Shown here piece after piece: positions 1 to 64,000 of a stretch of 64,000 bases of DNA. The stretch covers positions 548,426-612,425 of the forward strand of contig CAWHXD010000007.1 of NCBI GenBank assembly GCA_963833225.1. The letters run 5' to 3'. Position 1 is the stretch's first letter, and each line of letters begins with the position of its first letter. Source of the DNA: an uncultured Chloroflexia bacterium. Lineage in GTDB: Bacteria > Chloroflexota > Limnocylindria > Limnocylindrales > CSP1-4. Under the pieces are notes generated by a model. The model did no database searches. It was given only the letters and a program-made list of their open reading frames with translations, and was not told the DNA's origin. The translations under genes and the position numbers were made by a program.

Positions 1-266
1 TGGAACTGGGCATCGGATGACCAAATGTACGCGGATTGGCACGGGTTTCGCCACCACGGCTGCGATATTCGCGTGACCTGTGCCCCAGAGGGACGATATC
101 CGTGTTGACGGGCCCACTGGCCGTGTGGCACGATCGGCGGTACCTGTTGCACAGCCCGCAACGCTCGTCCCGGTCTACGCACCGGGAGCGCGGCGGGCGC
201 CCCGCACGTCGCGAGAGTCCCGCGACACGAGCCCGATCGGGCCGGGTGGGGCTGAAGCTCGGAGGC

Positions 267-1679
267 ATGATGACGGCCGAACCCGCTGCCCACGCGGTCC
301 CCACCCTTCACCGCGAGCGCCAGACGGCGATGTACAAGCGGGCGGCGCGCACGCTTCCCGGTGGCACCAACTCCAACTTTCGCGCGTGGGGTGAGGACAC
401 GGTCTACGTGGACCGCGGCAAGGGTGGCCGGGTTTGGGACGTGGACGGCAACGAGTACATCGACCTGCGCATGGGCTACGGCCCGGTGATCTTGGGTCAC
501 GGTGATGGCCGTGTCGACGACTACGTCAACGAGCGGATGCGCAAGGGCGTCAGCTTCTCGCTCACCAGCGAGGACGAGATCCGTGCGATGGAGCTCGTCA
601 GGGAGATGAACCCCTGGGTCGACAAGGCCCGGATGACGGTCTCCGGCACCGAGGCGACGATGCACGCGATGCGTGTCGCCCGCGGCTACACCGGGCGCAC
701 CAAGATCGTGAAGTTCGAGGGCCAGTACCACGGCGTCCACGACTACGCGCTGATCAGCGTGGCACCCAACAGCATGGCCGAGCTGGGCGACGAGGACAAT
801 CCCGTCGGCCTCGCGTGGGGTCGCGGGATCCCGGCGGAGGTCGCGAAGACGATCGTGCCGGCGCGGTACAACAACATCGACTTCCTGCGGCGCCTGTTCG
901 AACGCCAGGGCGATGACATCGCCGCCATCATCGTTGAGCCGGTGCTCGGCAACGCCCAGGGCATCCTGCCCAAGCCGGGGTTCCACCAGGCCATGCGCGC
1001 CCTGACCGAGGAGTTCGGGATCCTGCTGATCTTCGACGAGGTCAAGACCGGCTTCCGGTTCGCGAAAGGCGGCGCGGCGGAGTACTTCGGGATCACCCCG
1101 GATCTCGCGACATACGCCAAGGCGATGGGCAACGGGTACCCGGCGGCCGCCTTCGGAGGACGCGAGGAGGTCATGGCGGTCCTGCCCGACAAGGTCAGCC
1201 ACGGCGGCACCTACGCCGGCAACCGCGTGGCCGCCGCCGCCGCGGTCAAGACGCTCGAGATCCTGCGGGACACGGACGCCCTGGCCACGATCCACCGGAC
1301 GGGCGACACAATGCGGGCCGGGATCAGCGAGATCCTGGACGCGAAGGGTCTCGCCTACCACCTCACCGGCCACTCGTCGATGTTCGGCGTGATGTTCACC
1401 GAGGAGGTCGCGACCGAGTACCGGGACTGGGCGAACACGGATCACGAGCTGTACGACGCGATCGCCCTGGGCATGCACGCCCGCGGCGCGATGCCCGAGC
1501 CTGACAGCCGAGAGCCCTGGTTCGTGTGCGAGGCGCACGCGCAGGGCGACATCGTGGACCGGGTGCTCACGATCTTCGGCGAATCCCTGGACGCGGCGCT
1601 CGAGATGCGCGCCAAGGGCCAGCCGCTGCCGCATGAGACCGAGGCCGCGTACGGCAATACCTCCGGCACGGCTCACTGA
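267..1679 (+). CDS. Class III PLP aminotransferase, glutamate-1-semialdehyde aminomutase-like
   Basis: Motifs DVDGNEYID, SGTEA, FEGQYHG, IFDEVKTGFR and the PLP lysine in TYAKAMGNGYP. GGAGG lies just before ATG 267/270. GGTNSNFR departs from HemL GGVNSPVR, so probably a paralog. Confidence 0.85.
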   Translation: MMTAEPAAHAVPTLHRERQTAMYKRAARTLPGGTNSNFRAWGEDTVYVDRGKGGRVWDVDGNEYIDLRMGYGPVILGHGDGRVDDYVNERMRKGVSFSLTSEDEIRAMELVREMNPWVDKARMTVSGTEATMHAMRVARGYTGRTKIVKFEGQYHGVHDYALISVAPNSMAELGDEDNPVGLAWGRGIPAEVAKTIVPARYNNIDFLRRLFERQGDDIAAIIVEPVLGNAQGILPKPGFHQAMRALTEEFGILLIFDEVKTGFRFAKGGAAEYFGITPDLATYAKAMGNGYPAAAFGGREEVMAVLPDKVSHGGTYAGNRVAAAAAVKTLEILRDTDALATIHRTGDTMRAGISEILDAKGLAYHLTGHSSMFGVMFTEEVATEYRDWANTDHELYDAIALGMHARGAMPEPDSREPWFVCEAHAQGDIVDRVLTIFGESLDAALEMRAKGQPLPHETEAAYGNTSGTAH

Positions 1680-1704
1680 GCCAGGGCGAGGAGGAGAGCT
1701 GCGG

Positions 1705-2478
1705 ATGACCCTCGAAGGGAATGCCGTCCGGTCCGTCGACCGTGCCGCGGCCCTGTTGCTGGCGCTTGGGGAGTGCCGCGGCGAGGCCGGGGTCACGGAG
1801 CTGGCGCGAAGGCTGGGCCTGCACAAATCCACCGCGTCGCGGCTGCTGGCAACGCTCGAGAAGCGCGGCCTGGTGGAGCAGGATGACGAGACGGGCCGCT
1901 ACCGGCTGGGGCTCGTGGTGATCCGGCTTGCCGAACGGGCGGAGCGGACGCTTGACCTGCGGGCGATCGCGATGCCGGAGCTGGACCGTCTCGCCCGAGC
2001 CACGCGCGAGACGACGGGCCTGGGGATCCCCACCGAGGGCGAGAAGATCCTGACCGTGGCCCAGGCCGACGGCCCGAACCTGGTGGCGATGGGGGACTGG
2101 ACCGGCCGCTCCGTGCCGATGCATTCGGTGGCCGCCGGCAAGGTCCTGCTGGCCGCGATGCCCGAGCGCGAGATCCTGCGCCTCGTTCGCCGCGGGCTGG
2201 ACCGCTATACGGATCGCACGATCACCCAGCTCGAGCCGCTGCTCGAGGAGCTGGCGCGTATCCGGCGGCGTGGGTACGCCACCGCGTTCGGCGAGTTCGA
2301 AGCGGGGATGAACGCCGTCGCGGCGCCCGTGTTCGACGCCCGGGGCCAGGTCTCGGCCGCCGTCGACGTGTGGGGCCCGGCCTTCCGCATCACGCCGCCC
2401 CGCATGCCCGAGCTGGTGCAGCAGGTCCGGGAGTCCGCGGCCGCCGTCTCTGTCCGGCTTGGCGGGACCGCCGCCTGA
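1705..2478 (+). CDS. IclR family transcriptional regulator
   Basis: VRSVDRAAALL...GVTELARRLGLHKSTASRLLATL HTH; C-terminal IclR effector domain (IRRRGYA...GMNAVAAPVFD); GAGGAG RBS. Confidence 0.93.
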   Translation: MTLEGNAVRSVDRAAALLLALGECRGEAGVTELARRLGLHKSTASRLLATLEKRGLVEQDDETGRYRLGLVVIRLAERAERTLDLRAIAMPELDRLARATRETTGLGIPTEGEKILTVAQADGPNLVAMGDWTGRSVPMHSVAAGKVLLAAMPEREILRLVRRGLDRYTDRTITQLEPLLEELARIRRRGYATAFGEFEAGMNAVAAPVFDARGQVSAAVDVWGPAFRITPPRMPELVQQVRESAAAVSVRLGGTAA

Positions 2479-2523
2479 TCCTGGCCCCCGCCGCCGCGGG
2501 TTCCGGCGCGCTAGGCTAGGGCG

Positions 2524-3432
2524 ATGAAGATCCCGGCCAACATCGAGGAGAAGTTCCTCGCCCTCCTCGGAGATCCGGTCCTGCCGATCGCCCTGATCCT
2601 GGTGATCGCGGTGATCCTCATCCGCCTGTCGAGCCTCGCCGTCCGCGGCATCGTCAGGAAGATCCTTGACCGTGAGGCGGCCGAGGGCACGGCCCGGGAG
2701 CTGTCGGCCGTCGAGATCCGGAAGCGGTTGGACACCCTTGACGACCTGGCCGGCGGCGTCATCCGTGCCTTCATCCTGGTGATCGCGCTGGTCATGATCC
2801 TGGACCAGCTCAACCTGAACATCGGGCCGGCGATCGCTGGGCTCGGCGTCGTGGGGATCGCGGTCGGGTTCGGCGCCCAGAGCCTGGTTCGCGACTACTT
2901 CAACGGCGCCCTGATCCTGATGGAAAACCAGTTCAGCGTCGGGGACGTGGTCTCGCTTGCCGGGGTGTCCGGCGAGGTCGAGGACTTCAGCCTGCGTCGG
3001 ACCACGCTCCGGGACTTGAGTGGCACTGTCCACACGGTCCCCAACGGCGAGATCCGGGTGGCCTCGAACATGACCCGCGTCTGGGCCCGTGTCAACGAGG
3101 AGATCGAGGTCGCCTACGGCAGCGACATCGACCATGTCGTGAGCACGGTCAACGCCGTCGGCCAGGAGATGTTCGACGACCCCGAGTGGCGTCGCCGGCT
3201 GCTGGAGCCCCTCGTCGTCCTGCGCGTGCAGTCCCTGGGCGAATCGGGCGTGACGATCAAGGTGCTGGGGACCGTCCGCGCCGCGGACCAGTGGGCGGCC
3301 GCCGGCGAGTTCCGCCGCCGCATCCTGAGCGCGTTCGCGGCTGCGTCGATCGAGATCCCGTTCCCCCACCGCGTGGTGATCACGCGGCCAGCGGACACGG
3401 CGTCGCAGGATCCCACGGCCGAGGCGGGCTGA
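2524..3432 (+). CDS. mscS: Small-conductance mechanosensitive channel (MscS family)
   Basis: GIAVGFGAQSLVRDYFNG...ENQFSVGDVV, LRRTTLRD, VPNGEI, IEIPFP. Confidence 0.92.
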   Translation: MKIPANIEEKFLALLGDPVLPIALILVIAVILIRLSSLAVRGIVRKILDREAAEGTARELSAVEIRKRLDTLDDLAGGVIRAFILVIALVMILDQLNLNIGPAIAGLGVVGIAVGFGAQSLVRDYFNGALILMENQFSVGDVVSLAGVSGEVEDFSLRRTTLRDLSGTVHTVPNGEIRVASNMTRVWARVNEEIEVAYGSDIDHVVSTVNAVGQEMFDDPEWRRRLLEPLVVLRVQSLGESGVTIKVLGTVRAADQWAAAGEFRRRILSAFAAASIEIPFPHRVVITRPADTASQDPTAEAG

Positions 3433-3499
3433 ACCACGGCGGCGTCCGCATCTCGTCCGCGTAGAATGGCCGAACCCACGTGTGCTGCTGGAGGGACCC

Positions 3500-5470
<1,971 letters not shown>

Positions 5471-5474
5471 CCGG

Positions 5475-6140
5475 GTGCCGTTCGGCTTCCTGAAGAAGCG
5501 GAAGAGCGACGAGATTCCCGCCGGCGGCGGGACTCGGCCCGCGGGCGTCGATTCCTCGCACCTGCACAGGGGGCCTATCCGCGGCGTGCCGTTCACGGCC
5601 CTGACCGAGGACTGGCGGTTGCGCGGCCACATGGACATCGCCGGGCGGCTGTCGGACGCGCTCAACAAGCGCGAGGCCATCGCCATCCACGATGTCGCCT
5701 GGGGGCCGCCGGATTCGCCGGAGCTCGAGGCGGCACCCGGCCTGCGGAGCGTCGATCCGTACGATCTGATCCTGGTGACCGCGGGCGAGGACTCGCTGCC
5801 GCCGCTGACCGAAACGGAGCGGGCGGCCCTCAAGGTCCACAAGGTGGCCTACGACGTGTCGCTCGAGGTGCCGCCGTTCCGGGTGATCGGCACCGTGTAC
5901 CTGCACCCCGGATCGGAGCCGGACCGGCTGCTGGACCGCGCGAGCGAGATGTTCGTGGCCGTCGCCGAGGCCACCGCTCGCCTGGGGAACGTGGAGGTCA
6001 CGGATCCAGAGGTCGAGGTGATCCTCGTCAACCGGTTCTACCTGCGGGGCGTCGCCCAGGTGGACAAGCGGACAGGGGAGCCGCACCAGCGGCTGCCGGG
6101 CTCGCCGCTGGGCGGGACGAGCTGGCAGGATCGGAGCTAG
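5475..6140 (+). CDS. Hypothetical protein with two tandem DUF6812-like beta domains
   Basis: Starts 4 nt after the acs stop, with typical codon use. Two similar halves (WRLRGHM..GRLSDALN / FRVIGTVYL..DRLLDR..FVAV). Confidence 0.65.
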   Translation: MPFGFLKKRKSDEIPAGGGTRPAGVDSSHLHRGPIRGVPFTALTEDWRLRGHMDIAGRLSDALNKREAIAIHDVAWGPPDSPELEAAPGLRSVDPYDLILVTAGEDSLPPLTETERAALKVHKVAYDVSLEVPPFRVIGTVYLHPGSEPDRLLDRASEMFVAVAEATARLGNVEVTDPEVEVILVNRFYLRGVAQVDKRTGEPHQRLPGSPLGGTSWQDRS

Positions 6141-6154
6141 GGCAGGGGGCGGCT

Positions 6155-6180
6155 GCGAGGCCTCACCGGCCCGGCCTCGC
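6155..6180. terminator. GC-rich stem-loop between convergent genes
   Basis: GCGAGGCC-N10-GGCCTCGC perfect 8-bp stem; no U-tract. Confidence 0.4.
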
Positions 6181-6188
6181 CGTTGGCG

Positions 6189-7418
6189 CTACGCGCGGGC
6201 GGGCAGCGTCCTCCCGAACAGCGAGAACCCCGCCTTTGCCGGTTGGGTGCTCGGGCGGCCGATGATGCGGTCGGCAAGCACGGCGAAGTCCTGGGTGATC
6301 CCGTGTCCAGGTGCAAGCTCGACGAGCGTCCGGCCCTCGTTCGCGGCCCTGACCATGACCGGGCCGGCCGACCGGATCTGGGCGTAGGCCGGCACGCCGA
6401 TGGCCTGCTCGATGTCCGCGGTCGGGACGCCGGTGTTGGCCCGGTTGATGACGAGCTGCAGGCGCTCGCGCATGCCCAGCTCGTCAGCGATCTCGCGGAG
6501 CTTGACCACGGCTCGGATCGCCGGGAGGTCCGGGGTCACCGGGACCAGGATCCGGTCGGCCTTGTCGAACACCGCTCGATTGAGGGGGCTGTACGACGGG
6601 TGCAGGTCGACGATGACGTACTCGACGGACCGCCGGGCGGCGGCGATGGAGGCAGCGACGCGATCGGGGTCGAGGATCTCCGTGTGGATGGGGCTCGAGG
6701 AGAGTGGCAGCACGCGCATCCCCGACGGGTGGGCCGACGCGAGGTCGAAGAACGGGAGCACGGGCGCACCGTCGAGCTCGTCTCGCCAGGCATCGACAAC
6801 GGTCGCCACCCCGTCCATGCCAAGCGAGGTGCTGACGTGGCCGGTGACGGTGTCCGCATCGATGAGCAGGACGCCGAGGCCCCGGCTTGCCAGCATCGCG
6901 GCGAGGTTGGTGGCAACCGTCGTCTTGCCGACGCCGCCCTTGGGGTTGAACACGGCGACCAGCTGGCCGCGCCGACCCCAGTCGCTGGGATTCAGCGAGC
7001 CCTGGAGGACCGGGCCGGAGCCGTCATCGACGGCGACCGACCGGATGCACATCGCCTCGACCCGCCAGCGGATGGCCTCCGCCGAGTAGGGACGGGTGAG
7101 GTACTCGTCATCATCGTGACCGGGACCCGAGAGATCGAGCGAGTCCATGCTCGCCGGGTTGACGATCATGAGCGCCGGGATCGAGTGGTGGGATGCGTGG
7201 AGCAGCGACCATGCCTGGCTCGCCAGCTCGGGCTCGACCTCGGCGTCGACGATCCCCACCGCGATGTCCTTGCGCTCCGCGAGGAGTGTGGCCAGGTCGC
7301 GGACGTGGTCAAGCAGGATCGGGTCGTACCCGCCGGCGTGGAGCTCGGCGGCGACGGGATCACGCTCGGTCGCCGGCAGGAGGATTGCGACTGCCGGTCG
7401 GGAGGGGGACGGCGCCAT
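6189..7418 (-). CDS. Receiver-like domain plus MinD/ParA ATPase (CpaE/TadZ-like)
   Basis: Deviant Walker A PKGGVGKTT, LLIDAD, IVDL, VINR; N-terminal degenerate receiver fold (EYLTRPYS). Confidence 0.85.
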   Translation of the reverse strand: MAPSPSRPAVAILLPATERDPVAAELHAGGYDPILLDHVRDLATLLAERKDIAVGIVDAEVEPELASQAWSLLHASHHSIPALMIVNPASMDSLDLSGPGHDDDEYLTRPYSAEAIRWRVEAMCIRSVAVDDGSGPVLQGSLNPSDWGRRGQLVAVFNPKGGVGKTTVATNLAAMLASRGLGVLLIDADTVTGHVSTSLGMDGVATVVDAWRDELDGAPVLPFFDLASAHPSGMRVLPLSSSPIHTEILDPDRVAASIAAARRSVEYVIVDLHPSYSPLNRAVFDKADRILVPVTPDLPAIRAVVKLREIADELGMRERLQLVINRANTGVPTADIEQAIGVPAYAQIRSAGPVMVRAANEGRTLVELAPGHGITQDFAVLADRIIGRPSTQPAKAGFSLFGRTLPARA

Positions 7419-7423
7419 GGTGA

Positions 7424-9124
7424 TCAACCTTCGGCTTCGGGATCGCGCGCGGTGACGTGGACCGAGCTGTCGTCGGTGCTGGTCACGCGGGCGGCGAAGC
7501 CCGGCATGGTCGGCAGCGCGTCGCGGAAGGACACGTCGGGCCGATGGGTCACGTTGAACACGAACTCGCCGTCCGGTCCGGATGCGACGGCCACGGTCTG
7601 GACACCGGCAAGCCGGCCCAGGTGGCGCTTGAAGCTGGCGATGCTGGCGACAGAGACGAGCCCCGACACGATCACCTGCGTCGTGCGCGGTTCCCCGTCG
7701 GCCGGTCCCTCGGCATGGTTCGGCAGCAGCGACGCGAGCCGGTCCGTGTACGACTCCTCGATTCCGCCGGCGCCGATGCGCGCCGCCAGCGCGGCGGCGG
7801 CCTCGGGATCGAGGTCGGCCGCGGTCTCGTCCTGATCGGCCGACCCGGAGGCAGGTTCGGCCTGATCGCCGGACTCGGCCGCGGACTCGGCCGCGGTCAT
7901 CATCTCGCCGCGATCGGCCGGTTCGCCGGTCGCGCCATCGGTCGCGGATCCCTCGGCCGTCGCGACCGCTTCCCAGGTCGGGACATCGGCATCCGCGGTG
8001 TACGCGCCGGAGCCGTCATCATCAAGCGGCTCGGGCTCGGCTGCCACCGGCTTGCGGGACCCTCCCCAGGCGCTGTCGGCCTCGCGCCAGGGCGAGGGGG
8101 CTGGCACGGGCAGGTCGGTGACCGCCGTGGCGGACGCTGGATCATCGGTGTCATCGGACGCTGCCACCACGTCGGCGACCGGGTTGGCCTCGACGGTCTC
8201 CTGGGCGGGCGTGGCGACGACCGCCTCGGGCTCGGCACTCTCAGGTTCGGCTGCCGTTGACGGAACCGCCTCCACCTCCACCGTCTCGGCGGCGGCCTCA
8301 GGCTCCACGTCCACCGTCTCCACGGCAGCCTCTGCCTCATCGGCCTCGGTGACCGTGGCCGCGGACAGGTCAAGCTGGAGATCGCCGAGATCGGCGAGGG
8401 TGTCGAGAGCCGGCGGCTCCGGCATGGATTCGGCCATCGTCGCGAGCCGCGCGGGATCATCCTCGCTGGAGAGTCGCTCGGTGTAGGTTTCGATCTCCGT
8501 CCGGAATGCGGCGGCGGCCGTCTCGACCTCGCCCACCCGCTGCTCGATGGCGGCGGCGTGCGCGGCGAGCTCCCCGTCAAGCCCAAGCTTGCGGGCGCTG
8601 ATGCGGCTCTCCGTCTCTTCCTTGATCCGCGCGATCTCGGCGCGCGACCATTCCTTGATCTTCGTGATGTCCTCATCGGACCGGACCCGGAGGAGGTCCT
8701 CGCCTTCCTTCGAGCCCGCGCGGATCTGCTCCACGACGGCGGCGACGTCCGCTTCGACCTGGGTCAGGGCCCCGTCACGGGCCGACTCCGCCGTTGCCCG
8801 GATGGCAGCTGAGAGATCCGCCATGAGCTTGGTGGGCTTCCTGGGTGCCACGGGAGCCGGGGGCGGGGCGGATTCCATGTCGATCATCTCGGGCTCCTGG
8901 GCATCGGGCTGGGTGGGGTCGGCTGATAGGTCGGTGGCGCTCTGCCGGTTGGTGGACCGCGGTGTTGCGCTCACGTCGGATGCGGGCCATGCGACCGCGT
9001 CGGTCGCCGGCCGCTCGGTCCCCTCGGCGACCATCTCCGCGCCGTCGCCCGAGGGATCGGTGTCTTGCGTGCGATCAGAACTCCAGGGGAGGCGGAAGCC
9101 GGAGCGCGTGTCGGTGGTCGCCAT
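7424..9124 (-). CDS. Hypothetical acidic protein: coiled-coil region, long disordered D/E/A/P linker and small C-terminal alpha/beta domain
   Basis: 566-aa ORF with typical codon use, directly abutting the ATPase gene on the same strand. Confidence 0.75.
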   Translation of the reverse strand: MATTDTRSGFRLPWSSDRTQDTDPSGDGAEMVAEGTERPATDAVAWPASDVSATPRSTNRQSATDLSADPTQPDAQEPEMIDMESAPPPAPVAPRKPTKLMADLSAAIRATAESARDGALTQVEADVAAVVEQIRAGSKEGEDLLRVRSDEDITKIKEWSRAEIARIKEETESRISARKLGLDGELAAHAAAIEQRVGEVETAAAAFRTEIETYTERLSSEDDPARLATMAESMPEPPALDTLADLGDLQLDLSAATVTEADEAEAAVETVDVEPEAAAETVEVEAVPSTAAEPESAEPEAVVATPAQETVEANPVADVVAASDDTDDPASATAVTDLPVPAPSPWREADSAWGGSRKPVAAEPEPLDDDGSGAYTADADVPTWEAVATAEGSATDGATGEPADRGEMMTAAESAAESGDQAEPASGSADQDETAADLDPEAAAALAARIGAGGIEESYTDRLASLLPNHAEGPADGEPRTTQVIVSGLVSVASIASFKRHLGRLAGVQTVAVASGPDGEFVFNVTHRPDVSFRDALPTMPGFAARVTSTDDSSVHVTARDPEAEG

Positions 9125-9337
9125 GGGTGGGGCACTCTTCCTCGTGAACGGCTGGCAGGGCCGGGGCCTATGTGCACCATAGGCGGCGAAGTGGGCTGTG
9201 GTGCAGTCGCTAGAGGTACCAGCCGGGTGTCCCGGTGGTACCGGGACGCACCACCGTTTCGTTCGATCGAGATCCGCGTGCCGCAGGCTGGAGCCGCCCC
9301 GTGACTCATCTCGTCAGCCCGCCCTACCATGGGGGTC

Positions 9338-10413
9338 ATGCAGCCCTTCCAGCACGCTGAGCTCGCCGCCGGTGACGCCTTCGACGGCCGCCCCGGACAA
9401 GTCCGACCGGTTCGGGCGCGCGCTGCGTGACCTGCGGATCTCGGTGACCGACCGCTGCAACTTCCGCTGCCCCTACTGCATGCCGGCCGAGCTGTTCGGG
9501 CGCGACTTCGCCTTCCTGCCGCGCGACCAGGTGCTCTCGTTCGAGGAGGTCACGAGACTTGCCGCGATCTTCGTCGGGCTGGGAGTGACCAAGCTGCGGA
9601 TCACGGGCGGCGAGCCCCTCGTCCGCCGCGATCTCCCGGTCCTGATCTCGGAGCTCGCGGGGCTCCGCACGCCGGACGGGGAGGTCGTCGACCTCACCCT
9701 GACGACCAACGGTTCCGCCCTCCGGCCGCTCGCCGGCGCGCTGCGGGATGCGGGGCTCGGACGGATCACGGTGTCGCTCGACTCCCTCGACGACGAGATC
9801 TTCGGGCGCATGAACGGGGTGGACTTCCCGGTGTCGAGGGTGCTCGAGGGGATCGCCGCGGCGCGGTCGGCCGGACTCGCCCCGATCAAGGTCAACACCG
9901 TCGTCCGGCGTGGCCTCAACGAGGCATCGATCCTGCCCCTGGCGCGCTGGGCGCGCGAGGAGGGGCTGATCCTGCGGTTCATCGAGTACATGGACGTGGG
10001 GACGACCAATGGCTGGCGGCTCGACGACGTCGTGCCGGCCGATGAGATCCTCGCGAATGATCGATGCCGAGCTGCCCCTTGAGCCCGTGGCGGCCAACTA
10101 CCGCGGCGAGGTCGCGGGGCGTTACCGGTACCTCGACGGCGGCGGCGAGCTCGGCGTGATCGCTTCCGTGACGCGGCCCTTCTGCGGTGATTGCACGCGA
10201 GCCCGCCTCTCCGCCGAGGGCTCGCTCTACACGTGTCTGTTCGCCGCGACAGGGACGGATCTCAAGGGGCCGTTGCGGGACGGGGAGAACGACCAGCAGC
10301 TTGCGGACCGGATCCGTGCGGTCTGGACGGTCAGGGCCGATCGGTATTCCGAGCTCCGGAGCGAGGCGACCGAGCGGCTGCCAAAGGTGGAGATGTTCGC
10401 CCTCGGCGGGTGA
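9338..10413 (+). CDS. moaA: GTP 3',8-cyclase MoaA (frameshifted near 10056, probably also near 9402)
   Basis: [38 protein letters not shown]; C-terminal [21 protein letters not shown] and terminal LGG lie in the next frame. Confidence 0.92.
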
Positions 10414-10519
10414 CGGGACATCACTCGGAGCTCGCGGAGCCTATGCTCCGGGGCGGGCCTGCGGCTGGTCCCGCCCGGCGGCCCGGACCGGACCGGCCCG
10501 GCGGCTCGGCCCGGCGGCT

Positions 10520-10661
10520 CGGCCCGGGCCCGGCTCCAGCTGGCCCGGTCCGGCTCGAGCTGGCCCGTTGGCGCGGCCCGGGCCCGGCTCCGGCTGGCCC
10601 GGCGGCTCCGTGCTGGCCCGTTGGCGCGGCCCGGGCCCGGCTCCGGCTGGCCCGGCGGCTC
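10520..10661. repeat. GC-rich 50-bp direct repeat (2 copies, 53-bp period, plus a partial third)
   Basis: GCTGGCCCGTTGGCGCGGCCCGGGCCCGGCTCCGGCTGGCCCGGCGGCTC at 10559-10608 and 10612-10661; partial copy at about 10520-10548. Confidence 0.85.
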
Positions 10662-10801
10662 GCGTGGCGGTCGTTGGGATGTGCCGCACGATGTCGTGCC
10701 CGTACGGCGGGCGACTCGATGCCACATAGGCGCCCGGGACCATGATCCTGAACGTCGAGCGGGAGCGACGATGACCGGACCATCGCAATGGCCGGAGGGC
10801 G

Positions 10802-10851
10802 GGCCCCGCCGCGAGCAACGGGAGGCCCCGCCGCGAGCAACGGGAGGCCCC
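10802..10851. repeat. 22-bp tandem duplication
   Basis: GGCCCCGCCGCGAGCAACGGGA twice, followed by GGCCCC. Confidence 0.9.
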
Positions 10852-10899
10852 GGCCCTCCACGTAAGTCGGCCGTAAGTGCCCCGCGGGATCATTCGCCC

Positions 10900-11676
10900 A
10901 TGGGAACCCGAGAGTCGCCGGCGGATCGAGGCCGGAGAGCGGCACGGGTCATGCTGGGCATGTGCCTCAGCGAGCTTCGCGGTGCACGGATGGCCGGCGG
11001 GCTCAGCCAGCGGGAGCTTGGGGCTGCCAGCGGCGCGAGCCGGCAGCGTGTCGCCCGGCTGGAACGGGGTGAGGTCGCCACCCCGGACCTGACGCTGATC
11101 GGGTCAATGGCTGCCGTGCTCGGGCTCGCCATGCGCATCTCCATGTATCCGGAGGGCGAGCCAGTCCACGACCGCGTCCAGCTCCGTCTGCTGGCGACCT
11201 TCCGCGACCGCCTCCACCGATCGATCAGGTGGCGCACCGAGGTCCCGCTCCCGATTCCCGGGGACAGGCGCGCATGGGACGCCGTCGCGATCAGCGAGGA
11301 CGGCGGCTGGACGGGCATCGAGGGGATCAGCCGCATGGGCGCAGTTGACGCCACGCTGCGACGCGTGAACCAGAAGCAGCGCGACGACCCCAGGGTCACC
11401 CGGGTCGTGTTGGTCATCAGCGACACGGTTCGCAACCGGGACGCGCTCCGGCTGGGGGTCGCGACCGTTCGCTCGGACTACCCCCTCGAGACCAGGGGTG
11501 TGCTCGAGGCGCTCGGTCGCGGCCGGACGCCACCCCTGAACGGGGTTGCAGTCATTCGCGTCTCAGCGGATCGTCCACAGGCTGTCCACACCCGTGGGAA
11601 ACTCGTGGACGGCGAGGCCCGGTCGTCCGCGGACTTCGTGGACAACCCCGTTGGACGCCTGCCGCCGGGCCGGTAG
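10900..11676 (+). CDS. XRE-type HTH protein with a C-terminal PD-(D/E)XK-like domain
   Basis: LRGARMAGGLSQRELGAASGASRQRVARLERG (XRE HTH); WRTEVPLP..RAWDA..GIEGISR..VVLVI resembles a restriction-endonuclease-like fold. Confidence 0.72.
   Translation: MGTRESPADRGRRAARVMLGMCLSELRGARMAGGLSQRELGAASGASRQRVARLERGEVATPDLTLIGSMAAVLGLAMRISMYPEGEPVHDRVQLRLLATFRDRLHRSIRWRTEVPLPIPGDRRAWDAVAISEDGGWTGIEGISRMGAVDATLRRVNQKQRDDPRVTRVVLVISDTVRNRDALRLGVATVRSDYPLETRGVLEALGRGRTPPLNGVAVIRVSADRPQAVHTRGKLVDGEARSSADFVDNPVGRLPPGR
11571..11645. promoter_or_regulatory. Cluster of DnaA-box-like 9-mers
   Basis: TCGTCCACA 11571, CTGTCCACA 11582, and inverted CGTGGGAAA 11593, CGTGGACGG 11604, CGTGGACAA 11637. Confidence 0.45.
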
Positions 11677-11719
11677 CGTACCCAGTGTCCGAGGGGGCCG
11701 ACGGAGGCCCGCAGCGGAG

Positions 11720-11803
11720 GAGATCACCTCAAGGACGCTGCACCCGGTCAGGCCGAGATCACCTCAAGGCCCGACTGGCGCCCGGCCCGCGATCACATCA
11801 AGG
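11720..11803. repeat. Three 15-bp direct repeats separated by unique 19-20-nt spacers
   Basis: GAGATCACCTCAAGG at 11720 and 11755; GCGATCACATCAAGG at 11789. Confidence 0.8.
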
Positions 11804-12030
11804 GTCGGTGCGCTCTCCGGTTTCCTCGGACGCTTCGTCACCACCGCAGGGTGGCCCGCGAGGGTCGGCCCGCGATGGGCGCCCGGAAGGACGCGATCGG
11901 CATCCCGGTGTCGGTACTCCTGCCGGGCGTCGAAGTTTAAGGCGCACCGCTTCGCGCCACTCGAGGTGCACCGCGGGTCGCTGGCGCGGAATAGGGCCTG
12001 GGCCCGGACAGGGTCCGGAACCGCCTCAGC

Positions 12031-12708
12031 TCACGCGTCCAGGGTTCGCCTCGGGGCCTCCGCCGGAGCCCGGTCGATCGTCGGGTCCGTCCCGGGCGAG
12101 GCGCAAACGTAGTAGCGCAGCCGGTGGCGGCCGTCGTTGCGAACGCGATGACGACGACCGGGCAGGATCCGGATCCCCTTGAGCGGTTCGAGGATCTCCT
12201 CCACGCTGCCCACCTGGATCGTCCCGCGGCCCTCGAACACCACGATCGCGTGCTCCGATCCGGGATGCCGGTGCCAGGCATCCTCGTGACCGGGAGCGAT
12301 CTCGACCTCGGTCACCGTGAATGTCACGGACCCGAAATCGCCGGGCTCGACAAGCAGCGTGCGGCGGATTCCGTCGTCTCCGACAACCCGTGCCTCGGAC
12401 CGCCGGCGGACCGGCTCGCCATCGTCGTGCCAGCGGGGCAGCGCCACCCCGGCCCGCGCTGGATCGATCTCGACCGCGGCCATCAGGGCCAGCGCGTCGA
12501 GGGTCCCCTCGTTGCGGACCCGGTGCAGCTCGGCCGGTGCCTCGTAGAGCACGTCACCCGCCGTGACGACCGCCCTGCGGGACATCCCGTCGCCATGCTC
12601 GAACACGAGCTCGCCACCGGCGAGATACACGATGCTCTCGACGCCGTGGCGGTGGGGGCCGATCTCCACTCCGGGCGCGATCCGGTTGAACTCGAGGCGG
12701 ATCGTCAT
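12031..12708 (-). CDS. Bicupin (two cupin domains)
   Basis: PHRHGVESIVYL..LHRVRN and WHRHPGSEHAIVVFEG..HRVRN. Confidence 0.88.
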   Translation of the reverse strand: MTIRLEFNRIAPGVEIGPHRHGVESIVYLAGGELVFEHGDGMSRRAVVTAGDVLYEAPAELHRVRNEGTLDALALMAAVEIDPARAGVALPRWHDDGEPVRRRSEARVVGDDGIRRTLLVEPGDFGSVTFTVTEVEIAPGHEDAWHRHPGSEHAIVVFEGRGTIQVGSVEEILEPLKGIRILPGRRHRVRNDGRHRLRYYVCASPGTDPTIDRAPAEAPRRTLDA

Positions 12709-12727
12709 CGGGTGGTCCCCGGTGCCG

Positions 12728-13585
12728 TCACGTGACCGGCAGCTCTCGCCCTGCGGCGCGCGCGGCCTCGCGCTTCTGTGCCCAGGCCGCGAGCACGTTG
12801 TCCTTGTGAGGCCGGATGGGGCAGTGCTCGTCGCGGTTGTTGAACTCGTCGCAGTAGCCCAGCGGGACGCACTTGGGCGCCAGGAACGATCCCAGGAACG
12901 GCGACACCCCGAAGATCTCGTGGCGCATGAGCTGGAACAGCCGCCGGATCTCCCATTGGGCCATGGTGCACAGGCGAAGCCCGGACATGTGGATCAGTGC
13001 CCGGAGGTTCGTGGTCATCACCAGGTTCGTCCGGGTTGCGTTGGGGAAGACGAACCGGGCGTCCTCGCCGGGCACCCCGGCGTCGACCAGCTCCGAGTAC
13101 AGGCCGAGCGCCCCGTCCACCTGTTCCTCGTACCGGGAGCGCAGTCCGGGATCTCCCTCGGCGATGGTTGCCGGCAGCATCGTGGCCGCACCCTTGTACT
13201 TGACGTACCGCTGGCTCTGCTGGTCGAAGGCGACGCCCGCGCGATGGCGGACCAGCTGGTGCGACAGCGTGCGCGACACGCCCGACAGGCCGAACGTGAA
13301 CACGATGTGCTCGATGGTGGAGCCGTGCCCGGACTCGATGACGTTGGAGATCAGGCGCTGCATCGAGGCCGGGGCGACCTCCCCCTCCACCGCCCGCCGG
13401 AAGATCTCCTGCGGCTCCAGCTCCGAGTAGCAGGTGCGGCAGGCGGTGTACACCAGCGGCACGTAATACCGCTCCACGATCTCCCTGGTGGGGAACAGGA
13501 GCGTGGCCTTCATTCCCAGCTCGTGGCGACCGGGATTGCGCGGGATGGCGGTCTTGGGTCGGCCGGGAACGGGTGCCTGTGCCAT
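12728..13585 (-). CDS. thyX: FAD-dependent thymidylate synthase
   Basis: GHGSTIEH, SRTLSHQLVRHR...SQRY, EDARFVFP, TNLRAL, AQWEIR. Confidence 0.93.
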   Translation of the reverse strand: MAQAPVPGRPKTAIPRNPGRHELGMKATLLFPTREIVERYYVPLVYTACRTCYSELEPQEIFRRAVEGEVAPASMQRLISNVIESGHGSTIEHIVFTFGLSGVSRTLSHQLVRHRAGVAFDQQSQRYVKYKGAATMLPATIAEGDPGLRSRYEEQVDGALGLYSELVDAGVPGEDARFVFPNATRTNLVMTTNLRALIHMSGLRLCTMAQWEIRRLFQLMRHEIFGVSPFLGSFLAPKCVPLGYCDEFNNRDEHCPIRPHKDNVLAAWAQKREAARAAGRELPVT

Positions 13586-13647
13586 GGTCCGAAGTCTACC
13601 GGCCGGTGGTCGAGGCGGGTACCCGTCGATTTGCGGGGCCCCACGCG

Positions 13648-14982
13648 TTACGACCCCGAGCGCGCCATCCGGCTCGCGAGCGCCCGCCGGTCGGCGTCCC
13701 GGAACCATGTCCAGTACAGGCCGGTCGCGATCGTGTACAGGCCGATGATCGTCACGAAGTTCACCGCGTAGCCGCCCTCGAAGCCGAGGGTCGCCTGGAG
13801 CACCGCGTACCACGCCCCGCCCACGACCCAGCCCACCTGCCACAGCACGCTCATCGCCGCCGCCAGCGAGGCCCGCTCCACCGGCGCGACCTGCTCCATC
13901 GAGAACGCGTTGAAGATCGGATTGCCGGCGTTCATCAGCGAGTTCCGCACCGCCATCGCGAGGACGACGGACCACAGCAGGGGCGAGAAGCCGAGCACCA
14001 CCAGGAACGGGATCGATGCGCCCTGGACGAGGACCACCGAGGTGATCTGCCCGAACCGTCGCGCCAGCCGTGGCTGGGCGAGGATCGCGAGCACCGTCCC
14101 CAGCGATGTGAACGCGAACACGGCGTTGAGCTGGGCGAGGTCCAGGCCGAACTTGCCCTGCACGAAGATGTTGAGGAACGGGATCACCTGGCCGGCACCA
14201 ACCGAGATCAGGAACCCGGGGAACACGAGCTTGGCGAACCGGCCGCGGTCACGGACCTGGATGCCGAGTCGAGCTCGGCGCCGTCGTGGGTCGGCCGGGA
14301 ATGCCGCGGGCTCACCCAGCCGCCGGAGCCTGGATCCCTCCGTCCGCGAGGGGCGATCGTCGGTCAGCCTGCCCACCGTGACCAGGCCAAGGGCGGACAG
14401 CCCCAGCATCAGGACGAGGATCACGCGGTAGACGCCGGGCCCACCCGGCGTGAACCCGAGCCACGACGCGACTGCCGTCGCCACCACCCCGCCGAGGATG
14501 GCCGCGACGATGTTGGTCACGTTCTGGATCGCGAACTGGGCGGCGAACAGCTCGTTGCGGTGCTCGGGCTCGCTGTGCTCGGTCATGAATGGCGCGATCA
14601 CGACGTTGAAGGCGTTGAACCCCATCGTCCACAATGCCGCGGCCACGATCACGACCACCAGCGCCTCGGACACGAGAAGGGCCACCAGCGCCACGATCCC
14701 GGCGATGATCCCCCCGAACAGCACGGCGCGCCGTCCGATCCGGTCCGAGATTGCCGAAGCCGGGAAGGCCACGAGGCCACCGGCGAGCGAGGCGAGGGTC
14801 GACACCAGCCCGATCGTCGCCGGCTCGAACCCGAGGGCGCCGAGGTAGAGATTGAAGTCGATCCACCACAGGCTGACGGCCGCGCCGCTCACGAGGCTGG
14901 TGACGAGGATCAGGCGCGCGTCGGGGTGGAAGCGACCAAAGGCGCGATGGCGGAGGGACGAGGATCGCCCCGGGGTGGTCAC
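13648..14982 (-). CDS. MFS transporter
   Basis: About 12 hydrophobic segments; ISDRIGRR motif A. Confidence 0.9.
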   Translation of the reverse strand: MTTPGRSSSLRHRAFGRFHPDARLILVTSLVSGAAVSLWWIDFNLYLGALGFEPATIGLVSTLASLAGGLVAFPASAISDRIGRRAVLFGGIIAGIVALVALLVSEALVVVIVAAALWTMGFNAFNVVIAPFMTEHSEPEHRNELFAAQFAIQNVTNIVAAILGGVVATAVASWLGFTPGGPGVYRVILVLMLGLSALGLVTVGRLTDDRPSRTEGSRLRRLGEPAAFPADPRRRRARLGIQVRDRGRFAKLVFPGFLISVGAGQVIPFLNIFVQGKFGLDLAQLNAVFAFTSLGTVLAILAQPRLARRFGQITSVVLVQGASIPFLVVLGFSPLLWSVVLAMAVRNSLMNAGNPIFNAFSMEQVAPVERASLAAAMSVLWQVGWVVGGAWYAVLQATLGFEGGYAVNFVTIIGLYTIATGLYWTWFRDADRRALASRMARSGS

Positions 14983-15062
14983 CCCTCAGCGATGATGTCG
15001 CGGGCCACGGGCACAGCGACGGACAGGTTGATCGGCTGGACCCTGGGGCTCACGAAGTCATG

Positions 15063-17766
15063 CTACGCCGGCGACGAGGACGCTGAGCCCCGGGCGGGCG
15101 TTGCCGCGAGCTCGTCCGCAAGCCGGATCGTCTCGTCGAGGCCGTGCTCTCGCGTCCACGAACGGCCACGGGCGACGGCCTCGGCGAGCGCGCCGGTCGC
15201 CTGATCCGGGTCCGGGACCGCGAGCGACGCGGTCGGCCACAGGCTCGCGAGGTGGAGGCCCGTTTCGGCCACCGCCCGAGCGGCGGCCGCTCCGACCGCG
15301 AACGCGTCCTCGGGTCGCCCCGCCAGCAGCAACAGGCTCGACATTGCCGACATCGAGATACAGAGGCCGGACACGTCGCGGCTGTCACGGAACTCGCGGA
15401 CCGCGACGGCAATGTCCTCGGCGGAGCCCCGCACGTCTCGGGCGATCGCGCGGGCGAACGCCCGGGTGAACCTTGTCCAGGCGATCCAGAAGTGGTCGCC
15501 ACCGCGCTCGAAGATCGCGAGCGCCCGCGTGGTCGCATCCTCTGACGCGGCGTGGTCCTCCCGGTAGGCGTAGTGCTCACCCAGGCCCCACAGGGCCTTC
15601 GCGACCCCATCCTCGTCACCGAGCCGGGTCCAGATCTCGAGGGCCTCGTCGAGCAGCGCCCGGTTGTCATCGGCGAGCAGCCTGCCCCAGTCCGCCACGT
15701 TCTCGGTTGCCCGGCGCGTGAACCAGTGGTTGTACGCGGCGTTGGCGATCTCGGCGTCGTCGCCCAGCCGGCGCGCCTCCATGACGGCGTCGCCGTACAA
15801 CGGACCGGCTGCGGCGATGTCGCCGGCCCAGTAGGCAAGGCCCCCGGCCGCCTCGAGGGCCCGGAGGCGCGATCGCGACGCCGCGGCTGACCACTCGGGC
15901 ATCGCGAGGATGCGCGCCAGGCGTTGTCGTCCCTCGGCGAGATGCCCGCGCATCTGCCAGAAGCGCCAGCAGCCGAACCCGAGCGCGGATGCCGTCGTGG
16001 TGTCGCCGACCGCGACGGCGTGGTCGATCGCGGCCCGGACGTTGTCGTGCTCCTCGTCAAGGCGGTCGAGCGCGGCTCCGCGGTCGCCCATGTCCGCGAC
16101 GGCCGCTTCGACGAGCTCCAGGACGGCAACGGCGTGCTGGTCGGCAAACCGTTGAGCTTCCCCGAGCTCCACGAGGCGCTCGTGCGCATACTCCCGCAGC
16201 GTCTCGAGCATGGTGAACCGGACGTCGCCGTGCGGGTGCTCCTCGACCCGCACCAGGCTCTGCTCGGCCAGCCGCTCGAGCAGGCCGACGACGTCGGTTC
16301 CGGCCAGGTCGTCCCCGGCGTCCCCGGGGAGCAGGCAGACCCGCTCCACGAGGTCCATCGGCCCACCTCCCGCAAGAACGGACAGCCGGGCGAACAGGCG
16401 CCGCTCGGAGGGTCCGAGGAGCTCGTAGCTCCAGTCGATGGCGCCGCGCAGCGTCCGCTGCCGCTCGGGCACGTCACGACCGCCCGAGGAGAGCAGCGAG
16501 AGCCGGTCGTCGAGGCGACGGGCGATCGCCTGCGGTGAGAGCAGCCGGATCCGGGCCGCGGCCAGCTCGATCGCCAGCGGGAGGCCGTCAAGCCGGCGCA
16601 CCACCTCGGCGACGTCCCCGGCGTTCTCGGTGGTGATCGCGAATCCTGGCCTCACGGCGGCGGCACGCTCCGCAAACAGGCGGCCGGCCTCCGAGCCGGC
16701 GACGGTCTCCGGGTCATGTGATCCCTGGGGCGGCAGCGCGAGCGGCGGGACCGGGAACTCCTGCTCTCCCGCGATCCGGAGTGGGGCCCGGCTCGAGGCG
16801 ATGACCGTCAACCCCGGGGCCAGCCGCAGCAGGTCGGCCACCGTCGGAGCCACCTCGAGCACCTGCTCCAGGTTGTCGAGGACGAGCATCGTCTGCCGGC
16901 TGCTGAGGTGCTCGCGGATCCGCTCCAGCGGTGGCTGGGACGGTGACAGGAGACCGAGCGTGCTCGCGATCGACGACGGGACGAGCTCCGGATCCCGGAC
17001 GGCGGCCAGCGGCACGAACCAGGCGCCGTCCGGGTATCGATCAGCGCATCCCGGCGGCGAGCTGCAGCGACAGCCTGGTCTTCCCGGTGCCCCCGGGTCC
17101 GGTGAGCGTCAGCAGCCGGGCATCGTCCAGCAGTGCCCGAGCGGCGTCCACCTCCGCGCGCTCCACGAACGACGTGAGCTGGGCGGGCAGGTTGCCCGCA
17201 ACGGACCCGACCGTCCGGAGCGGCGGGAAGGCCGTGCGCAGCCCATCGGCCTCGGCCTGGAACAGATGCTCGGGCTCCGTGACATCCTTGAGCGCGTGCT
17301 CGCCGAGGTCGCGGAGCGTGATCCCCTCGCCTGGGTCGACGACGAGCCCGCGAGCCGACCCGGAGACCAGCACCTGCCCTCCGTGGGCAGCCGAGGCGAC
17401 GCGCGCCGCGTGGTGCACCTCGTAGCCGACGTAGTCGCCGTCGACCACGCGCGCCTCGCCCGCGTGGACGCCCATCCTCACCGAGAGGGTCTGGCCGTCC
17501 GGCCAGGCGTAGGCGGTGAGTGCCCGTTGGCCCGCCATCGCCCCGCGGATGGCTGCCGCCACGGACCCGAAGGCGACGAAATGGGCATCACCCTCGGAGC
17601 CGAACGGAACGCCGCCCGCGCCTGAGGCCGCGTCCTCGACAAGTCGTCGCTCCACGGCCAGGAGCTCGCCGTAGGCCTCGTCGCCGATCCGGCTGACGAG
17701 CCTGGTCGAGCCTTCGATGTCGGTGAACAGGAAGGCGACGGTTCCGGTGGGGAGCTCGGGGGACAC
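15063..17766 (-). CDS. Class III adenylate/guanylate cyclase + STAND NTPase + TPR-like repeats (one frameshift near 17050)
   Basis: FLFTDIEGST, EGDAHF, VRMGVHAG; Walker A GPGGTGKT; removing one base restores ..DRYPDGAWFVPLA; then LVLDNLEQ, DGLPLAIELAA and a helical repeat C-terminus. Confidence 0.88.
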
Positions 17767-17797
17767 GGCTCTAGCCTCTGGAGGTGGGGCGCGACCT

Positions 17798-18226
17798 CTA
17801 GGTTCGGTGGTCGGAGGTCATCGCACGCAGGCGCCCGGCCAGCACGCGCAGGACCGCGAGGGCGACACCCGGCTCGTCCCGCAGCACGCGCTCCGCGTCC
17901 CACGTCGCGAGCGCGAGGCACGTCGTCGGGCCGTCGGCGATCACGGTGGCGTTGCGCGGACCGCCGTCGAGCACCGAGAGCTCGCCAAAGAACTCACCGG
18001 GACCCAGGTGGGCGACGGCGCGACCGTCGCGCATCACGCGGACCCGGCCCTCGCCCACGATGAACAGCCCGGTGCCGATCTCGCCCTCTCGCGCGATCTG
18101 GCGCTCCGCCGGGAACTCCACCTCGACCGCCGCGGCGGCGACCGCCGCGAGCCCGGCCTCGTCGAGCCCGGCGAACAGCGGGCAGGCGCCGATGAGCGAT
18201 TCGCGATGGGGCGCGGACAAGGGCAC
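17798..18226 (-). CDS. Stand-alone cyclic nucleotide-binding domain protein
   Basis: PLFAGL, IAREGEIG, FFGELSVLDGGPRNATV (canonical phosphate-binding cassette). Confidence 0.9.
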   Translation of the reverse strand: MPLSAPHRESLIGACPLFAGLDEAGLAAVAAAAVEVEFPAERQIAREGEIGTGLFIVGEGRVRVMRDGRAVAHLGPGEFFGELSVLDGGPRNATVIADGPTTCLALATWDAERVLRDEPGVALAVLRVLAGRLRAMTSDHRT

Positions 18227-18405
18227 CGGGATCCTCCTCGGGACAGGAAGCGCATCGTGCGCCGGGCCGGCCGTCGGCGTCAACCCGGGCGTCGCCGGAT
18301 CGCGGTGGATGCCGAGCGCACGCGACCCCCCGATTCGTGGGACCATGCCCCTCTGCGGCGCGACCGGGTCGCATGGGTCGGGGGAGAACGAGGAGGCGCC
18401 GTCCT

Positions 18406-18828
18406 GTGGCAACGCGCGAGGAGCTCGCCGACACCCTTGCCGGGTTCGCCCTGTTCGCGGACCTCGGGTCCCCGCAGCTGCTGAGCGTCGCGGGCCTGTT
18501 CGAGGAGACCGCGATGGCGGAGGGCGAGCGGATCCTCCGCCAGGGGCTCACCGGTTCCGGGTTCTACATCATTCTCGACGGGACGGCCGACGTCCGGATC
18601 GACGGCACGACCCGCGGCACGCTCCACCGGGGCGACTTCTTCGGTGAGGTGTCCATCCTGCTCGGCGAGCCGCCCACGGCCGACATCGTCGCCACGTCCA
18701 CGCTCCGCTGCATCGTCCTGGGCCCCACGGCGGTCCAGCCGTTCCTCCTGGCTCACCCGCCCGTGATGTTCCGGATGCTCCAGGCGCAGGCCCGTCGGCT
18801 GCGCAACGCCAACCGCTGGCGGAGCTGA
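18406..18828 (+). CDS. Stand-alone cyclic nucleotide-binding domain protein (atypical cassette)
   Basis: FYIILDG, GDFFGEVSILLGEPPTADI; GAGGAGG RBS before GTG. Confidence 0.88.
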   Translation: MATREELADTLAGFALFADLGSPQLLSVAGLFEETAMAEGERILRQGLTGSGFYIILDGTADVRIDGTTRGTLHRGDFFGEVSILLGEPPTADIVATSTLRCIVLGPTAVQPFLLAHPPVMFRMLQAQARRLRNANRWRS

Positions 18829-18830
18829 CC

Positions 18831-20366
18831 GTGGAGGCGGTCGAGCGCCCGTTTCCACCCGGTGACTACCCGGTGGTGGTCGTCGGGTCCGGACCCGGCG
18901 GGCTCCAGGTGTCGTACGCCCTCCGCACGGAGGGCATCGAGCACGCGCTGATCTCCGCCGACGTCGGGCCGGGAGGCATGTTCCGGCGGTGGCCGTTCTT
19001 CCAGCGCCTGCTGTCGTGGACCAAGCCCTACGCGCCGGCCGAGCGGACCACGCGGGAATACCAGCGCTACGACTGGAACAGCCTGCTCGCGGACGAGCCT
19101 GAGCTGCGGTCGCTGCAGGCGGAATTCCTCGACGAGACGTCCTACTTCCCGTCGCGCCCCGCGATGCAGCAGAGCCTCGAGGCGTTTGTGGAACGGGCCG
19201 GGATCCGCATCCGGTTCCGGACGCGCTGGGAGCGGACCCGTCGCGAGGATGGGCCCGACGGCACGCGCTTCGTCCTCGAGACCAACGATGGCGAGTACCG
19301 CTGTCGCGCGCTCGTGCTCGCGGTCGGGATCGCGCAGCCCTCCCTGCCGGTCACCCCGGGCATCGAGCTCGCCCGGCACTACGCCGACACGCGCGACGCC
19401 TCCACGTATGCCGGCAAGCGGATCTTCATCATCGGCAAGCAGAACAGCGGCTTCGAGCTGGCGTCGGGCCTCGCCCAGTGGGCGTCGTCGATCACCGTCT
19501 GCTCGCCGTCGCCGGCCAAGACCAGCATCCAGACCAAGTCGCTGGTCGGCGTTCGCGCCCGCTACGTCCAGCCATTCGAGGATGGCTTCCTGGGGCTCGG
19601 CGTGCGGATCCTGAACGCGTCCATCACGAGCCTCACGCAGGTGGGCGACGCCATCCGCGTGGACCTGCACCGGACGGACACCGGCGAGGACCTGTGCGTG
19701 GAGGCGGACGAGGTCATCGCGGCCACTGGCTTCACCTGTCCGCTGCGGGACCTGCCGGAGCTCGGGGTCGCCACCTTCGGTGCGGCCAAGCTGCCCGTGG
19801 TGACCCCATTCTGGGAGAGCACCACGGTCGGCGGGATCTTTTTCGCGGGGACGATCAGCCAGGCCGCGCCAGGTCTCCGCAAGCACGGCGTGCCGGCCAA
19901 CTCGGGCGCCGTCCAAGGTCACCGGTACAACGGCGTCGTCCTGGCGCGGCACCTCGCCGCGACCGTGTTCGGCAAGACCCGCGAGTGCCCTGTCGTCGAT
20001 CGCGCCGATGTCATCGACTACCTGCTGCGGGAGGCGACGTCCGCACCGGAGCTCTGGCACCAGAAGGCGTACCTGGCCCGGGTGATCACGTCCGAGCCGG
20101 ACGGGACGCTGCGCGACGCCGGGATCCTGCCCCTCGTGCACGCGCTCGACGCGATGACGGAGGACCTGGTGGCGATGACCGTCGAGTCCGACGGACAGGG
20201 GGGCTTGTACCCGGTCGCGTACGTGCGACGTGACGGGGCCCTGACCGAGCACGTGCTGCCCGCTGACCCGTTGCTGGACTTCGCGACGGATGCCCACCGG
20301 GCGGCGCTTGCCGAGGCCGTCGACCGGCTGCTCGCCGCCGCGCCCGCCCGCATGTCGGCGGATTGA
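18831..20366 (+). CDS. FAD/NAD(P)-dependent oxidoreductase (pyridine nucleotide-disulfide/FMO-like)
   Basis: VVVGSGPGG, second Rossmann IFIIGKQNSGFE, IAATGF, IFFAG. Confidence 0.85.
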   Translation: MEAVERPFPPGDYPVVVVGSGPGGLQVSYALRTEGIEHALISADVGPGGMFRRWPFFQRLLSWTKPYAPAERTTREYQRYDWNSLLADEPELRSLQAEFLDETSYFPSRPAMQQSLEAFVERAGIRIRFRTRWERTRREDGPDGTRFVLETNDGEYRCRALVLAVGIAQPSLPVTPGIELARHYADTRDASTYAGKRIFIIGKQNSGFELASGLAQWASSITVCSPSPAKTSIQTKSLVGVRARYVQPFEDGFLGLGVRILNASITSLTQVGDAIRVDLHRTDTGEDLCVEADEVIAATGFTCPLRDLPELGVATFGAAKLPVVTPFWESTTVGGIFFAGTISQAAPGLRKHGVPANSGAVQGHRYNGVVLARHLAATVFGKTRECPVVDRADVIDYLLREATSAPELWHQKAYLARVITSEPDGTLRDAGILPLVHALDAMTEDLVAMTVESDGQGGLYPVAYVRRDGALTEHVLPADPLLDFATDAHRAALAEAVDRLLAAAPARMSAD

Positions 20367-20378
20367 CAGCCAGCTGAC

Positions 20379-20423
20379 TTGCCGGAATCGGCTACTTGGA
20401 TACCATTTAGCCCTTTTCGACTA
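20379..20423. promoter_or_regulatory. Two imperfect palindromes (consensus TAGCCG-N4-CGGCTA) upstream of the satD-like gene
   Basis: TTGCCG-GAAT-CGGCTA 20379-20394 and TAGCCC-TTTT-CGACTA 20408-20423; -10-like TAGGCT at 20437. Confidence 0.5.
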
Positions 20424-20449
20424 ACTCCATCTGCGGTAGGCTCCCGCGT

Positions 20450-21139
20450 GTGACAGCCCAGGTACCGGCCATCGTGCTCTTTGGTGACGTCGTCGACTCG
20501 CGTCGTGACGCCGGTGCGGCCGCGTTCCTGCGGGCGCTCCGCGACGACCTGGACGACGCCTACGGAGCCGAGCGCCTCGCGCCGACCGGGTTCACCCAGG
20601 GCGACGAGATCCAGCTGCTGCTCGGTCCCGACGCCGATCCGTTTCGCGGGGTGGTTCGCTCGGCGTTGCACCCGGACGCGAGGGAGCTCCGCTGGGCCGT
20701 CGTGGCCGGCGAGGTCGACCGGGGCACCGGGCCCGCGACGGAGCGCAACGGCCCCGCCTTCCGCGACGCGCGCGAGCTGCTGGAGCGCTCCCGGACGCGG
20801 CGCGAGGGGATGGCGGCCGTCACCGGCGATCCGCAAGCGGACATCCTGCTCGCGGACCTTGCCCCGTTGCTGCCGGCGCTGCTGGCCGAGCTCACGACAC
20901 GGCAGCGCGAGATCGGTCGACTGCTGCTGGTCGAGAGCCTGCGTCGGGCGGAGGTGGCTGAGCGACTGGGGGTCAGCCGGGCCACCGTCTCGGTCATCGC
21001 GGATCGTGCCCGAGCCCGCCACCTGGCCAGGCTGAGCGCGGCCCTGGCTACCATCTTCCACGACGGCGTGACCCATGCCGCCGCGACCATCGGCGATGAT
21101 CGCGTCGCCGCCACGCGTCCACCGGGGAGCACGGCGTGA
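20450..21139 (+). CDS. SatD family protein (nucleotide-cyclase-like fold) with C-terminal HTH
   Basis: LFGDVVDSR, TQGDEIQ, NGPAFRDAR; LTTRQREI..AEVAERLGVSRATVS. Confidence 0.82.
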   Translation: MTAQVPAIVLFGDVVDSRRDAGAAAFLRALRDDLDDAYGAERLAPTGFTQGDEIQLLLGPDADPFRGVVRSALHPDARELRWAVVAGEVDRGTGPATERNGPAFRDARELLERSRTRREGMAAVTGDPQADILLADLAPLLPALLAELTTRQREIGRLLLVESLRRAEVAERLGVSRATVSVIADRARARHLARLSAALATIFHDGVTHAAATIGDDRVAATRPPGSTA

Positions 21140-22191
21140 CCGACACGATCCTCGTCCTGGCCTGGCTCGTCCTGGCCCACCTCGTCGCGGACTTCGTGCT
21201 CCAGAACGACTGGATCGCGATCAACAAGGGAACGGGTGGCCGCACCGGTTGGTCGGCGCTGGGTGTCCACGGGTTTCATGTCGGGCTGTGCCTGGTCCCG
21301 TTCCTGTTCGCCTACGGCCTGCCCGCGGTGCTCTACATCGCGGTGGTGGTCACGACCCACATCCTCGTCGACCGCTGGAAGGTCAGGGCGACCCGCCGCG
21401 CGGAGCGCAGGGCGCTCGACGCGGCGCAGGCACGGCCCGGCGCCGCCGGCGGGGCGGCTGCGTCCGGGCTCGGCAGCGCGTGGACGCCGTGGCCCGGGAT
21501 GCTGTATCTCGCCGACCAGGTGCTGCACATCACCATCGCCCTCGTCGGATGGCTCGTGATCCTGGAGGGCGTGGCGCTCCAGCAGGGCTTCGTGGACGTC
21601 GTGAACACGGCGCTCCGGGGCTGGGACCGGGCCATCGTCCACGCCGCGATCCTGACCGGCGTGGTGCTCGTCTCGCTGTTCATCGTCAACACGCGGGCCG
21701 CCTACTACTTCGTGCTGGCCCTCGTGTCACCGCGTGAGCTGCCGGAACCCGCGTCGCAGCCGCAGCTCGCACAAGGATCTGGCTCCGCGCCGTCCCCCGC
21801 GGCTGGATACACGGTCCGCGTCGGACCGCTCGTGGCAACCGTGGAGCCTGGCGTGCACCCGGGTGAGCCGGCGCCGGACGAGACGGTCCCCGCGGAGCCC
21901 GCCTTGGCCCGCCAGCCCGCCGAGCCGCCCAGACCGGCCGTCCCAACCGGCGCGCCAGCTCGCATCGGCGCGACCATCGGTGCCCTCGAGCGGCTGCTCA
22001 TCGTGGCGTTCGTGCTGGTCAACGCCGAGGCGGCAGTCGGCCTGGTCATCGCGGCCAAGACCATCGCCCGCTTCAAGCAGCTCGACGACCGGGGCTTCGC
22101 GGAGTACTACCTGCTGGGCACGCTCGCCAGCGTCTCGGTCGCCTTCCTGAGCGCGGTCATCGCGAAGGCGGTGCTGGGCTCGATCCCGTAG
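21136..22191 (+). CDS. DUF3307 family membrane protein
   Basis: LAHLVADFVLQ, THILVD, DQVLH, IGALERLL, AAKTIARF, AEYYLLGTLAS; GTGA overlap with the satD-like stop. Confidence 0.85.
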   Translation: MTDTILVLAWLVLAHLVADFVLQNDWIAINKGTGGRTGWSALGVHGFHVGLCLVPFLFAYGLPAVLYIAVVVTTHILVDRWKVRATRRAERRALDAAQARPGAAGGAAASGLGSAWTPWPGMLYLADQVLHITIALVGWLVILEGVALQQGFVDVVNTALRGWDRAIVHAAILTGVVLVSLFIVNTRAAYYFVLALVSPRELPEPASQPQLAQGSGSAPSPAAGYTVRVGPLVATVEPGVHPGEPAPDETVPAEPALARQPAEPPRPAVPTGAPARIGATIGALERLLIVAFVLVNAEAAVGLVIAAKTIARFKQLDDRGFAEYYLLGTLASVSVAFLSAVIAKAVLGSIP

Positions 22192-22212
22192 GCGCCAGCC
22201 ACCGGCGGATCG

Positions 22213-24289
22213 TCAGACGAGGTTCCTGGGGATCCGCTCGCGCCACTCCCGTGTGAAGAACGGCTCGCCGTCGAGGGTCACGTCCAGGGCCACGGTCACG
22301 TCGAACGCGGCCTCGTCGGACGCGATGGTGCCGCGGGCCCCGATGTCGACATCGGCCCCGAAGCCGGACCAGCGGTAGACGACGTCGCTCTCGAGGCTGG
22401 CGTGCGCCGGGTCGGCATCCGACGCCGTCAGGACCAGCCGCTCGCTGCTGTACAGGCGGGACCCGTCCTCCTGGGTGCTGCCCCCGCCGTCGAAGATGGT
22501 GACGGCGACGGTCCCGCGCAGCACGTCCTCCTCGATCCGCCACTCTGGCTCGTCATCCTCGCCGGCGCCGACGTCGCGCATGGCGACCGGCTCGAGGCGG
22601 AACGGCGGGACGGCCAGGGTGGGCGCCGTCGCGGGCAGGACCGGCAGCTCGAGGCGCGATGCCAGTGCAGGTCCGTGGTGGACGCGGAGCTCGCCGGGCA
22701 GCGGCGACGGCCACAGCACCGGCCAGTAGCTCGTGAGGACGGTGAGCCGGACCCGGTTGCCGGGCGTGAAGCGATAGCCCGAGACCCGCAGCGGGACGCG
22801 GACCTCCTCGGCCGCCGCGGCGCCGGCCGGCATGGGCTCAGGGTCGGTGTCGGAGCGGCGGTGGGTCAGGTTGAGGACCCCCGTGGCGACCAGTGACGAC
22901 ACCCCGTCGGGCGTGACCTCGGACAGGCGCACGACGCAGGTCGCGACCGGCATCGACGCGGCCAGGTTGAGGACGGCGACCGGCGACCCGATGACCGTGA
23001 CGGGCGCCTCCAGCGGCGCCGAGGTATACGTCAGCCCGCGCAGCTCGTCGGGCCGCAGGTCGCGCGCGAGGCCGTTTGGGGCGCCGCCCGCGCCCCATGA
23101 GAGCGCGCCGGACGTGCCCACGGTCGCCCGGTGGGGGAGGGCATCGACGCTGGTCTCGATCGGTGGCTCCTCGCGGAGCTCGCCGCCGCCGTGAAGCCAG
23201 AGGTCGCGGCGTTCGGTGCCGGGCACCGGGAACGCGCCCGCGGCCCGCCACCGCCCGGGCCACTCGCCCGGGAACGGTTCCGGCCTTGCCCACTCCCGCT
23301 CGAACCAGACCAACGCGGGCTCCGTCTCCCAGCCGTTGTCGACGCCCTTCAGGTAGCGGTCGAAGAAGCGGACCAGCTCGTGGAGCCAGTCGAGGTTCGG
23401 TCCCGGGTAGGCGTCGTCCGGAAAGGAGTGGACCCAGTTGCCGACGAGGGTTCGCACGGCGGCGTTCGTGCACTGCTCCTGGATCCGGAGCGCGGCGTCC
23501 GGGTAGGCGTCGGTCCAGCCGGCGACCTGGAACACGGCGCACGCCAAGGCTTCGTACCCCGGAGCCAGCGATCCCCGGCGCCAGTACGGGCCGTCGGTCT
23601 GGTTGCGGATCCAGGCCATGAGCCAGGGTGGCGTCTGGTCCAGGCGCGCGTGCCACTCCTCGCGCCATCCGTCACCGCGGAACGGCGGGTGCGGCGGCAT
23701 CGCGTTCATGCCCAGCTGGCTGACGGCGTACTGGCACTTCTCGCTGGCGGTCACGCAGCCGCCGCGGATGTGGACATCATCCCGATACCGATCGTCCGTG
23801 GCATACATCGGCAGGATCGCGCGCAGGTGGGGCGGCCGCAGCCTGGCGACCTGGATCGACGTGAAGCCGCCGTACGAGATGCCCCACATGCCGACGTTGC
23901 CGATTGCACCACGGCTGGGCGGCCAGCCACTCGACGGCGTCGTACCCGTCGAGGGTCTCGGCCTCGGTGTACTCGTCCTCCGCGATCCCGGGCGAGGAGC
24001 CCGTGCCCCGGACGTCCAGCCGGCACAGCGCGAATCCGCGCGCCGCAAGCCATTCGCCGCGAGCGGTGTCGCTGTTCCGGCGCCAGTTGTCCTTGCCGTA
24101 CGGGATCATCTCGAGGATGGCGCCGAACCGCTGGTCGGGTTGCCCGGGGGAGGGGAGGGGCAGCCACAGGTTGGCGGACAGCTCGAGGCCGTCGCGGACA
24201 GGGATGCGCACATCCCAGCGGGTCTCGAAGGCGTGGTCAGGCCCGCTGGCGTCGAGGCGCCGGTCGGGGAGGGCGGAGCTTGTAGTCAT
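22213..24289 (-). CDS. CocE/NonD family (peptidase S15) hydrolase (frameshift near 23903)
   Basis: IPVRDGLELSA, PYGKD, DVRGTGSSPG; removing one base gives QPWCNGNVGMWGISYGG (nucleophile motif); PepX-like C-terminal domain. Confidence 0.9.
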
Positions 24290-24316
24290 CGGCCGGAGTC
24301 TAGGCTCCGGCCGGGG

Positions 24317-24675
24317 TCACGGCTGGCCGAGACTCGCGGTGAAGAACGCGACGAGGCGCTCGCGCTCGCGGGAATCCACCACGCGGCGAGCTCCTTGCCG
24401 GCGATGCCGGGGTCGCGCGACGCGAACCGGATCTCCTGGGGCTCGGGCATCGCGTACGTGGCCGACAGGTCCGGGTCCCAGCCCGTGGGCACCTTCCACG
24501 CCGCGGGCGTGTTCGCCTGGTCGTTGGGCCAGCAGGCCTGGGGGGCCCTGCCGACCTGGTCGTAGACGAACCAGGAGACCAGCCCATAGGCCAGGAGCCC
24601 GACGATGGCGACCACCGCCAGGCCGCCCAGCACCCATCTCCCCCGTGAGCGACGCCTCGCCGCTGCATGCATCAC
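24317..24675 (-). pseudogene. Internally deleted membrane-anchored alpha/beta hydrolase remnant
   Basis: N-terminal TM segment and ..IRFASRD..LAAWWIP, joined out of frame to ERLVAFFTASLGQP*; no catalytic core in between. Confidence 0.6.
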
Positions 24676-24781
24676 CCGAACCCCAACGTCGTCTCACCCC
24701 GGCGGGCCGTGCGAGCGTGATCGCCGCAGCTTCCGTCCGCCAGTGCCGACCGTAATGACGCCGCGAGGTACCGTTCGTGGC

Positions 24782-25348
24782 ATGACCGACCCGATCCTGG
24801 AACCGACCGTCGTGGGTCCCTGGCGACGACGGACGCGCACGACGGCCTATGGCAACTCATGGATCGAGGTGTTCCACGACGAGGTGGACCACCCTGATGG
24901 ATCGCCCGGCATCTACGGGGTGGTCCACTTCCGGAACGCCGCCGTCGGCGTGGTGGCCGTGGACGATACGGGCCGGATCCTGCTGGTGGGCCAGCACCGG
25001 TACACCCTCGATGCCTACAGCTGGGAGATCCCGGAGGGTGGCGCGGCGATCGACGAGGCGCCCGTCGAGGGTGCCGCGCGGGAGCTCGCCGAGGAGACCG
25101 GCTACGCGGCGGCCGAGTGGCGCGAGCTGTGCCGCTTCTCCCTGTCCAACTCGGTCACCGACGAGCGCGGCGTGGTGTTCGTCGCGACCGGGCTGCGGGC
25201 CGGCGCCGCCACCCCGGAGCCGAGCGAGGAGCTCGCCATCCGCTGGGCGACGCTGGACGAGACGCTCGCGGAGATCGACGCCGGGGAGATCCACGACCTC
25301 ATCACGATCGCGGGGGTGACCCGGTACGCGCTGGAGCTGCGCCCATGA
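24782..25348 (+). CDS. Nudix hydrolase (ADP-ribose pyrophosphatase-like)
   Basis: WEIPEGG..EGAARELAEETG Nudix box. Confidence 0.92.
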   Translation: MTDPILEPTVVGPWRRRTRTTAYGNSWIEVFHDEVDHPDGSPGIYGVVHFRNAAVGVVAVDDTGRILLVGQHRYTLDAYSWEIPEGGAAIDEAPVEGAARELAEETGYAAAEWRELCRFSLSNSVTDERGVVFVATGLRAGAATPEPSEELAIRWATLDETLAEIDAGEIHDLITIAGVTRYALELRP

Positions 25349-25519
25349 CCCCGGACGTGGGGTCGCGCGAGGCCGGCTCGTGACCCGGGGCCGGGGCGTC
25401 GCGGCCCGCCAGGCTCCGCACCCGACCGCTGACGTGCCGGGACGGCCGCCCGCCGGGCGTCGTGGAGGCCGTAGGATGCGGGCGCCGTTGGGGATCGAGG
25501 ACGCCGGAGGTGCGAGCAC

Positions 25520-26710
25520 GTGGTTCAGGAGGTGGACGTCGCGGTCGTGGGGCTGGGGGCCCTGGGATCGGGCGCCGCGTACTGGCTGTCGCGGCGGAGC
25601 GGGCTGCGGGTGCTGGGCCTCGAGCGGTTCGAGATGGGGCATCCGTACGGCGCGTCCGAGGACGTCAGCCGGATCATCCGCCGCAGCTACCACCGGCGCG
25701 ACTACGTCCGCCTGACCGCGCGCGCCTACGCCTCGTGGGCGGAGGTCGAGCGGCAGGGCGCCGCGCAGGTGGTGTTTCGCACGGGCGGCCTGGACGTCGG
25801 GCCGTCGCATCCCGATCACGGGTCCGAGGTGGACATCGAGCAGTATGCCGAGGCCATGGCCGCCGAGGCCGTGCCGTTCGAGCGCCTCGACGCCGCAGAG
25901 ATCATGCGCCGCTGGCCTGCCTGGCGCCTGGATGACGACCACGTGGGGCTGTACCAGGCGGACACCGGGATCGCGGACCCCTCGCGCGGCAACGCTGCCC
26001 ATCGCCGCCTGGCGCAGGAACAGGGCGCGGAGCTCCGGGTGCTCAGCCCCGTGGCTCGCCTCGAGGACGGGGGCGGGGAGGTCACCCTGGAGCTGGACGA
26101 CGGCGAGCGGATCCGCGCGGGGCGCGTGATCCTGGCGACCGATGCCTGGACCAACGACCTGCTGGCTCCGCTCGGCTGCGCCCTGCCGCTGACCGTGACC
26201 CAGGAGCAGGTGTCGTGGTTCACCCCGCGAGGGGACGCGGCGCTGTTCGCACCGGGCCGGTTCCCGACCTGGATCTGGATGGACGAGCCCAGCTTCTACG
26301 GCTTCCCGACCCACGGACACCCGGGCCCCAAGGTGGGCCAGGACGTCGGCGGCCGTGAGGTCACGCCGGAAACACGCACGTTCGACGTCGACCGTGCCGC
26401 CCTGGCCCGGACCATGACGTTCCTCGAGACGCGCCTCCCGGGCATGGCCGGGGAGCCATTCCTGACCAAGACGTGCCTGTACACGATGACCCCGGACCGG
26501 GACTTCATCGTGGACGCCGTCCCGGAGCACCCCAACGTCCTCGTCTGCCTCGGGTCGGCGCACGCGTACAAGTTCGCGTCGGTCCTGGGGCGGATCATGG
26601 CCGAGCTCGCCGTGGATGGCTCGACCCCATCCGCGCCGGAGCTCGAGGGGTTCCGGATCGACCGCCCCGTCCTGCGCGAGGCGGACCCGGAGCGCCGGTT
26701 CCTGATCTGA
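25520..26710 (+). CDS. solA: N-methyl-L-tryptophan oxidase / monomeric sarcosine oxidase family
   Basis: VVGLGALGS, SRIIRRSY, CLYTMTPDRDFIVD, HAYKFASVLG. Confidence 0.85.
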   Translation: MVQEVDVAVVGLGALGSGAAYWLSRRSGLRVLGLERFEMGHPYGASEDVSRIIRRSYHRRDYVRLTARAYASWAEVERQGAAQVVFRTGGLDVGPSHPDHGSEVDIEQYAEAMAAEAVPFERLDAAEIMRRWPAWRLDDDHVGLYQADTGIADPSRGNAAHRRLAQEQGAELRVLSPVARLEDGGGEVTLELDDGERIRAGRVILATDAWTNDLLAPLGCALPLTVTQEQVSWFTPRGDAALFAPGRFPTWIWMDEPSFYGFPTHGHPGPKVGQDVGGREVTPETRTFDVDRAALARTMTFLETRLPGMAGEPFLTKTCLYTMTPDRDFIVDAVPEHPNVLVCLGSAHAYKFASVLGRIMAELAVDGSTPSAPELEGFRIDRPVLREADPERRFLI

Positions 26711-26737
26711 GTCGTCCCAGCCCGGTGGTGGCGGCCG

Positions 26738-27853
26738 CTAGGCCCCGGTTGCGGCCTCCGTGGCCACGTGTCGCACGACGGCGGGCAGCGGCTGCCCTGA
26801 CTCGGCCAGCCAGCACGCCGCGGAACGGCCATCGCCCACCTGGATGAGGGGAGGCTCCTCCGTCCGGCAGCGCTCCATGATCCCCGCCTGCTCGGCAAGC
26901 GGGCAGCGCGGATGGAAGCGACAGCCGGTTGGGATGTGCGCGGCGTCCGGTGTCTCGCCCTCGAGGATCACCCTCCGTGCCCGGAGCCCGGGCTCCGGTG
27001 GCTCGGGCGTGGGCATGACCGAGACCAGGGCTCTGGTGTACGGGTGCCGGGGATCATGGATCACGTCCTCGGCCGGTCCGAGCTCCATGATCTTGCCGAG
27101 GTACATCACCGCGATGCGGTCGGCAATGACCCAGGCGACCGAGAGGTCGTGGGTGATGAACAGGTAGGTGAGGTCGCGCTGCCGGCGGAGATCCAGCATG
27201 AGGTTGAGGATCTCGGTCCGGATCGAGACATCGAGCATGCTGACCGGCTCGTCGGCGACCACGATCTTGGGGTCGAGGACCAGCGCGCCGGCGATCACGA
27301 CGCGCTGCCGCTGGCCGCCGGAGAGCTCGTGCGGATAGCGGAACGCGAAATCCGACGCCGGGCGCAGGCCGGCGGCATGGATGGCATCGAGGACGCGTCG
27401 CTCCCGCTCCGCGGCACTCAGGCCGAGGCTCTGGACCTCGAGCGGCTCGGCGACGAAGTCGTGGATGGTCTGTTTCGGGTTCAGCGTCTCGTACGGGTCC
27501 TGGAAGATCAGCTGGACGCGTCGCCGGTAGGCTCGCAGCGCATCGCCGCCCCAGGTGCCGGTGACATCCTCGCCCTCGAGCAGCATGCGTCCACCGGTCG
27601 GATGGGTGAGCTTGACGATGACGCGGCCGGTGGTCGTCTTGCCGCTCCCGGACTCACCCACGAGGCCCAGGACCTCGCCGCGCCGGAGCTCGAGATCGAT
27701 CCCATCGACGGCCCGCACGTAGCCCGCCGGCTTCCGCCGGATCAGGTCACGCAGGCCGCCCCGGATCGGGAAGTGGACCTCGAGGCCCTCGAGGCGGATC
27801 AGCACCTCGCCGTCGGGCGGCGTCTGGCCGCTCACCACCGGCTGCTCGCTCAC
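26738..27853 (-). CDS. Oligopeptide ABC transporter ATPase (OppF/DppF)
   Basis: [26 protein letters not shown]. Confidence 0.92.
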
Positions 27854-28956
27854 GACGCGGCCCCGACAACCGGCAGCACGCGAGGCGTGCCGTCATCGCC
27901 CGGCGGGTAGAGGTGGCAGGCGACCCGCACCTTGTCATCGAAACGGACCTCCGGCGGAACCTCCGTGCGGCAGACGTCCATCGCCGCGGGGCAGCGCGGT
28001 GCGAACCGGCAGCCCGGGGGTGGCGTCCGCAGGTCCGGCGGCGAGCCGGGGATCGTCCCCAGGTCCCGCCGGCCGGCCTTCACGTCGGGGAACGCCCGCA
28101 GGAGCATCTGCGTGTAGGGGTGGCGGGGGGACGCGAAGATCGTGCCCACCGGTCCCTCCTCGGCCACCCGCCCGGCGTACATGATCATCACCCGGTCGCA
28201 GGTCTCCGCCAGCACCGACAGGTCGTGGGTGATCAGGATGAGCGACAGTCCCAGCTTCTCGCGGAGGTCTTCGAGCAGCTCCAGGATCTGGGCCTGGACC
28301 ATCACGTCCAGCGCGGTCGTCGGCTCGTCGCCGATGATGATCGCCGGGTCGCAGGCCAGGGCCATCGCGATCATCGCTCGCTGGCGCATCCCGCCAGACA
28401 GCTCGTGGGGATAGGCTCGCGCCCGCGCCTTCGGGATCCCCACCAGCTCGAGGAGCTCGCGGGCCCGCTTGCCCGCGTCGGGTCGGGACAGGCCGAGGCG
28501 CTCCACGAGCGGCTCGGCGATCTGGTCGCCCACCCGCTGGACGGGGTTGAGCGCATTCATCGCGCCCTGGAAGATGATCGAGATCTCGCGCCAGCGGTAG
28601 CGGCGCAGCGCCGTCTCGCTCTTCTGGGCGAGGTCGATCCCGAACAGGCGGACGCTCCCCGAGACGACCTTGGCGTTGCTCGGCAGGAGCCGCAGGAGGG
28701 ACAGCGCCGTCGTCGTCTTGCCGCACCCCGACTCGCCGGCGATCCCGAGCGCCTCGCCATCGTCGAGCGTGAAGCTGACGTCATCGACGGCATGGACCAC
28801 GGCGTCGCCGAGCCGGAAGTGGGTTGAGAGCCCTTCCACCACCAGGAGCGGCGCTTCGGGATCGGCCTGCCTGGGCAGCGGCCACTGGCGCCGTCCGCGG
28901 ATGGTCGCGCGGTCCATTCCCGCGGTCGACGGCCCGCGGTCGGGTTGGAGCGTCAT
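27850..28956 (-). CDS. Oligopeptide ABC transporter ATPase (OppD/DppD)
   Basis: [26 protein letters not shown]. Confidence 0.92.
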
Positions 28957-29903
28957 CGTTTCAGGCCTGCCTTGGGGTTGAGGACGTCATCGAGGGCGTT
29001 GCCCACCAGCGTGAAGGCCAGGATCACGGCGACCACGCACACCGCCGGCGGCGCGATGTACCACCAGGCCCCGAGGCCCGGGGCTCCCGACTCCTGGGCG
29101 GCGTTGAGGAGCTGGCCCCAGGACGGTGAGGACGGATCGCCGAGGCCGATGAAGGACAGCGTGGTCTCCGTGAACACCGCGGCGGCAAACGTCAGCACCG
29201 TGTTGGCGACGATGAGGTTGAGCACGTTGGGCAGGATGTGGCGCCGCATGATGTGTCCGCTGCTGCCGCCGATCACGCGGGCGCGGTCCACGAACATCCG
29301 CTCCCGCACCGAGAGCGCCTGGGAACGGATGATCCGCGCCGTCGAGGCCCAGCTCGTGACGCCGATCACGATGACGATGACAAGCAGGGTCGCCCGGATC
29401 CCGAACAGCTCGGCGTCCACGCCGATGATGTCCAGGATGAGCGGGGTGAGGACAATCGCCAGGACGAACGTCGGCAGCACCAGGAAGAAGTCGGTGATGC
29501 GCATGAGGAACTGGTCCCAGCGCCCGCCGACATAGCCCGAGACGATCCCGATGACGGCGCCCAGGATGATCGTGATCGCCGTTGCCATGAGCCCGATCAC
29601 CATCGAGATCCGGGCGCCGTGGATCGTCAGGTTGAGCATGTCCCGGCCCGACTCGTCCGTGCCCAGGAGATGCGTTGCGGAGGGCGGCTCGAGCGACGTG
29701 CCGGTGGCCGTGGTGACCGTCTGGAGGGGCCCGACGAGCAGGTCCGGGGCCAGCGCGAGGAAGGCGAAGAACAGGAGCAGGACCAGGCCAACGAGGCCGT
29801 CGCTGCGACCGGCGAACCGGCGGCCGAAGTCTCGCCAGCCGCGCAGGCGAAGGCGCCAGCGCTCGTTGCGCAGGTTGGGCGTGGGCGCCGTGCCGGCGGT
29901 CAT
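28953..29903 (-). CDS. Oligopeptide ABC permease (OppC/DppC)
   Basis: HLLGTDESGRD, RHILPNV, LSFIGLG. Confidence 0.92.
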   Translation of the reverse strand: MTAGTAPTPNLRNERWRLRLRGWRDFGRRFAGRSDGLVGLVLLLFFAFLALAPDLLVGPLQTVTTATGTSLEPPSATHLLGTDESGRDMLNLTIHGARISMVIGLMATAITIILGAVIGIVSGYVGGRWDQFLMRITDFFLVLPTFVLAIVLTPLILDIIGVDAELFGIRATLLVIVIVIGVTSWASTARIIRSQALSVRERMFVDRARVIGGSSGHIMRRHILPNVLNLIVANTVLTFAAAVFTETTLSFIGLGDPSSPSWGQLLNAAQESGAPGLGAWWYIAPPAVCVVAVILAFTLVGNALDDVLNPKAGLKR

Positions 29904-30919
29904 CGCCGCACCCTTGGGTCGAGGAAGCCGTAGATGATGTCCGCCACGAAGTTGGCGAGCACCACCGACACGCTCAGGACCAGGAAGACGCCCTGGATGA
30001 CCGGGTAGTCGCGAGACCCGAGGGCGTCAACGGTGAGCGTCCCCAGGCCGGGCCAGTTGAACACGATCTCGGCCGTGATCGCCCCACCGACGACGTAGCC
30101 GAGGTTGATCGCGATCAAGGTGACGGCGGGCAGCATCGCGTTGGGCAGGGCGTGCGAGCGGAGGATCTTGCCGTCCGGCAGACCCTTCGCTCGCGCCGTC
30201 CCGATGTAGTCCTCCGCGCGGGTCTCGGTGATCGATGAGCGCATGAGGATGGAGTAGCCACCGATCAGGCCCAGGCTGATCGTGGCCAGCGGCAGCACGA
30301 GGTGCCTGCCGAGGTCGGTGAGGAACTCCACCGGTCCCGGGTACGTGGCGCCGGCAGTGAGCATGCCCGAGGTCGGGAACCAGCCCAGGCCCGCCGCGAA
30401 GATGATGATCAGCGGCATGCCGATCACGAAGTACGGCATGGAGTACAGGATGAGGCTGACACCGTTGCCGATGCGATCGGCCATCCCCCCTCTCCGCCAT
30501 CCCGTATAGGCCCCCAGGCCCAGGCCGAAGATGATCGCGATCACCTCGGCCAGGCCGATGAGCATGATCGTGGGCCAGAACCGGTCGCCGATGACCTTGG
30601 TGACCAGCTGGCCCTGGAACTTGATCGAGTAGCCGAGATCACCCTGGAGCGTCGAGCCGACGAATGCGAACAGCTGGTTGTCCGCGTTCACTTCGAACGA
30701 GGGGGGATCGAGCGAGACCCCGATGGGGAGCAGCGGCTTGTCCAGGCCCCAGCGAGCCTTGGCGGCCTGCCGCTGCTCCGCGGTGATGTTCGGGTTCCGC
30801 GGGTTCACGCGATCAGGGGAACCCGGCATCATCCTGAACAGGATGAAGTTGAGCAGCACGATCATGGCGATCGTGAAGATCGCCTGAAGCGACTGCCGGA
30901 CCAGGTACCGGGCGTTCAC
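29900..30919 (-). CDS. Oligopeptide ABC permease (OppB/DppB)
   Basis: MMPGSP, GDLGYS, DYIGTARAKGL, RDYPVIQG. Confidence 0.92.
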   Translation of the reverse strand: MNARYLVRQSLQAIFTIAMIVLLNFILFRMMPGSPDRVNPRNPNITAEQRQAAKARWGLDKPLLPIGVSLDPPSFEVNADNQLFAFVGSTLQGDLGYSIKFQGQLVTKVIGDRFWPTIMLIGLAEVIAIIFGLGLGAYTGWRRGGMADRIGNGVSLILYSMPYFVIGMPLIIIFAAGLGWFPTSGMLTAGATYPGPVEFLTDLGRHLVLPLATISLGLIGGYSILMRSSITETRAEDYIGTARAKGLPDGKILRSHALPNAMLPAVTLIAINLGYVVGGAITAEIVFNWPGLGTLTVDALGSRDYPVIQGVFLVLSVSVVLANFVADIIYGFLDPRVRR

Positions 30920-30960
30920 CCGCGGCTACCTCGAGCGACGGAGGACAGGGAGGTGGCCGG

Positions 30961-32914
30961 CTACTCCTCTTCTTCCCCGCCACCGGATCGTCGCCGGGCG
31001 AGCATCAGGCCCACGACCACGACGACCACGACGACCACGACGGCGCCGATGATCAGGGCGGTGTTGTCACCGCCCCCGGCAGTCGTCCCGCCGTCTGCGC
31101 TGGGAGCCGGCGTCGGTGCCACCGTCGGTGCCGCCGTGACACCCGGTGCCAGGCTTTCGGCCGCCGGCGGCGGCGTCTCCGTTGCCTTGGTGGCGTCGGT
31201 CAGCAGCGTGTATTGCAGCGTGCTGTAGGTGAACAGCGGCGTCCCGTTGTCGATCGGCTGGTTCTGCCAGCCGGCGAACTTGTCCGTGCGGTACGCGGCC
31301 AGGTTGGAGTCGTAGAACAGGACGTCGTAGGGGGCCTCGTCGTAGATCAGGTTCTGCATCTGGGCGAGGATGGTGTGGCGCGTGTCGTCCGACGTTGCCG
31401 TGGCCTGCTCGTCATACAGCTTGTCGTACTCCGGGTTGCAGTACTGGCTGTCGGACGAGGAGCCGATGTAGTCGCACCGGAAGATCTGCGTCATCCCGTT
31501 GGGATCCGGGCCCCAGGCCCAGCCCCAGAGCTCGATGTCGTAGTCAGCGCGGTATTCAGGACAGTTCGGGTCCTTCTTGGGACACGCCTCCGGGGGCAGG
31601 ACGATGTCCGCCAGCGTGGAGGAGTCGTAGGGCTGCGTCGAGACCTTGATCCCCAGGTCGTGGTACCAGGCTCTTGACGAACTGGGCCGTCTTGTCGTAG
31701 CTGGAGTCCGTGTTCGGGTAGAGGAGGCGCAGGCTGATCGGCTTGCCCTGCTTGTCGAGCCGCGCGCCGCTCTCGTCGAGGACATACCCGGCGGCATCGA
31801 GCTTCTGCTTGGCGAGGTCGATGTTGAACGACCGCGGTGTCGTGGGATCGACGTGCCACTTGCCCAGGACCGGCGGGACGATCGTGGTGCCCGGGTCGCC
31901 ATAGCCGCCCAGGATCTTGTCCACCAGGGCGTTCTTGTCGATGGCGTAGCCGAGGGCGTCACGGAAGGCCGGGTCGACGAGGGCCTGCGTGGACGGGCCG
32001 CCCTTCTTGATGGTCTTGCCGGTGCCCGAACCGTAGGTGTTGAACGCCAGCTGGGTCCAGCCGTTGGAGGCGCCGACCACGGTCTTGATGTTCGGCTCCG
32101 ACGCGAGGGCCTTGAGCTGGTCGGCGTTCGGGTTGCGCGCGTAGTCGAGCTCGCCCGCCTTGAGGGCCTGGATCATCGTGTCGTCGTTCTTGAAGAACTG
32201 GATCACGATCTCGTCCGCGGCACCCTGCGTGCCCCAGTAGTTGGGGTTGCGCTCGAAGCGCACGAATTGGCTGGTCTCCCACTGGACGGCGTAATACGGC
32301 CCGGTGCCGACGAGCGGGGTGTCGAACTTGGCGTCACCCATGGCCTGCCAGTCCGTGTCGCCCCAGATGTGCTTCGGGATGATCGGGACGTACGTCTGGA
32401 GGACCCGGTCCGACGCGTCGACCGTGTGGACGATCATGGTCTGGTCGTCCGGGCACTCGATGTCGGTGACCTGCGCGTCGGTCAGGCCCGGGTTGATGTA
32501 CCCCTCGCCGACGTAGTCATCGGCCTTGTTGGCGTCGAGATTGAGGCCCCAGGAGTAGCACGCGTCCTGGGCAGTGGCCGGCTCGCCGTCAGACCACTTC
32601 ATCCCCTCCCGGATGTGGAAGGTCCATGAGGTCCCGTCAGCGGAGCGCTCCCACTTGTCCGCGAACCCGGGGACGGGCTCGAGGTTGGGCCCGAAGTCCA
32701 CGAGCAGGTTGTAGGTGAGCTGGTAGACCTCGTAGCCCGACACGAGGATCGTCGTATACGGGTTGAGCGAGTCGAGGTCCTGGGTGGTGCCCACGCGAAG
32801 GACGAGCGGGTCCGCCGCCTTTGCGGGGACGGCCATGGTGGGCAGCAGCAGCACCGCCGTCATGGCCAGCGCCGCGAACAGGCGAACAACGCGTTGACGG
32901 ACGGGTGCGCGCAT
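30961..32914 (-). CDS. Family 5 ABC solute-binding protein with C-terminal membrane anchor (frameshift near 31669)
   Basis: Signal peptide, LDSLNP, KWSDGEP, VGTGPY, FRDALGYAID; C-terminal half (YCNPEYDKLY, P/T linker, TM, RRR) is in another frame. Confidence 0.88.
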
Positions 32915-33140
32915 GGGTGCTCCTCTCCTCGATGCCGGCGGCCGCGTCCGGACATCCGTTGGGCACGAGTTCTCCCCGATGCCCGCGCCACTGTAGGCAC
33001 GCCCAACGCGCTGGGTCAAACTGGATCGCGCATGGCGCGCCACGCGCACCAACGCGCGTACGACCGGAGGTCCATCGAGGTCCGTTGGCTGCGCGACCGG
33101 AGGGCCTATGACGGCCCGACCGATGACGGTTGCGGCCTGC

Positions 33141-33329
33141 TCAGGCAGCGGGCGCCAGCGCGCCGGCCGGCTCCGGGTCCGGAGCCAGGGCGACATGGAC
33201 CTGGCAGTCCGGGCAGTCCATGGATCCGGCCTCGAGATCGAATGGCAATGGCCGGAGGCAGAACGGGCAGTCCGCGAACAGCATGGGTCCCGATTCGGGC
33301 GGGACGAGGAACGTCGACGAGGGTGTCAT
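33141..33329 (-). CDS. Small putative zinc-ribbon protein
   Basis: 62 aa with CPFC..CPDC; GAGGA upstream of the ATG. Confidence 0.55.
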   Translation of the reverse strand: MTPSSTFLVPPESGPMLFADCPFCLRPLPFDLEAGSMDCPDCQVHVALAPDPEPAGALAPAA

Positions 33330-33411
33330 GGCCACATCCTCGTCGTGTCCCGTGCCAGCTAGCCTGTCACGGTTGCAGGCCGGTTTCGACGATCCGCCCG
33401 AGAATGGACAG

Positions 33412-34334
<923 letters not shown>

Positions 34335-34338
<4 letters not shown>

Positions 34339-35201
34339 GCCCGCGCGTGATCTTCGTCATCGCCAGCCTGACCCTGCGCGAGGTCGCCCGACGGCGGATC
34401 CTGTGGGTCCTGCTCGGGCTGTCCGTCGCGAGCGTGGTCCTCGTCGGCTGGGGCGTCGACCGCCTGGTCACGGTCGCCCACGAGGTGGGTGCCGAGGAGC
34501 TCGAGATCCGGATCGGCGTGAGCCAGGTCCTGATCCTGATCGCGTTCATGTTCAGCTTCGTGCTGGCGATGTCGGCCGCCTTCCTGGGGGCACCCGCCAT
34601 CGCGTCCGATGTCGAGACGGGCACGGTTCACGCGATGCTGGCCAGGCCGATGCGCCGCGCGGAGCTCGTGGCGGGCCGGTGGCTTGGCCTGTCGATCGTC
34701 GTTGCCGGGTACGCGGTGCTATCCGGACTGCTGGCGATTGCCGTGGTCGGGTGGGTCAGCGGCCACGTGCCTCCCGCCCCGCTGGTCGCCGTCGGGTTTC
34801 TCGCCTTCCAGGCCGTTGCGGTGCTCACGCTGGCGCTGGCGCTGGGCACCCGGCTCCCGGGCATCGCGGCCGGGGCGGTGACCGTCGTGCTGTTCGGGCT
34901 CGGCTGGTTTGCCGGTGTGCTCGGGAACATCGCGGTGGCGTTCTCGGCCGCGCCGCTGGAGCGCCTTGGCGACACCGTCCGGATCCTGATCCCGACCGAC
35001 GGCCTGTGGCGCGGCGTGATCTACGGCCTCGAGCCACCCGCGGTGCTGGTCGCGACGATGGGTCGCGGGGGCGAGGCCATGCGGGCCAACCCGTTCTTCG
35101 CGGATGCGCCGCCGCCGCTCGCGTTCACGACCTGGGCCGCGGTCTGGATCGTGCTCGTGCTCCTCGGGGGCATCGCGCTGTTCCGTCGCCGCGAGCTCTG
35201 A
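34335..35201 (+). CDS. ABC-2 type exporter permease
   Basis: Six TM segments, ETGTVHAMLARP; GTGA-coupled to the ATPase. Confidence 0.88.
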
Positions 35202-35248
35202 AGCCCGGTCGCCCGCCGGCCTCTCCTCCCTGCTGCGCCCGCTCGGGC

Positions 35249-35348
35249 CGGCACCCCGCTCCGCGGGCCCCGGGGACGACTGGCACCCTTCTCCTCGGGC
35301 GCCGGCCCCGGGGACGCCCGGCACCCTGCTCCGCGGGCCCCGGGAGCC
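35249..35348. repeat. Three imperfect GC-rich direct repeats in a convergent intergenic region
   Basis: GGCACCC.GCTCCGCGGGCCCCGGG-like units starting near 35250, 35282 and 35320. Confidence 0.6.
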
Positions 35349-35556
35349 CGAACGGTTGCACGGCGCGACACGCTGGGCGCCGGGAGCCCGAGGCAGCGCT
35401 TCGGCGCGGCGTCGGCGTGCCGATCGGGGCTCGGGAAGCCCACGTCGGCCCGGCGCGGGATCGTTGGGGCGCCAGACGCCCAGTCGCGCGCCACACGGCA
35501 GGGCGGTCCAGGGAGGGGCCGGGTATCGACCGGCGAGGACTGGCGAACCGGGGCCT

Positions 35557-37193
35557 CTAGGCCCGCGGGATCTTGCGCGTGTCGAACATGTTCGAACGCA
35601 GCACCTTCGTGCCGGACGGACGGTGGGCGTTGTACACGGAGCGGAACACGTCCGCAGACACCGTCTTGGTTCCCTTCGACCCGTAGAGCACCACCTGGTA
35701 CAGGCGCCCGGAGACGCCACGCCTGGTCAGGTCCAGCCTGGTCAGCGCGCCCACGTTCGTCCGGCTGTCCTTCCTGAACATCGACGACAACGTGTCCAGC
35801 GAAAGCCGCGTCGTGGACCACCGGAAGTACGGGGCGTCGACGTCGTACGGAACCCCGTAGATGGACCGGTCCACGATCCCGCGCAGGTACTTCACCTTGG
35901 AGGTCCCCGGCGCCCCCTTCGATGACACGAACGCGTACTCGTTGTTCTCGGTTGCGCCACCACCCGTCGAGAAGAAGAAGGCCTTGATCACCTTGTCGCC
36001 CTTGTACCGGATCACGGCTCCGGGCTCGTCCGCGACCAGCCTGTCGGTCGCCGCCCGCTCGGCCTCGATGCCTCGGTATACCTGCGACCGCGTGTCGTCG
36101 TAGACATCGTAGGTGCCCTTGTTGGGGTGCCGCCCGCGAATGCCGTACGACCGCGTGGCGATGACCTGGGCCCGCAACGCCTCCCGCGGCCAGCTGACCG
36201 GCATCTCCACCGGTGCGACGCCTCGCACGTACTGGTCGATCCCGAGGTGGTTGATCACGGAGACCGACGAGGACGACGTGCCAAGGATCAGCCGCAGCGA
36301 GCCACGGAACGTGTCGTACGTGGTTGGCTTGGAGAACAGTTGCAGGTAGGACCCCTCCTGGAGCGGCCTGACGTACGGCTGGCCATCGATCCTCGCCCTG
36401 TAGAGCACCGTCGCCGCGTCGGACGCCGTGACCTTCACCCTCCATCGACCGTGGCTGTTGCGCCAGGTCTTGAGCTGGGCGCCCTCGGGGAAGGCCGCCT
36501 CGGTCCCGTCGATGCCCCACGTCCCGCCCCGCCCGTAGATGAGCAGGGGCGTCGCCTTCGTCGCCTTGAACGACGACAGCAAGCGCACCCGGATCAGCCG
36601 CTTCGGGTTGACGGTGGACATCGTCGCGCCCTTGAAGTACGCCGTCAGGATCTCCTCGGCGGTCTGCCCGTCGCTGGCGCGGCCCTTGGCGCCCTGCTGG
36701 CTCATGCCCACGCCGTGCCCGTAGCCCTGGCCGTAGAACTTGACCGTCGAGTCCAGCTTGGTGACGGTCGTCGGCCAGTCAGGTGAAGGCCAGGGGGTCG
36801 GCGTCGGCGTTGGAACGGGCGTGGGCTCGGGTGCGCGTGGCACGGCGTGGGCGTGGGCTCGGGCGTGGGCGTTGGCACGGGCGTGGGCTCGGGTGTCGCC
36901 GTTGGCGCCGGCGTCGCCGTGGGATCCGGCGGAGGCGTGGGGGTAGGGCCAGCCGTCGGCGTCGCCATGGGATCCGGCGTCGCTGTTGATACCGGCGTCG
37001 CTGTGGGATCCGGCGCAGGCGTCGGGTCCGCGAGCGTCACGAATCCCGGATCCGGCGATGCCGGGTTGACGGCGAGGGCGGGTACCACGGTGCCGGCGAC
37101 GATCGACGACGCCATGAGGATGGCCAGGAGCCAGCGCGCAGTGCGAAGGCGGCCCGGCTGCGACTGTGGACGGCTGGTGCTGGCGATGCCCAT
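35557..37193 (-). CDS. SpoIID/LytB-domain secreted protein with P/T linker (frameshift near 36840)
   Basis: Signal peptide, (PT)n linker, GQGYGHGVGMSQ, YVRGVAPVEMP..EALRAQVIATRSY, SQVYRG, FFFSTGGGATE. Confidence 0.85.
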
Positions 37194-37302
37194 GCTCCTG
37201 AGTCTGGAGGTGACGGATCGCGGCGGCAATGGCCCGAGTGGACCCTCTCGATGCCCCGACCGGTCCACCAGCATGCCACGCGTGCCGGGTATTGTGCCCA
37301 GC

Positions 37303-37851
37303 ATGCTCCGCATCTACCTCGGCCACGGCGCTTCGGGAAGCGCCGCCTCGATGGCGCCGTGGATCGAGGGTCTCCGCGACGCCGGTTACGAGGCCCACGC
37401 GGTGACGCTTCCTCGCCGGAAGGCCGAGGACGCGATTGCCGCATTCGAGTCGCAGGTCCCAGACGAGCCAGGGGTCGTCGTCGGGGGTCACTCGTTTGGC
37501 GGGCGCGTCGCCAGCCTGTCCGCCGCGGGGATCGGGAGGGAGGCGGGGGAGCCGGCTCGCCGATACGCCGGGCTCGTCTGCCTGTCGTACCCGCTCCACC
37601 GGCCCGGCGCCCCGGACACGGCGGCGGCGAGGATCGCGCACTGGTCACAGATCGAGATCCCGGCACTGTTGCTCTCCGGCGCCGCCGACCCGTTTGCCCG
37701 GATCGACCTCCTCGAGACCTCGATGCCGATGCTCGCCCGGGGCAGGCTGGAGACCTGGCCGAAGCTTGGCCACGGCCTGCTCGCCGTTCGCGAGGCCGCC
37801 ATCGCCCGGATCGTTGCCTTCCTGGGCGACCTCGACCCCGCGGCCCGATGA
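37303..37851 (+). CDS. Alpha/beta hydrolase (KANL3/Tex30-like)
   Basis: GHGASG, GGHSFGGRVAS, LSYPLHRPG, DPF, GH. Confidence 0.85.
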   Translation: MLRIYLGHGASGSAASMAPWIEGLRDAGYEAHAVTLPRRKAEDAIAAFESQVPDEPGVVVGGHSFGGRVASLSAAGIGREAGEPARRYAGLVCLSYPLHRPGAPDTAAARIAHWSQIEIPALLLSGAADPFARIDLLETSMPMLARGRLETWPKLGHGLLAVREAAIARIVAFLGDLDPAAR

Positions 37852-37883
37852 CCCCGCGGCTGGCTGAAGCCAGGCCGGGGCTC

Positions 37884-38447
37884 CTACGATCGGAAGATGC
37901 CGCGCCGCCGCGTGGGCTGGCTGGTGGGCGCAGGTCCGGCGCCCATGCCCATCGAGCCCAGGAGCTGGTCGATCTCGGCCCGGTATGGCGCGCCCTCGCT
38001 GCGCTCCCTGAGCCAGCTGAGATAGCCGTGATCCACGCGTGCGATCTCGCCCAGCGACCAGCCGATGTGGCGGCCGAAGGGCAGGACGGTTCCCCGAGGT
38101 CGACCCGGGGGCGGTCCGGCCGCACCCTCGCCGTCCGGGCCGCGCCTCCACGCGGGTTGTGAAGGCCCCCGGGCGCCGGTAGCAGGCGCGTGACCAGGCG
38201 TGGCGGACGCCTGCGTTTGGGGGACCGCGTCGGGTCTGGGGTGGGCCCGGTCCCAGGCAGCACGGCGCTCGGGATCGCGCAGGATCGACCACGCGGCGTT
38301 GATCTCGGCCATGCGCCGTTCGGCGTTGGGGTCGGGGGACACGTCGGGATGATGGCGACGCGCCAGCTCGCGATACGCAGCCGAGATGGTGTCCGCATCG
38401 GCGTGCGCCGAGATCCCGAGAACGTCGTATGGATCGCGCTCCGACAT
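37884..38447 (-). CDS. J-domain protein with C-terminal DUF3820-like domain
   Basis: DPYDVLGI..HHPD..INAAWSILRDP; LPFGRHIGWSLGEI..YLSWL. Confidence 0.85.
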   Translation of the reverse strand: MSERDPYDVLGISAHADADTISAAYRELARRHHPDVSPDPNAERRMAEINAAWSILRDPERRAAWDRAHPRPDAVPQTQASATPGHAPATGARGPSQPAWRRGPDGEGAAGPPPGRPRGTVLPFGRHIGWSLGEIARVDHGYLSWLRERSEGAPYRAEIDQLLGSMGMGAGPAPTSQPTRRRGIFRS

Positions 38448-38564
38448 GGCACCCCCATGCTCCTCACCGGCGACCACCGGCGCGGGGATCATACGCGCGT
38501 CGCTGGTGCCGTTCGATCCACAGACGCCGTTGCGCGGAAGGGTCGGTCCGGCGAGCATGTGCGG

Positions 38565-39140
38565 ATGCAGACCTACCGGTGTCAGTGGGGCTCAGGCCCC
38601 GACCCCGCCTACCGCGCCTACCACGACACCGAGTGGGGCGTGCCCGTTCGTGACGAGCGCCACCTGTTCGAGCTGCTGGTTCTCGAGGGTGCCCAGGCGG
38701 GGCTGTCGTGGTCCATGATCCTGCACAAGCGCGAAGGCTATCGGCGGGCGTTCGCCGGCTTCGACGTCGCCGCGGTTGCGGCGTTCGACGAGGCAGACGT
38801 GGCTCGCCTGCTGGCGGATGCGGGGATCGTCCGCAACCGAGCCAAGGTCGGGTCGGCGATCGGGAATGCCCGGGCGACCCTCGCGCTCTACGACGCGGGC
38901 ACGACCCTCGCGGAGCACCTGTGGTCGTTCGTGGGCGGGGTCCCGGTCGTCAACCGGCATGGGTCCCTGGGCGAGATCCCCGCGGAGACGGACGGATCAC
39001 GAGCCATGAGCCGGGACCTGCGTTCTCGGGGGTTCCGGTTCGTCGGCCCCACGATCTGCTACGCCCTGATGCAATCGGCGGGCCTCGTCAATGACCACGA
39101 GACGGCCTGTTTCCGGTGGGCTGAGGTCCAGGCGCGCTGA
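38565..39140 (+). CDS. tag: DNA-3-methyladenine glycosylase I
   Basis: RCQW, YHDTEWGVP, LEGAQAGLSW, IVRNRAK, FVGPTICYALMQSAGLVNDH...C. Confidence 0.95.
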   Translation: MQTYRCQWGSGPDPAYRAYHDTEWGVPVRDERHLFELLVLEGAQAGLSWSMILHKREGYRRAFAGFDVAAVAAFDEADVARLLADAGIVRNRAKVGSAIGNARATLALYDAGTTLAEHLWSFVGGVPVVNRHGSLGEIPAETDGSRAMSRDLRSRGFRFVGPTICYALMQSAGLVNDHETACFRWAEVQAR

Positions 39141-39153
39141 TCTGCGGGAGCGA

Positions 39154-40311
39154 TCAGCTCCGGGCCCGCCAGGCATCGCGCATCCGGATCCGGGACCCGG
39201 TCTGGAGCACGGCCCCGGCGTAGACGCGAGCCCCGAACACGAACAGCAGCCAGATCGCCGCGACCATGAGCACGATTGACACGATGACCTCCCACGGCTC
39301 GATGGCGCCCAGCGCCACCCTGAGGGGCACCACCATCGGCGCGGCGGGCGGGAAGAACGTCATGACCCGTGCAAGCAGGCCGCCGGGCGAGTCCTGGACC
39401 ACGAACAGCGACGCGATGTAGCAGGCGGTCGCGGTCATGGTGACCGGCAGGGACGCGTTGGAGGCTTCGTCGACCCGCGAGGCGAGCGACCCGAGGAAGC
39501 CCATCGCGGTGGCATAGAGCGCGAACCCGAGCATGAACCAAATGAGCAGCTGCACCACCGCGCCAACGGTCGTCGGAGGCAGGACGAGCCGGCCGCTGAG
39601 CTGGGCGGCTGCGATCCCCGCGGCGACCAGGACGGCGAGCTGGGCGATTGCCAGGACGCCGATCCCGATGACCTTGCCCATCAGCAGGTCGCGAGCTCGC
39701 ACGGTGGACAGCACCACCTCCACGACGCGGCTCTGCTTCTCCTCGACGACGCCGGTGAGCACCCACGTGCCGTAGGTGAAGATGCCGATGAACATCAGGA
39801 TGATGCCCGCGTTCGCGAAGATGATCGCGGTGACGTCGGCGTCGGTCCGGGGCTCCAGCGCCGTCATCGTCGGAGGCACCAGGAGGGGCGCCGCTTCCGC
39901 GGCTCGGATGGCGATCACGGCGCCTGTCGTGACCGCCTGGACCTGGCTGTCCACGCTCTCCTTGACGATCAGCTCACCAGGGGTGGAGAGATCCACCGGG
40001 ACGGCCAGCGCGGCGTCGATGGAGTCGTCGGTCAGTGCCTTCTCAGCTGCCGATCGGTCCGGGAGCCGCGAGAGGTCGAGCTTCAGCTCGTAGGCGCGGC
40101 TCGTCGCCTCCAGCGCCGTTTCGAGCCCGGCCGGCACGGGCTCCACCACGGCGAGACGGGTCGCCCGGTCGGCCACGATCAGCGTGGGCAGGATGAACCC
40201 GGCTCCCAGCAGGAACAGGGTGAACAGCAGCGACAGGACGTAGCCGCGGCTCCGGCCGCGCTCGATGATCTCGCGCATCGCCACCAGGCGGATCGCCCGC
40301 AGCCGGCTCAT
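39154..40311 (-). CDS. ABC-2 permease (NatB/YhaP-like)
   Basis: VVEEKQSRVVEV, LLMGKVIG. Confidence 0.9.
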   Translation of the reverse strand: MSRLRAIRLVAMREIIERGRSRGYVLSLLFTLFLLGAGFILPTLIVADRATRLAVVEPVPAGLETALEATSRAYELKLDLSRLPDRSAAEKALTDDSIDAALAVPVDLSTPGELIVKESVDSQVQAVTTGAVIAIRAAEAAPLLVPPTMTALEPRTDADVTAIIFANAGIILMFIGIFTYGTWVLTGVVEEKQSRVVEVVLSTVRARDLLMGKVIGIGVLAIAQLAVLVAAGIAAAQLSGRLVLPPTTVGAVVQLLIWFMLGFALYATAMGFLGSLASRVDEASNASLPVTMTATACYIASLFVVQDSPGGLLARVMTFFPPAAPMVVPLRVALGAIEPWEVIVSIVLMVAAIWLLFVFGARVYAGAVLQTGSRIRMRDAWRARS

Positions 40312-41228
40312 CGCTCATCTCCGGTGGCGGAGGGCTGGGGCGCGGTGACCGCCTCCATGAACAGCTCTGACAGGCGTGGCGGTTCGAAGCTGAAGCGTCG
40401 CACCTCGCCGGCCGCGCTCGCCGCCGCCAGCAGGACGCCGAGGTCCACCTCCGCGTCGACCAGCAGCTTGACGCGATCGCCGTTCCGCTCCAGCACCGAG
40501 TGATGGTTGGTGGTGTCCAGCCAGGCCCCGTTGGAGCCCACGACCTCGACCTCGAGGTGCCTCCGGCCCGACGCCGCGCGCAGGGCCTCAATGCTCCCCT
40601 GGGCCACGACGCGCCCGCGGCTGATGATCACGACGTCCTCGCAGACCTCCTCGACCAGGTCCAGCTGGTGCGAGCTGAAGACGACGCCAACGCCCGCATG
40701 GGCACGCTCCCGAAGGACCTCTGACATGGTGGAGATCCCGATGGGGTCGAGGCCCGAGAACGGCTCATCGAGCACCAGGAGCTCGGGGTCGTGGACCAGC
40801 GCCGTCGCGAGCTGGACGCGCTGCTGATTGCCGTGCGAGAGGTCCTCGAGCTTGGACTTCGCGCGGTCGGCCAGCCCGAAGCGCTCGAGCCAGGCGGCCG
40901 AGCGCGCGCGCGCGTCGCGCGCCGACAGCCCGTGGTGTTGCCCGAAGTACGCGAGCTGTTCCGCCACCCGCATCCGCGGATACAGCCCTCGCTGCTCGGG
41001 CATGTAGCCGAAGCGAAGCCGTGTCCGGGCGTCCACGGGCTGGGCGTCCCATCGGACGTCCCCGGAATCGGGCGTGGCCAGCCCGAAGACGCAGCGCATC
41101 GCGGTCGTCTTGCCGGCGCCGTTGGGGCCGAGGAACCCGACCAGCCGTCCACGGGACGCGCTGAACGTGGCTCCGTCGAGGGCCGTGACGGACCCGTAGC
41201 GCTTGACCAGGCCTCGGATCTCGAGCAT
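40308..41228 (-). CDS. ABC-2 ATPase (NatA/YhaQ-like)
   Basis: GPNGAGKTT, GYMPEQRGLY, LSHGNQQR, LDEPFSGLDP. Confidence 0.92.
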   Translation of the reverse strand: MLEIRGLVKRYGSVTALDGATFSASRGRLVGFLGPNGAGKTTAMRCVFGLATPDSGDVRWDAQPVDARTRLRFGYMPEQRGLYPRMRVAEQLAYFGQHHGLSARDARARSAAWLERFGLADRAKSKLEDLSHGNQQRVQLATALVHDPELLVLDEPFSGLDPIGISTMSEVLRERAHAGVGVVFSSHQLDLVEEVCEDVVIISRGRVVAQGSIEALRAASGRRHLEVEVVGSNGAWLDTTNHHSVLERNGDRVKLLVDAEVDLGVLLAAASAAGEVRRFSFEPPRLSELFMEAVTAPQPSATGDER

Positions 41229-41411
41229 TGGTCCCCCGTGGCGCGCTGCCGGGCTTGGCAGCGCGGGCGCCCGGCGACTGCCGGTCAGCTCCACTCTACC
41301 CCGATCGCATGCCGGTTACGACCCGGTGAACCCGTCCATACGCGCCCGATCGACACTGGTGGAGGTGACGCCGAGGCGTAGGATCAACGGTGTGCAGGGA
41401 GGTGCCCACCA

Positions 41412-42193
41412 ATGACCACACGCGAGCCCTTCCCGGGCTCCGGTTCGAACCCCGGCGACACCTCGCCGAATGTCCCGCCGCCCGTCGCCACGGCGCCGCC
41501 GGGCGGAGGCTTCCCGCCGCCCGCCGACGCGTTCGTGCCAGGTTCGGGTGCGTTCCCACCGCCGGGTTCGAGCCCGGCGACGCCGGGCGCAGGCTCCCTC
41601 CCGCCATTCGGCCCGGTTCCGCCAACGCGCGATGCCGGGCGTGCCACGCAACCGGGGCTCGTCGCCGGGATCATCCTTGTCGTGATCGGCGGGGCGTTGC
41701 TGTCGTCCGGCTCGTCGACTTCAACTTCATCGGCGTGACCTGGCCGCTGTGGATCGTCGTGCCGGGCGTCGCGATGCTGGTCGGCTCGCTGTTCATCCCA
41801 CGCCGGGGCGGCCTGGGTCTTGCGATCCCGGGATCGATCATCACCATCGTGGGCCTGATCCTGTGGGTCCAGGAGGTCAACGGCCTGTACGCCACGTGGG
41901 CGTATGCCTGGGCGCTGGTGGCGCCCACGGGGCCGGGGCTCGGGATGTTGATCTATGGCCTCGTCCACCGGGACGGCGAGCTCGTGGGCGACGGGTTCCG
42001 CACGATGCTCGTGGGGATCGGGCTGTTCCTCGCGTTCGGCTTGTTCTTCGAGGGCTTCATCGGGCTGTCGGGGGAGCCGATCGGCAACCTGGACGAGATC
42101 CTGCCGTACGCGGTGATCGGGCTGGGCGCCCTGCTGGTCGTGCTCAGCTTCGTTGGCGGCAGGCGACGGCCGGAGTCGCAGCGATCCCGCTGA
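41412..42193 (+). CDS. Membrane protein with Pro-rich N-terminus (frameshift near 41700)
   Basis: GGAGG RBS; Pro-rich segment and a first TM, then about 5 more TM segments in the adjacent frame. Confidence 0.65.
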
Positions 42194-42211
42194 GGGGCGA
42201 CGAGTGAGGGG

Positions 42212-43432
42212 CTACGAGATCTCGAGGATCTCGTAGCGGATCTGGCCGCCCGGCGTGATGATCGTGACCGCGTCGCCGACCTTGCGACCCATGAGCGCGG
42301 CGCCCACGGGTGAGGCGGACGAGATGCGGCCCTGGCGCGAGTCCGCCTCGGCCGACGACACGACCTGCATGACGGTCTCGTCGCCGTCTTCGGAGACGCG
42401 CACCCGGGAGCCAAGCCCGACCACGGCTCCGCGCTCGGTCGGGGCAACCACCACGGCCACCTTGAGCTTGGCCTCGAGGGACTTGATCCGGCCCTCCAGG
42501 AATCCCTGCTCCTCGCGGGCGGCGTGGTACTCCGCGTTCTCCTTGAGGTCGCCGTGCTCGCGGGCCGTGGCGATCCGCCGGATTACCTCCGGGCGCTGGG
42601 CGATCAGCCCGGCGTGCTCGCCCTGGAGACGCTCGTGGCCCTCGGGCGAGAGGATGACGGGGTCCGGGACCTTGCGCGGCGAGCCCTGGGCGGCATAGGC
42701 CGCCGCGGCCGCGATCCGCCCGGTGCCACGCCCCGGGGACGGCCTTCGGCCTCGCTTCGCCTCGTCGCGGGCGCCGTCCGCCTCCGCCGGTGGCAGGTCC
42801 ACCACCCGGGAGACCGCCTTGGGCGCAGGTGCCTTGACCTCGGAAAGCAGCGCGTTGGCGATGCCGGTCGGCTTCCGGATGCCGGACGGCGTCCGGAGCA
42901 CGGCCCACGGCATCGCCATCGCCTCCCCGGGGAGCTTCCGCTTCTCGGCCTCGGGCACGCCGGACGCGAACGCGTCGATCAGGGCGTCCTCGTACAGCTC
43001 GGGGTCGCGTCGTGGCAGCCCACCAGACGCGGAGGTCAGAGGCGTTCCGGAGGAAGTGCAGCCAGAACCCGGTCCACGCGGGCTTGCGGTCTCCGGGCAC
43101 GGTTCGGGCCATCGCGGACAACCGGCCCGCGACGATGCCGCTGGAACCTCCGACGAGCAGCACCGGCTGTGAGGGCAGCCAGAACGCGGCGAGCCGGTGC
43201 TGGAGATCCCTGGACACCGGGCGCTTGCCGTCGAGGGTGAGCTCCGGGACGCGTTCAAGCCACTTGCCCACCAGGCGCCAGGTCCAGCGGCGGCGTGGCC
43301 AGCGGCGCGGGCAGCTCCACGACGAACACGCCGGGCGCCGAATGCCGGATCGGACGACCCCCACGGGACGGGGCCGTCGGCCATCAGGCCAACCTCGCGG
43401 ATCAGGACGGGGGCGCTTCGATCGTCGGGCAT
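42212..43432 (-). CDS. greA: GreA elongation factor fused to an N-terminal GIY-YIG-like domain (frameshifts near 43360, 43275, 43008)
   Basis: C-terminal AREHGDLKENAEYHAAREEQ, ISSASPVGAALMG; the N-terminal domain can be reconstructed across three shifts; AGGAG RBS. Confidence 0.82.
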   Translation of the reverse strand: MPDDRSAPVLIREVGLMADGPVPWGSSDPAFGARRVRRGAARAAGHAAAGPGAWWASGLNASRSSPSTASARCPGISSTGSPRSGCPHSRCCSSEVPAASSRAGCPRWPEPCPETASPRGPGSGCTSSGTPLTSASGGLPRRDPELYEDALIDAFASGVPEAEKRKLPGEAMAMPWAVLRTPSGIRKPTGIANALLSEVKAPAPKAVSRVVDLPPAEADGARDEAKRGRRPSPGRGTGRIAAAAAYAAQGSPRKVPDPVILSPEGHERLQGEHAGLIAQRPEVIRRIATAREHGDLKENAEYHAAREEQGFLEGRIKSLEAKLKVAVVVAPTERGAVVGLGSRVRVSEDGDETVMQVVSSAEADSRQGRISSASPVGAALMGRKVGDAVTIITPGGQIRYEILEIS

Positions 43433-43475
43433 CGGCTCCTGCTCGTGAGGGCGCGTAAGCGTATCGTCGCACCTC

Positions 43476-44936
43476 ATGCCAACGACATCCAGCGCCGCAC
43501 GCCCGTTCGGGTGGCGATCTATCCCGGCGCGCGGGCCCCAGCTCGCCGGCAGCCTGCGCGCGCGGACCGGGGCGGGGTCCAGACGCCGGCGGCGCCTGCT
43601 CGTGCGGTCGCGGTCGGCAGCCGCCATCCGGGCCGGCCGGCCCGTCGGCGAGCCTGCGGGCGGGAGCCGCCGGGCACGGCGGCCGGCGCAACGGCGCCGG
43701 CCTCGTCGAGCGACCGCGGTCTCGCCCGGAGTCATCGCCGCCCGCGCCACCGGACCGTCCGCCTCGCCGGCGCCGGATCCGTCGGCACTGCCGATCCCCG
43801 CCATCGGCTCCGCCGCCGTCAGGCCCCCTCGGCGCAACGGCATCCCCGCCACGGCACTCCAGGCCCGTCTCGACAAGCTCCGAGCTCAAGCTCAACATCC
43901 CCGGGGTGTCCGTCGCGATCCTGTGGGATGACGGCCGGCAGTGGCTGGGGGCGTCGAGGGTTCCGCGATGTCGCGGCCGAGGATCCGATGACGACCGGGA
44001 CGGCTTTGCCCTCGCCTCGATCTCCAAGACGCTGACGGCCGGCGTGGTGCTGCAGCTGGTGGAGGAGGGGCAGCTCTCGCTCACGAGAGCGTGGCGCCGT
44101 TGCTGCCGGCTTACGATGGACCGCAAGATCACCGTCCGCGAACTCCTCGACCACACCAGCGGGATGCCCGGACTACTTCCTCAACGCGAAGATCGACAAG
44201 CCGCTCCAGGATGACAAGGCCGCGACCTGGACGCCGGAGCAGGCGTGGGGGTACGTCGCTCCCCGAAGAAGCGGCCCCGGCCTGACCGGGAGTGGCTGTA
44301 CTCCAACACCAACTACCTGCTCCTGGGCGAGCTCGTGGAGGCCGTGACGGGCCGGCCGCTGGCGACGGAGATCCGCGACCGCATCCTGGATCCGCTGGGC
44401 CTGGAAGCGCCTCGTGGTACCAGGCGGTCGAGGAGCCGAGGGTGCCCGCGACCCTTGGCTATCGGCTGGTCGCGAAGGGGGCGGTCTGCGAGCTTGTCCG
44501 GTGGCGCGGCCACCGACGTCATGCCGTTCCGGTCCGTCGTGACCGCGGCCGGTGGTGCCGGCTCGATCGCGGCGACCGCGCTCGACACGGCCCGCTGGAT
44601 GCGGGCGTTCGCCGGCGGCAGACATCCTGGGGCCGGACGATCCAGCGGGAGATGGTTGCAGACGTCGCGCACACCAAGGCGCTGAACGCCGAGATCCCGT
44701 ACGGGCTCGGGATCCAGGCGCTGCCGATCGGCGGATCGCCACGCGCTCGGCCATCCGGGCGGTTCCTGGGGTTCCGGAACGTCGCCCGCTATCTGCCCGG
44801 TGAGGGCGTGACGATCGCGGTGCTGACGAACCAGGGTGACCAGGATCCCGCGAGGATCGCTGCGGCGCTGCTCAAGCTGATCCTGCCGCCGCTGCCCGAG
44901 CCGGCCAGCTCTGCCTCGCCCTCGCCGACGCCCTAG
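43476..44936 (+). pseudogene. Serine hydrolase (beta-lactamase/D-Ala-D-Ala carboxypeptidase family), multiply frameshifted
   Basis: FALASISKTLTA (SxxK), LLDHTSG, YSNTNY, PLGL, YGLG and TIAVLTN are spread over several frames. Confidence 0.75.
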
Positions 44937-46189
44937 GCTCGGCTGCGAGGTCCCGCGGTGCCCGCGCCGCGGCTGCGGCGCCCGCGGCCGCCACCCGCGG
45001 GCCCGCCGGCGCCCCGCGGCGCGCGCAGGGGCCGCGCCTCCTGGCGGGTCGGCTCGAACCCGTCGGCCACCTCCCACGCGATCGCGCGCTGGAGCAGCCG
45101 CTGGACCCCCCGGAGGAGGTCGGCCTCGTCGACGGTGACCAGGCTGATCGCGTCCCCGGTCGCTCCGGCGCGTCCCGTCCGTCCGATGCGGTGGACGTAG
45201 TCCTCGGGGTTCCATGGCAGCTCGAAGTTCACCACGTGGGGCAGGTTGTCGATATCCAGGCCGCGGGCAGCCACGTCGGTCGCGACCAGGACCCGGATCT
45301 CGCCCGCCTTGAACGCCTCGAGCGCCTTGGTCCGGTCGGATTGCGCCCGGTCGGAGTGGATGGCCGTTGAGGCGACGCCGTGGCGGTCCAGCCATGAGGC
45401 GAGCCGCGAGGCCGCGAGCTTGGTCCGGGTGAAGACCAGCACCTGGTGCCAGTCGCCATCGGTCACGAGGTGGGCGAGCAGCTGCTCCTTGCGGTCGCGG
45501 TCCACCGGGTAGACGAGCTGCCGCACCGTCTCGGCGGCGGTTCCATGGCGGGACACCTCGATCGTCTCGGGGTTGTTGAGGATCGACCCGGCGAGGCGCT
45601 TGATGTCGTCGCTGAAGGTGGCCGAGAACAGCAGCGTCTGCTTGCGGCTGACCAGGAGGTCGAGGATCCGGCGAATGTCGGGCATGAAGCCCATGTCCAG
45701 CATCCGGTCCCCCTCGTCGAGCACCAGGATCTCCGCCTGCCCGAGGTTCGCCGCCCGCTGGCCGACGAGGTCGAGCAGGCGCCCCGGCGTGGCCACCAGG
45801 ATCTCGACGCCGCTGCGCAGCTCCTTGATCTGGGGGTCGAGCGGAACGCCGCCATAGACCACCGCCGCCCGGAGCGGCACCTTGCGGCCATAGGTCTTGA
45901 TCGCCTCCGCCACCTGGACGGCGAGCTCGCGGGTGGGTGTGAGGACGAGCACCCGCACCGGGTGGCGCGCCGGGGAGAACGAGGTGTTCGCGTGCGGCCG
46001 CAGGCGGTCGAGGATGGGGAGCGTGAACGCTGCCGTCTTGCCGGTCCCCGTCTGGGCGGCCGCGAGGACGTCGCGTCCCTGGAGGATGAGGGGGATGGCC
46101 CGCTCCTGGACGGGTGTGGGCTCCGTGTAGCCCTCTTCGGCGACGGTCTGCAGGAGGTCGACCGACAGCCCCAGGTCTTCGAATTGCAA
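44933..46189 (-). CDS. DEAD-box RNA helicase, RhlE-like
   Basis: [41 protein letters not shown]; TTG start after GAAGGA. Confidence 0.92.
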
Positions 46190-46364
46190 GGTGTGTCGAG
46201 TTCCTTCAGGTTCAGGGCCGCTCGGCCGGCGGGTCGGCGTTGTGTGCGGTGGTCCGGCGCGGCGCCCTCGCGGTGCGGCGTGGGCGGCGTCAGCGGCCTG
46301 GGCAGTGTGGCGGCACGGGCGGCTGCACGGCCGGACGCGGCCGAGCATACGCGAAAATGGGCCC

Positions 46365-46834
46365 ATGGGTTCACGAGGAACGCGGGCCATCGAGGTCGGT
46401 GCGCCACGCAGGAGTGGCGCATACGGTGCATGAATATGCGACGGGCGGCCGGGCCTCCCTGCGCGATGGCGGGCGCGGGTATGCGCTCGAGGCCGTCGAG
46501 GCGCTGGAGATCGAAGCGGGCGGCGTGTTCAAGACGATCGTGGCGCATCGACGGGCGGCTGGCTCGGTCGTCCGCGACGCCGAGGTGGACTCAAGGCCGT
46601 TGCGACGCGCTGGGAGGCGGCGCGGGCCTCGTCGCCGCCGAGGCGAGCGGGCGACGGGTACGTGCTGGGCGGGATCTCGCCCCTGGGGACGCGGAGGTCA
46701 CTGGCACCGTGGTTGGACGCGATCCGCGGCCATGGTCCCCGATCCATGTGTCGGCGGGTCGGCGCGGGCTGGAGATCGAGCTGGCGCGCGGCGGATCTCG
46801 TGGCGTCGGCGGCCGCTGGCGCCGGGGCCGCTGA
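46365..46834 (+). pseudogene. ybaK: YbaK/EbsC Cys-tRNA(Pro) deacylase, multiply frameshifted
   Basis: Fragments HTVHEY, VFKTIVA, GGISPLG and VSAGRRGLEIEL lie in different frames. Confidence 0.75.
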
Positions 46835-46864
46835 CCCCGGCCGGCCCGCACCGCGGCGAGGCTC

Positions 46865-47680
46865 TCAGCCACCGATCTCGGCACGCTCCGTGCGCAGCAC
46901 CGCGATCGCGAGCGCGGCGATGAGCCACAGGGCGGTGACCACGATAGCCGTACCCGGGTCGAGCGTTGCGCCCACCTCCGTGCCGTTGACCATCACGCTC
47001 CCGCCCGATCCGCTGCTCACCACCGCACCCGACGCCGTGAACGGGAACCACTTGAGCACGTGCGGGGCGAAGATGCCGGCGATCCCCTCGGCGAAGTACA
47101 GCCCGATCCCGACCCCAATCCCGGCCACCTGGCTCCGGGTGACGGTCGCGATCGCGAACCCGAGTGCCGCGTTCATCGCCATCGCGAGCCCGGCGCGGGC
47201 GAACAGCTCCGGCAGGCGCAGCAACGCGTCGCCGTCACCCATGCCGGACAGACCGACGTCGGTGAGCGTGGCCCCGAACGCCGTCACCGCGACGCCAACG
47301 AGGAACGCGCCGACGATCCCGATCCAGGTGACGACCGCCACCGCCGCGAAGCCGAGGAGGGTGTACGTGGCCCGGCCCTCACCCCTCGCGACCGCGGCCT
47401 TGAGCGTTCCCCACGACCACTCGGATCCCGCGATCGCGGCGCCGTAGGTCACGGCGAGCAGCCCGCCGATCCCGATGACCATCGAGAGGATCAGCTCGTA
47501 GGCGGCCGGGAAGGTCAGGAACTGGCGGGCGGCCAGCGCGGACATCGGGTCCGCCGACTGCTTGCTGCCCACGATCACGAAGAACGTGACGAGGGCGTGG
47601 AGGGCCACCAGCAGCAGGAAGGTGACCCAGGTCGCCGGCCGGCTCCGGAGCTTGCGGAGATTGGCGCGGAACAGCCTCAT
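46865..47680 (-). CDS. ABC-2 exporter permease
   Basis: AGSEWSWGTLK, six TM segments. Confidence 0.88.
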   Translation of the reverse strand: MRLFRANLRKLRSRPATWVTFLLLVALHALVTFFVIVGSKQSADPMSALAARQFLTFPAAYELILSMVIGIGGLLAVTYGAAIAGSEWSWGTLKAAVARGEGRATYTLLGFAAVAVVTWIGIVGAFLVGVAVTAFGATLTDVGLSGMGDGDALLRLPELFARAGLAMAMNAALGFAIATVTRSQVAGIGVGIGLYFAEGIAGIFAPHVLKWFPFTASGAVVSSGSGGSVMVNGTEVGATLDPGTAIVVTALWLIAALAIAVLRTERAEIGG

Positions 47681-48711
47681 GACGGCCAGCCGGGGACGGC
47701 GCCCGATCCTGGCGGGGCCGCGGGACCGGTTGTCTGCCCTCCGCCCCCGGGGCCCGCTGCATCCGCGGCGCCCCCCACATCGGGCATCGTCCCGGTCACG
47801 TCGAGGAACAGCGCCTCCAGGGTCGTGCCGACCTCGATCCGAGAGGCATACACCCCGGTCGACGCCAGCGCCCGATTGAGCTCGGCGGCACGTGCTGGAT
47901 CGATCCGCACGTCGAGCCAGCCCCCTTCAGGGCCGACCTCGGGCCGGACGCTGCCCGGACCCGCAACCGACTCCAGCGTGGCGCCCGCGCCATGGACCTC
48001 GAGCGGGGCGACCCGCACCCGGACCGAGCCCTCCTCGCGCAACAGGTCCTCGATCCGGCCCTCGCGGACGAGTCGCCCTCGCGCGATGATCCCCACCACA
48101 TCGGCGAGCTGGCCGATCTCGGACAGGATGTGACTCGACACGAACACCGTCTTGCCGGCGGCCGCCAGCGCCCGTAGCGTGTCGCGCATGCCCGCGATCC
48201 CGGCTGGATCGAGGCCGTTCGCCGGTTCGTCGAGCAGCAGCAATCGCGGATCCGAGAGGAGGGCGCTCGCGATCCCGAGCCGTTGCTTCATTCCCAGCGA
48301 GTAGCCGGAGACGCGGTCGCCGGCCCGTTCGAGGAGATTGACCAGCGTGAGCAGCTCGTCGATGCGCGCGGCCGGTGTCGGAGCCCCGGCCGCCGCCAGC
48401 GCCGCGAGGTTCTCGCGGCCGGAGAGGTACGGGTAGAAGGACGGCGCCTCGATCAGGGCGCCCACGTCAAACAGCCGGCGACGGTCGCCGCGCCCGAATG
48501 GCCGGCCGAGCAGCTCCACCCGCCCTGCATCGGGGCGGACGAGACCGGTGAGGATGCGCATCGTCGTGGTCTTGCCGGCTCCGTTGGGTCCGAGGAACCC
48601 ATAGACCACGCCGGTCGGCACGCTCAGGTCCAGCCCATCGAGCGCCACGCGCCGGCCGTATCGCTTGGCCAGGCCTTGCGTGGCCAGCGCCACCTCAGAT
48701 CCGTCAGTCAC
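47677..48711 (-). CDS. ABC exporter ATPase (BcrA-like)
   Basis: GPNGAGKTT, YSLGMKQRLG, LDEPANGLDP; GGAGG before GTG. Confidence 0.92.
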   Translation of the reverse strand: MTDGSEVALATQGLAKRYGRRVALDGLDLSVPTGVVYGFLGPNGAGKTTTMRILTGLVRPDAGRVELLGRPFGRGDRRRLFDVGALIEAPSFYPYLSGRENLAALAAAGAPTPAARIDELLTLVNLLERAGDRVSGYSLGMKQRLGIASALLSDPRLLLLDEPANGLDPAGIAGMRDTLRALAAAGKTVFVSSHILSEIGQLADVVGIIARGRLVREGRIEDLLREEGSVRVRVAPLEVHGAGATLESVAGPGSVRPEVGPEGGWLDVRIDPARAAELNRALASTGVYASRIEVGTTLEALFLDVTGTMPDVGGAADAAGPGGGGQTTGPAAPPGSGAVPGWPS

Positions 48712-48835
48712 CGAGCCTCCCCATCCGCGCCCCGCCCCCAACATCGGACCGGGTGCCGGATCAACGATAGCGGCTGTCCGGTTCATGGGCCGGATGGCCC
48801 GGGGTTGCCGGGCGCCGCCTCTGGCATACTGACGC

Positions 48836-48934
48836 CGACCCCCTGGGTCGATGATCCGACCGCAGACAGGCCACAACCGAAGAGCCGTCGCCCGGCAGGC
48901 ATCCCTGTCGCCCCTCGGGTGGTCCGCCACCCGA
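48836..48934 (+). promoter_or_regulatory. Candidate structured 5' leader RNA
   Basis: Hairpins CGACCC/GGGTCG, GACAGG/CCTGTC (enclosing GCCG/CGGC) and TCGGGTGG-TCCG-CCACCCGA; CATACT -10-like hexamer just upstream. Confidence 0.35.
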
Positions 48935-49093
48935 ACCTCCGCGACCCGACCCCGGCGACCCGACTCCCGTCGGCTCGCTCCGCGCTCCGGCCACCGTCGA
49001 TGCGTGTGCAGGTCACGTCGTCCCCGCCGCCGCCGACGGTCCAACGTCCCACCGTCACCGCGCCCCCTGCGCGTGTTCCGGCGGAACGGAGGT

Positions 49094-49950
49094 ATGACGA
49101 TTGCCCCAGCAACGGAACGGCGCCCAGCGGGCGTCCTCGACAACGGTCCGGTCGCTGCTGACCGGCCTGCTCGCCGCCCTTCTCCTGATCACCGCGGCCG
49201 CCGCCACGGCTCCCGAGACCCGGGCCTCGACCTCGAAGGTCGTGATCGTGGTCGGCCCCGTGGGCAGCGCCACCCGTGAGTACAAGCGCAGCGCCAGGAA
49301 GCTGGCCGATGTCGCCCGCAGCTACGGTGCCGCGGTCACCAAGGTCTTCAGCCCCAGGGCCACGTGGAAGCGCGTCCGCACCGCCGCGCAGGGCGCAAAC
49401 CTCCTGATCTACCTTGGCCACGGCAATGGCTGGCCCAGCCCGTATGCCCCGTTCTCGGTCGATTTCGAAGGACGGCTTTGGCCTCAACAAGAGCGTCAAC
49501 AACGGCAACAGGAACCTGCGCTACTACGGCGAGTCATACATGGCGAAGCTTGGCTTGGCCCAGGATGCCGTCGTGGTGCTCAACCGCCTGTGCTATGCGT
49601 CCGGCAACAACGAGTGGGGCGCCGGCAACCCGAAGAAGTCGACGGCGATCAAGCGGGTCGACAACTACGGCCACGGGTTCCTGAAGACAGGCGCGAAGGC
49701 CGTCTTCGCGAGCGGCATCACGAGCGTGCGTTTCGTGCTCAGGGGACTGTTCAAGGCTGCGGGCGCAACGACCTTCTCGGAGCTGTTCTGGACGGATCCG
49801 AGCCGGACGCGGGACTACGACTTCCAGTTCGCGTCGGTGCGGACCCCGGGAGCCTCGGCCATCATGGATCCCTACGCGCCGCACCGCTACTTCCGCAGCG
49901 TCATCGGGTTCCTCGACACGACGATCTCGGACTGGCGTTCCGGGACCTAG
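49094..49950 (+). CDS. Secreted protein with caspase/gingipain-like His-Gly / Cys motifs (frameshifted near 49465, probably also near the start)
   Basis: GGAGG-ATG at 49094, signal peptide, KVVIVVGP, LLIYLGHGNG; then SKDGFGLN..VVVLNRLCYASG in the next frame. Confidence 0.65.
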
Positions 49951-50258
49951 CCAGGCGCAGCCTGGGACCGGTGCCGGGCGGCTCGCCCCCTTCCACCCAC
50001 CAGGCCAACTCCGGGTTGTTGAGCGGTGCGTCCGTCAACGCCTGCCGGGCTGCGGGAGCGACGGTCTCCTGGCCCCCGCCTGCGACCCTGGCGTCCAAGT
50101 GGTCGGGGCGACCCAGCGGGCCGCGCCAACCCGGGTGGAGCCTGCCCCGGCGGCGTCAGCGCAAGCAGGGTAGCGGGCACCCCATGACCGCCGTCTGATC
50201 ACCAGCCCTGATCAACGCCGCCTTTCCGGCGGGCTGGCCGGGCGATGCCGACCGGCTG

Positions 50259-50375
50259 ATCACCGGTTGTGATGATCGAGCGGATATCGGCCACCCGGAC
50301 GGGCCCAGGGGCTCCGTGTCCGGCGCCGGGTGGTGCAGGCGTACCGGAAACCCTTGATTGATCACCAGTGGTGAT
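50259..50375. repeat. Two ATCAC-N5-GTGAT palindromes within a TGATCA-rich convergent intergenic region
   Basis: ATCACCGGTTGTGAT at 50259 and ATCACCAGTGGTGAT at 50361; further TGATCA half sites near 50196-50215. Confidence 0.6.
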
Positions 50376-50518
50376 ACTGCGGCCTCGAGCCCGGGCCAGG
50401 CGCCGGCCACGGAGCCGCGAGCGGGCGCCGGCCGGAGCGCGGCCGACCACGAAACAACGAAGCGGGCGCCGGCCGGCGGCCGTGCGCCCGCGTTCGGGAC
50501 GAGGACGGTGCGACGAGC

Positions 50519-51544
50519 CTAGACCCCGGCGAGCTCGCTCGGCGCCGACCACGAGTGGAGCGTCTTGAGGTAGTTCGCCCGCTCGAACGCCGTCGGGTTG
50601 GCCACGTTGGCCGCCGTCGCTGACCCGCGGAGCTGCGAGACGGACACGTACTCTCGCTCCTCCAGCCAGGTGACGAGCTCGCGCTCGAGCTTCCCGACCT
50701 GCCCCGCGCCGTTGCGCAGGATGGCGGAGGCCATCATGACCACGTCGGCGCCCACGGCGAGCGCCTTGACGGCATCGGTTCCGGCATGGATCCCGGTGGT
50801 TGCCGCCAGGCCGCACGACGGACCCAGCTGCGGCCGGAGGATCGCCAGCCACCGGAGCGGCAGGCGCAGCTCCGAGGGGTGGGAGAGCGAGACCCGGGTC
50901 GTGACGTCGAACGTGTCCACGTCGATGTCCGGCTGGTAGAAGCGGTTGAACAGCACCAGGCCGTTCGCACCCGCCGCCACGATCCGGCCGGCGAAGTTCG
51001 CGAGGGCCGCGTAGTAGGGCGAGAGCTTGACGGCGAACGGGATCGTGATCGCCGACCGGATCTCGGCGACGAGGTCGACGTCGGCCTGCTCGCGCTGCGC
51101 CGACCCGACCAGCGGATCGGCTGCGACGTGGTACAGGTTGAGCTCCAGCGCGTCAGCGCCGGCCTCCTGCATCAGGCGTGCGTAGCGGACCCATGCGCCG
51201 CTGGAGTCGGCGTTGAGGCTGGCGATGATCGGGATCGAGACGAGCCCCTTGGTCTTCTCGATCCGCTCCAGGTAGCGCTCGCCGATGCCCTTGAACTCGG
51301 CGACGTTGGGGAAGTAGCCAAGCGCCTCGGCGAACTGCTCGGTGCCCTGGTCGAGGGCGCGGGACAGCTCGATCTCGTCGTTGAGGATCTCCTCCTCGAA
51401 CAGCGAGGGCAGGACCACGGCCCCGGCGCCCGCGTCCTCGAGCTGCTTCACAAACGACGGGTCGCCGGTCAACGGCGTGGAGGACGCGACGATGGGGGAC
51501 CGCAGGTCCAGCCCCAGGTAGCGGGTCCGAAGATCGGGGGTCAC
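50519..51544 (-). CDS. Dihydroorotate dehydrogenase-like FMN protein
   Basis: YLGLDLRSPIVASS, SLFEE, VKLSPY, LFNRFYQPDID, LRLPLRW. Confidence 0.88.
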   Translation of the reverse strand: MTPDLRTRYLGLDLRSPIVASSTPLTGDPSFVKQLEDAGAGAVVLPSLFEEEILNDEIELSRALDQGTEQFAEALGYFPNVAEFKGIGERYLERIEKTKGLVSIPIIASLNADSSGAWVRYARLMQEAGADALELNLYHVAADPLVGSAQREQADVDLVAEIRSAITIPFAVKLSPYYAALANFAGRIVAAGANGLVLFNRFYQPDIDVDTFDVTTRVSLSHPSELRLPLRWLAILRPQLGPSCGLAATTGIHAGTDAVKALAVGADVVMMASAILRNGAGQVGKLERELVTWLEEREYVSVSQLRGSATAANVANPTAFERANYLKTLHSWSAPSELAGV

Positions 51545-54500
51545 GCCTCAGTTCCCTTCCCGGCGCTGTTGCCGTTCGTGTCGCTGCCCGTGACGGCGGG
51601 GACGGGCTCCGTCCCGTCCTCGGGCACGTGCAGGTGCGGGACGCTCCGCGTCATGCCGGCAAGCTGCTGGTAGTAGCGCCATCGCTCGTCGGCGTCCTGC
51701 TGGATGAGCTCACCGAGCTCGGCTGCCCGTTCCGGATCGGTCCGTTCGAGGATCGCGAACCGGGTCTCGGTGGCAACGAACTCCTTGATCGGCATCGAGG
51801 GCTTGGCGCTGTCGAGCTTGAACGGCGTGCCGTCCTCGATCTCGCTCGGCTGGAACCGGTAGAGCGGCCAGTAGCCGGACTTGACGGCGTCCTTCTGGTG
51901 GCTCATCGACTTGCTCATGTCGATGCCGTGCGCGATGCACGTCGAGTAGGCGATCACGAGGCTGGGCCCCGGCCAGGCCTCGGCCTCGAGCAGGGCCTTG
52001 ATCGACTGGGCGTCATTGGCACCCAGCGAGATCTGGGCCACGAACACGTTGCCGTAGGCCCTCGCGACCGCGCCCAGGTCCTTCTTGCCGGTGGGCTTGC
52101 CGGCCGCCGCGAACTTGGCGACGGCGCCTCGCGGCGTGGCCTTGGAGGCCTGGCCGCCGGTGTTGGAGTAGACCTCGGTGTCGAGGACGAGGATGTTGAC
52201 GTTCCGCCCGGACGAGAGGACCTGGTCCAGCCCGCCGTAGCCGATGTCGTACGCCCAGCCATCGCCACCGATGATCCAGATCCCCTGCTTGGCGAGGTTC
52301 GTGGACAGGGCGGCGAGCGTGCGGGCGTCGTCGGCGTGCTCACCGCCGACCCCGTCCAGGATCCCGCGGAGCTTCTCCACCCGTTCGCGCTGGGCGGCGA
52401 TCTCCGGCTCGGTGTCCTGCGGGCTGTCGATCAGCTCCGCCGCGAAGGCCTCGCCGATCACCGGGGCGAGCTTCTCGACCAGGTGGATGGCGTAGCCGTA
52501 CTGGGCATCGAGCCCGAGACGCATCCCGAGCCCGAACTCGGCATTGTCCTCGAACAGGCTGTTGGCCCACGCGGGACCCCGGCCCGCCCCGTTGACGGTG
52601 TACGGGGTGGTCGGCAGGTTGGCGCCGTAGATCGAGGAACAGCCGGTGGCATTGGCCACGACCATCCGGTCACCGAACAGCTGCGTCACCAGCCGGATGT
52701 ACGGCGTTTCGCCGCACCCCGCGCACGCGCCGCTGAACTCGAACAGCGGCTCGAGCTGGGCCGCGCCCTTGACCGTGTCCCGCGGGATGGCGGTGCGGTC
52801 GAGCGGCGGGATCGCCAGGAAGGCGTCCCAGCGCTCGCGCTCCACGTCCCGGCTGTCGAGGTAGGGGGCCATGTTGATGGCCTTGTGGCCGACGTCGGTC
52901 TTGCTCTTGGCCGGGCACACGTCCACGCACACGCCACAGCCCGTGCAATCGTCGGGAGCCACCTGGATCGTGATCCGGTGCCCGAGCAGGTCGCGTGACT
53001 TGAACTCCTTGGACACGAAGCCGGCAAGCGCCGGCGTGTCCGCCTCCGGGTAGACCTTCATCCGGATCGAGGCGTGCGGGCAGACCATGGCGCACTTGCC
53101 GCAGTCGATGCAGATCGCCTCGTCCCAGATGGGGATCTGCTGGGCGATGGCCCGCTTCTCCCACTTGGTCGTGCCGCTGGGGAACGTGCCGTCGACCGGC
53201 AGCGCGCTGATCGGGAGCAGGTCTCCTTCACCGGCCATGAGCCGGGCCGTGACCATCTTGACGAAGTCGGGTGCGCTGTCTGGCACCAGCGCCCTCATGG
53301 CGCGGTCCTCGGTCACCTTGCCCAGGGTCACCTTGCCCAGGCGGGCGATCGACGCGTCGATGGCGGCATAGTTGCGGGCCACGACCGCGTCACCGCGCTT
53401 GCCGTAGGTCTTGTTGACGAACTGCTTGATCCGCGTGATCGCCTCGTCGGCCGGCAGGACCCCCGACAGGTGGAAGAAGCAGGGCTGCATGATCGTGTTG
53501 ATGCGGTTGCCCATGCCGGTCTCGGCCGCCACCGCCATCGCGTCGATCACCCAGAGGTCGATCTCCTTGTCCACCAGCTGTTGCTGGACGTGCCCCGGAA
53601 GGTGATCCCAGACCTCGTCCGGCCCGTACGGGCTGTTGAGCAGGAAGGTCGCGCCGTGCTTGGCGCGATCCAGCATCTGGACGCTCTCGAGGAGGCCGAA
53701 CTGGTGGCAGGCCACGAAGTCCGCCTGGTCCACGAGGTAGGTGGACCGGATGGGCTGCGGCCCGAACCGCAGGTGCGACGACGTGACCGAGCCGGACTTC
53801 TTCGAGTCGTACACGAAGTAGCCCTGGGCGAACAGGTCCGTGCCCTCGCCGATGATCTTGACGCTCGACTTGTTGGCGCCGACCGTCCCGTCCGAGCCGA
53901 GGCCGAAGAACAGGGCCTGGACCTCGCCCGCCGGGCGCGGGTGGCGGAACGTGTCGCTGATCGGCAGCGAGAGGTGGGTCACGTCGTCGTAGATGCCGAC
54001 GGTGAAGTGGCGCTTCGACCTGGCCGCAAGCAGCTCGTCGAAGATGGGCTTGACCATCGACGGCGTGAACTCCTTGGAGGACAGGCCGTAGCGGCCGCCG
54101 GTGACCCGCGGAGCCACCGCGAACGGCGGCTCGTCGCTGTCCTGCGCTTCCGTCAGCGCGGCAAGGACGGCCTGGTACAGGGGCTCGCCGACCGCGCCGG
54201 GCTCCTTGGTCCGGTCGAGGGCCGCAATCTGCTTGGTGGTCTTCGGGAGGGCCGCCACGAAGGCCGCGGTCGGGAAGGGCTGGAACAGGCGGACGATCGC
54301 GACGCCGACCTTCTCGCCGGCGGCGGCCATCGTCTCCACGGCCTCCTCGGCCGCGCCCGCACCCGAGCCCATGATCACGACGACGCGGTCGGCGTCGGGC
54401 GCTCCCCGGTACTCGACGAGCGAGTACTGGCGACCCGTCCGGGCCGCGAACTCGTCGAACACCTCCTGCACGATGCCCGGGACGGCGTCGTGGAAGGGAT

Positions 54501-55197
54501 TGCAGGCCTCGCGGGCCTGGAAGAACACGTCCGGGTTCTGGGCCGTCCCGCGGATGACCGGCGTCTCCGAGGTGAGGCCGCGGCGGCGGAACGCCAGCAG
54601 GTCGTCCTCGCGGATGAGGGCCCGCAGGTCGTCCGGCTCCAGGGTGGCGATCTTGTTGACCTCGTGGCTGGTCCGGAAGCCATCGAAGAAGTGCAGGAAC
54701 GGCACCCGGGAACGCAGCGTGGCGGCGTGGGCCACGGCCGCGAAGTCGTGCGCCTCCTGGACCGAGTTGGCGGCCAGCATCGCCCACCCCGTCGCCCGGG
54801 CGTGCATGACGTCGCTGTGGTCGCCGAAGATCGACAGCGCGTGGGTCGCGACCGTGCGCGCTGCCACGTGGATGACCGCCGGCGTCAGCTCGCCCGCGAT
54901 CTTGGACATGTTGGGGATCATCAGCAGGAGGCCCTGCGATGCCGTGAACGTGGTGGTCAGGGCACCCTTCTGCAGGCTGCCATGGACGGCCCCGGCGGCG
55001 CCCGCCTCGGACTGCATCTCCACGACCGAGGGCACGGTGCCCCACAGGTTGGGCTTGTGGGCGGCCGACCAGTCGTCGCAGTACTCCGCCATGGGCGAGG
55101 CCGGTGTGATCGGGTAGATGGAGATGACCTCGCTCATCGCATAGGCGGCGCGCGCGGCCGCCTCATTGCCGTCGAGGCACTCCCAGTGCTGACTCAT
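51541..55197 (-). CDS. nifJ: Pyruvate:ferredoxin (flavodoxin) oxidoreductase, single chain
   Basis: DGNEAAA, YPITPAS, two CxxCxxCxxxCP ferredoxin motifs, FSGACAGCGE, GGDGWAYDIG, YSNTGGQASK. Confidence 0.96.
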   Translation of the reverse strand: MSQHWECLDGNEAAARAAYAMSEVISIYPITPASPMAEYCDDWSAAHKPNLWGTVPSVVEMQSEAGAAGAVHGSLQKGALTTTFTASQGLLLMIPNMSKIAGELTPAVIHVAARTVATHALSIFGDHSDVMHARATGWAMLAANSVQEAHDFAAVAHAATLRSRVPFLHFFDGFRTSHEVNKIATLEPDDLRALIREDDLLAFRRRGLTSETPVIRGTAQNPDVFFQAREACNPFHDAVPGIVQEVFDEFAARTGRQYSLVEYRGAPDADRVVVIMGSGAGAAEEAVETMAAAGEKVGVAIVRLFQPFPTAAFVAALPKTTKQIAALDRTKEPGAVGEPLYQAVLAALTEAQDSDEPPFAVAPRVTGGRYGLSSKEFTPSMVKPIFDELLAARSKRHFTVGIYDDVTHLSLPISDTFRHPRPAGEVQALFFGLGSDGTVGANKSSVKIIGEGTDLFAQGYFVYDSKKSGSVTSSHLRFGPQPIRSTYLVDQADFVACHQFGLLESVQMLDRAKHGATFLLNSPYGPDEVWDHLPGHVQQQLVDKEIDLWVIDAMAVAAETGMGNRINTIMQPCFFHLSGVLPADEAITRIKQFVNKTYGKRGDAVVARNYAAIDASIARLGKVTLGKVTEDRAMRALVPDSAPDFVKMVTARLMAGEGDLLPISALPVDGTFPSGTTKWEKRAIAQQIPIWDEAICIDCGKCAMVCPHASIRMKVYPEADTPALAGFVSKEFKSRDLLGHRITIQVAPDDCTGCGVCVDVCPAKSKTDVGHKAINMAPYLDSRDVERERWDAFLAIPPLDRTAIPRDTVKGAAQLEPLFEFSGACAGCGETPYIRLVTQLFGDRMVVANATGCSSIYGANLPTTPYTVNGAGRGPAWANSLFEDNAEFGLGMRLGLDAQYGYAIHLVEKLAPVIGEAFAAELIDSPQDTEPEIAAQRERVEKLRGILDGVGGEHADDARTLAALSTNLAKQGIWIIGGDGWAYDIGYGGLDQVLSSGRNVNILVLDTEVYSNTGGQASKATPRGAVAKFAAAGKPTGKKDLGAVARAYGNVFVAQISLGANDAQSIKALLEAEAWPGPSLVIAYSTCIAHGIDMSKSMSHQKDAVKSGYWPLYRFQPSEIEDGTPFKLDSAKPSMPIKEFVATETRFAILERTDPERAAELGELIQQDADERWRYYQQLAGMTRSVPHLHVPEDGTEPVPAVTGSDTNGNSAGKGTEA

Positions 55198-55447
55198 CGG
55201 TGTCTGCATCCTTTCGGGTGACGCATGCCACCCGGGTTCCAGCGGTGGCGACGGGGACGGGACCGGCAGGGCAGGTGCCTGCCAGCCTGTGCAAGTTTGC
55301 GCCTCCTGGCGGGCGATCGGGCAGGCGAACGGTCCCGTAGCGGCGGCTCGGGGGTCACGGATTGGCCGGGACCAGCGGGCCGTGTGGCCCAGTCGAGCGT
55401 GCCGCCCGGCCCGGCGGATCCCCGTGAATCGGTTCACCATTGCCGGC

Positions 55448-56299
55448 ATGCCACCGCGTCACGCCAACGTGGACGAGGGGTGGCGTGCCGTGCGGGCGGC
55501 GTCGCCCGCGACCACCGCCGGACGGCGGCATGCGCGCCTCACGTTTCTCGGCCACTCCACCGTGCTGGTTGAGATCGACGACCTCAGGATCCTCACGGAC
55601 CCCGTCCTGCGGGAGGGTCTTGGCCCGGTGCGGCGCCAGGTGAAGGCGGTCCTGCCCGAGCTGTTCGCCGACCTGGACGCGGTGTTCATCAGCCACGGGC
55701 ATCACGACCACCTCGACCCGCCTTCGCTTCGCCAGATCCCGGGCAGGCCCACGCTGATCGTGCCGCGCGGATTCGGGCGAGTGGGTGCGAGGCTCGGCCT
55801 CGGGCCGGTCGAGGAGGTGGAGCCCGGCGACCGCCTGACCATCGACCGGGTCCATTTCTCGGTGGTCGAAGCGCGCCATTCCGGCCGGCGGGAGCCATTC
55901 GGTCCCGTTGGCCCGGCGACCGGCTGCGTGCTCGAGGGATCGAGCACGATCTACTTTCCGGGCGACACGGACCTGTTCGCGGGGATGGCGGATCTCGCCG
56001 GGTCGCTGGACGTGGCCCTGTTGCCCGTCTGGGGCTGGGGCCCGACGATCGGACCCGGGCACATGGATCCGGAACGGGCGGCGCAGGCGGCCGCCATCCT
56101 GCGCCCGCGGCTGGCGATCCCCATCCACTGGGGCACCTTCTATCCCGCCGGGCTGCGCCGGGTCCGCCCCGATCCCTTCGAGACGCCGGGGCTGGCGTTT
56201 GCCGAGGCCGCCGAGCGACTCGCACCCGACGTCCCGGTGCGGATCGTCGCTCCCGGTGAGACCGTCGACCTCCCGGCCCGCCGGGCGCGCCTCGGGTGA
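55448..56299 (+). CDS. MBL-fold metallo-hydrolase
   Basis: LGHST, LTDP, SHGHHDHLD, GDT, PIHWGTF. Confidence 0.9.
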   Translation: MPPRHANVDEGWRAVRAASPATTAGRRHARLTFLGHSTVLVEIDDLRILTDPVLREGLGPVRRQVKAVLPELFADLDAVFISHGHHDHLDPPSLRQIPGRPTLIVPRGFGRVGARLGLGPVEEVEPGDRLTIDRVHFSVVEARHSGRREPFGPVGPATGCVLEGSSTIYFPGDTDLFAGMADLAGSLDVALLPVWGWGPTIGPGHMDPERAAQAAAILRPRLAIPIHWGTFYPAGLRRVRPDPFETPGLAFAEAAERLAPDVPVRIVAPGETVDLPARRARLG

Positions 56300-56306
56300 C
56301 CGGGCG

Positions 56307-57548
56307 TCAGGCCGCCTCAGCCGTGGCCGGCGCGTAGGTCATCCGGCCGGCGACACCCCAGGCGAGTCCGAGCAGCGACGCGCCGACCACGATCGCTCCG
56401 GCGATCCCGAACATCACGGGCACCGCCCCGAGGTCCACCACGACGCCCGCGAGCGCATAGCTGATCGGGGCCAGGCCGACCGAGCCGAGCATCACCATGC
56501 TCATCACTCGACCGCGCATCTCGTCGGCCGTCCGGACCTGCAGCCACGAGATGACGTGGACGTCGATGAAGCCGATTCCAAGCCCGATCACCGTCAGGGC
56601 GAGGAGGGCGATCGGCACATTGGGCGCCACGCCGACGAACGCGAGCCCGACGCCGAGCCCGACGCCGATGGTGAGCACCACGGACCCGAGGCGCGGCACG
56701 CGGGCGATGATGCCCGCCCCCAGCGCACCTGCGAGCGAACCGGCGCCGACCGCGCTCATCAGGAGCCCGAAGGTCGCCGAGCCCCCGCCGAGGGTGTGTT
56801 GGGCCAGGAAGGGCAGGCCGACGGCCAGCGTGCCCGTGAACGCGAAGTTGAAGGCCGCGGTCAAGACGATCAGCGCCCGGACGGCCGGATCGCCCCACGC
56901 ATGGCTGAAGCCCTCGCGAATCGTCCCCAGAAGGTTCACCCGATCACCCTCGGGGCTGCTTTCGATCGGGACCCGGCGGCCGCCCGCGACGAACACAAGG
57001 GCCGTCGCGGCAACCGCGAACGACAGGGCGTCGAACGCGAATGCCGGCCCGGTCTGCGCCAGCGCCACGACCAGGCCCGCGATCGCGGGCCCGATCAGCC
57101 CCGCCAGCTGCTGGCTGCCCTGGATCACGGCGTTGGCCGGAGGCAGGGTCGCCTCGTCCACCAACATCGGCAGGATGGCGTTGACGGCGGGATAGAACAG
57201 CGCATCGACCACGCCGAACGTGGCGGCCATCAGGTACAGGTGCCAGAGCTCGACGCGCTCGGTGAGCACGAGGCCGGCGATGACCCCGACGAGCAGCGCG
57301 CGGATGGCGTTCGACCAGAGCATCAGGCTGCGCGGCGACCAGCGGTCCGACAGCGCCCCTCCGACGAGCATGAACACCGCGCGGGGGATCGCCGCCACCA
57401 TCAGCACGCTGCCCAGCGCCAGGCCCGAGCCGGTGAGCTGGAGGGTGAGCCACGCCAGCGCGACGAAATGGAACTGGTCACCAAGGACCGAGATCGCCTC
57501 GCCGGTGAACACCAGCCGGAAGTCGCGGAAGCGGAACGGGCGTCGCAT
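56307..57548 (-). CDS. MFS transporter (DHA3/macrolide-efflux-like)
   Basis: FRDFRL..SVLGDQ, GALSDRW, MRGRVMS. Confidence 0.9.
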   Translation of the reverse strand: MRRPFRFRDFRLVFTGEAISVLGDQFHFVALAWLTLQLTGSGLALGSVLMVAAIPRAVFMLVGGALSDRWSPRSLMLWSNAIRALLVGVIAGLVLTERVELWHLYLMAATFGVVDALFYPAVNAILPMLVDEATLPPANAVIQGSQQLAGLIGPAIAGLVVALAQTGPAFAFDALSFAVAATALVFVAGGRRVPIESSPEGDRVNLLGTIREGFSHAWGDPAVRALIVLTAAFNFAFTGTLAVGLPFLAQHTLGGGSATFGLLMSAVGAGSLAGALGAGIIARVPRLGSVVLTIGVGLGVGLAFVGVAPNVPIALLALTVIGLGIGFIDVHVISWLQVRTADEMRGRVMSMVMLGSVGLAPISYALAGVVVDLGAVPVMFGIAGAIVVGASLLGLAWGVAGRMTYAPATAEAA

Positions 57549-57558
57549 CAGGGAACCG

Positions 57559-57945
57559 CTACTCGATGCTGATCAGGACGGCGTCGCCCTGGTCATCCTC
57601 GGTGTCCACGATCGGACCCACCTCGTCCGTCTCCACGGCCTGTCGGATGAGCTCCGCGTAGCTGTCCGGAATCCCCGGCACCATGCGCGCGGCCATCGCC
57701 GCGAAGGCGAGCGGGACGCGCACGTCGACGACCGACCGGCCGCCCTCGCTGACGCGGATCCGCATCCGGCGACCGCGCGTCCGGCCCCGGCTTGCCTGAT
57801 CGCCGATCGGCGTGGAGGCCAGTCGTGGCCCGGCGGTCCCGGTTGGCGTCACGCGGCTGAGCGCCTCGACGATCGGCGCCGCCTCTTCGGGTGTCAGCTT
57901 GCCCTCGCTCACCAGGCGCAAGACGGTCGCCAGCTCCTCGGTCAT
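57559..57945 (-). CDS. SHOCT-like N-terminal domain protein (DUF2089-associated)
   Basis: VLRLVSEGKLTPEEAA..; RMRIRV..VDVRVPLAFA. Confidence 0.8.
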   Translation of the reverse strand: MTEELATVLRLVSEGKLTPEEAAPIVEALSRVTPTGTAGPRLASTPIGDQASRGRTRGRRMRIRVSEGGRSVVDVRVPLAFAAMAARMVPGIPDSYAELIRQAVETDEVGPIVDTEDDQGDAVLISIE

Positions 57946-57946
57946 C

Positions 57947-58900
57947 TCAGGCGCTTCCGGCCAGGCGGCGGGTCGCCTCATCGACGCTGATCTCGCCCCG
58001 CTCGAGGGCGCGCAGGATCTCGAGCTCGGTGGCGGGCTCGGGCTGGGTGGGTCGTTGGACCGGCGAGATCCGCCGCGGGCGGCGGACGTTGACGTCCCCG
58101 GACATCGAGTTGAAGGCGACCCGCGGACCGCCGCTGCCGATGATCAACCGGCGGCGATCGACCTGCCCCTCGAGCCGGTGGTCCAGCTCGCTGTGGACGT
58201 CGGTCGAGATGCCGTGGACCTCGAAGATGGCACTGCCGACGAGCCCGACCACCAGGTCGCCGCTCACGGTCTCGACCCGGAAGTCGCCGTGCGGGTCGAG
58301 CTCGCCCTCGACCTCCACGTCACCGGACACGGTCGTGGCCCGCAGCGCACGCAGGATCGGGGTCGTGATCGACACATCGCCCGACACGCCCTGTGCCTGG
58401 ACGGCGACCGGCGCGTCCGTTCGCAGTTTCGCATCGCCGGAGACCGCATCGAGGCGCACGGACCCGCCGATATCGGTGAGCTGGAGATCGCCGGACACCG
58501 TCCGATACCGCTGGTCGCCACGCATCCCGCTCACCACGGCGTCCGCCGAGACGGACGTGAGCTTGAACCTGGCGCCGGCGGGGACCTCGGCCTCCACGGT
58601 GACGTCAGTGTGGCCGTTGCCCCGGAACAGGCGGGACATGATGGTTCCGAGCGACGCGCCGCCACCCTCGTCACCGACGGAGAGCTCGCCATCGCCACGG
58701 GCCACGCGCAGCTGGACCTGCCCGAAGATCCGGTCCGCCTCCGCTTCTGACGCGGCACGGATCGCGAAGGTCGCTCGAATATGGGTGTCGACGCCCGGGA
58801 CGCCTCGTGCGCGGACGTCACCTTCGGTGACGCTGAGGAACACGGTGCCCTTCTCGCCGACGGGGTGATCGATCGTCTGGGTCCGGACGTAGGTCGCCAT
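57947..58900 (-). CDS. DUF4097 beta-strand repeat protein with C-terminal SHOCT-like helix
   Basis: Repeated (T)VSGD units; ILRALERGEISVDEA. Confidence 0.87.
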   Translation of the reverse strand: MATYVRTQTIDHPVGEKGTVFLSVTEGDVRARGVPGVDTHIRATFAIRAASEAEADRIFGQVQLRVARGDGELSVGDEGGGASLGTIMSRLFRGNGHTDVTVEAEVPAGARFKLTSVSADAVVSGMRGDQRYRTVSGDLQLTDIGGSVRLDAVSGDAKLRTDAPVAVQAQGVSGDVSITTPILRALRATTVSGDVEVEGELDPHGDFRVETVSGDLVVGLVGSAIFEVHGISTDVHSELDHRLEGQVDRRRLIIGSGGPRVAFNSMSGDVNVRRPRRISPVQRPTQPEPATELEILRALERGEISVDEATRRLAGSA

Positions 58901-58903
58901 GGC

Positions 58904-59341
58904 TCAGCCCTGCCCGAGTGCCCGGAGGGCCTCGGCCGCGTCCGTCGCGGTGATCTCGCGGCGGGCCAGCTGCTCGAGGATCGCGCGTCGGCGGTCGGCG
59001 GCGTCGTCGACCGCCGGTTCCGGCGCGGTTGTGGCGACCGGCTCGTCGGAGTCGGCGGCGGGCGGCTCGTCGCCATCCGCCAGGCCGAGCGCCCGCAGGA
59101 GCGACTCGACGCGCCCTCGAACGGTCGGATAGGAGATCCCGAGCTCGCGCTCGAGGTCCTTCAGGTTGCCTCGGGAGCGGAGGAAGCTCTCGAGGAGGGC
59201 GAGCTGCTCGCGGGACAGCCGGCCGAAGCGGCCAACCCCGAACTCGCCCTCCAGCGCCGTGCCGCAGGTGCGGCAGTGGAGGCGCGTGATGGCCAGCTCG
59301 CCCTCGCACACGGGACAGGTGGAGATGACGTCGCGTGCCAT
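58904..59341 (-). CDS. DUF2089 family Zn-ribbon/HTH protein
   Basis: CPVC..CRTC, GNLKDLERELGISYPTVRGR, C-terminal SHOCT-like motif. Confidence 0.9.
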   Translation of the reverse strand: MARDVISTCPVCEGELAITRLHCRTCGTALEGEFGVGRFGRLSREQLALLESFLRSRGNLKDLERELGISYPTVRGRVESLLRALGLADGDEPPAADSDEPVATTAPEPAVDDAADRRRAILEQLARREITATDAAEALRALGQG

Positions 59342-59539
59342 CTATCGGCTCCCCGCCAGGTGCATCTCGAAGCGGATGCGTCCGACCTGCAACGTCCACT
59401 GGCGGAGGCGGGCGAGCGCTCCATCCCGGACCTCGAGGTCACGGAGCAGGGGCTCGGCGGCCAGGACACCGGACGCGAGCGGCCCATCAACGAGGAGGCC
59501 ATGGGTGGCCATCAGATCCGCCCGGAACGGGTTGTACAT
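59342..59539 (-). CDS. Small hypothetical protein, first gene of the DUF2089 operon
   Basis: 65 aa; GGGAG RBS; its stop abuts the DUF2089 ATG. Confidence 0.55.
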   Translation of the reverse strand: MYNPFRADLMATHGLLVDGPLASGVLAAEPLLRDLEVRDGALARLRQWTLQVGRIRFEMHLAGSR

Positions 59540-59599
59540 TGCTGAGTCTCCCTTCACCTTTTGACAGGTGGCTTGCGTGTTTTCGTATCGCGTGGGCAC

Positions 59600-59632
59600 A
59601 GACTAGCTATGGACTTGCCAGATGTCAAGTCC
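59600..59632 (-). promoter_or_regulatory. Sigma70-type promoter overlapped by an inverted-repeat operator
   Basis: Minus strand TTGACA (59628-59623)-17 nt-TAGTCT (59605-59600); GGACTTGCCA-GA-TGTCAAGTCC palindrome at 59611-59632. Confidence 0.75.
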
Positions 59633-59776
59633 TATTTTCGAATTAGTGCTCCGGCCCACAGAAAGTGGAAAGATCCCATGCCCAGGCGCGCTCACGGGTG
59701 GACACGGCAGCACCGGATGCGGGGCCGAGGCCCGGACGAAGGGCGGGGCGCGGATGGGAGCGCGGCCGGGGGGCCC

Positions 59777-61078
59777 TCAGGCCGCGGAGCCAGGGATGCG
59801 AACCGTGAACCTGGCCCCACCCCGGGGCGGGGCTCCCGCCTCGATCGACCCGCCGTGCGCCTCCGCGATCCGGCGCGCGACCGCGAGCCCCAGCCCCGTC
59901 CCGCCCGAGCCATGGCGGGTGGTCCCGGGGAGCCGGGTGAACGGCTCGAAGATCCGCCGCCGGTCCGCCTCCGGGATCCCGGGACCCTCGTCGTCGACCT
60001 CGATCACGGCGAGCCCGGCCTCCATGCGCACGCTGACGGTCACCTCGCCACCCGCGGGGGAGTGATCGACGGCGTTGTCGAGGAGAACGAGCAGCAGCTG
60101 GACGATCCGGGCGCGATCGGCGACGGCTGGCGCGCCGCCGCCGTCGTCCAGCGTGAGCCGGACCTTGCGCTCCGCCGCGAGGGCTGATGCGCCGCGCACG
60201 GTCTCGCGCGCGACCTGGGCGATGTCGACCTGCGTGGTGTTGAGCGCGAGTCGTGTCTCGTCCCATGCCGCGAGCTGGAGCAGGTCGCCCACCAGCCCGC
60301 CCAGACGGTCCGCCTCGGCGATGACGTCTGCGAGCAGGTCGGCTCCATCGCCGGCGACGAGGCCCTCTCGCTCGAGCACCTCGGCATTGGCACGGATCAG
60401 CGCCGCCGGCGTCCGGAGCTCGTGCGAAGCGTCGGCCACGAACCGCCGCTGGGACTCGAACCCGTCGCGGATCGGGACGAGGGCGCGACCGGTGACCACA
60501 AAGGCAATGACGGCTGCCGCGAGCAGGCCGAGCACCCCGACGACCAGGATCGCCAGGACGAGGCTCCGCGACTGCTGGTCGTGGAGCTCCATGTCAAACC
60601 CACCCTGCACGAAGAGGGCCGTGGCGCCGCCGTTCACGATCTGCCGGGTCAGGACGCGGATGGAGTCATGGGGCGTGGCCACGGTCCGCAGGTCGCTGGC
60701 CCTCGTGCGGGCGGCGGACACTGCGTCCGCATCGGGCAGGCCGGGGAGCGTCACCCCGGTCCGGTTCGCAACCACGTTCCCCTGGGCGTCCAGCACCAGG
60801 ATCACGGTGTTCGCCACGGCCGGCCGGCCCTCGCTCGCCTCGCCGCTGCCGTCGTCGCTGCTGGTCTCGCCCGACGGCCGCTCCGCCGAGATCACGGCGG
60901 CCTCGGCATCGACGGCCGCCGCCAGTGCCCGGTCGACGTCCGCGTCGAGCGCCGACAGGCCCATCAGGGCGGTCGCGGCACCCACACCCACCACCAGCAG
61001 CGTGAGCAATGCCAGGGTCGTGGCGAACAGCCGGATTCGCGTCCGGCGGAGCAGGCGGTCCGTGGAGCTTCCAGCCAC
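59777..61078 (-). CDS. Membrane sensor histidine kinase
   Basis: Two TM segments, FVADASHELRTP, LLDNAV, DEGPGI, GTGLGL. Confidence 0.94.
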   Translation of the reverse strand: MAGSSTDRLLRRTRIRLFATTLALLTLLVVGVGAATALMGLSALDADVDRALAAAVDAEAAVISAERPSGETSSDDGSGEASEGRPAVANTVILVLDAQGNVVANRTGVTLPGLPDADAVSAARTRASDLRTVATPHDSIRVLTRQIVNGGATALFVQGGFDMELHDQQSRSLVLAILVVGVLGLLAAAVIAFVVTGRALVPIRDGFESQRRFVADASHELRTPAALIRANAEVLEREGLVAGDGADLLADVIAEADRLGGLVGDLLQLAAWDETRLALNTTQVDIAQVARETVRGASALAAERKVRLTLDDGGGAPAVADRARIVQLLLVLLDNAVDHSPAGGEVTVSVRMEAGLAVIEVDDEGPGIPEADRRRIFEPFTRLPGTTRHGSGGTGLGLAVARRIAEAHGGSIEAGAPPRGGARFTVRIPGSAA

Positions 61079-61081
61079 CCC

Positions 61082-61756
61082 CTAGGCCTCTGTGCGCAGC
61101 GTGTAGCCCACGCCTCGGACCGTCCGGATCCGGTCCGCGCGATCGAGCTCGGCGAGCTTGCGCCGGAGGTACGACACGTACAGGTCGACGACGTTGGAGT
61201 AGACATCGGGCTCCGCGCCCCAGACCTGGTCGAGGATCTGCTGGCGGGTCACGACCTGGCCGGCGTGGCGGATGAAGAACCCGAGCAGCGCGAACTCGCG
61301 CGCGGACAGGTCCACGGTCCGCTCGCCCACCTGGGCCACGTGGCGGAGCTCGTCGAGCACGAGGTCGCCGGCGGCGAGCCTGGCATCCGAGGCGGCCGCG
61401 GGCCGCCGGCCGAGGGCGCGGATCCGCGCCAGCAGCTCCGAGAAGGCGAACGGCTTGGCGAGGTAGTCGTCGGCGCCGGCATCGAGACCGGCGACCCGGT
61501 CGTCCACGGTTCCCAGGGCGGTCAGCATCAAAACCGGTGTCGCGATGCCCTTGGCGCGCAGCAGGCGCAGGACGGTGAAGCCATCGATGTCGGGCAGCAT
61601 CCGGTCGAGCACGATCACGTCGTGCGGCCCCTGGTCGGCGAGCGCGACGGCGCTGACGCCATCGGGGGCGATATCCACGACGTGGCGCTCCGCCACCAGG
61701 ACGCGCCGGATCAGGGCGGCCATCTTCGGTTCGTCTTCAACCACGAGCACATGCAT
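61082..61756 (-). CDS. OmpR family response regulator
   Basis: VLVVEDE, LDRMLP, GADDYLAKPF, IRTVRGVGY. Confidence 0.95.
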   Translation of the reverse strand: MHVLVVEDEPKMAALIRRVLVAERHVVDIAPDGVSAVALADQGPHDVIVLDRMLPDIDGFTVLRLLRAKGIATPVLMLTALGTVDDRVAGLDAGADDYLAKPFAFSELLARIRALGRRPAAASDARLAAGDLVLDELRHVAQVGERTVDLSAREFALLGFFIRHAGQVVTRQQILDQVWGAEPDVYSNVVDLYVSYLRRKLAELDRADRIRTVRGVGYTLRTEA

Positions 61757-61903
61757 CGCGGCGCATTGTGCGGGTGCGAGACCTCGCATGGAAGGGTCAG
61801 AGGCCTTGTCTGTGAGGGTTCTCATCTCGCGCATAGGCAGGATCCCGGTTGCTCCCCTGAGGATGTGGGTCACCTTCTCATCCCGAGAGCGGAGACCCAA
61901 CCG

Positions 61904-62203
61904 ATGATCCAGAAGCTCACGATCCTCATCGCGTCGCTCGCCGCAGCGCTCGTTCTCGCCGGTGGCCTTGCGCTTGCCGGCTTCGGCCCGGCCCAGCCGG
62001 CCACCGACACGGTCCAGCTGGTCGACCAGGTCGCGACCCCGCCCACGGCTGCGCCCGAGGCGCCGGTCCAGATCGACACCATCTACCTCACGCCCAAGGA
62101 AGCCCCCAAGGAGATCACCGTCACCCAGGTCAAGCAGGTCACCCGTGGTGGCGGCGAGAACGACGAACACGAACAGGGCGAGCGCGGAGGCCAGGACGAC
62201 TGA
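61904..62203 (+). CDS. Small exported protein with acidic/His tail
   Basis: N-terminal hydrophobic signal; tail GGENDEHEQGE; GGAG RBS. Confidence 0.7.
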   Translation: MIQKLTILIASLAAALVLAGGLALAGFGPAQPATDTVQLVDQVATPPTAAPEAPVQIDTIYLTPKEAPKEITVTQVKQVTRGGGENDEHEQGERGGQDD

Positions 62204-62643
62204 TGCCCCGCCACGACCCCCTCGATCCCAACCGCTCCACTCCCATGTCGATCCGTCAGCCGGGCGCCGCCCCGCGTGGCCCGAACCTGCTGCCGCCGGC
62301 CCACACGGCGACCCCGATCACGCCGGCCGACCGGGTTCCTCGAAAGCGCCCCGACACCGGCCCGCTGCGCGTGATGGTGGGGGTCGTGGGCATGGCCTCG
62401 GCGGCGGCGCTCACGGCCGCGATGCTGCCGTCGATCACGCCGCAGGCGGGGGTCGCGCAGGACCAGGTCCTGGTCACCACCGCGGACGTCCAGCCCCAGC
62501 CCTCCGTCCGGCACGTCACGCAATACGTGACCCTCAAGCCGGGCCAGACCGCGCCGCCGCAGTCCACGGTGATCGTCCAGCCACAGCCCACGCCCAAGGT
62601 CACCGTCAAGGTCGTGACCAAGACCCGCCAGTCGGGCAAGTAG
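62203..62643 (+). CDS. Small membrane-anchored P/T/V-rich protein
   Basis: TGATG-coupled; one TM; ends VVTKTRQSGK. Confidence 0.7.
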   Translation: MPRHDPLDPNRSTPMSIRQPGAAPRGPNLLPPAHTATPITPADRVPRKRPDTGPLRVMVGVVGMASAAALTAAMLPSITPQAGVAQDQVLVTTADVQPQPSVRHVTQYVTLKPGQTAPPQSTVIVQPQPTPKVTVKVVTKTRQSGK

Positions 62644-62645
62644 GC

Positions 62646-63587
62646 ATGGTGCTCGAGATGGTCCTCGTCCAGGCCAGCAATAGCGTGGAGGTCTCGGCGA
62701 GTCGCCCGATGATGGGCGGCCAGGTGTCCATCCACCTCCGCGACGCGGGTGGCGGGCGCGAGCTCGACGACGCCGCCGAAGCGGTGCTCGATCACCTGGA
62801 GGCGTGGGCGCGACGACTCAGCCGGTTCGTGCCGGACTCCGAGCTGTCGCGCCTCAACGCCTCGCAGGCCACCGAGGTCCCCATCGGCCCAACGCTCACC
62901 GCGGTCCTTGACTGGGCACGCGTGGCGGAGTCGATGACCAACGGCCTCGTGGACGTGTCGATGCTGGACGCTCGGCTCGCCGCCGAGGACGGCACCGTCG
63001 TGCGGCCCCCCGCCGCCGCCGGCCGCCGGTGGTCGCTGTCCCGGACAGCCCGGGGGGCAGTGCTCCGTCGGGAAACGGGCGTCAGGTTCGATACCGACGG
63101 CGTGGCCAAGGGCTGGCTCGCGGATCGGGCCCTCGCGATCACCCCCGGCCAGACCGCGCTCGTCGACGGGGACGGCGACATCGCTGCCCGCGTCGCGCCC
63201 GGCGAGGAGCTGCTGGTCGGCATTGACGATCCCCGCGACCCGGCAGGGACGCTCGCCACGATCCGGCTCGCATCGCGCGATGGCCGGGCAGCCAGGTTCG
63301 GCCTGGCGACCTCGGGGACCAGCGTGCATCGGTGGACCCACGGTCGATCGACCGCCCACCACCTCATCGACCCCGTGACATGGCGCCCGGCCGAGACCGA
63401 CGTCGTCCAGGCCACGGTCCTCGCGGACACGGCCCGGGCGGCCGAGGCCTGCGCCAAGGCCGTCGTCCTCGCCGGCAGCAGCCTGGCATCGGCCGTGCTC
63501 GACCGTCCGGGTGTCCGCGGGGGTCTTCTGCTCACCACGCGCGGCGAGATCCGCGCCACACCGGAGATGCTCGAGTGGCTGGCATGA
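62646..63587 (+). CDS. apbE: FAD:protein FMN transferase (ApbE family)
   Basis: LSRFVPDSELSRLN, DGVAKGW, GDGDI, ATSG, HHLIDP. Confidence 0.9.
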   Translation: MVLEMVLVQASNSVEVSASRPMMGGQVSIHLRDAGGGRELDDAAEAVLDHLEAWARRLSRFVPDSELSRLNASQATEVPIGPTLTAVLDWARVAESMTNGLVDVSMLDARLAAEDGTVVRPPAAAGRRWSLSRTARGAVLRRETGVRFDTDGVAKGWLADRALAITPGQTALVDGDGDIAARVAPGEELLVGIDDPRDPAGTLATIRLASRDGRAARFGLATSGTSVHRWTHGRSTAHHLIDPVTWRPAETDVVQATVLADTARAAEACAKAVVLAGSSLASAVLDRPGVRGGLLLTTRGEIRATPEMLEWLA

Positions 63588-64000
63588 CACACCGCGGGTT
63601 GTCGGCCCGCACCTCGATGGCCCGCTGGGGGCTGGCGGCCGTCGCCGCCGGCGTCGTTCTCGGCGCGACCTTGCCCACGGCCCTCAACGGGTTGGCGACC
63701 GCCTGGGAGACCGATCGCCAGAGCCTCGTGTGGCTCCTGGAGCGCGTCCTCGGCTTCATGGCCTACATCGCGATGACCGGCTCCGTCGTCTACGGGCTGC
63801 TCCTCTCGACCAAGGTGCTCGACCGCCTCGCCCACCGACCGGTCACGTTCTCGCTGCACCAGGACCTGGCCTCGGTTGGCGTGGGGCTGGCCGGGGTCCA
63901 CGGAATGCTGCTGGCGCTGGACCACTACGTGCCGTTCACGCTGGCCCAGATCCTGGTTCCCGGCCTGGCGCCCCACGCTCCCGTCGCCGTGGCCTTCGGG
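63584..64000 (+). CDS. Ferric reductase-like (MsrQ-type) transmembrane protein, truncated by the window end
   Basis: ATGA overlap with apbE; open frame to the window edge: WLLERVLGFMAY..GLLLS..FSLHQDL..GVHG (candidate heme His residues). Confidence 0.8.
   Translation, partial: MTHRGLSARTSMARWGLAAVAAGVVLGATLPTALNGLATAWETDRQSLVWLLERVLGFMAYIAMTGSVVYGLLLSTKVLDRLAHRPVTFSLHQDLASVGVGLAGVHGMLLALDHYVPFTLAQILVPGLAPHAPVAVAFG

Follow-up and report, generated by a model that had tools for sequence, protein, structure and literature searches.

Spaced repeats beside a helix-turn-helix/nuclease-fold gene of a Chloroflexota genome are hairpin loops of a probable RNA gene from a sibling family

Several kinds of bacterial RNA and DNA elements are built from short repeated units or occur as sister copies in one genome. 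The CsrB/CsrC and Rsm sRNAs are stand-alone genes under a common regulator, and their loop motif is GGA. The cuckoo/CcsR, LhrC and csRNA groups are base-pairing siblings with repeated anti-Shine-Dalgarno loops, assembled from modular hairpins in variable number and encoded by several genes per genome; sibling sRNAs under one regulator often act by base pairing. Bacterial Y RNAs are small and present in several copies per genome, with a conserved helix that closes the 5' and 3' ends, and short repeats next to a nuclease-fold gene are familiar from CRISPR mini-arrays and TIGR arrays.

The locus described here lies in a window of 64,000 nucleotides (the whole stretch of DNA that was analysed) from a genome of 3.89 Mb and 71% G+C, with an assembly completeness of 86%; the nearest homologs of its proteins carry the label Candidatus Limnocylindrales or Chloroflexota. 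Its repeats, with a period of 34-35 bases and a nuclease-fold gene alongside, resemble CRISPR mini-arrays and TIGR arrays; however, the spacers are fixed by position and base-paired, and the nuclease-fold gene is optional. The RNA family to which the repeats belong shares modular hairpins and several genes per genome with cuckoo/CcsR, LhrC and csRNAs, but an anti-Shine-Dalgarno 9-mer occurs in only 24 of 183 loops, five genomes revealed no shared exact target, and there is no Rfam match. Small size, a closing helix and several copies per genome are also traits of Y RNAs, although Ro60/TROVE was found in 0 of 6 genomes and the closing helix of the siblings has no bulge. As in CsrB/CsrC and Rsm, the genes appear to stand alone under a common regulator, and they are redundant sisters with several copies of one short hairpin-loop motif (1-5 per RNA), as the available portion of PMC13501541 describes for those systems. 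In contrast to them, the sibling loop is not GGA, CsrA (PF02599) was found in 0 of 5 genomes, no Rfam family matches, and the RNAs have DnaA-like boxes at their promoters and a shared 5'-3' closing helix. Orphan ncRNAs such as the raiA motif, MISL and Chloroflexi-1 (RF01698, listed in PMC2864571) are likewise conserved and covarying without an assigned function, but the present family differs in its multi-copy sibling architecture and its countable loop module, and matched none of the 4227 Rfam families.

The repeats and the folded RNA

A preliminary description of this locus reported three repeat copies with a period of 35/34 bases, the first of them 44 bases 3' of the stop (at 11676) of a gene with a helix-turn-helix (HTH) domain, and this arrangement is borne out. 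Two exact copies lie at 11720-11734 and 11755-11769, and the third, with two mismatches, at 11789-11803. There are no exact copies in the 3.89-Mb genome beyond the two at the locus, and 16 sites have two mismatches or fewer; Markov-resampled windows never showed a comparable arrangement (0/30). The real window contains one other spaced-repeat arrangement, at 36817-36895, which is a low-complexity stretch that mimics an array and is unrelated.

The repeats are the matching loops of three hairpins in a folded RNA and not a guide array, and I am nearly certain that the locus encodes an RNA gene, so that the RNA product suspected earlier is likely. The features are as follows.

10900-11676, plus strand: gene for a protein with an XRE-type HTH and a PD-(D/E)XK fold, an optional neighbour outside the RNA unit (HTH_3/HTH_31 match; model pLDDT 92)
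~11686-11941 (ends approximate), plus strand: structured non-coding RNA of ~255 nt (fold, covariation, RNA-library contigs of relatives)
11687-11831, plus strand: domain 1, closed by the family helix (11687-11694 with 11824-11831), which covaries as helix 1
11711-11741, plus strand: hairpin 1, loop 11720-11732 (repeat 1); in helix 3, 2 of 6 pairs compensate, 98.7% paired
11744-11778, plus strand: hairpin 2, loop 11755-11767 (repeat 2); in helix 5, 4 of 7 pairs compensate, 95.1% paired
11782-11808, plus strand: hairpin 3, loop 11789-11801 (repeat 3); in helix 7, 4 of 8 pairs compensate, 94.2% paired
11832-11936, plus strand: domain 2, a three-way junction; helices 8-12 are 97-100% paired, with 6 compensating pairs

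Each spacer consists of the 3' arm of one hairpin and the 5' arm of the next. In the closing helix 3 of 9 pairs compensate and 96.6% of the cells are paired, and the same helix recurs in the siblings, with a compensated variant. Domain 2 combines a GNRA-capped hairpin (tip 11855-11864) with a long and very conserved rod (11877-11931); it is specific to the sibling type of the window locus and is seen in orthologs across the family. Over the whole fold 98.0% of the cells are paired and 19 of 70 pairs compensate, in an alignment of 26 chosen three-loop orthologs which are kin, so that the significance of the covariation is overstated. None of 500 shuffles reached any of five measures, and slid controls were 33-48% paired. 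The fold z of 11685-11941 is -4.4 on the plus strand and -2.7 on the minus strand, the plus strand is the more stable one in 25 of 26 orthologs, and no conserved open reading frame was found across orthologs in the RNA region.

The third copy had been called degenerate, which does not fit its conservation: 25 of the 26 aligned orthologs have the same A at loop position 9, and across the family A is the most frequent base there (132/183 distinct loops). The spacers had been called unrelated, and they are so to each other (52% identity); compared by position across orthologs they are not, being 75% and 66% identical to those of the window, where an array should have variable ones, and forming covarying stems. 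The early judgement that this is not CRISPR thus stands, with spacers that are fixed by position and base-paired. A search of 11560-11945 as a whole, which includes the spacers, gave no match in either phage or plasmid records. Repeats with a period of about 35 bases beside a nuclease-fold gene can therefore be RNA hairpin loops and not guide arrays, which calls for caution elsewhere.

In four of four RNA libraries, contigs of relatives fall within 11697-11941, a hint of expression from strandless contigs at 80% likeness, with neither DNA nor silent-stretch control. One of these contigs stops at 11941 in an A-run followed by adapter, a hint of the 3' end; a strict scan called no terminator at the locus. 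The promoter and the HTH gene have no RNA-contig cover, which is no evidence either way because both are less conserved than the RNA. Against Rfam 15 (4227 families) the locus had no match, the best E value of 0.84 being at chance level, and for nine sibling loci the sole match was an unrelated TPP riboswitch, located at L090:445-553 on the minus strand, about 1 kb from a sibling RNA. Identity with SRP RNA, RNase P RNA or tmRNA was rejected, as each of these genes is located elsewhere in the genome, and 6S RNA had no match in the 86%-complete host genome.

A family of sibling RNAs

A DNA search of 69 other genomes of the genus turned up a single strong locus in each of 61. Where it adjoins a close homolog of the HTH gene, conservation extends over the whole of ~11570-11940 and is not limited to the repeats. 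The genome itself holds four siblings that share the promoter and the closing helix, namely the window locus and three more, listed here with one from another genome.

C19:161451, minus strand: sibling of 74 nt with one loop
C19:920121, minus strand: sibling of 180 nt without the loop motif
C8:72967, plus strand: sibling of 155 nt with three other hairpins
L095: loop-less sibling of 187 nt with an MFS gene downstream

Members of the family, of which a genome has up to five, have the closing helix in common, carry 0-5 loop hairpins and have phased DnaA-like boxes ahead of their promoter. Among 165 distinct RNAs, 11 have no loop hairpin, 110 have one, 5 have two, 31 have three, one has four and 7 have five; most siblings are 62-82 nt long with one loop, and orthologs of the window RNA have from 1 to 5. 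The stems are variable and the loops invariant among siblings, with a 13-nt consensus from 183 distinct loops, G-M-G-A-U-N-R-C-M-U-C-A-A, of which six positions were fixed by the search pattern, although the alignments A1 and A2 show equal invariance.

A metagenome scan yielded at least 121 family stretches. Of two search models, R1 matched in 32 of 141 genomes of the class, and R2, which was built from 59 of 106 short siblings, in 41 of 61; by family, R2 matched in 16/17, 20/20 (mostly with 3-5 copies) and 4/19 genomes, and the RNA was found in 0/3 to 0/5 of the genomes searched from a streamlined family (f2). Outside the class R2 matched in 0 of 81 genomes, a search with the short pattern gave four stray matches, and a promoter pattern matched in 18 of 401 genomes, all from the own family. 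In viral contigs the short pattern gave nine stretches, none with boxes or closing helix and most inside apparent reading frames, and these were rejected; the fuller pattern gave 0 matches there. A low-G+C look-alike on contig C5 was also rejected as a chance match in foreign DNA. Positions 1-14000 of that contig, at the start of a contig of 68% G+C, have 37-41% G+C and frameshifted genes, a probable contamination or chimera. By these searches families f1 and f3 and genus g220 carry the RNA, and it was not found in f2 or most of f4. Judged from the matches, the sister RNAs form a family in one class (Limnocylindria by the homolog labels) of Chloroflexota from soil and fresh water; small word shares were uninformative about habitat. 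A literature search, with motif-survey supplements and most subscription journals outside its scope, found no DnaA-controlled sibling sRNA family, and a term search of the available portions of PMC5737381 and 10.64898/2026.07.10.737749 gave no match. The sibling sRNA family is real and undescribed, and what is added here is the family, its loop module and its exclusive tie to strong box clusters.

The usual gene order is moaA, the RNA element and a purine nucleoside phosphorylase gene, the latter in the same orientation at 70 of the 71 loci where the DNA extends far enough. The HTH gene is present at 16 of 73 distinct loci and missing at the other 57, and it is an optional occupant of the gap. 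In a comparison of homolog flanks at 31 loci, two of which gave no row, the motif lies downstream of 8 of 8 HTH homologs with at least 52% identity and of 0 of 21 with 28-45%. The repeat is thus unlinked to the HTH gene family, contrary to the tie that had been suggested. In the present genome it is the phosphorylase gene that is missing (window 11941-12030), without a homolog elsewhere in the assembly, and the RNA is intact. At 34 of 70 loci the phosphorylase gene has its own leaderless -10, which was not found at the other 36, and in 32 of 38 short siblings of one type the next gene downstream is oriented towards the RNA (convergent), a count from a crude gene caller of which the main clusters were confirmed separately. 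Because of the convergent neighbours, and because the phosphorylase has its own -10 and is absent here, the sibling RNAs are best read as stand-alone transcripts. Nucleotide-salvage genes recur beside the siblings L102, L187, L064, L074 and L100 (thymidine kinase, uracil phosphoribosyltransferase, nucleoside phosphorylase, ThyX and NUDIX), which may be chance synteny.

Promoters with DnaA-like boxes

The preliminary description had pointed to sites like DnaA boxes adjoining the repeats, and four phased boxes are indeed present upstream of the RNA. I take them to be DnaA boxes from their fit to the consensus, and the binding is predicted.

11571-11579 and 11582-11590, plus strand: DnaA-like boxes 1 and 2, kept in orthologs while the flanks vary
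11604-11612 and 11637-11645, minus strand: DnaA-like boxes 3 and 4, from ortholog spacing; box 4 ends 5 bases before the -35
11651-11656 (-35) and 11674-11679 (-10), plus strand: putative sigma-70-type promoter with a 17-base spacer, from ortholog conservation

In the orthologs the -35 keeps TTG in 27 of 30, and TAnnnT is found at a fixed distance in 30 of 31; a strict consensus promoter scan called nothing at the locus in this genome. Of 31 orthologs, 23 have exactly the same spacing of boxes and promoter and 30 match it to within one base; since the spacing is kept while the intervening bases vary, it points to a protein that would bind here on the DNA. The last ~37 codons of the HTH gene run through this promoter, and the stop position varies among orthologs, so that the overlap in this genome is due solely to a late stop.

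Clusters of three or more boxes occur at only four places in the genome, all of them promoters of the sibling RNA family; for looser box matches, a count of three is reached in 106 of 19443 background windows. Among the matches listed for siblings with enough upstream DNA, 105 of 106 have at least one box and 91 of 106 at least two. No such cluster was found in the dnaA leader, and no boxes upstream of the 16S rRNA, tmRNA, SRP or RNase P genes. It is fairly probable, on the sequence evidence, that DnaA controls the promoters of the sibling RNAs, in which case the strongest DnaA-like box clusters of the genome would drive RNAs and not dnaA, and, in a lineage of soil and fresh water, post-transcriptional control would be coupled to replication state. 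Two-box promoters before rsmG (C6:30458) and a parA-family gene (C8:444241) are consistent with a small DnaA regulon. A conserved palindrome, which is not a DnaA box, lies just 5' of the dnaA promoter across the own family (C6; L318, L325, L329, L331-L334) and is a candidate operator of another regulator.

Proposed function and rival explanations

The reading I tentatively favour, and which might well be correct, is that the sibling RNAs act as a sponge that titrates a protein, with the logic of CsrB but without CsrA. Titrating RNAs such as CsrB, as far as the available portion of PMC13501541 describes them, are built in this way, with invariant loops, variable stems, a variable number of loops and redundant genes that share a regulator, and the titration reading is drawn from this match. 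In such a scheme DnaA would bind the four phased boxes and tie the transcription of all siblings to the replication cycle; each independently transcribed and structured sRNA would, less surely, offer every loop as a binding site for one RNA-binding protein, which the siblings would titrate as CsrB/Rsm RNAs titrate CsrA, with a capacity that depends on how many loops and sibling genes there are. The closing helix that the siblings share could provide stability or a second protein site, and domain 2 would be a module added in the sibling type of the window. The loop cannot be the whole function, because 11 of 165 siblings, including two of the four in this genome, do not have the motif; furthermore, a fixed RNA target could still pair by wobble with the commonest loop changes (C to U and A to G), which counts against titration. 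RRM proteins were found in 0 of 5 genomes, and no RNA-binding protein family, except one beta-CASP nuclease cluster, was seen among the 49 of 70 listed neighbour representatives. KhpA/B and cold-shock proteins were rejected as partner since they are present also in genomes without the RNA and do not discriminate. The minimal 62-nt sibling and the natural series of 1 to 5 loops are ready-made baits for a partner protein. A bolder version is decidedly speculative and rather doubtful, namely that siblings titrating an undescribed RNA-binding regulator are the chief transcriptional output of DnaA in the class, a Csr-like circuit wired to the replication initiator. DnaA-driven ncRNAs may also be a wider class across phyla, of which the sibling family is one instance.

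In the main alternative, the loops would pair with other RNAs as redundant seeds for translation-start regions, anti-Shine-Dalgarno where position 9 is C and anti-AUG where it is A. Loops 1 and 2 here do share 9 bases with the 3' tail of the genome's own 16S rRNA, and the common loop variants are wobble-compatible; however, the exact 9-mer of the tail is restricted to 24 of the 183 distinct loops, loop position 6 takes all four bases, and the loop is partly self-paired. A 10-base complement in the dnaA leader of this genome occurs in only 2 of 6 genomes of the genus, and 21 exact complement matches in five genomes, from a search that covered exact matches and not short or imperfect seeds, resolved into 16 sibling loci and 5 unrelated single sites without a shared target. 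Against rRNA, tmRNA, SRP and RNase P RNA no convincing duplex was found relative to shuffled loops (one result of 0 of 20 in 15 tests), and I regard base pairing as rather unlikely, though worth keeping in mind. Less probable again is a structural or polymerase-binding RNA, in which the loops would serve for RNA-RNA contacts, or the long form would stand in for a missing 6S/Ms1-type RNA. It would account for the palindromic loop core of most copies, for the highly conserved long rod of domain 2 and for the failure to match 6S in an 86%-complete genome, but G or A at position 6 breaks the self-complementarity in 16 of 183 loops, most siblings, at 62-82 nt with one loop, are too small for a promoter mimic, the fold is multibranched and lacks a central bubble, and there is no Rfam 6S or Ms1 match.

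Box clusters as in datA can titrate DnaA, and the dispersed clusters of this genome, strictly phased and its strongest, might be such a DNA-level element, or an iteron origin, with the RNA secondary; DnaA titration by the boxes could also be a side role. As the primary explanation this seems improbable, given that the boxes are phased to a promoter which is always followed by a covarying RNA. The locus is G+C-rich without an A+T-rich unwinding element, its neighbours are moaA and nucleoside phosphorylase and not dnaA or rep, and the stretch between dnaA and dnaN, which has degenerate boxes, is a likelier origin. The suggestion that the repeats are origin iterons is not supported, since the pairing covaries as in a folded strand and the locus is 0.7-1.0 Mb from dnaA in the four of four genomes where the distance is readable, which rules out an origin linked to dnaA. 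A cis-acting leader (attenuator or riboswitch) of the phosphorylase gene is more improbable still: the nearly constant downstream phosphorylase, the nucleotide-salvage genes flanking several siblings and the U-rich tail after the closing helix would suit it, but not the phosphorylase's own -10 at nearly half of the loci, its absence from this genome, the convergent neighbours of siblings of another type, or the 3' end hint at 11941. The earlier proposals of a guide array or of operators for the adjacent HTH/nuclease-fold protein drew on a true observation, that this protein combines an XRE-type HTH with a PD-(D/E)XK-like fold, and the motif does lie downstream of all eight close homologs. Yet with the gene missing at 57 of 73 loci, all 21 of the more distant homologs without the motif alongside, spacers that are conserved stems without phage or plasmid match, and no canonical E-x-K lysine after E141, either proposal is refuted as an obligate link and is scarcely credible otherwise.

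Concerning this protein, residues 93-222 match 2okf_B (Z 9.6), 1y88_A (Z 9.4) and 2vld_B (Z 9.1) with an rmsd of 2.8-3.2 over 98-107 aligned residues, and Foldseek with the whole protein returned mostly HTH matches. Its gene family has 11 matches in the genome and looks like a roaming family. G+C-rich tandem repeats lie 5' of the gene (10479-10661 and 10802-10845), and similar but unrelated repeats flank several paralogs. Upstream, moaA (9198-10413, plus strand) is split over two frames near 10010-10080, by a frameshift or an assembly error, and is intact in an ortholog.
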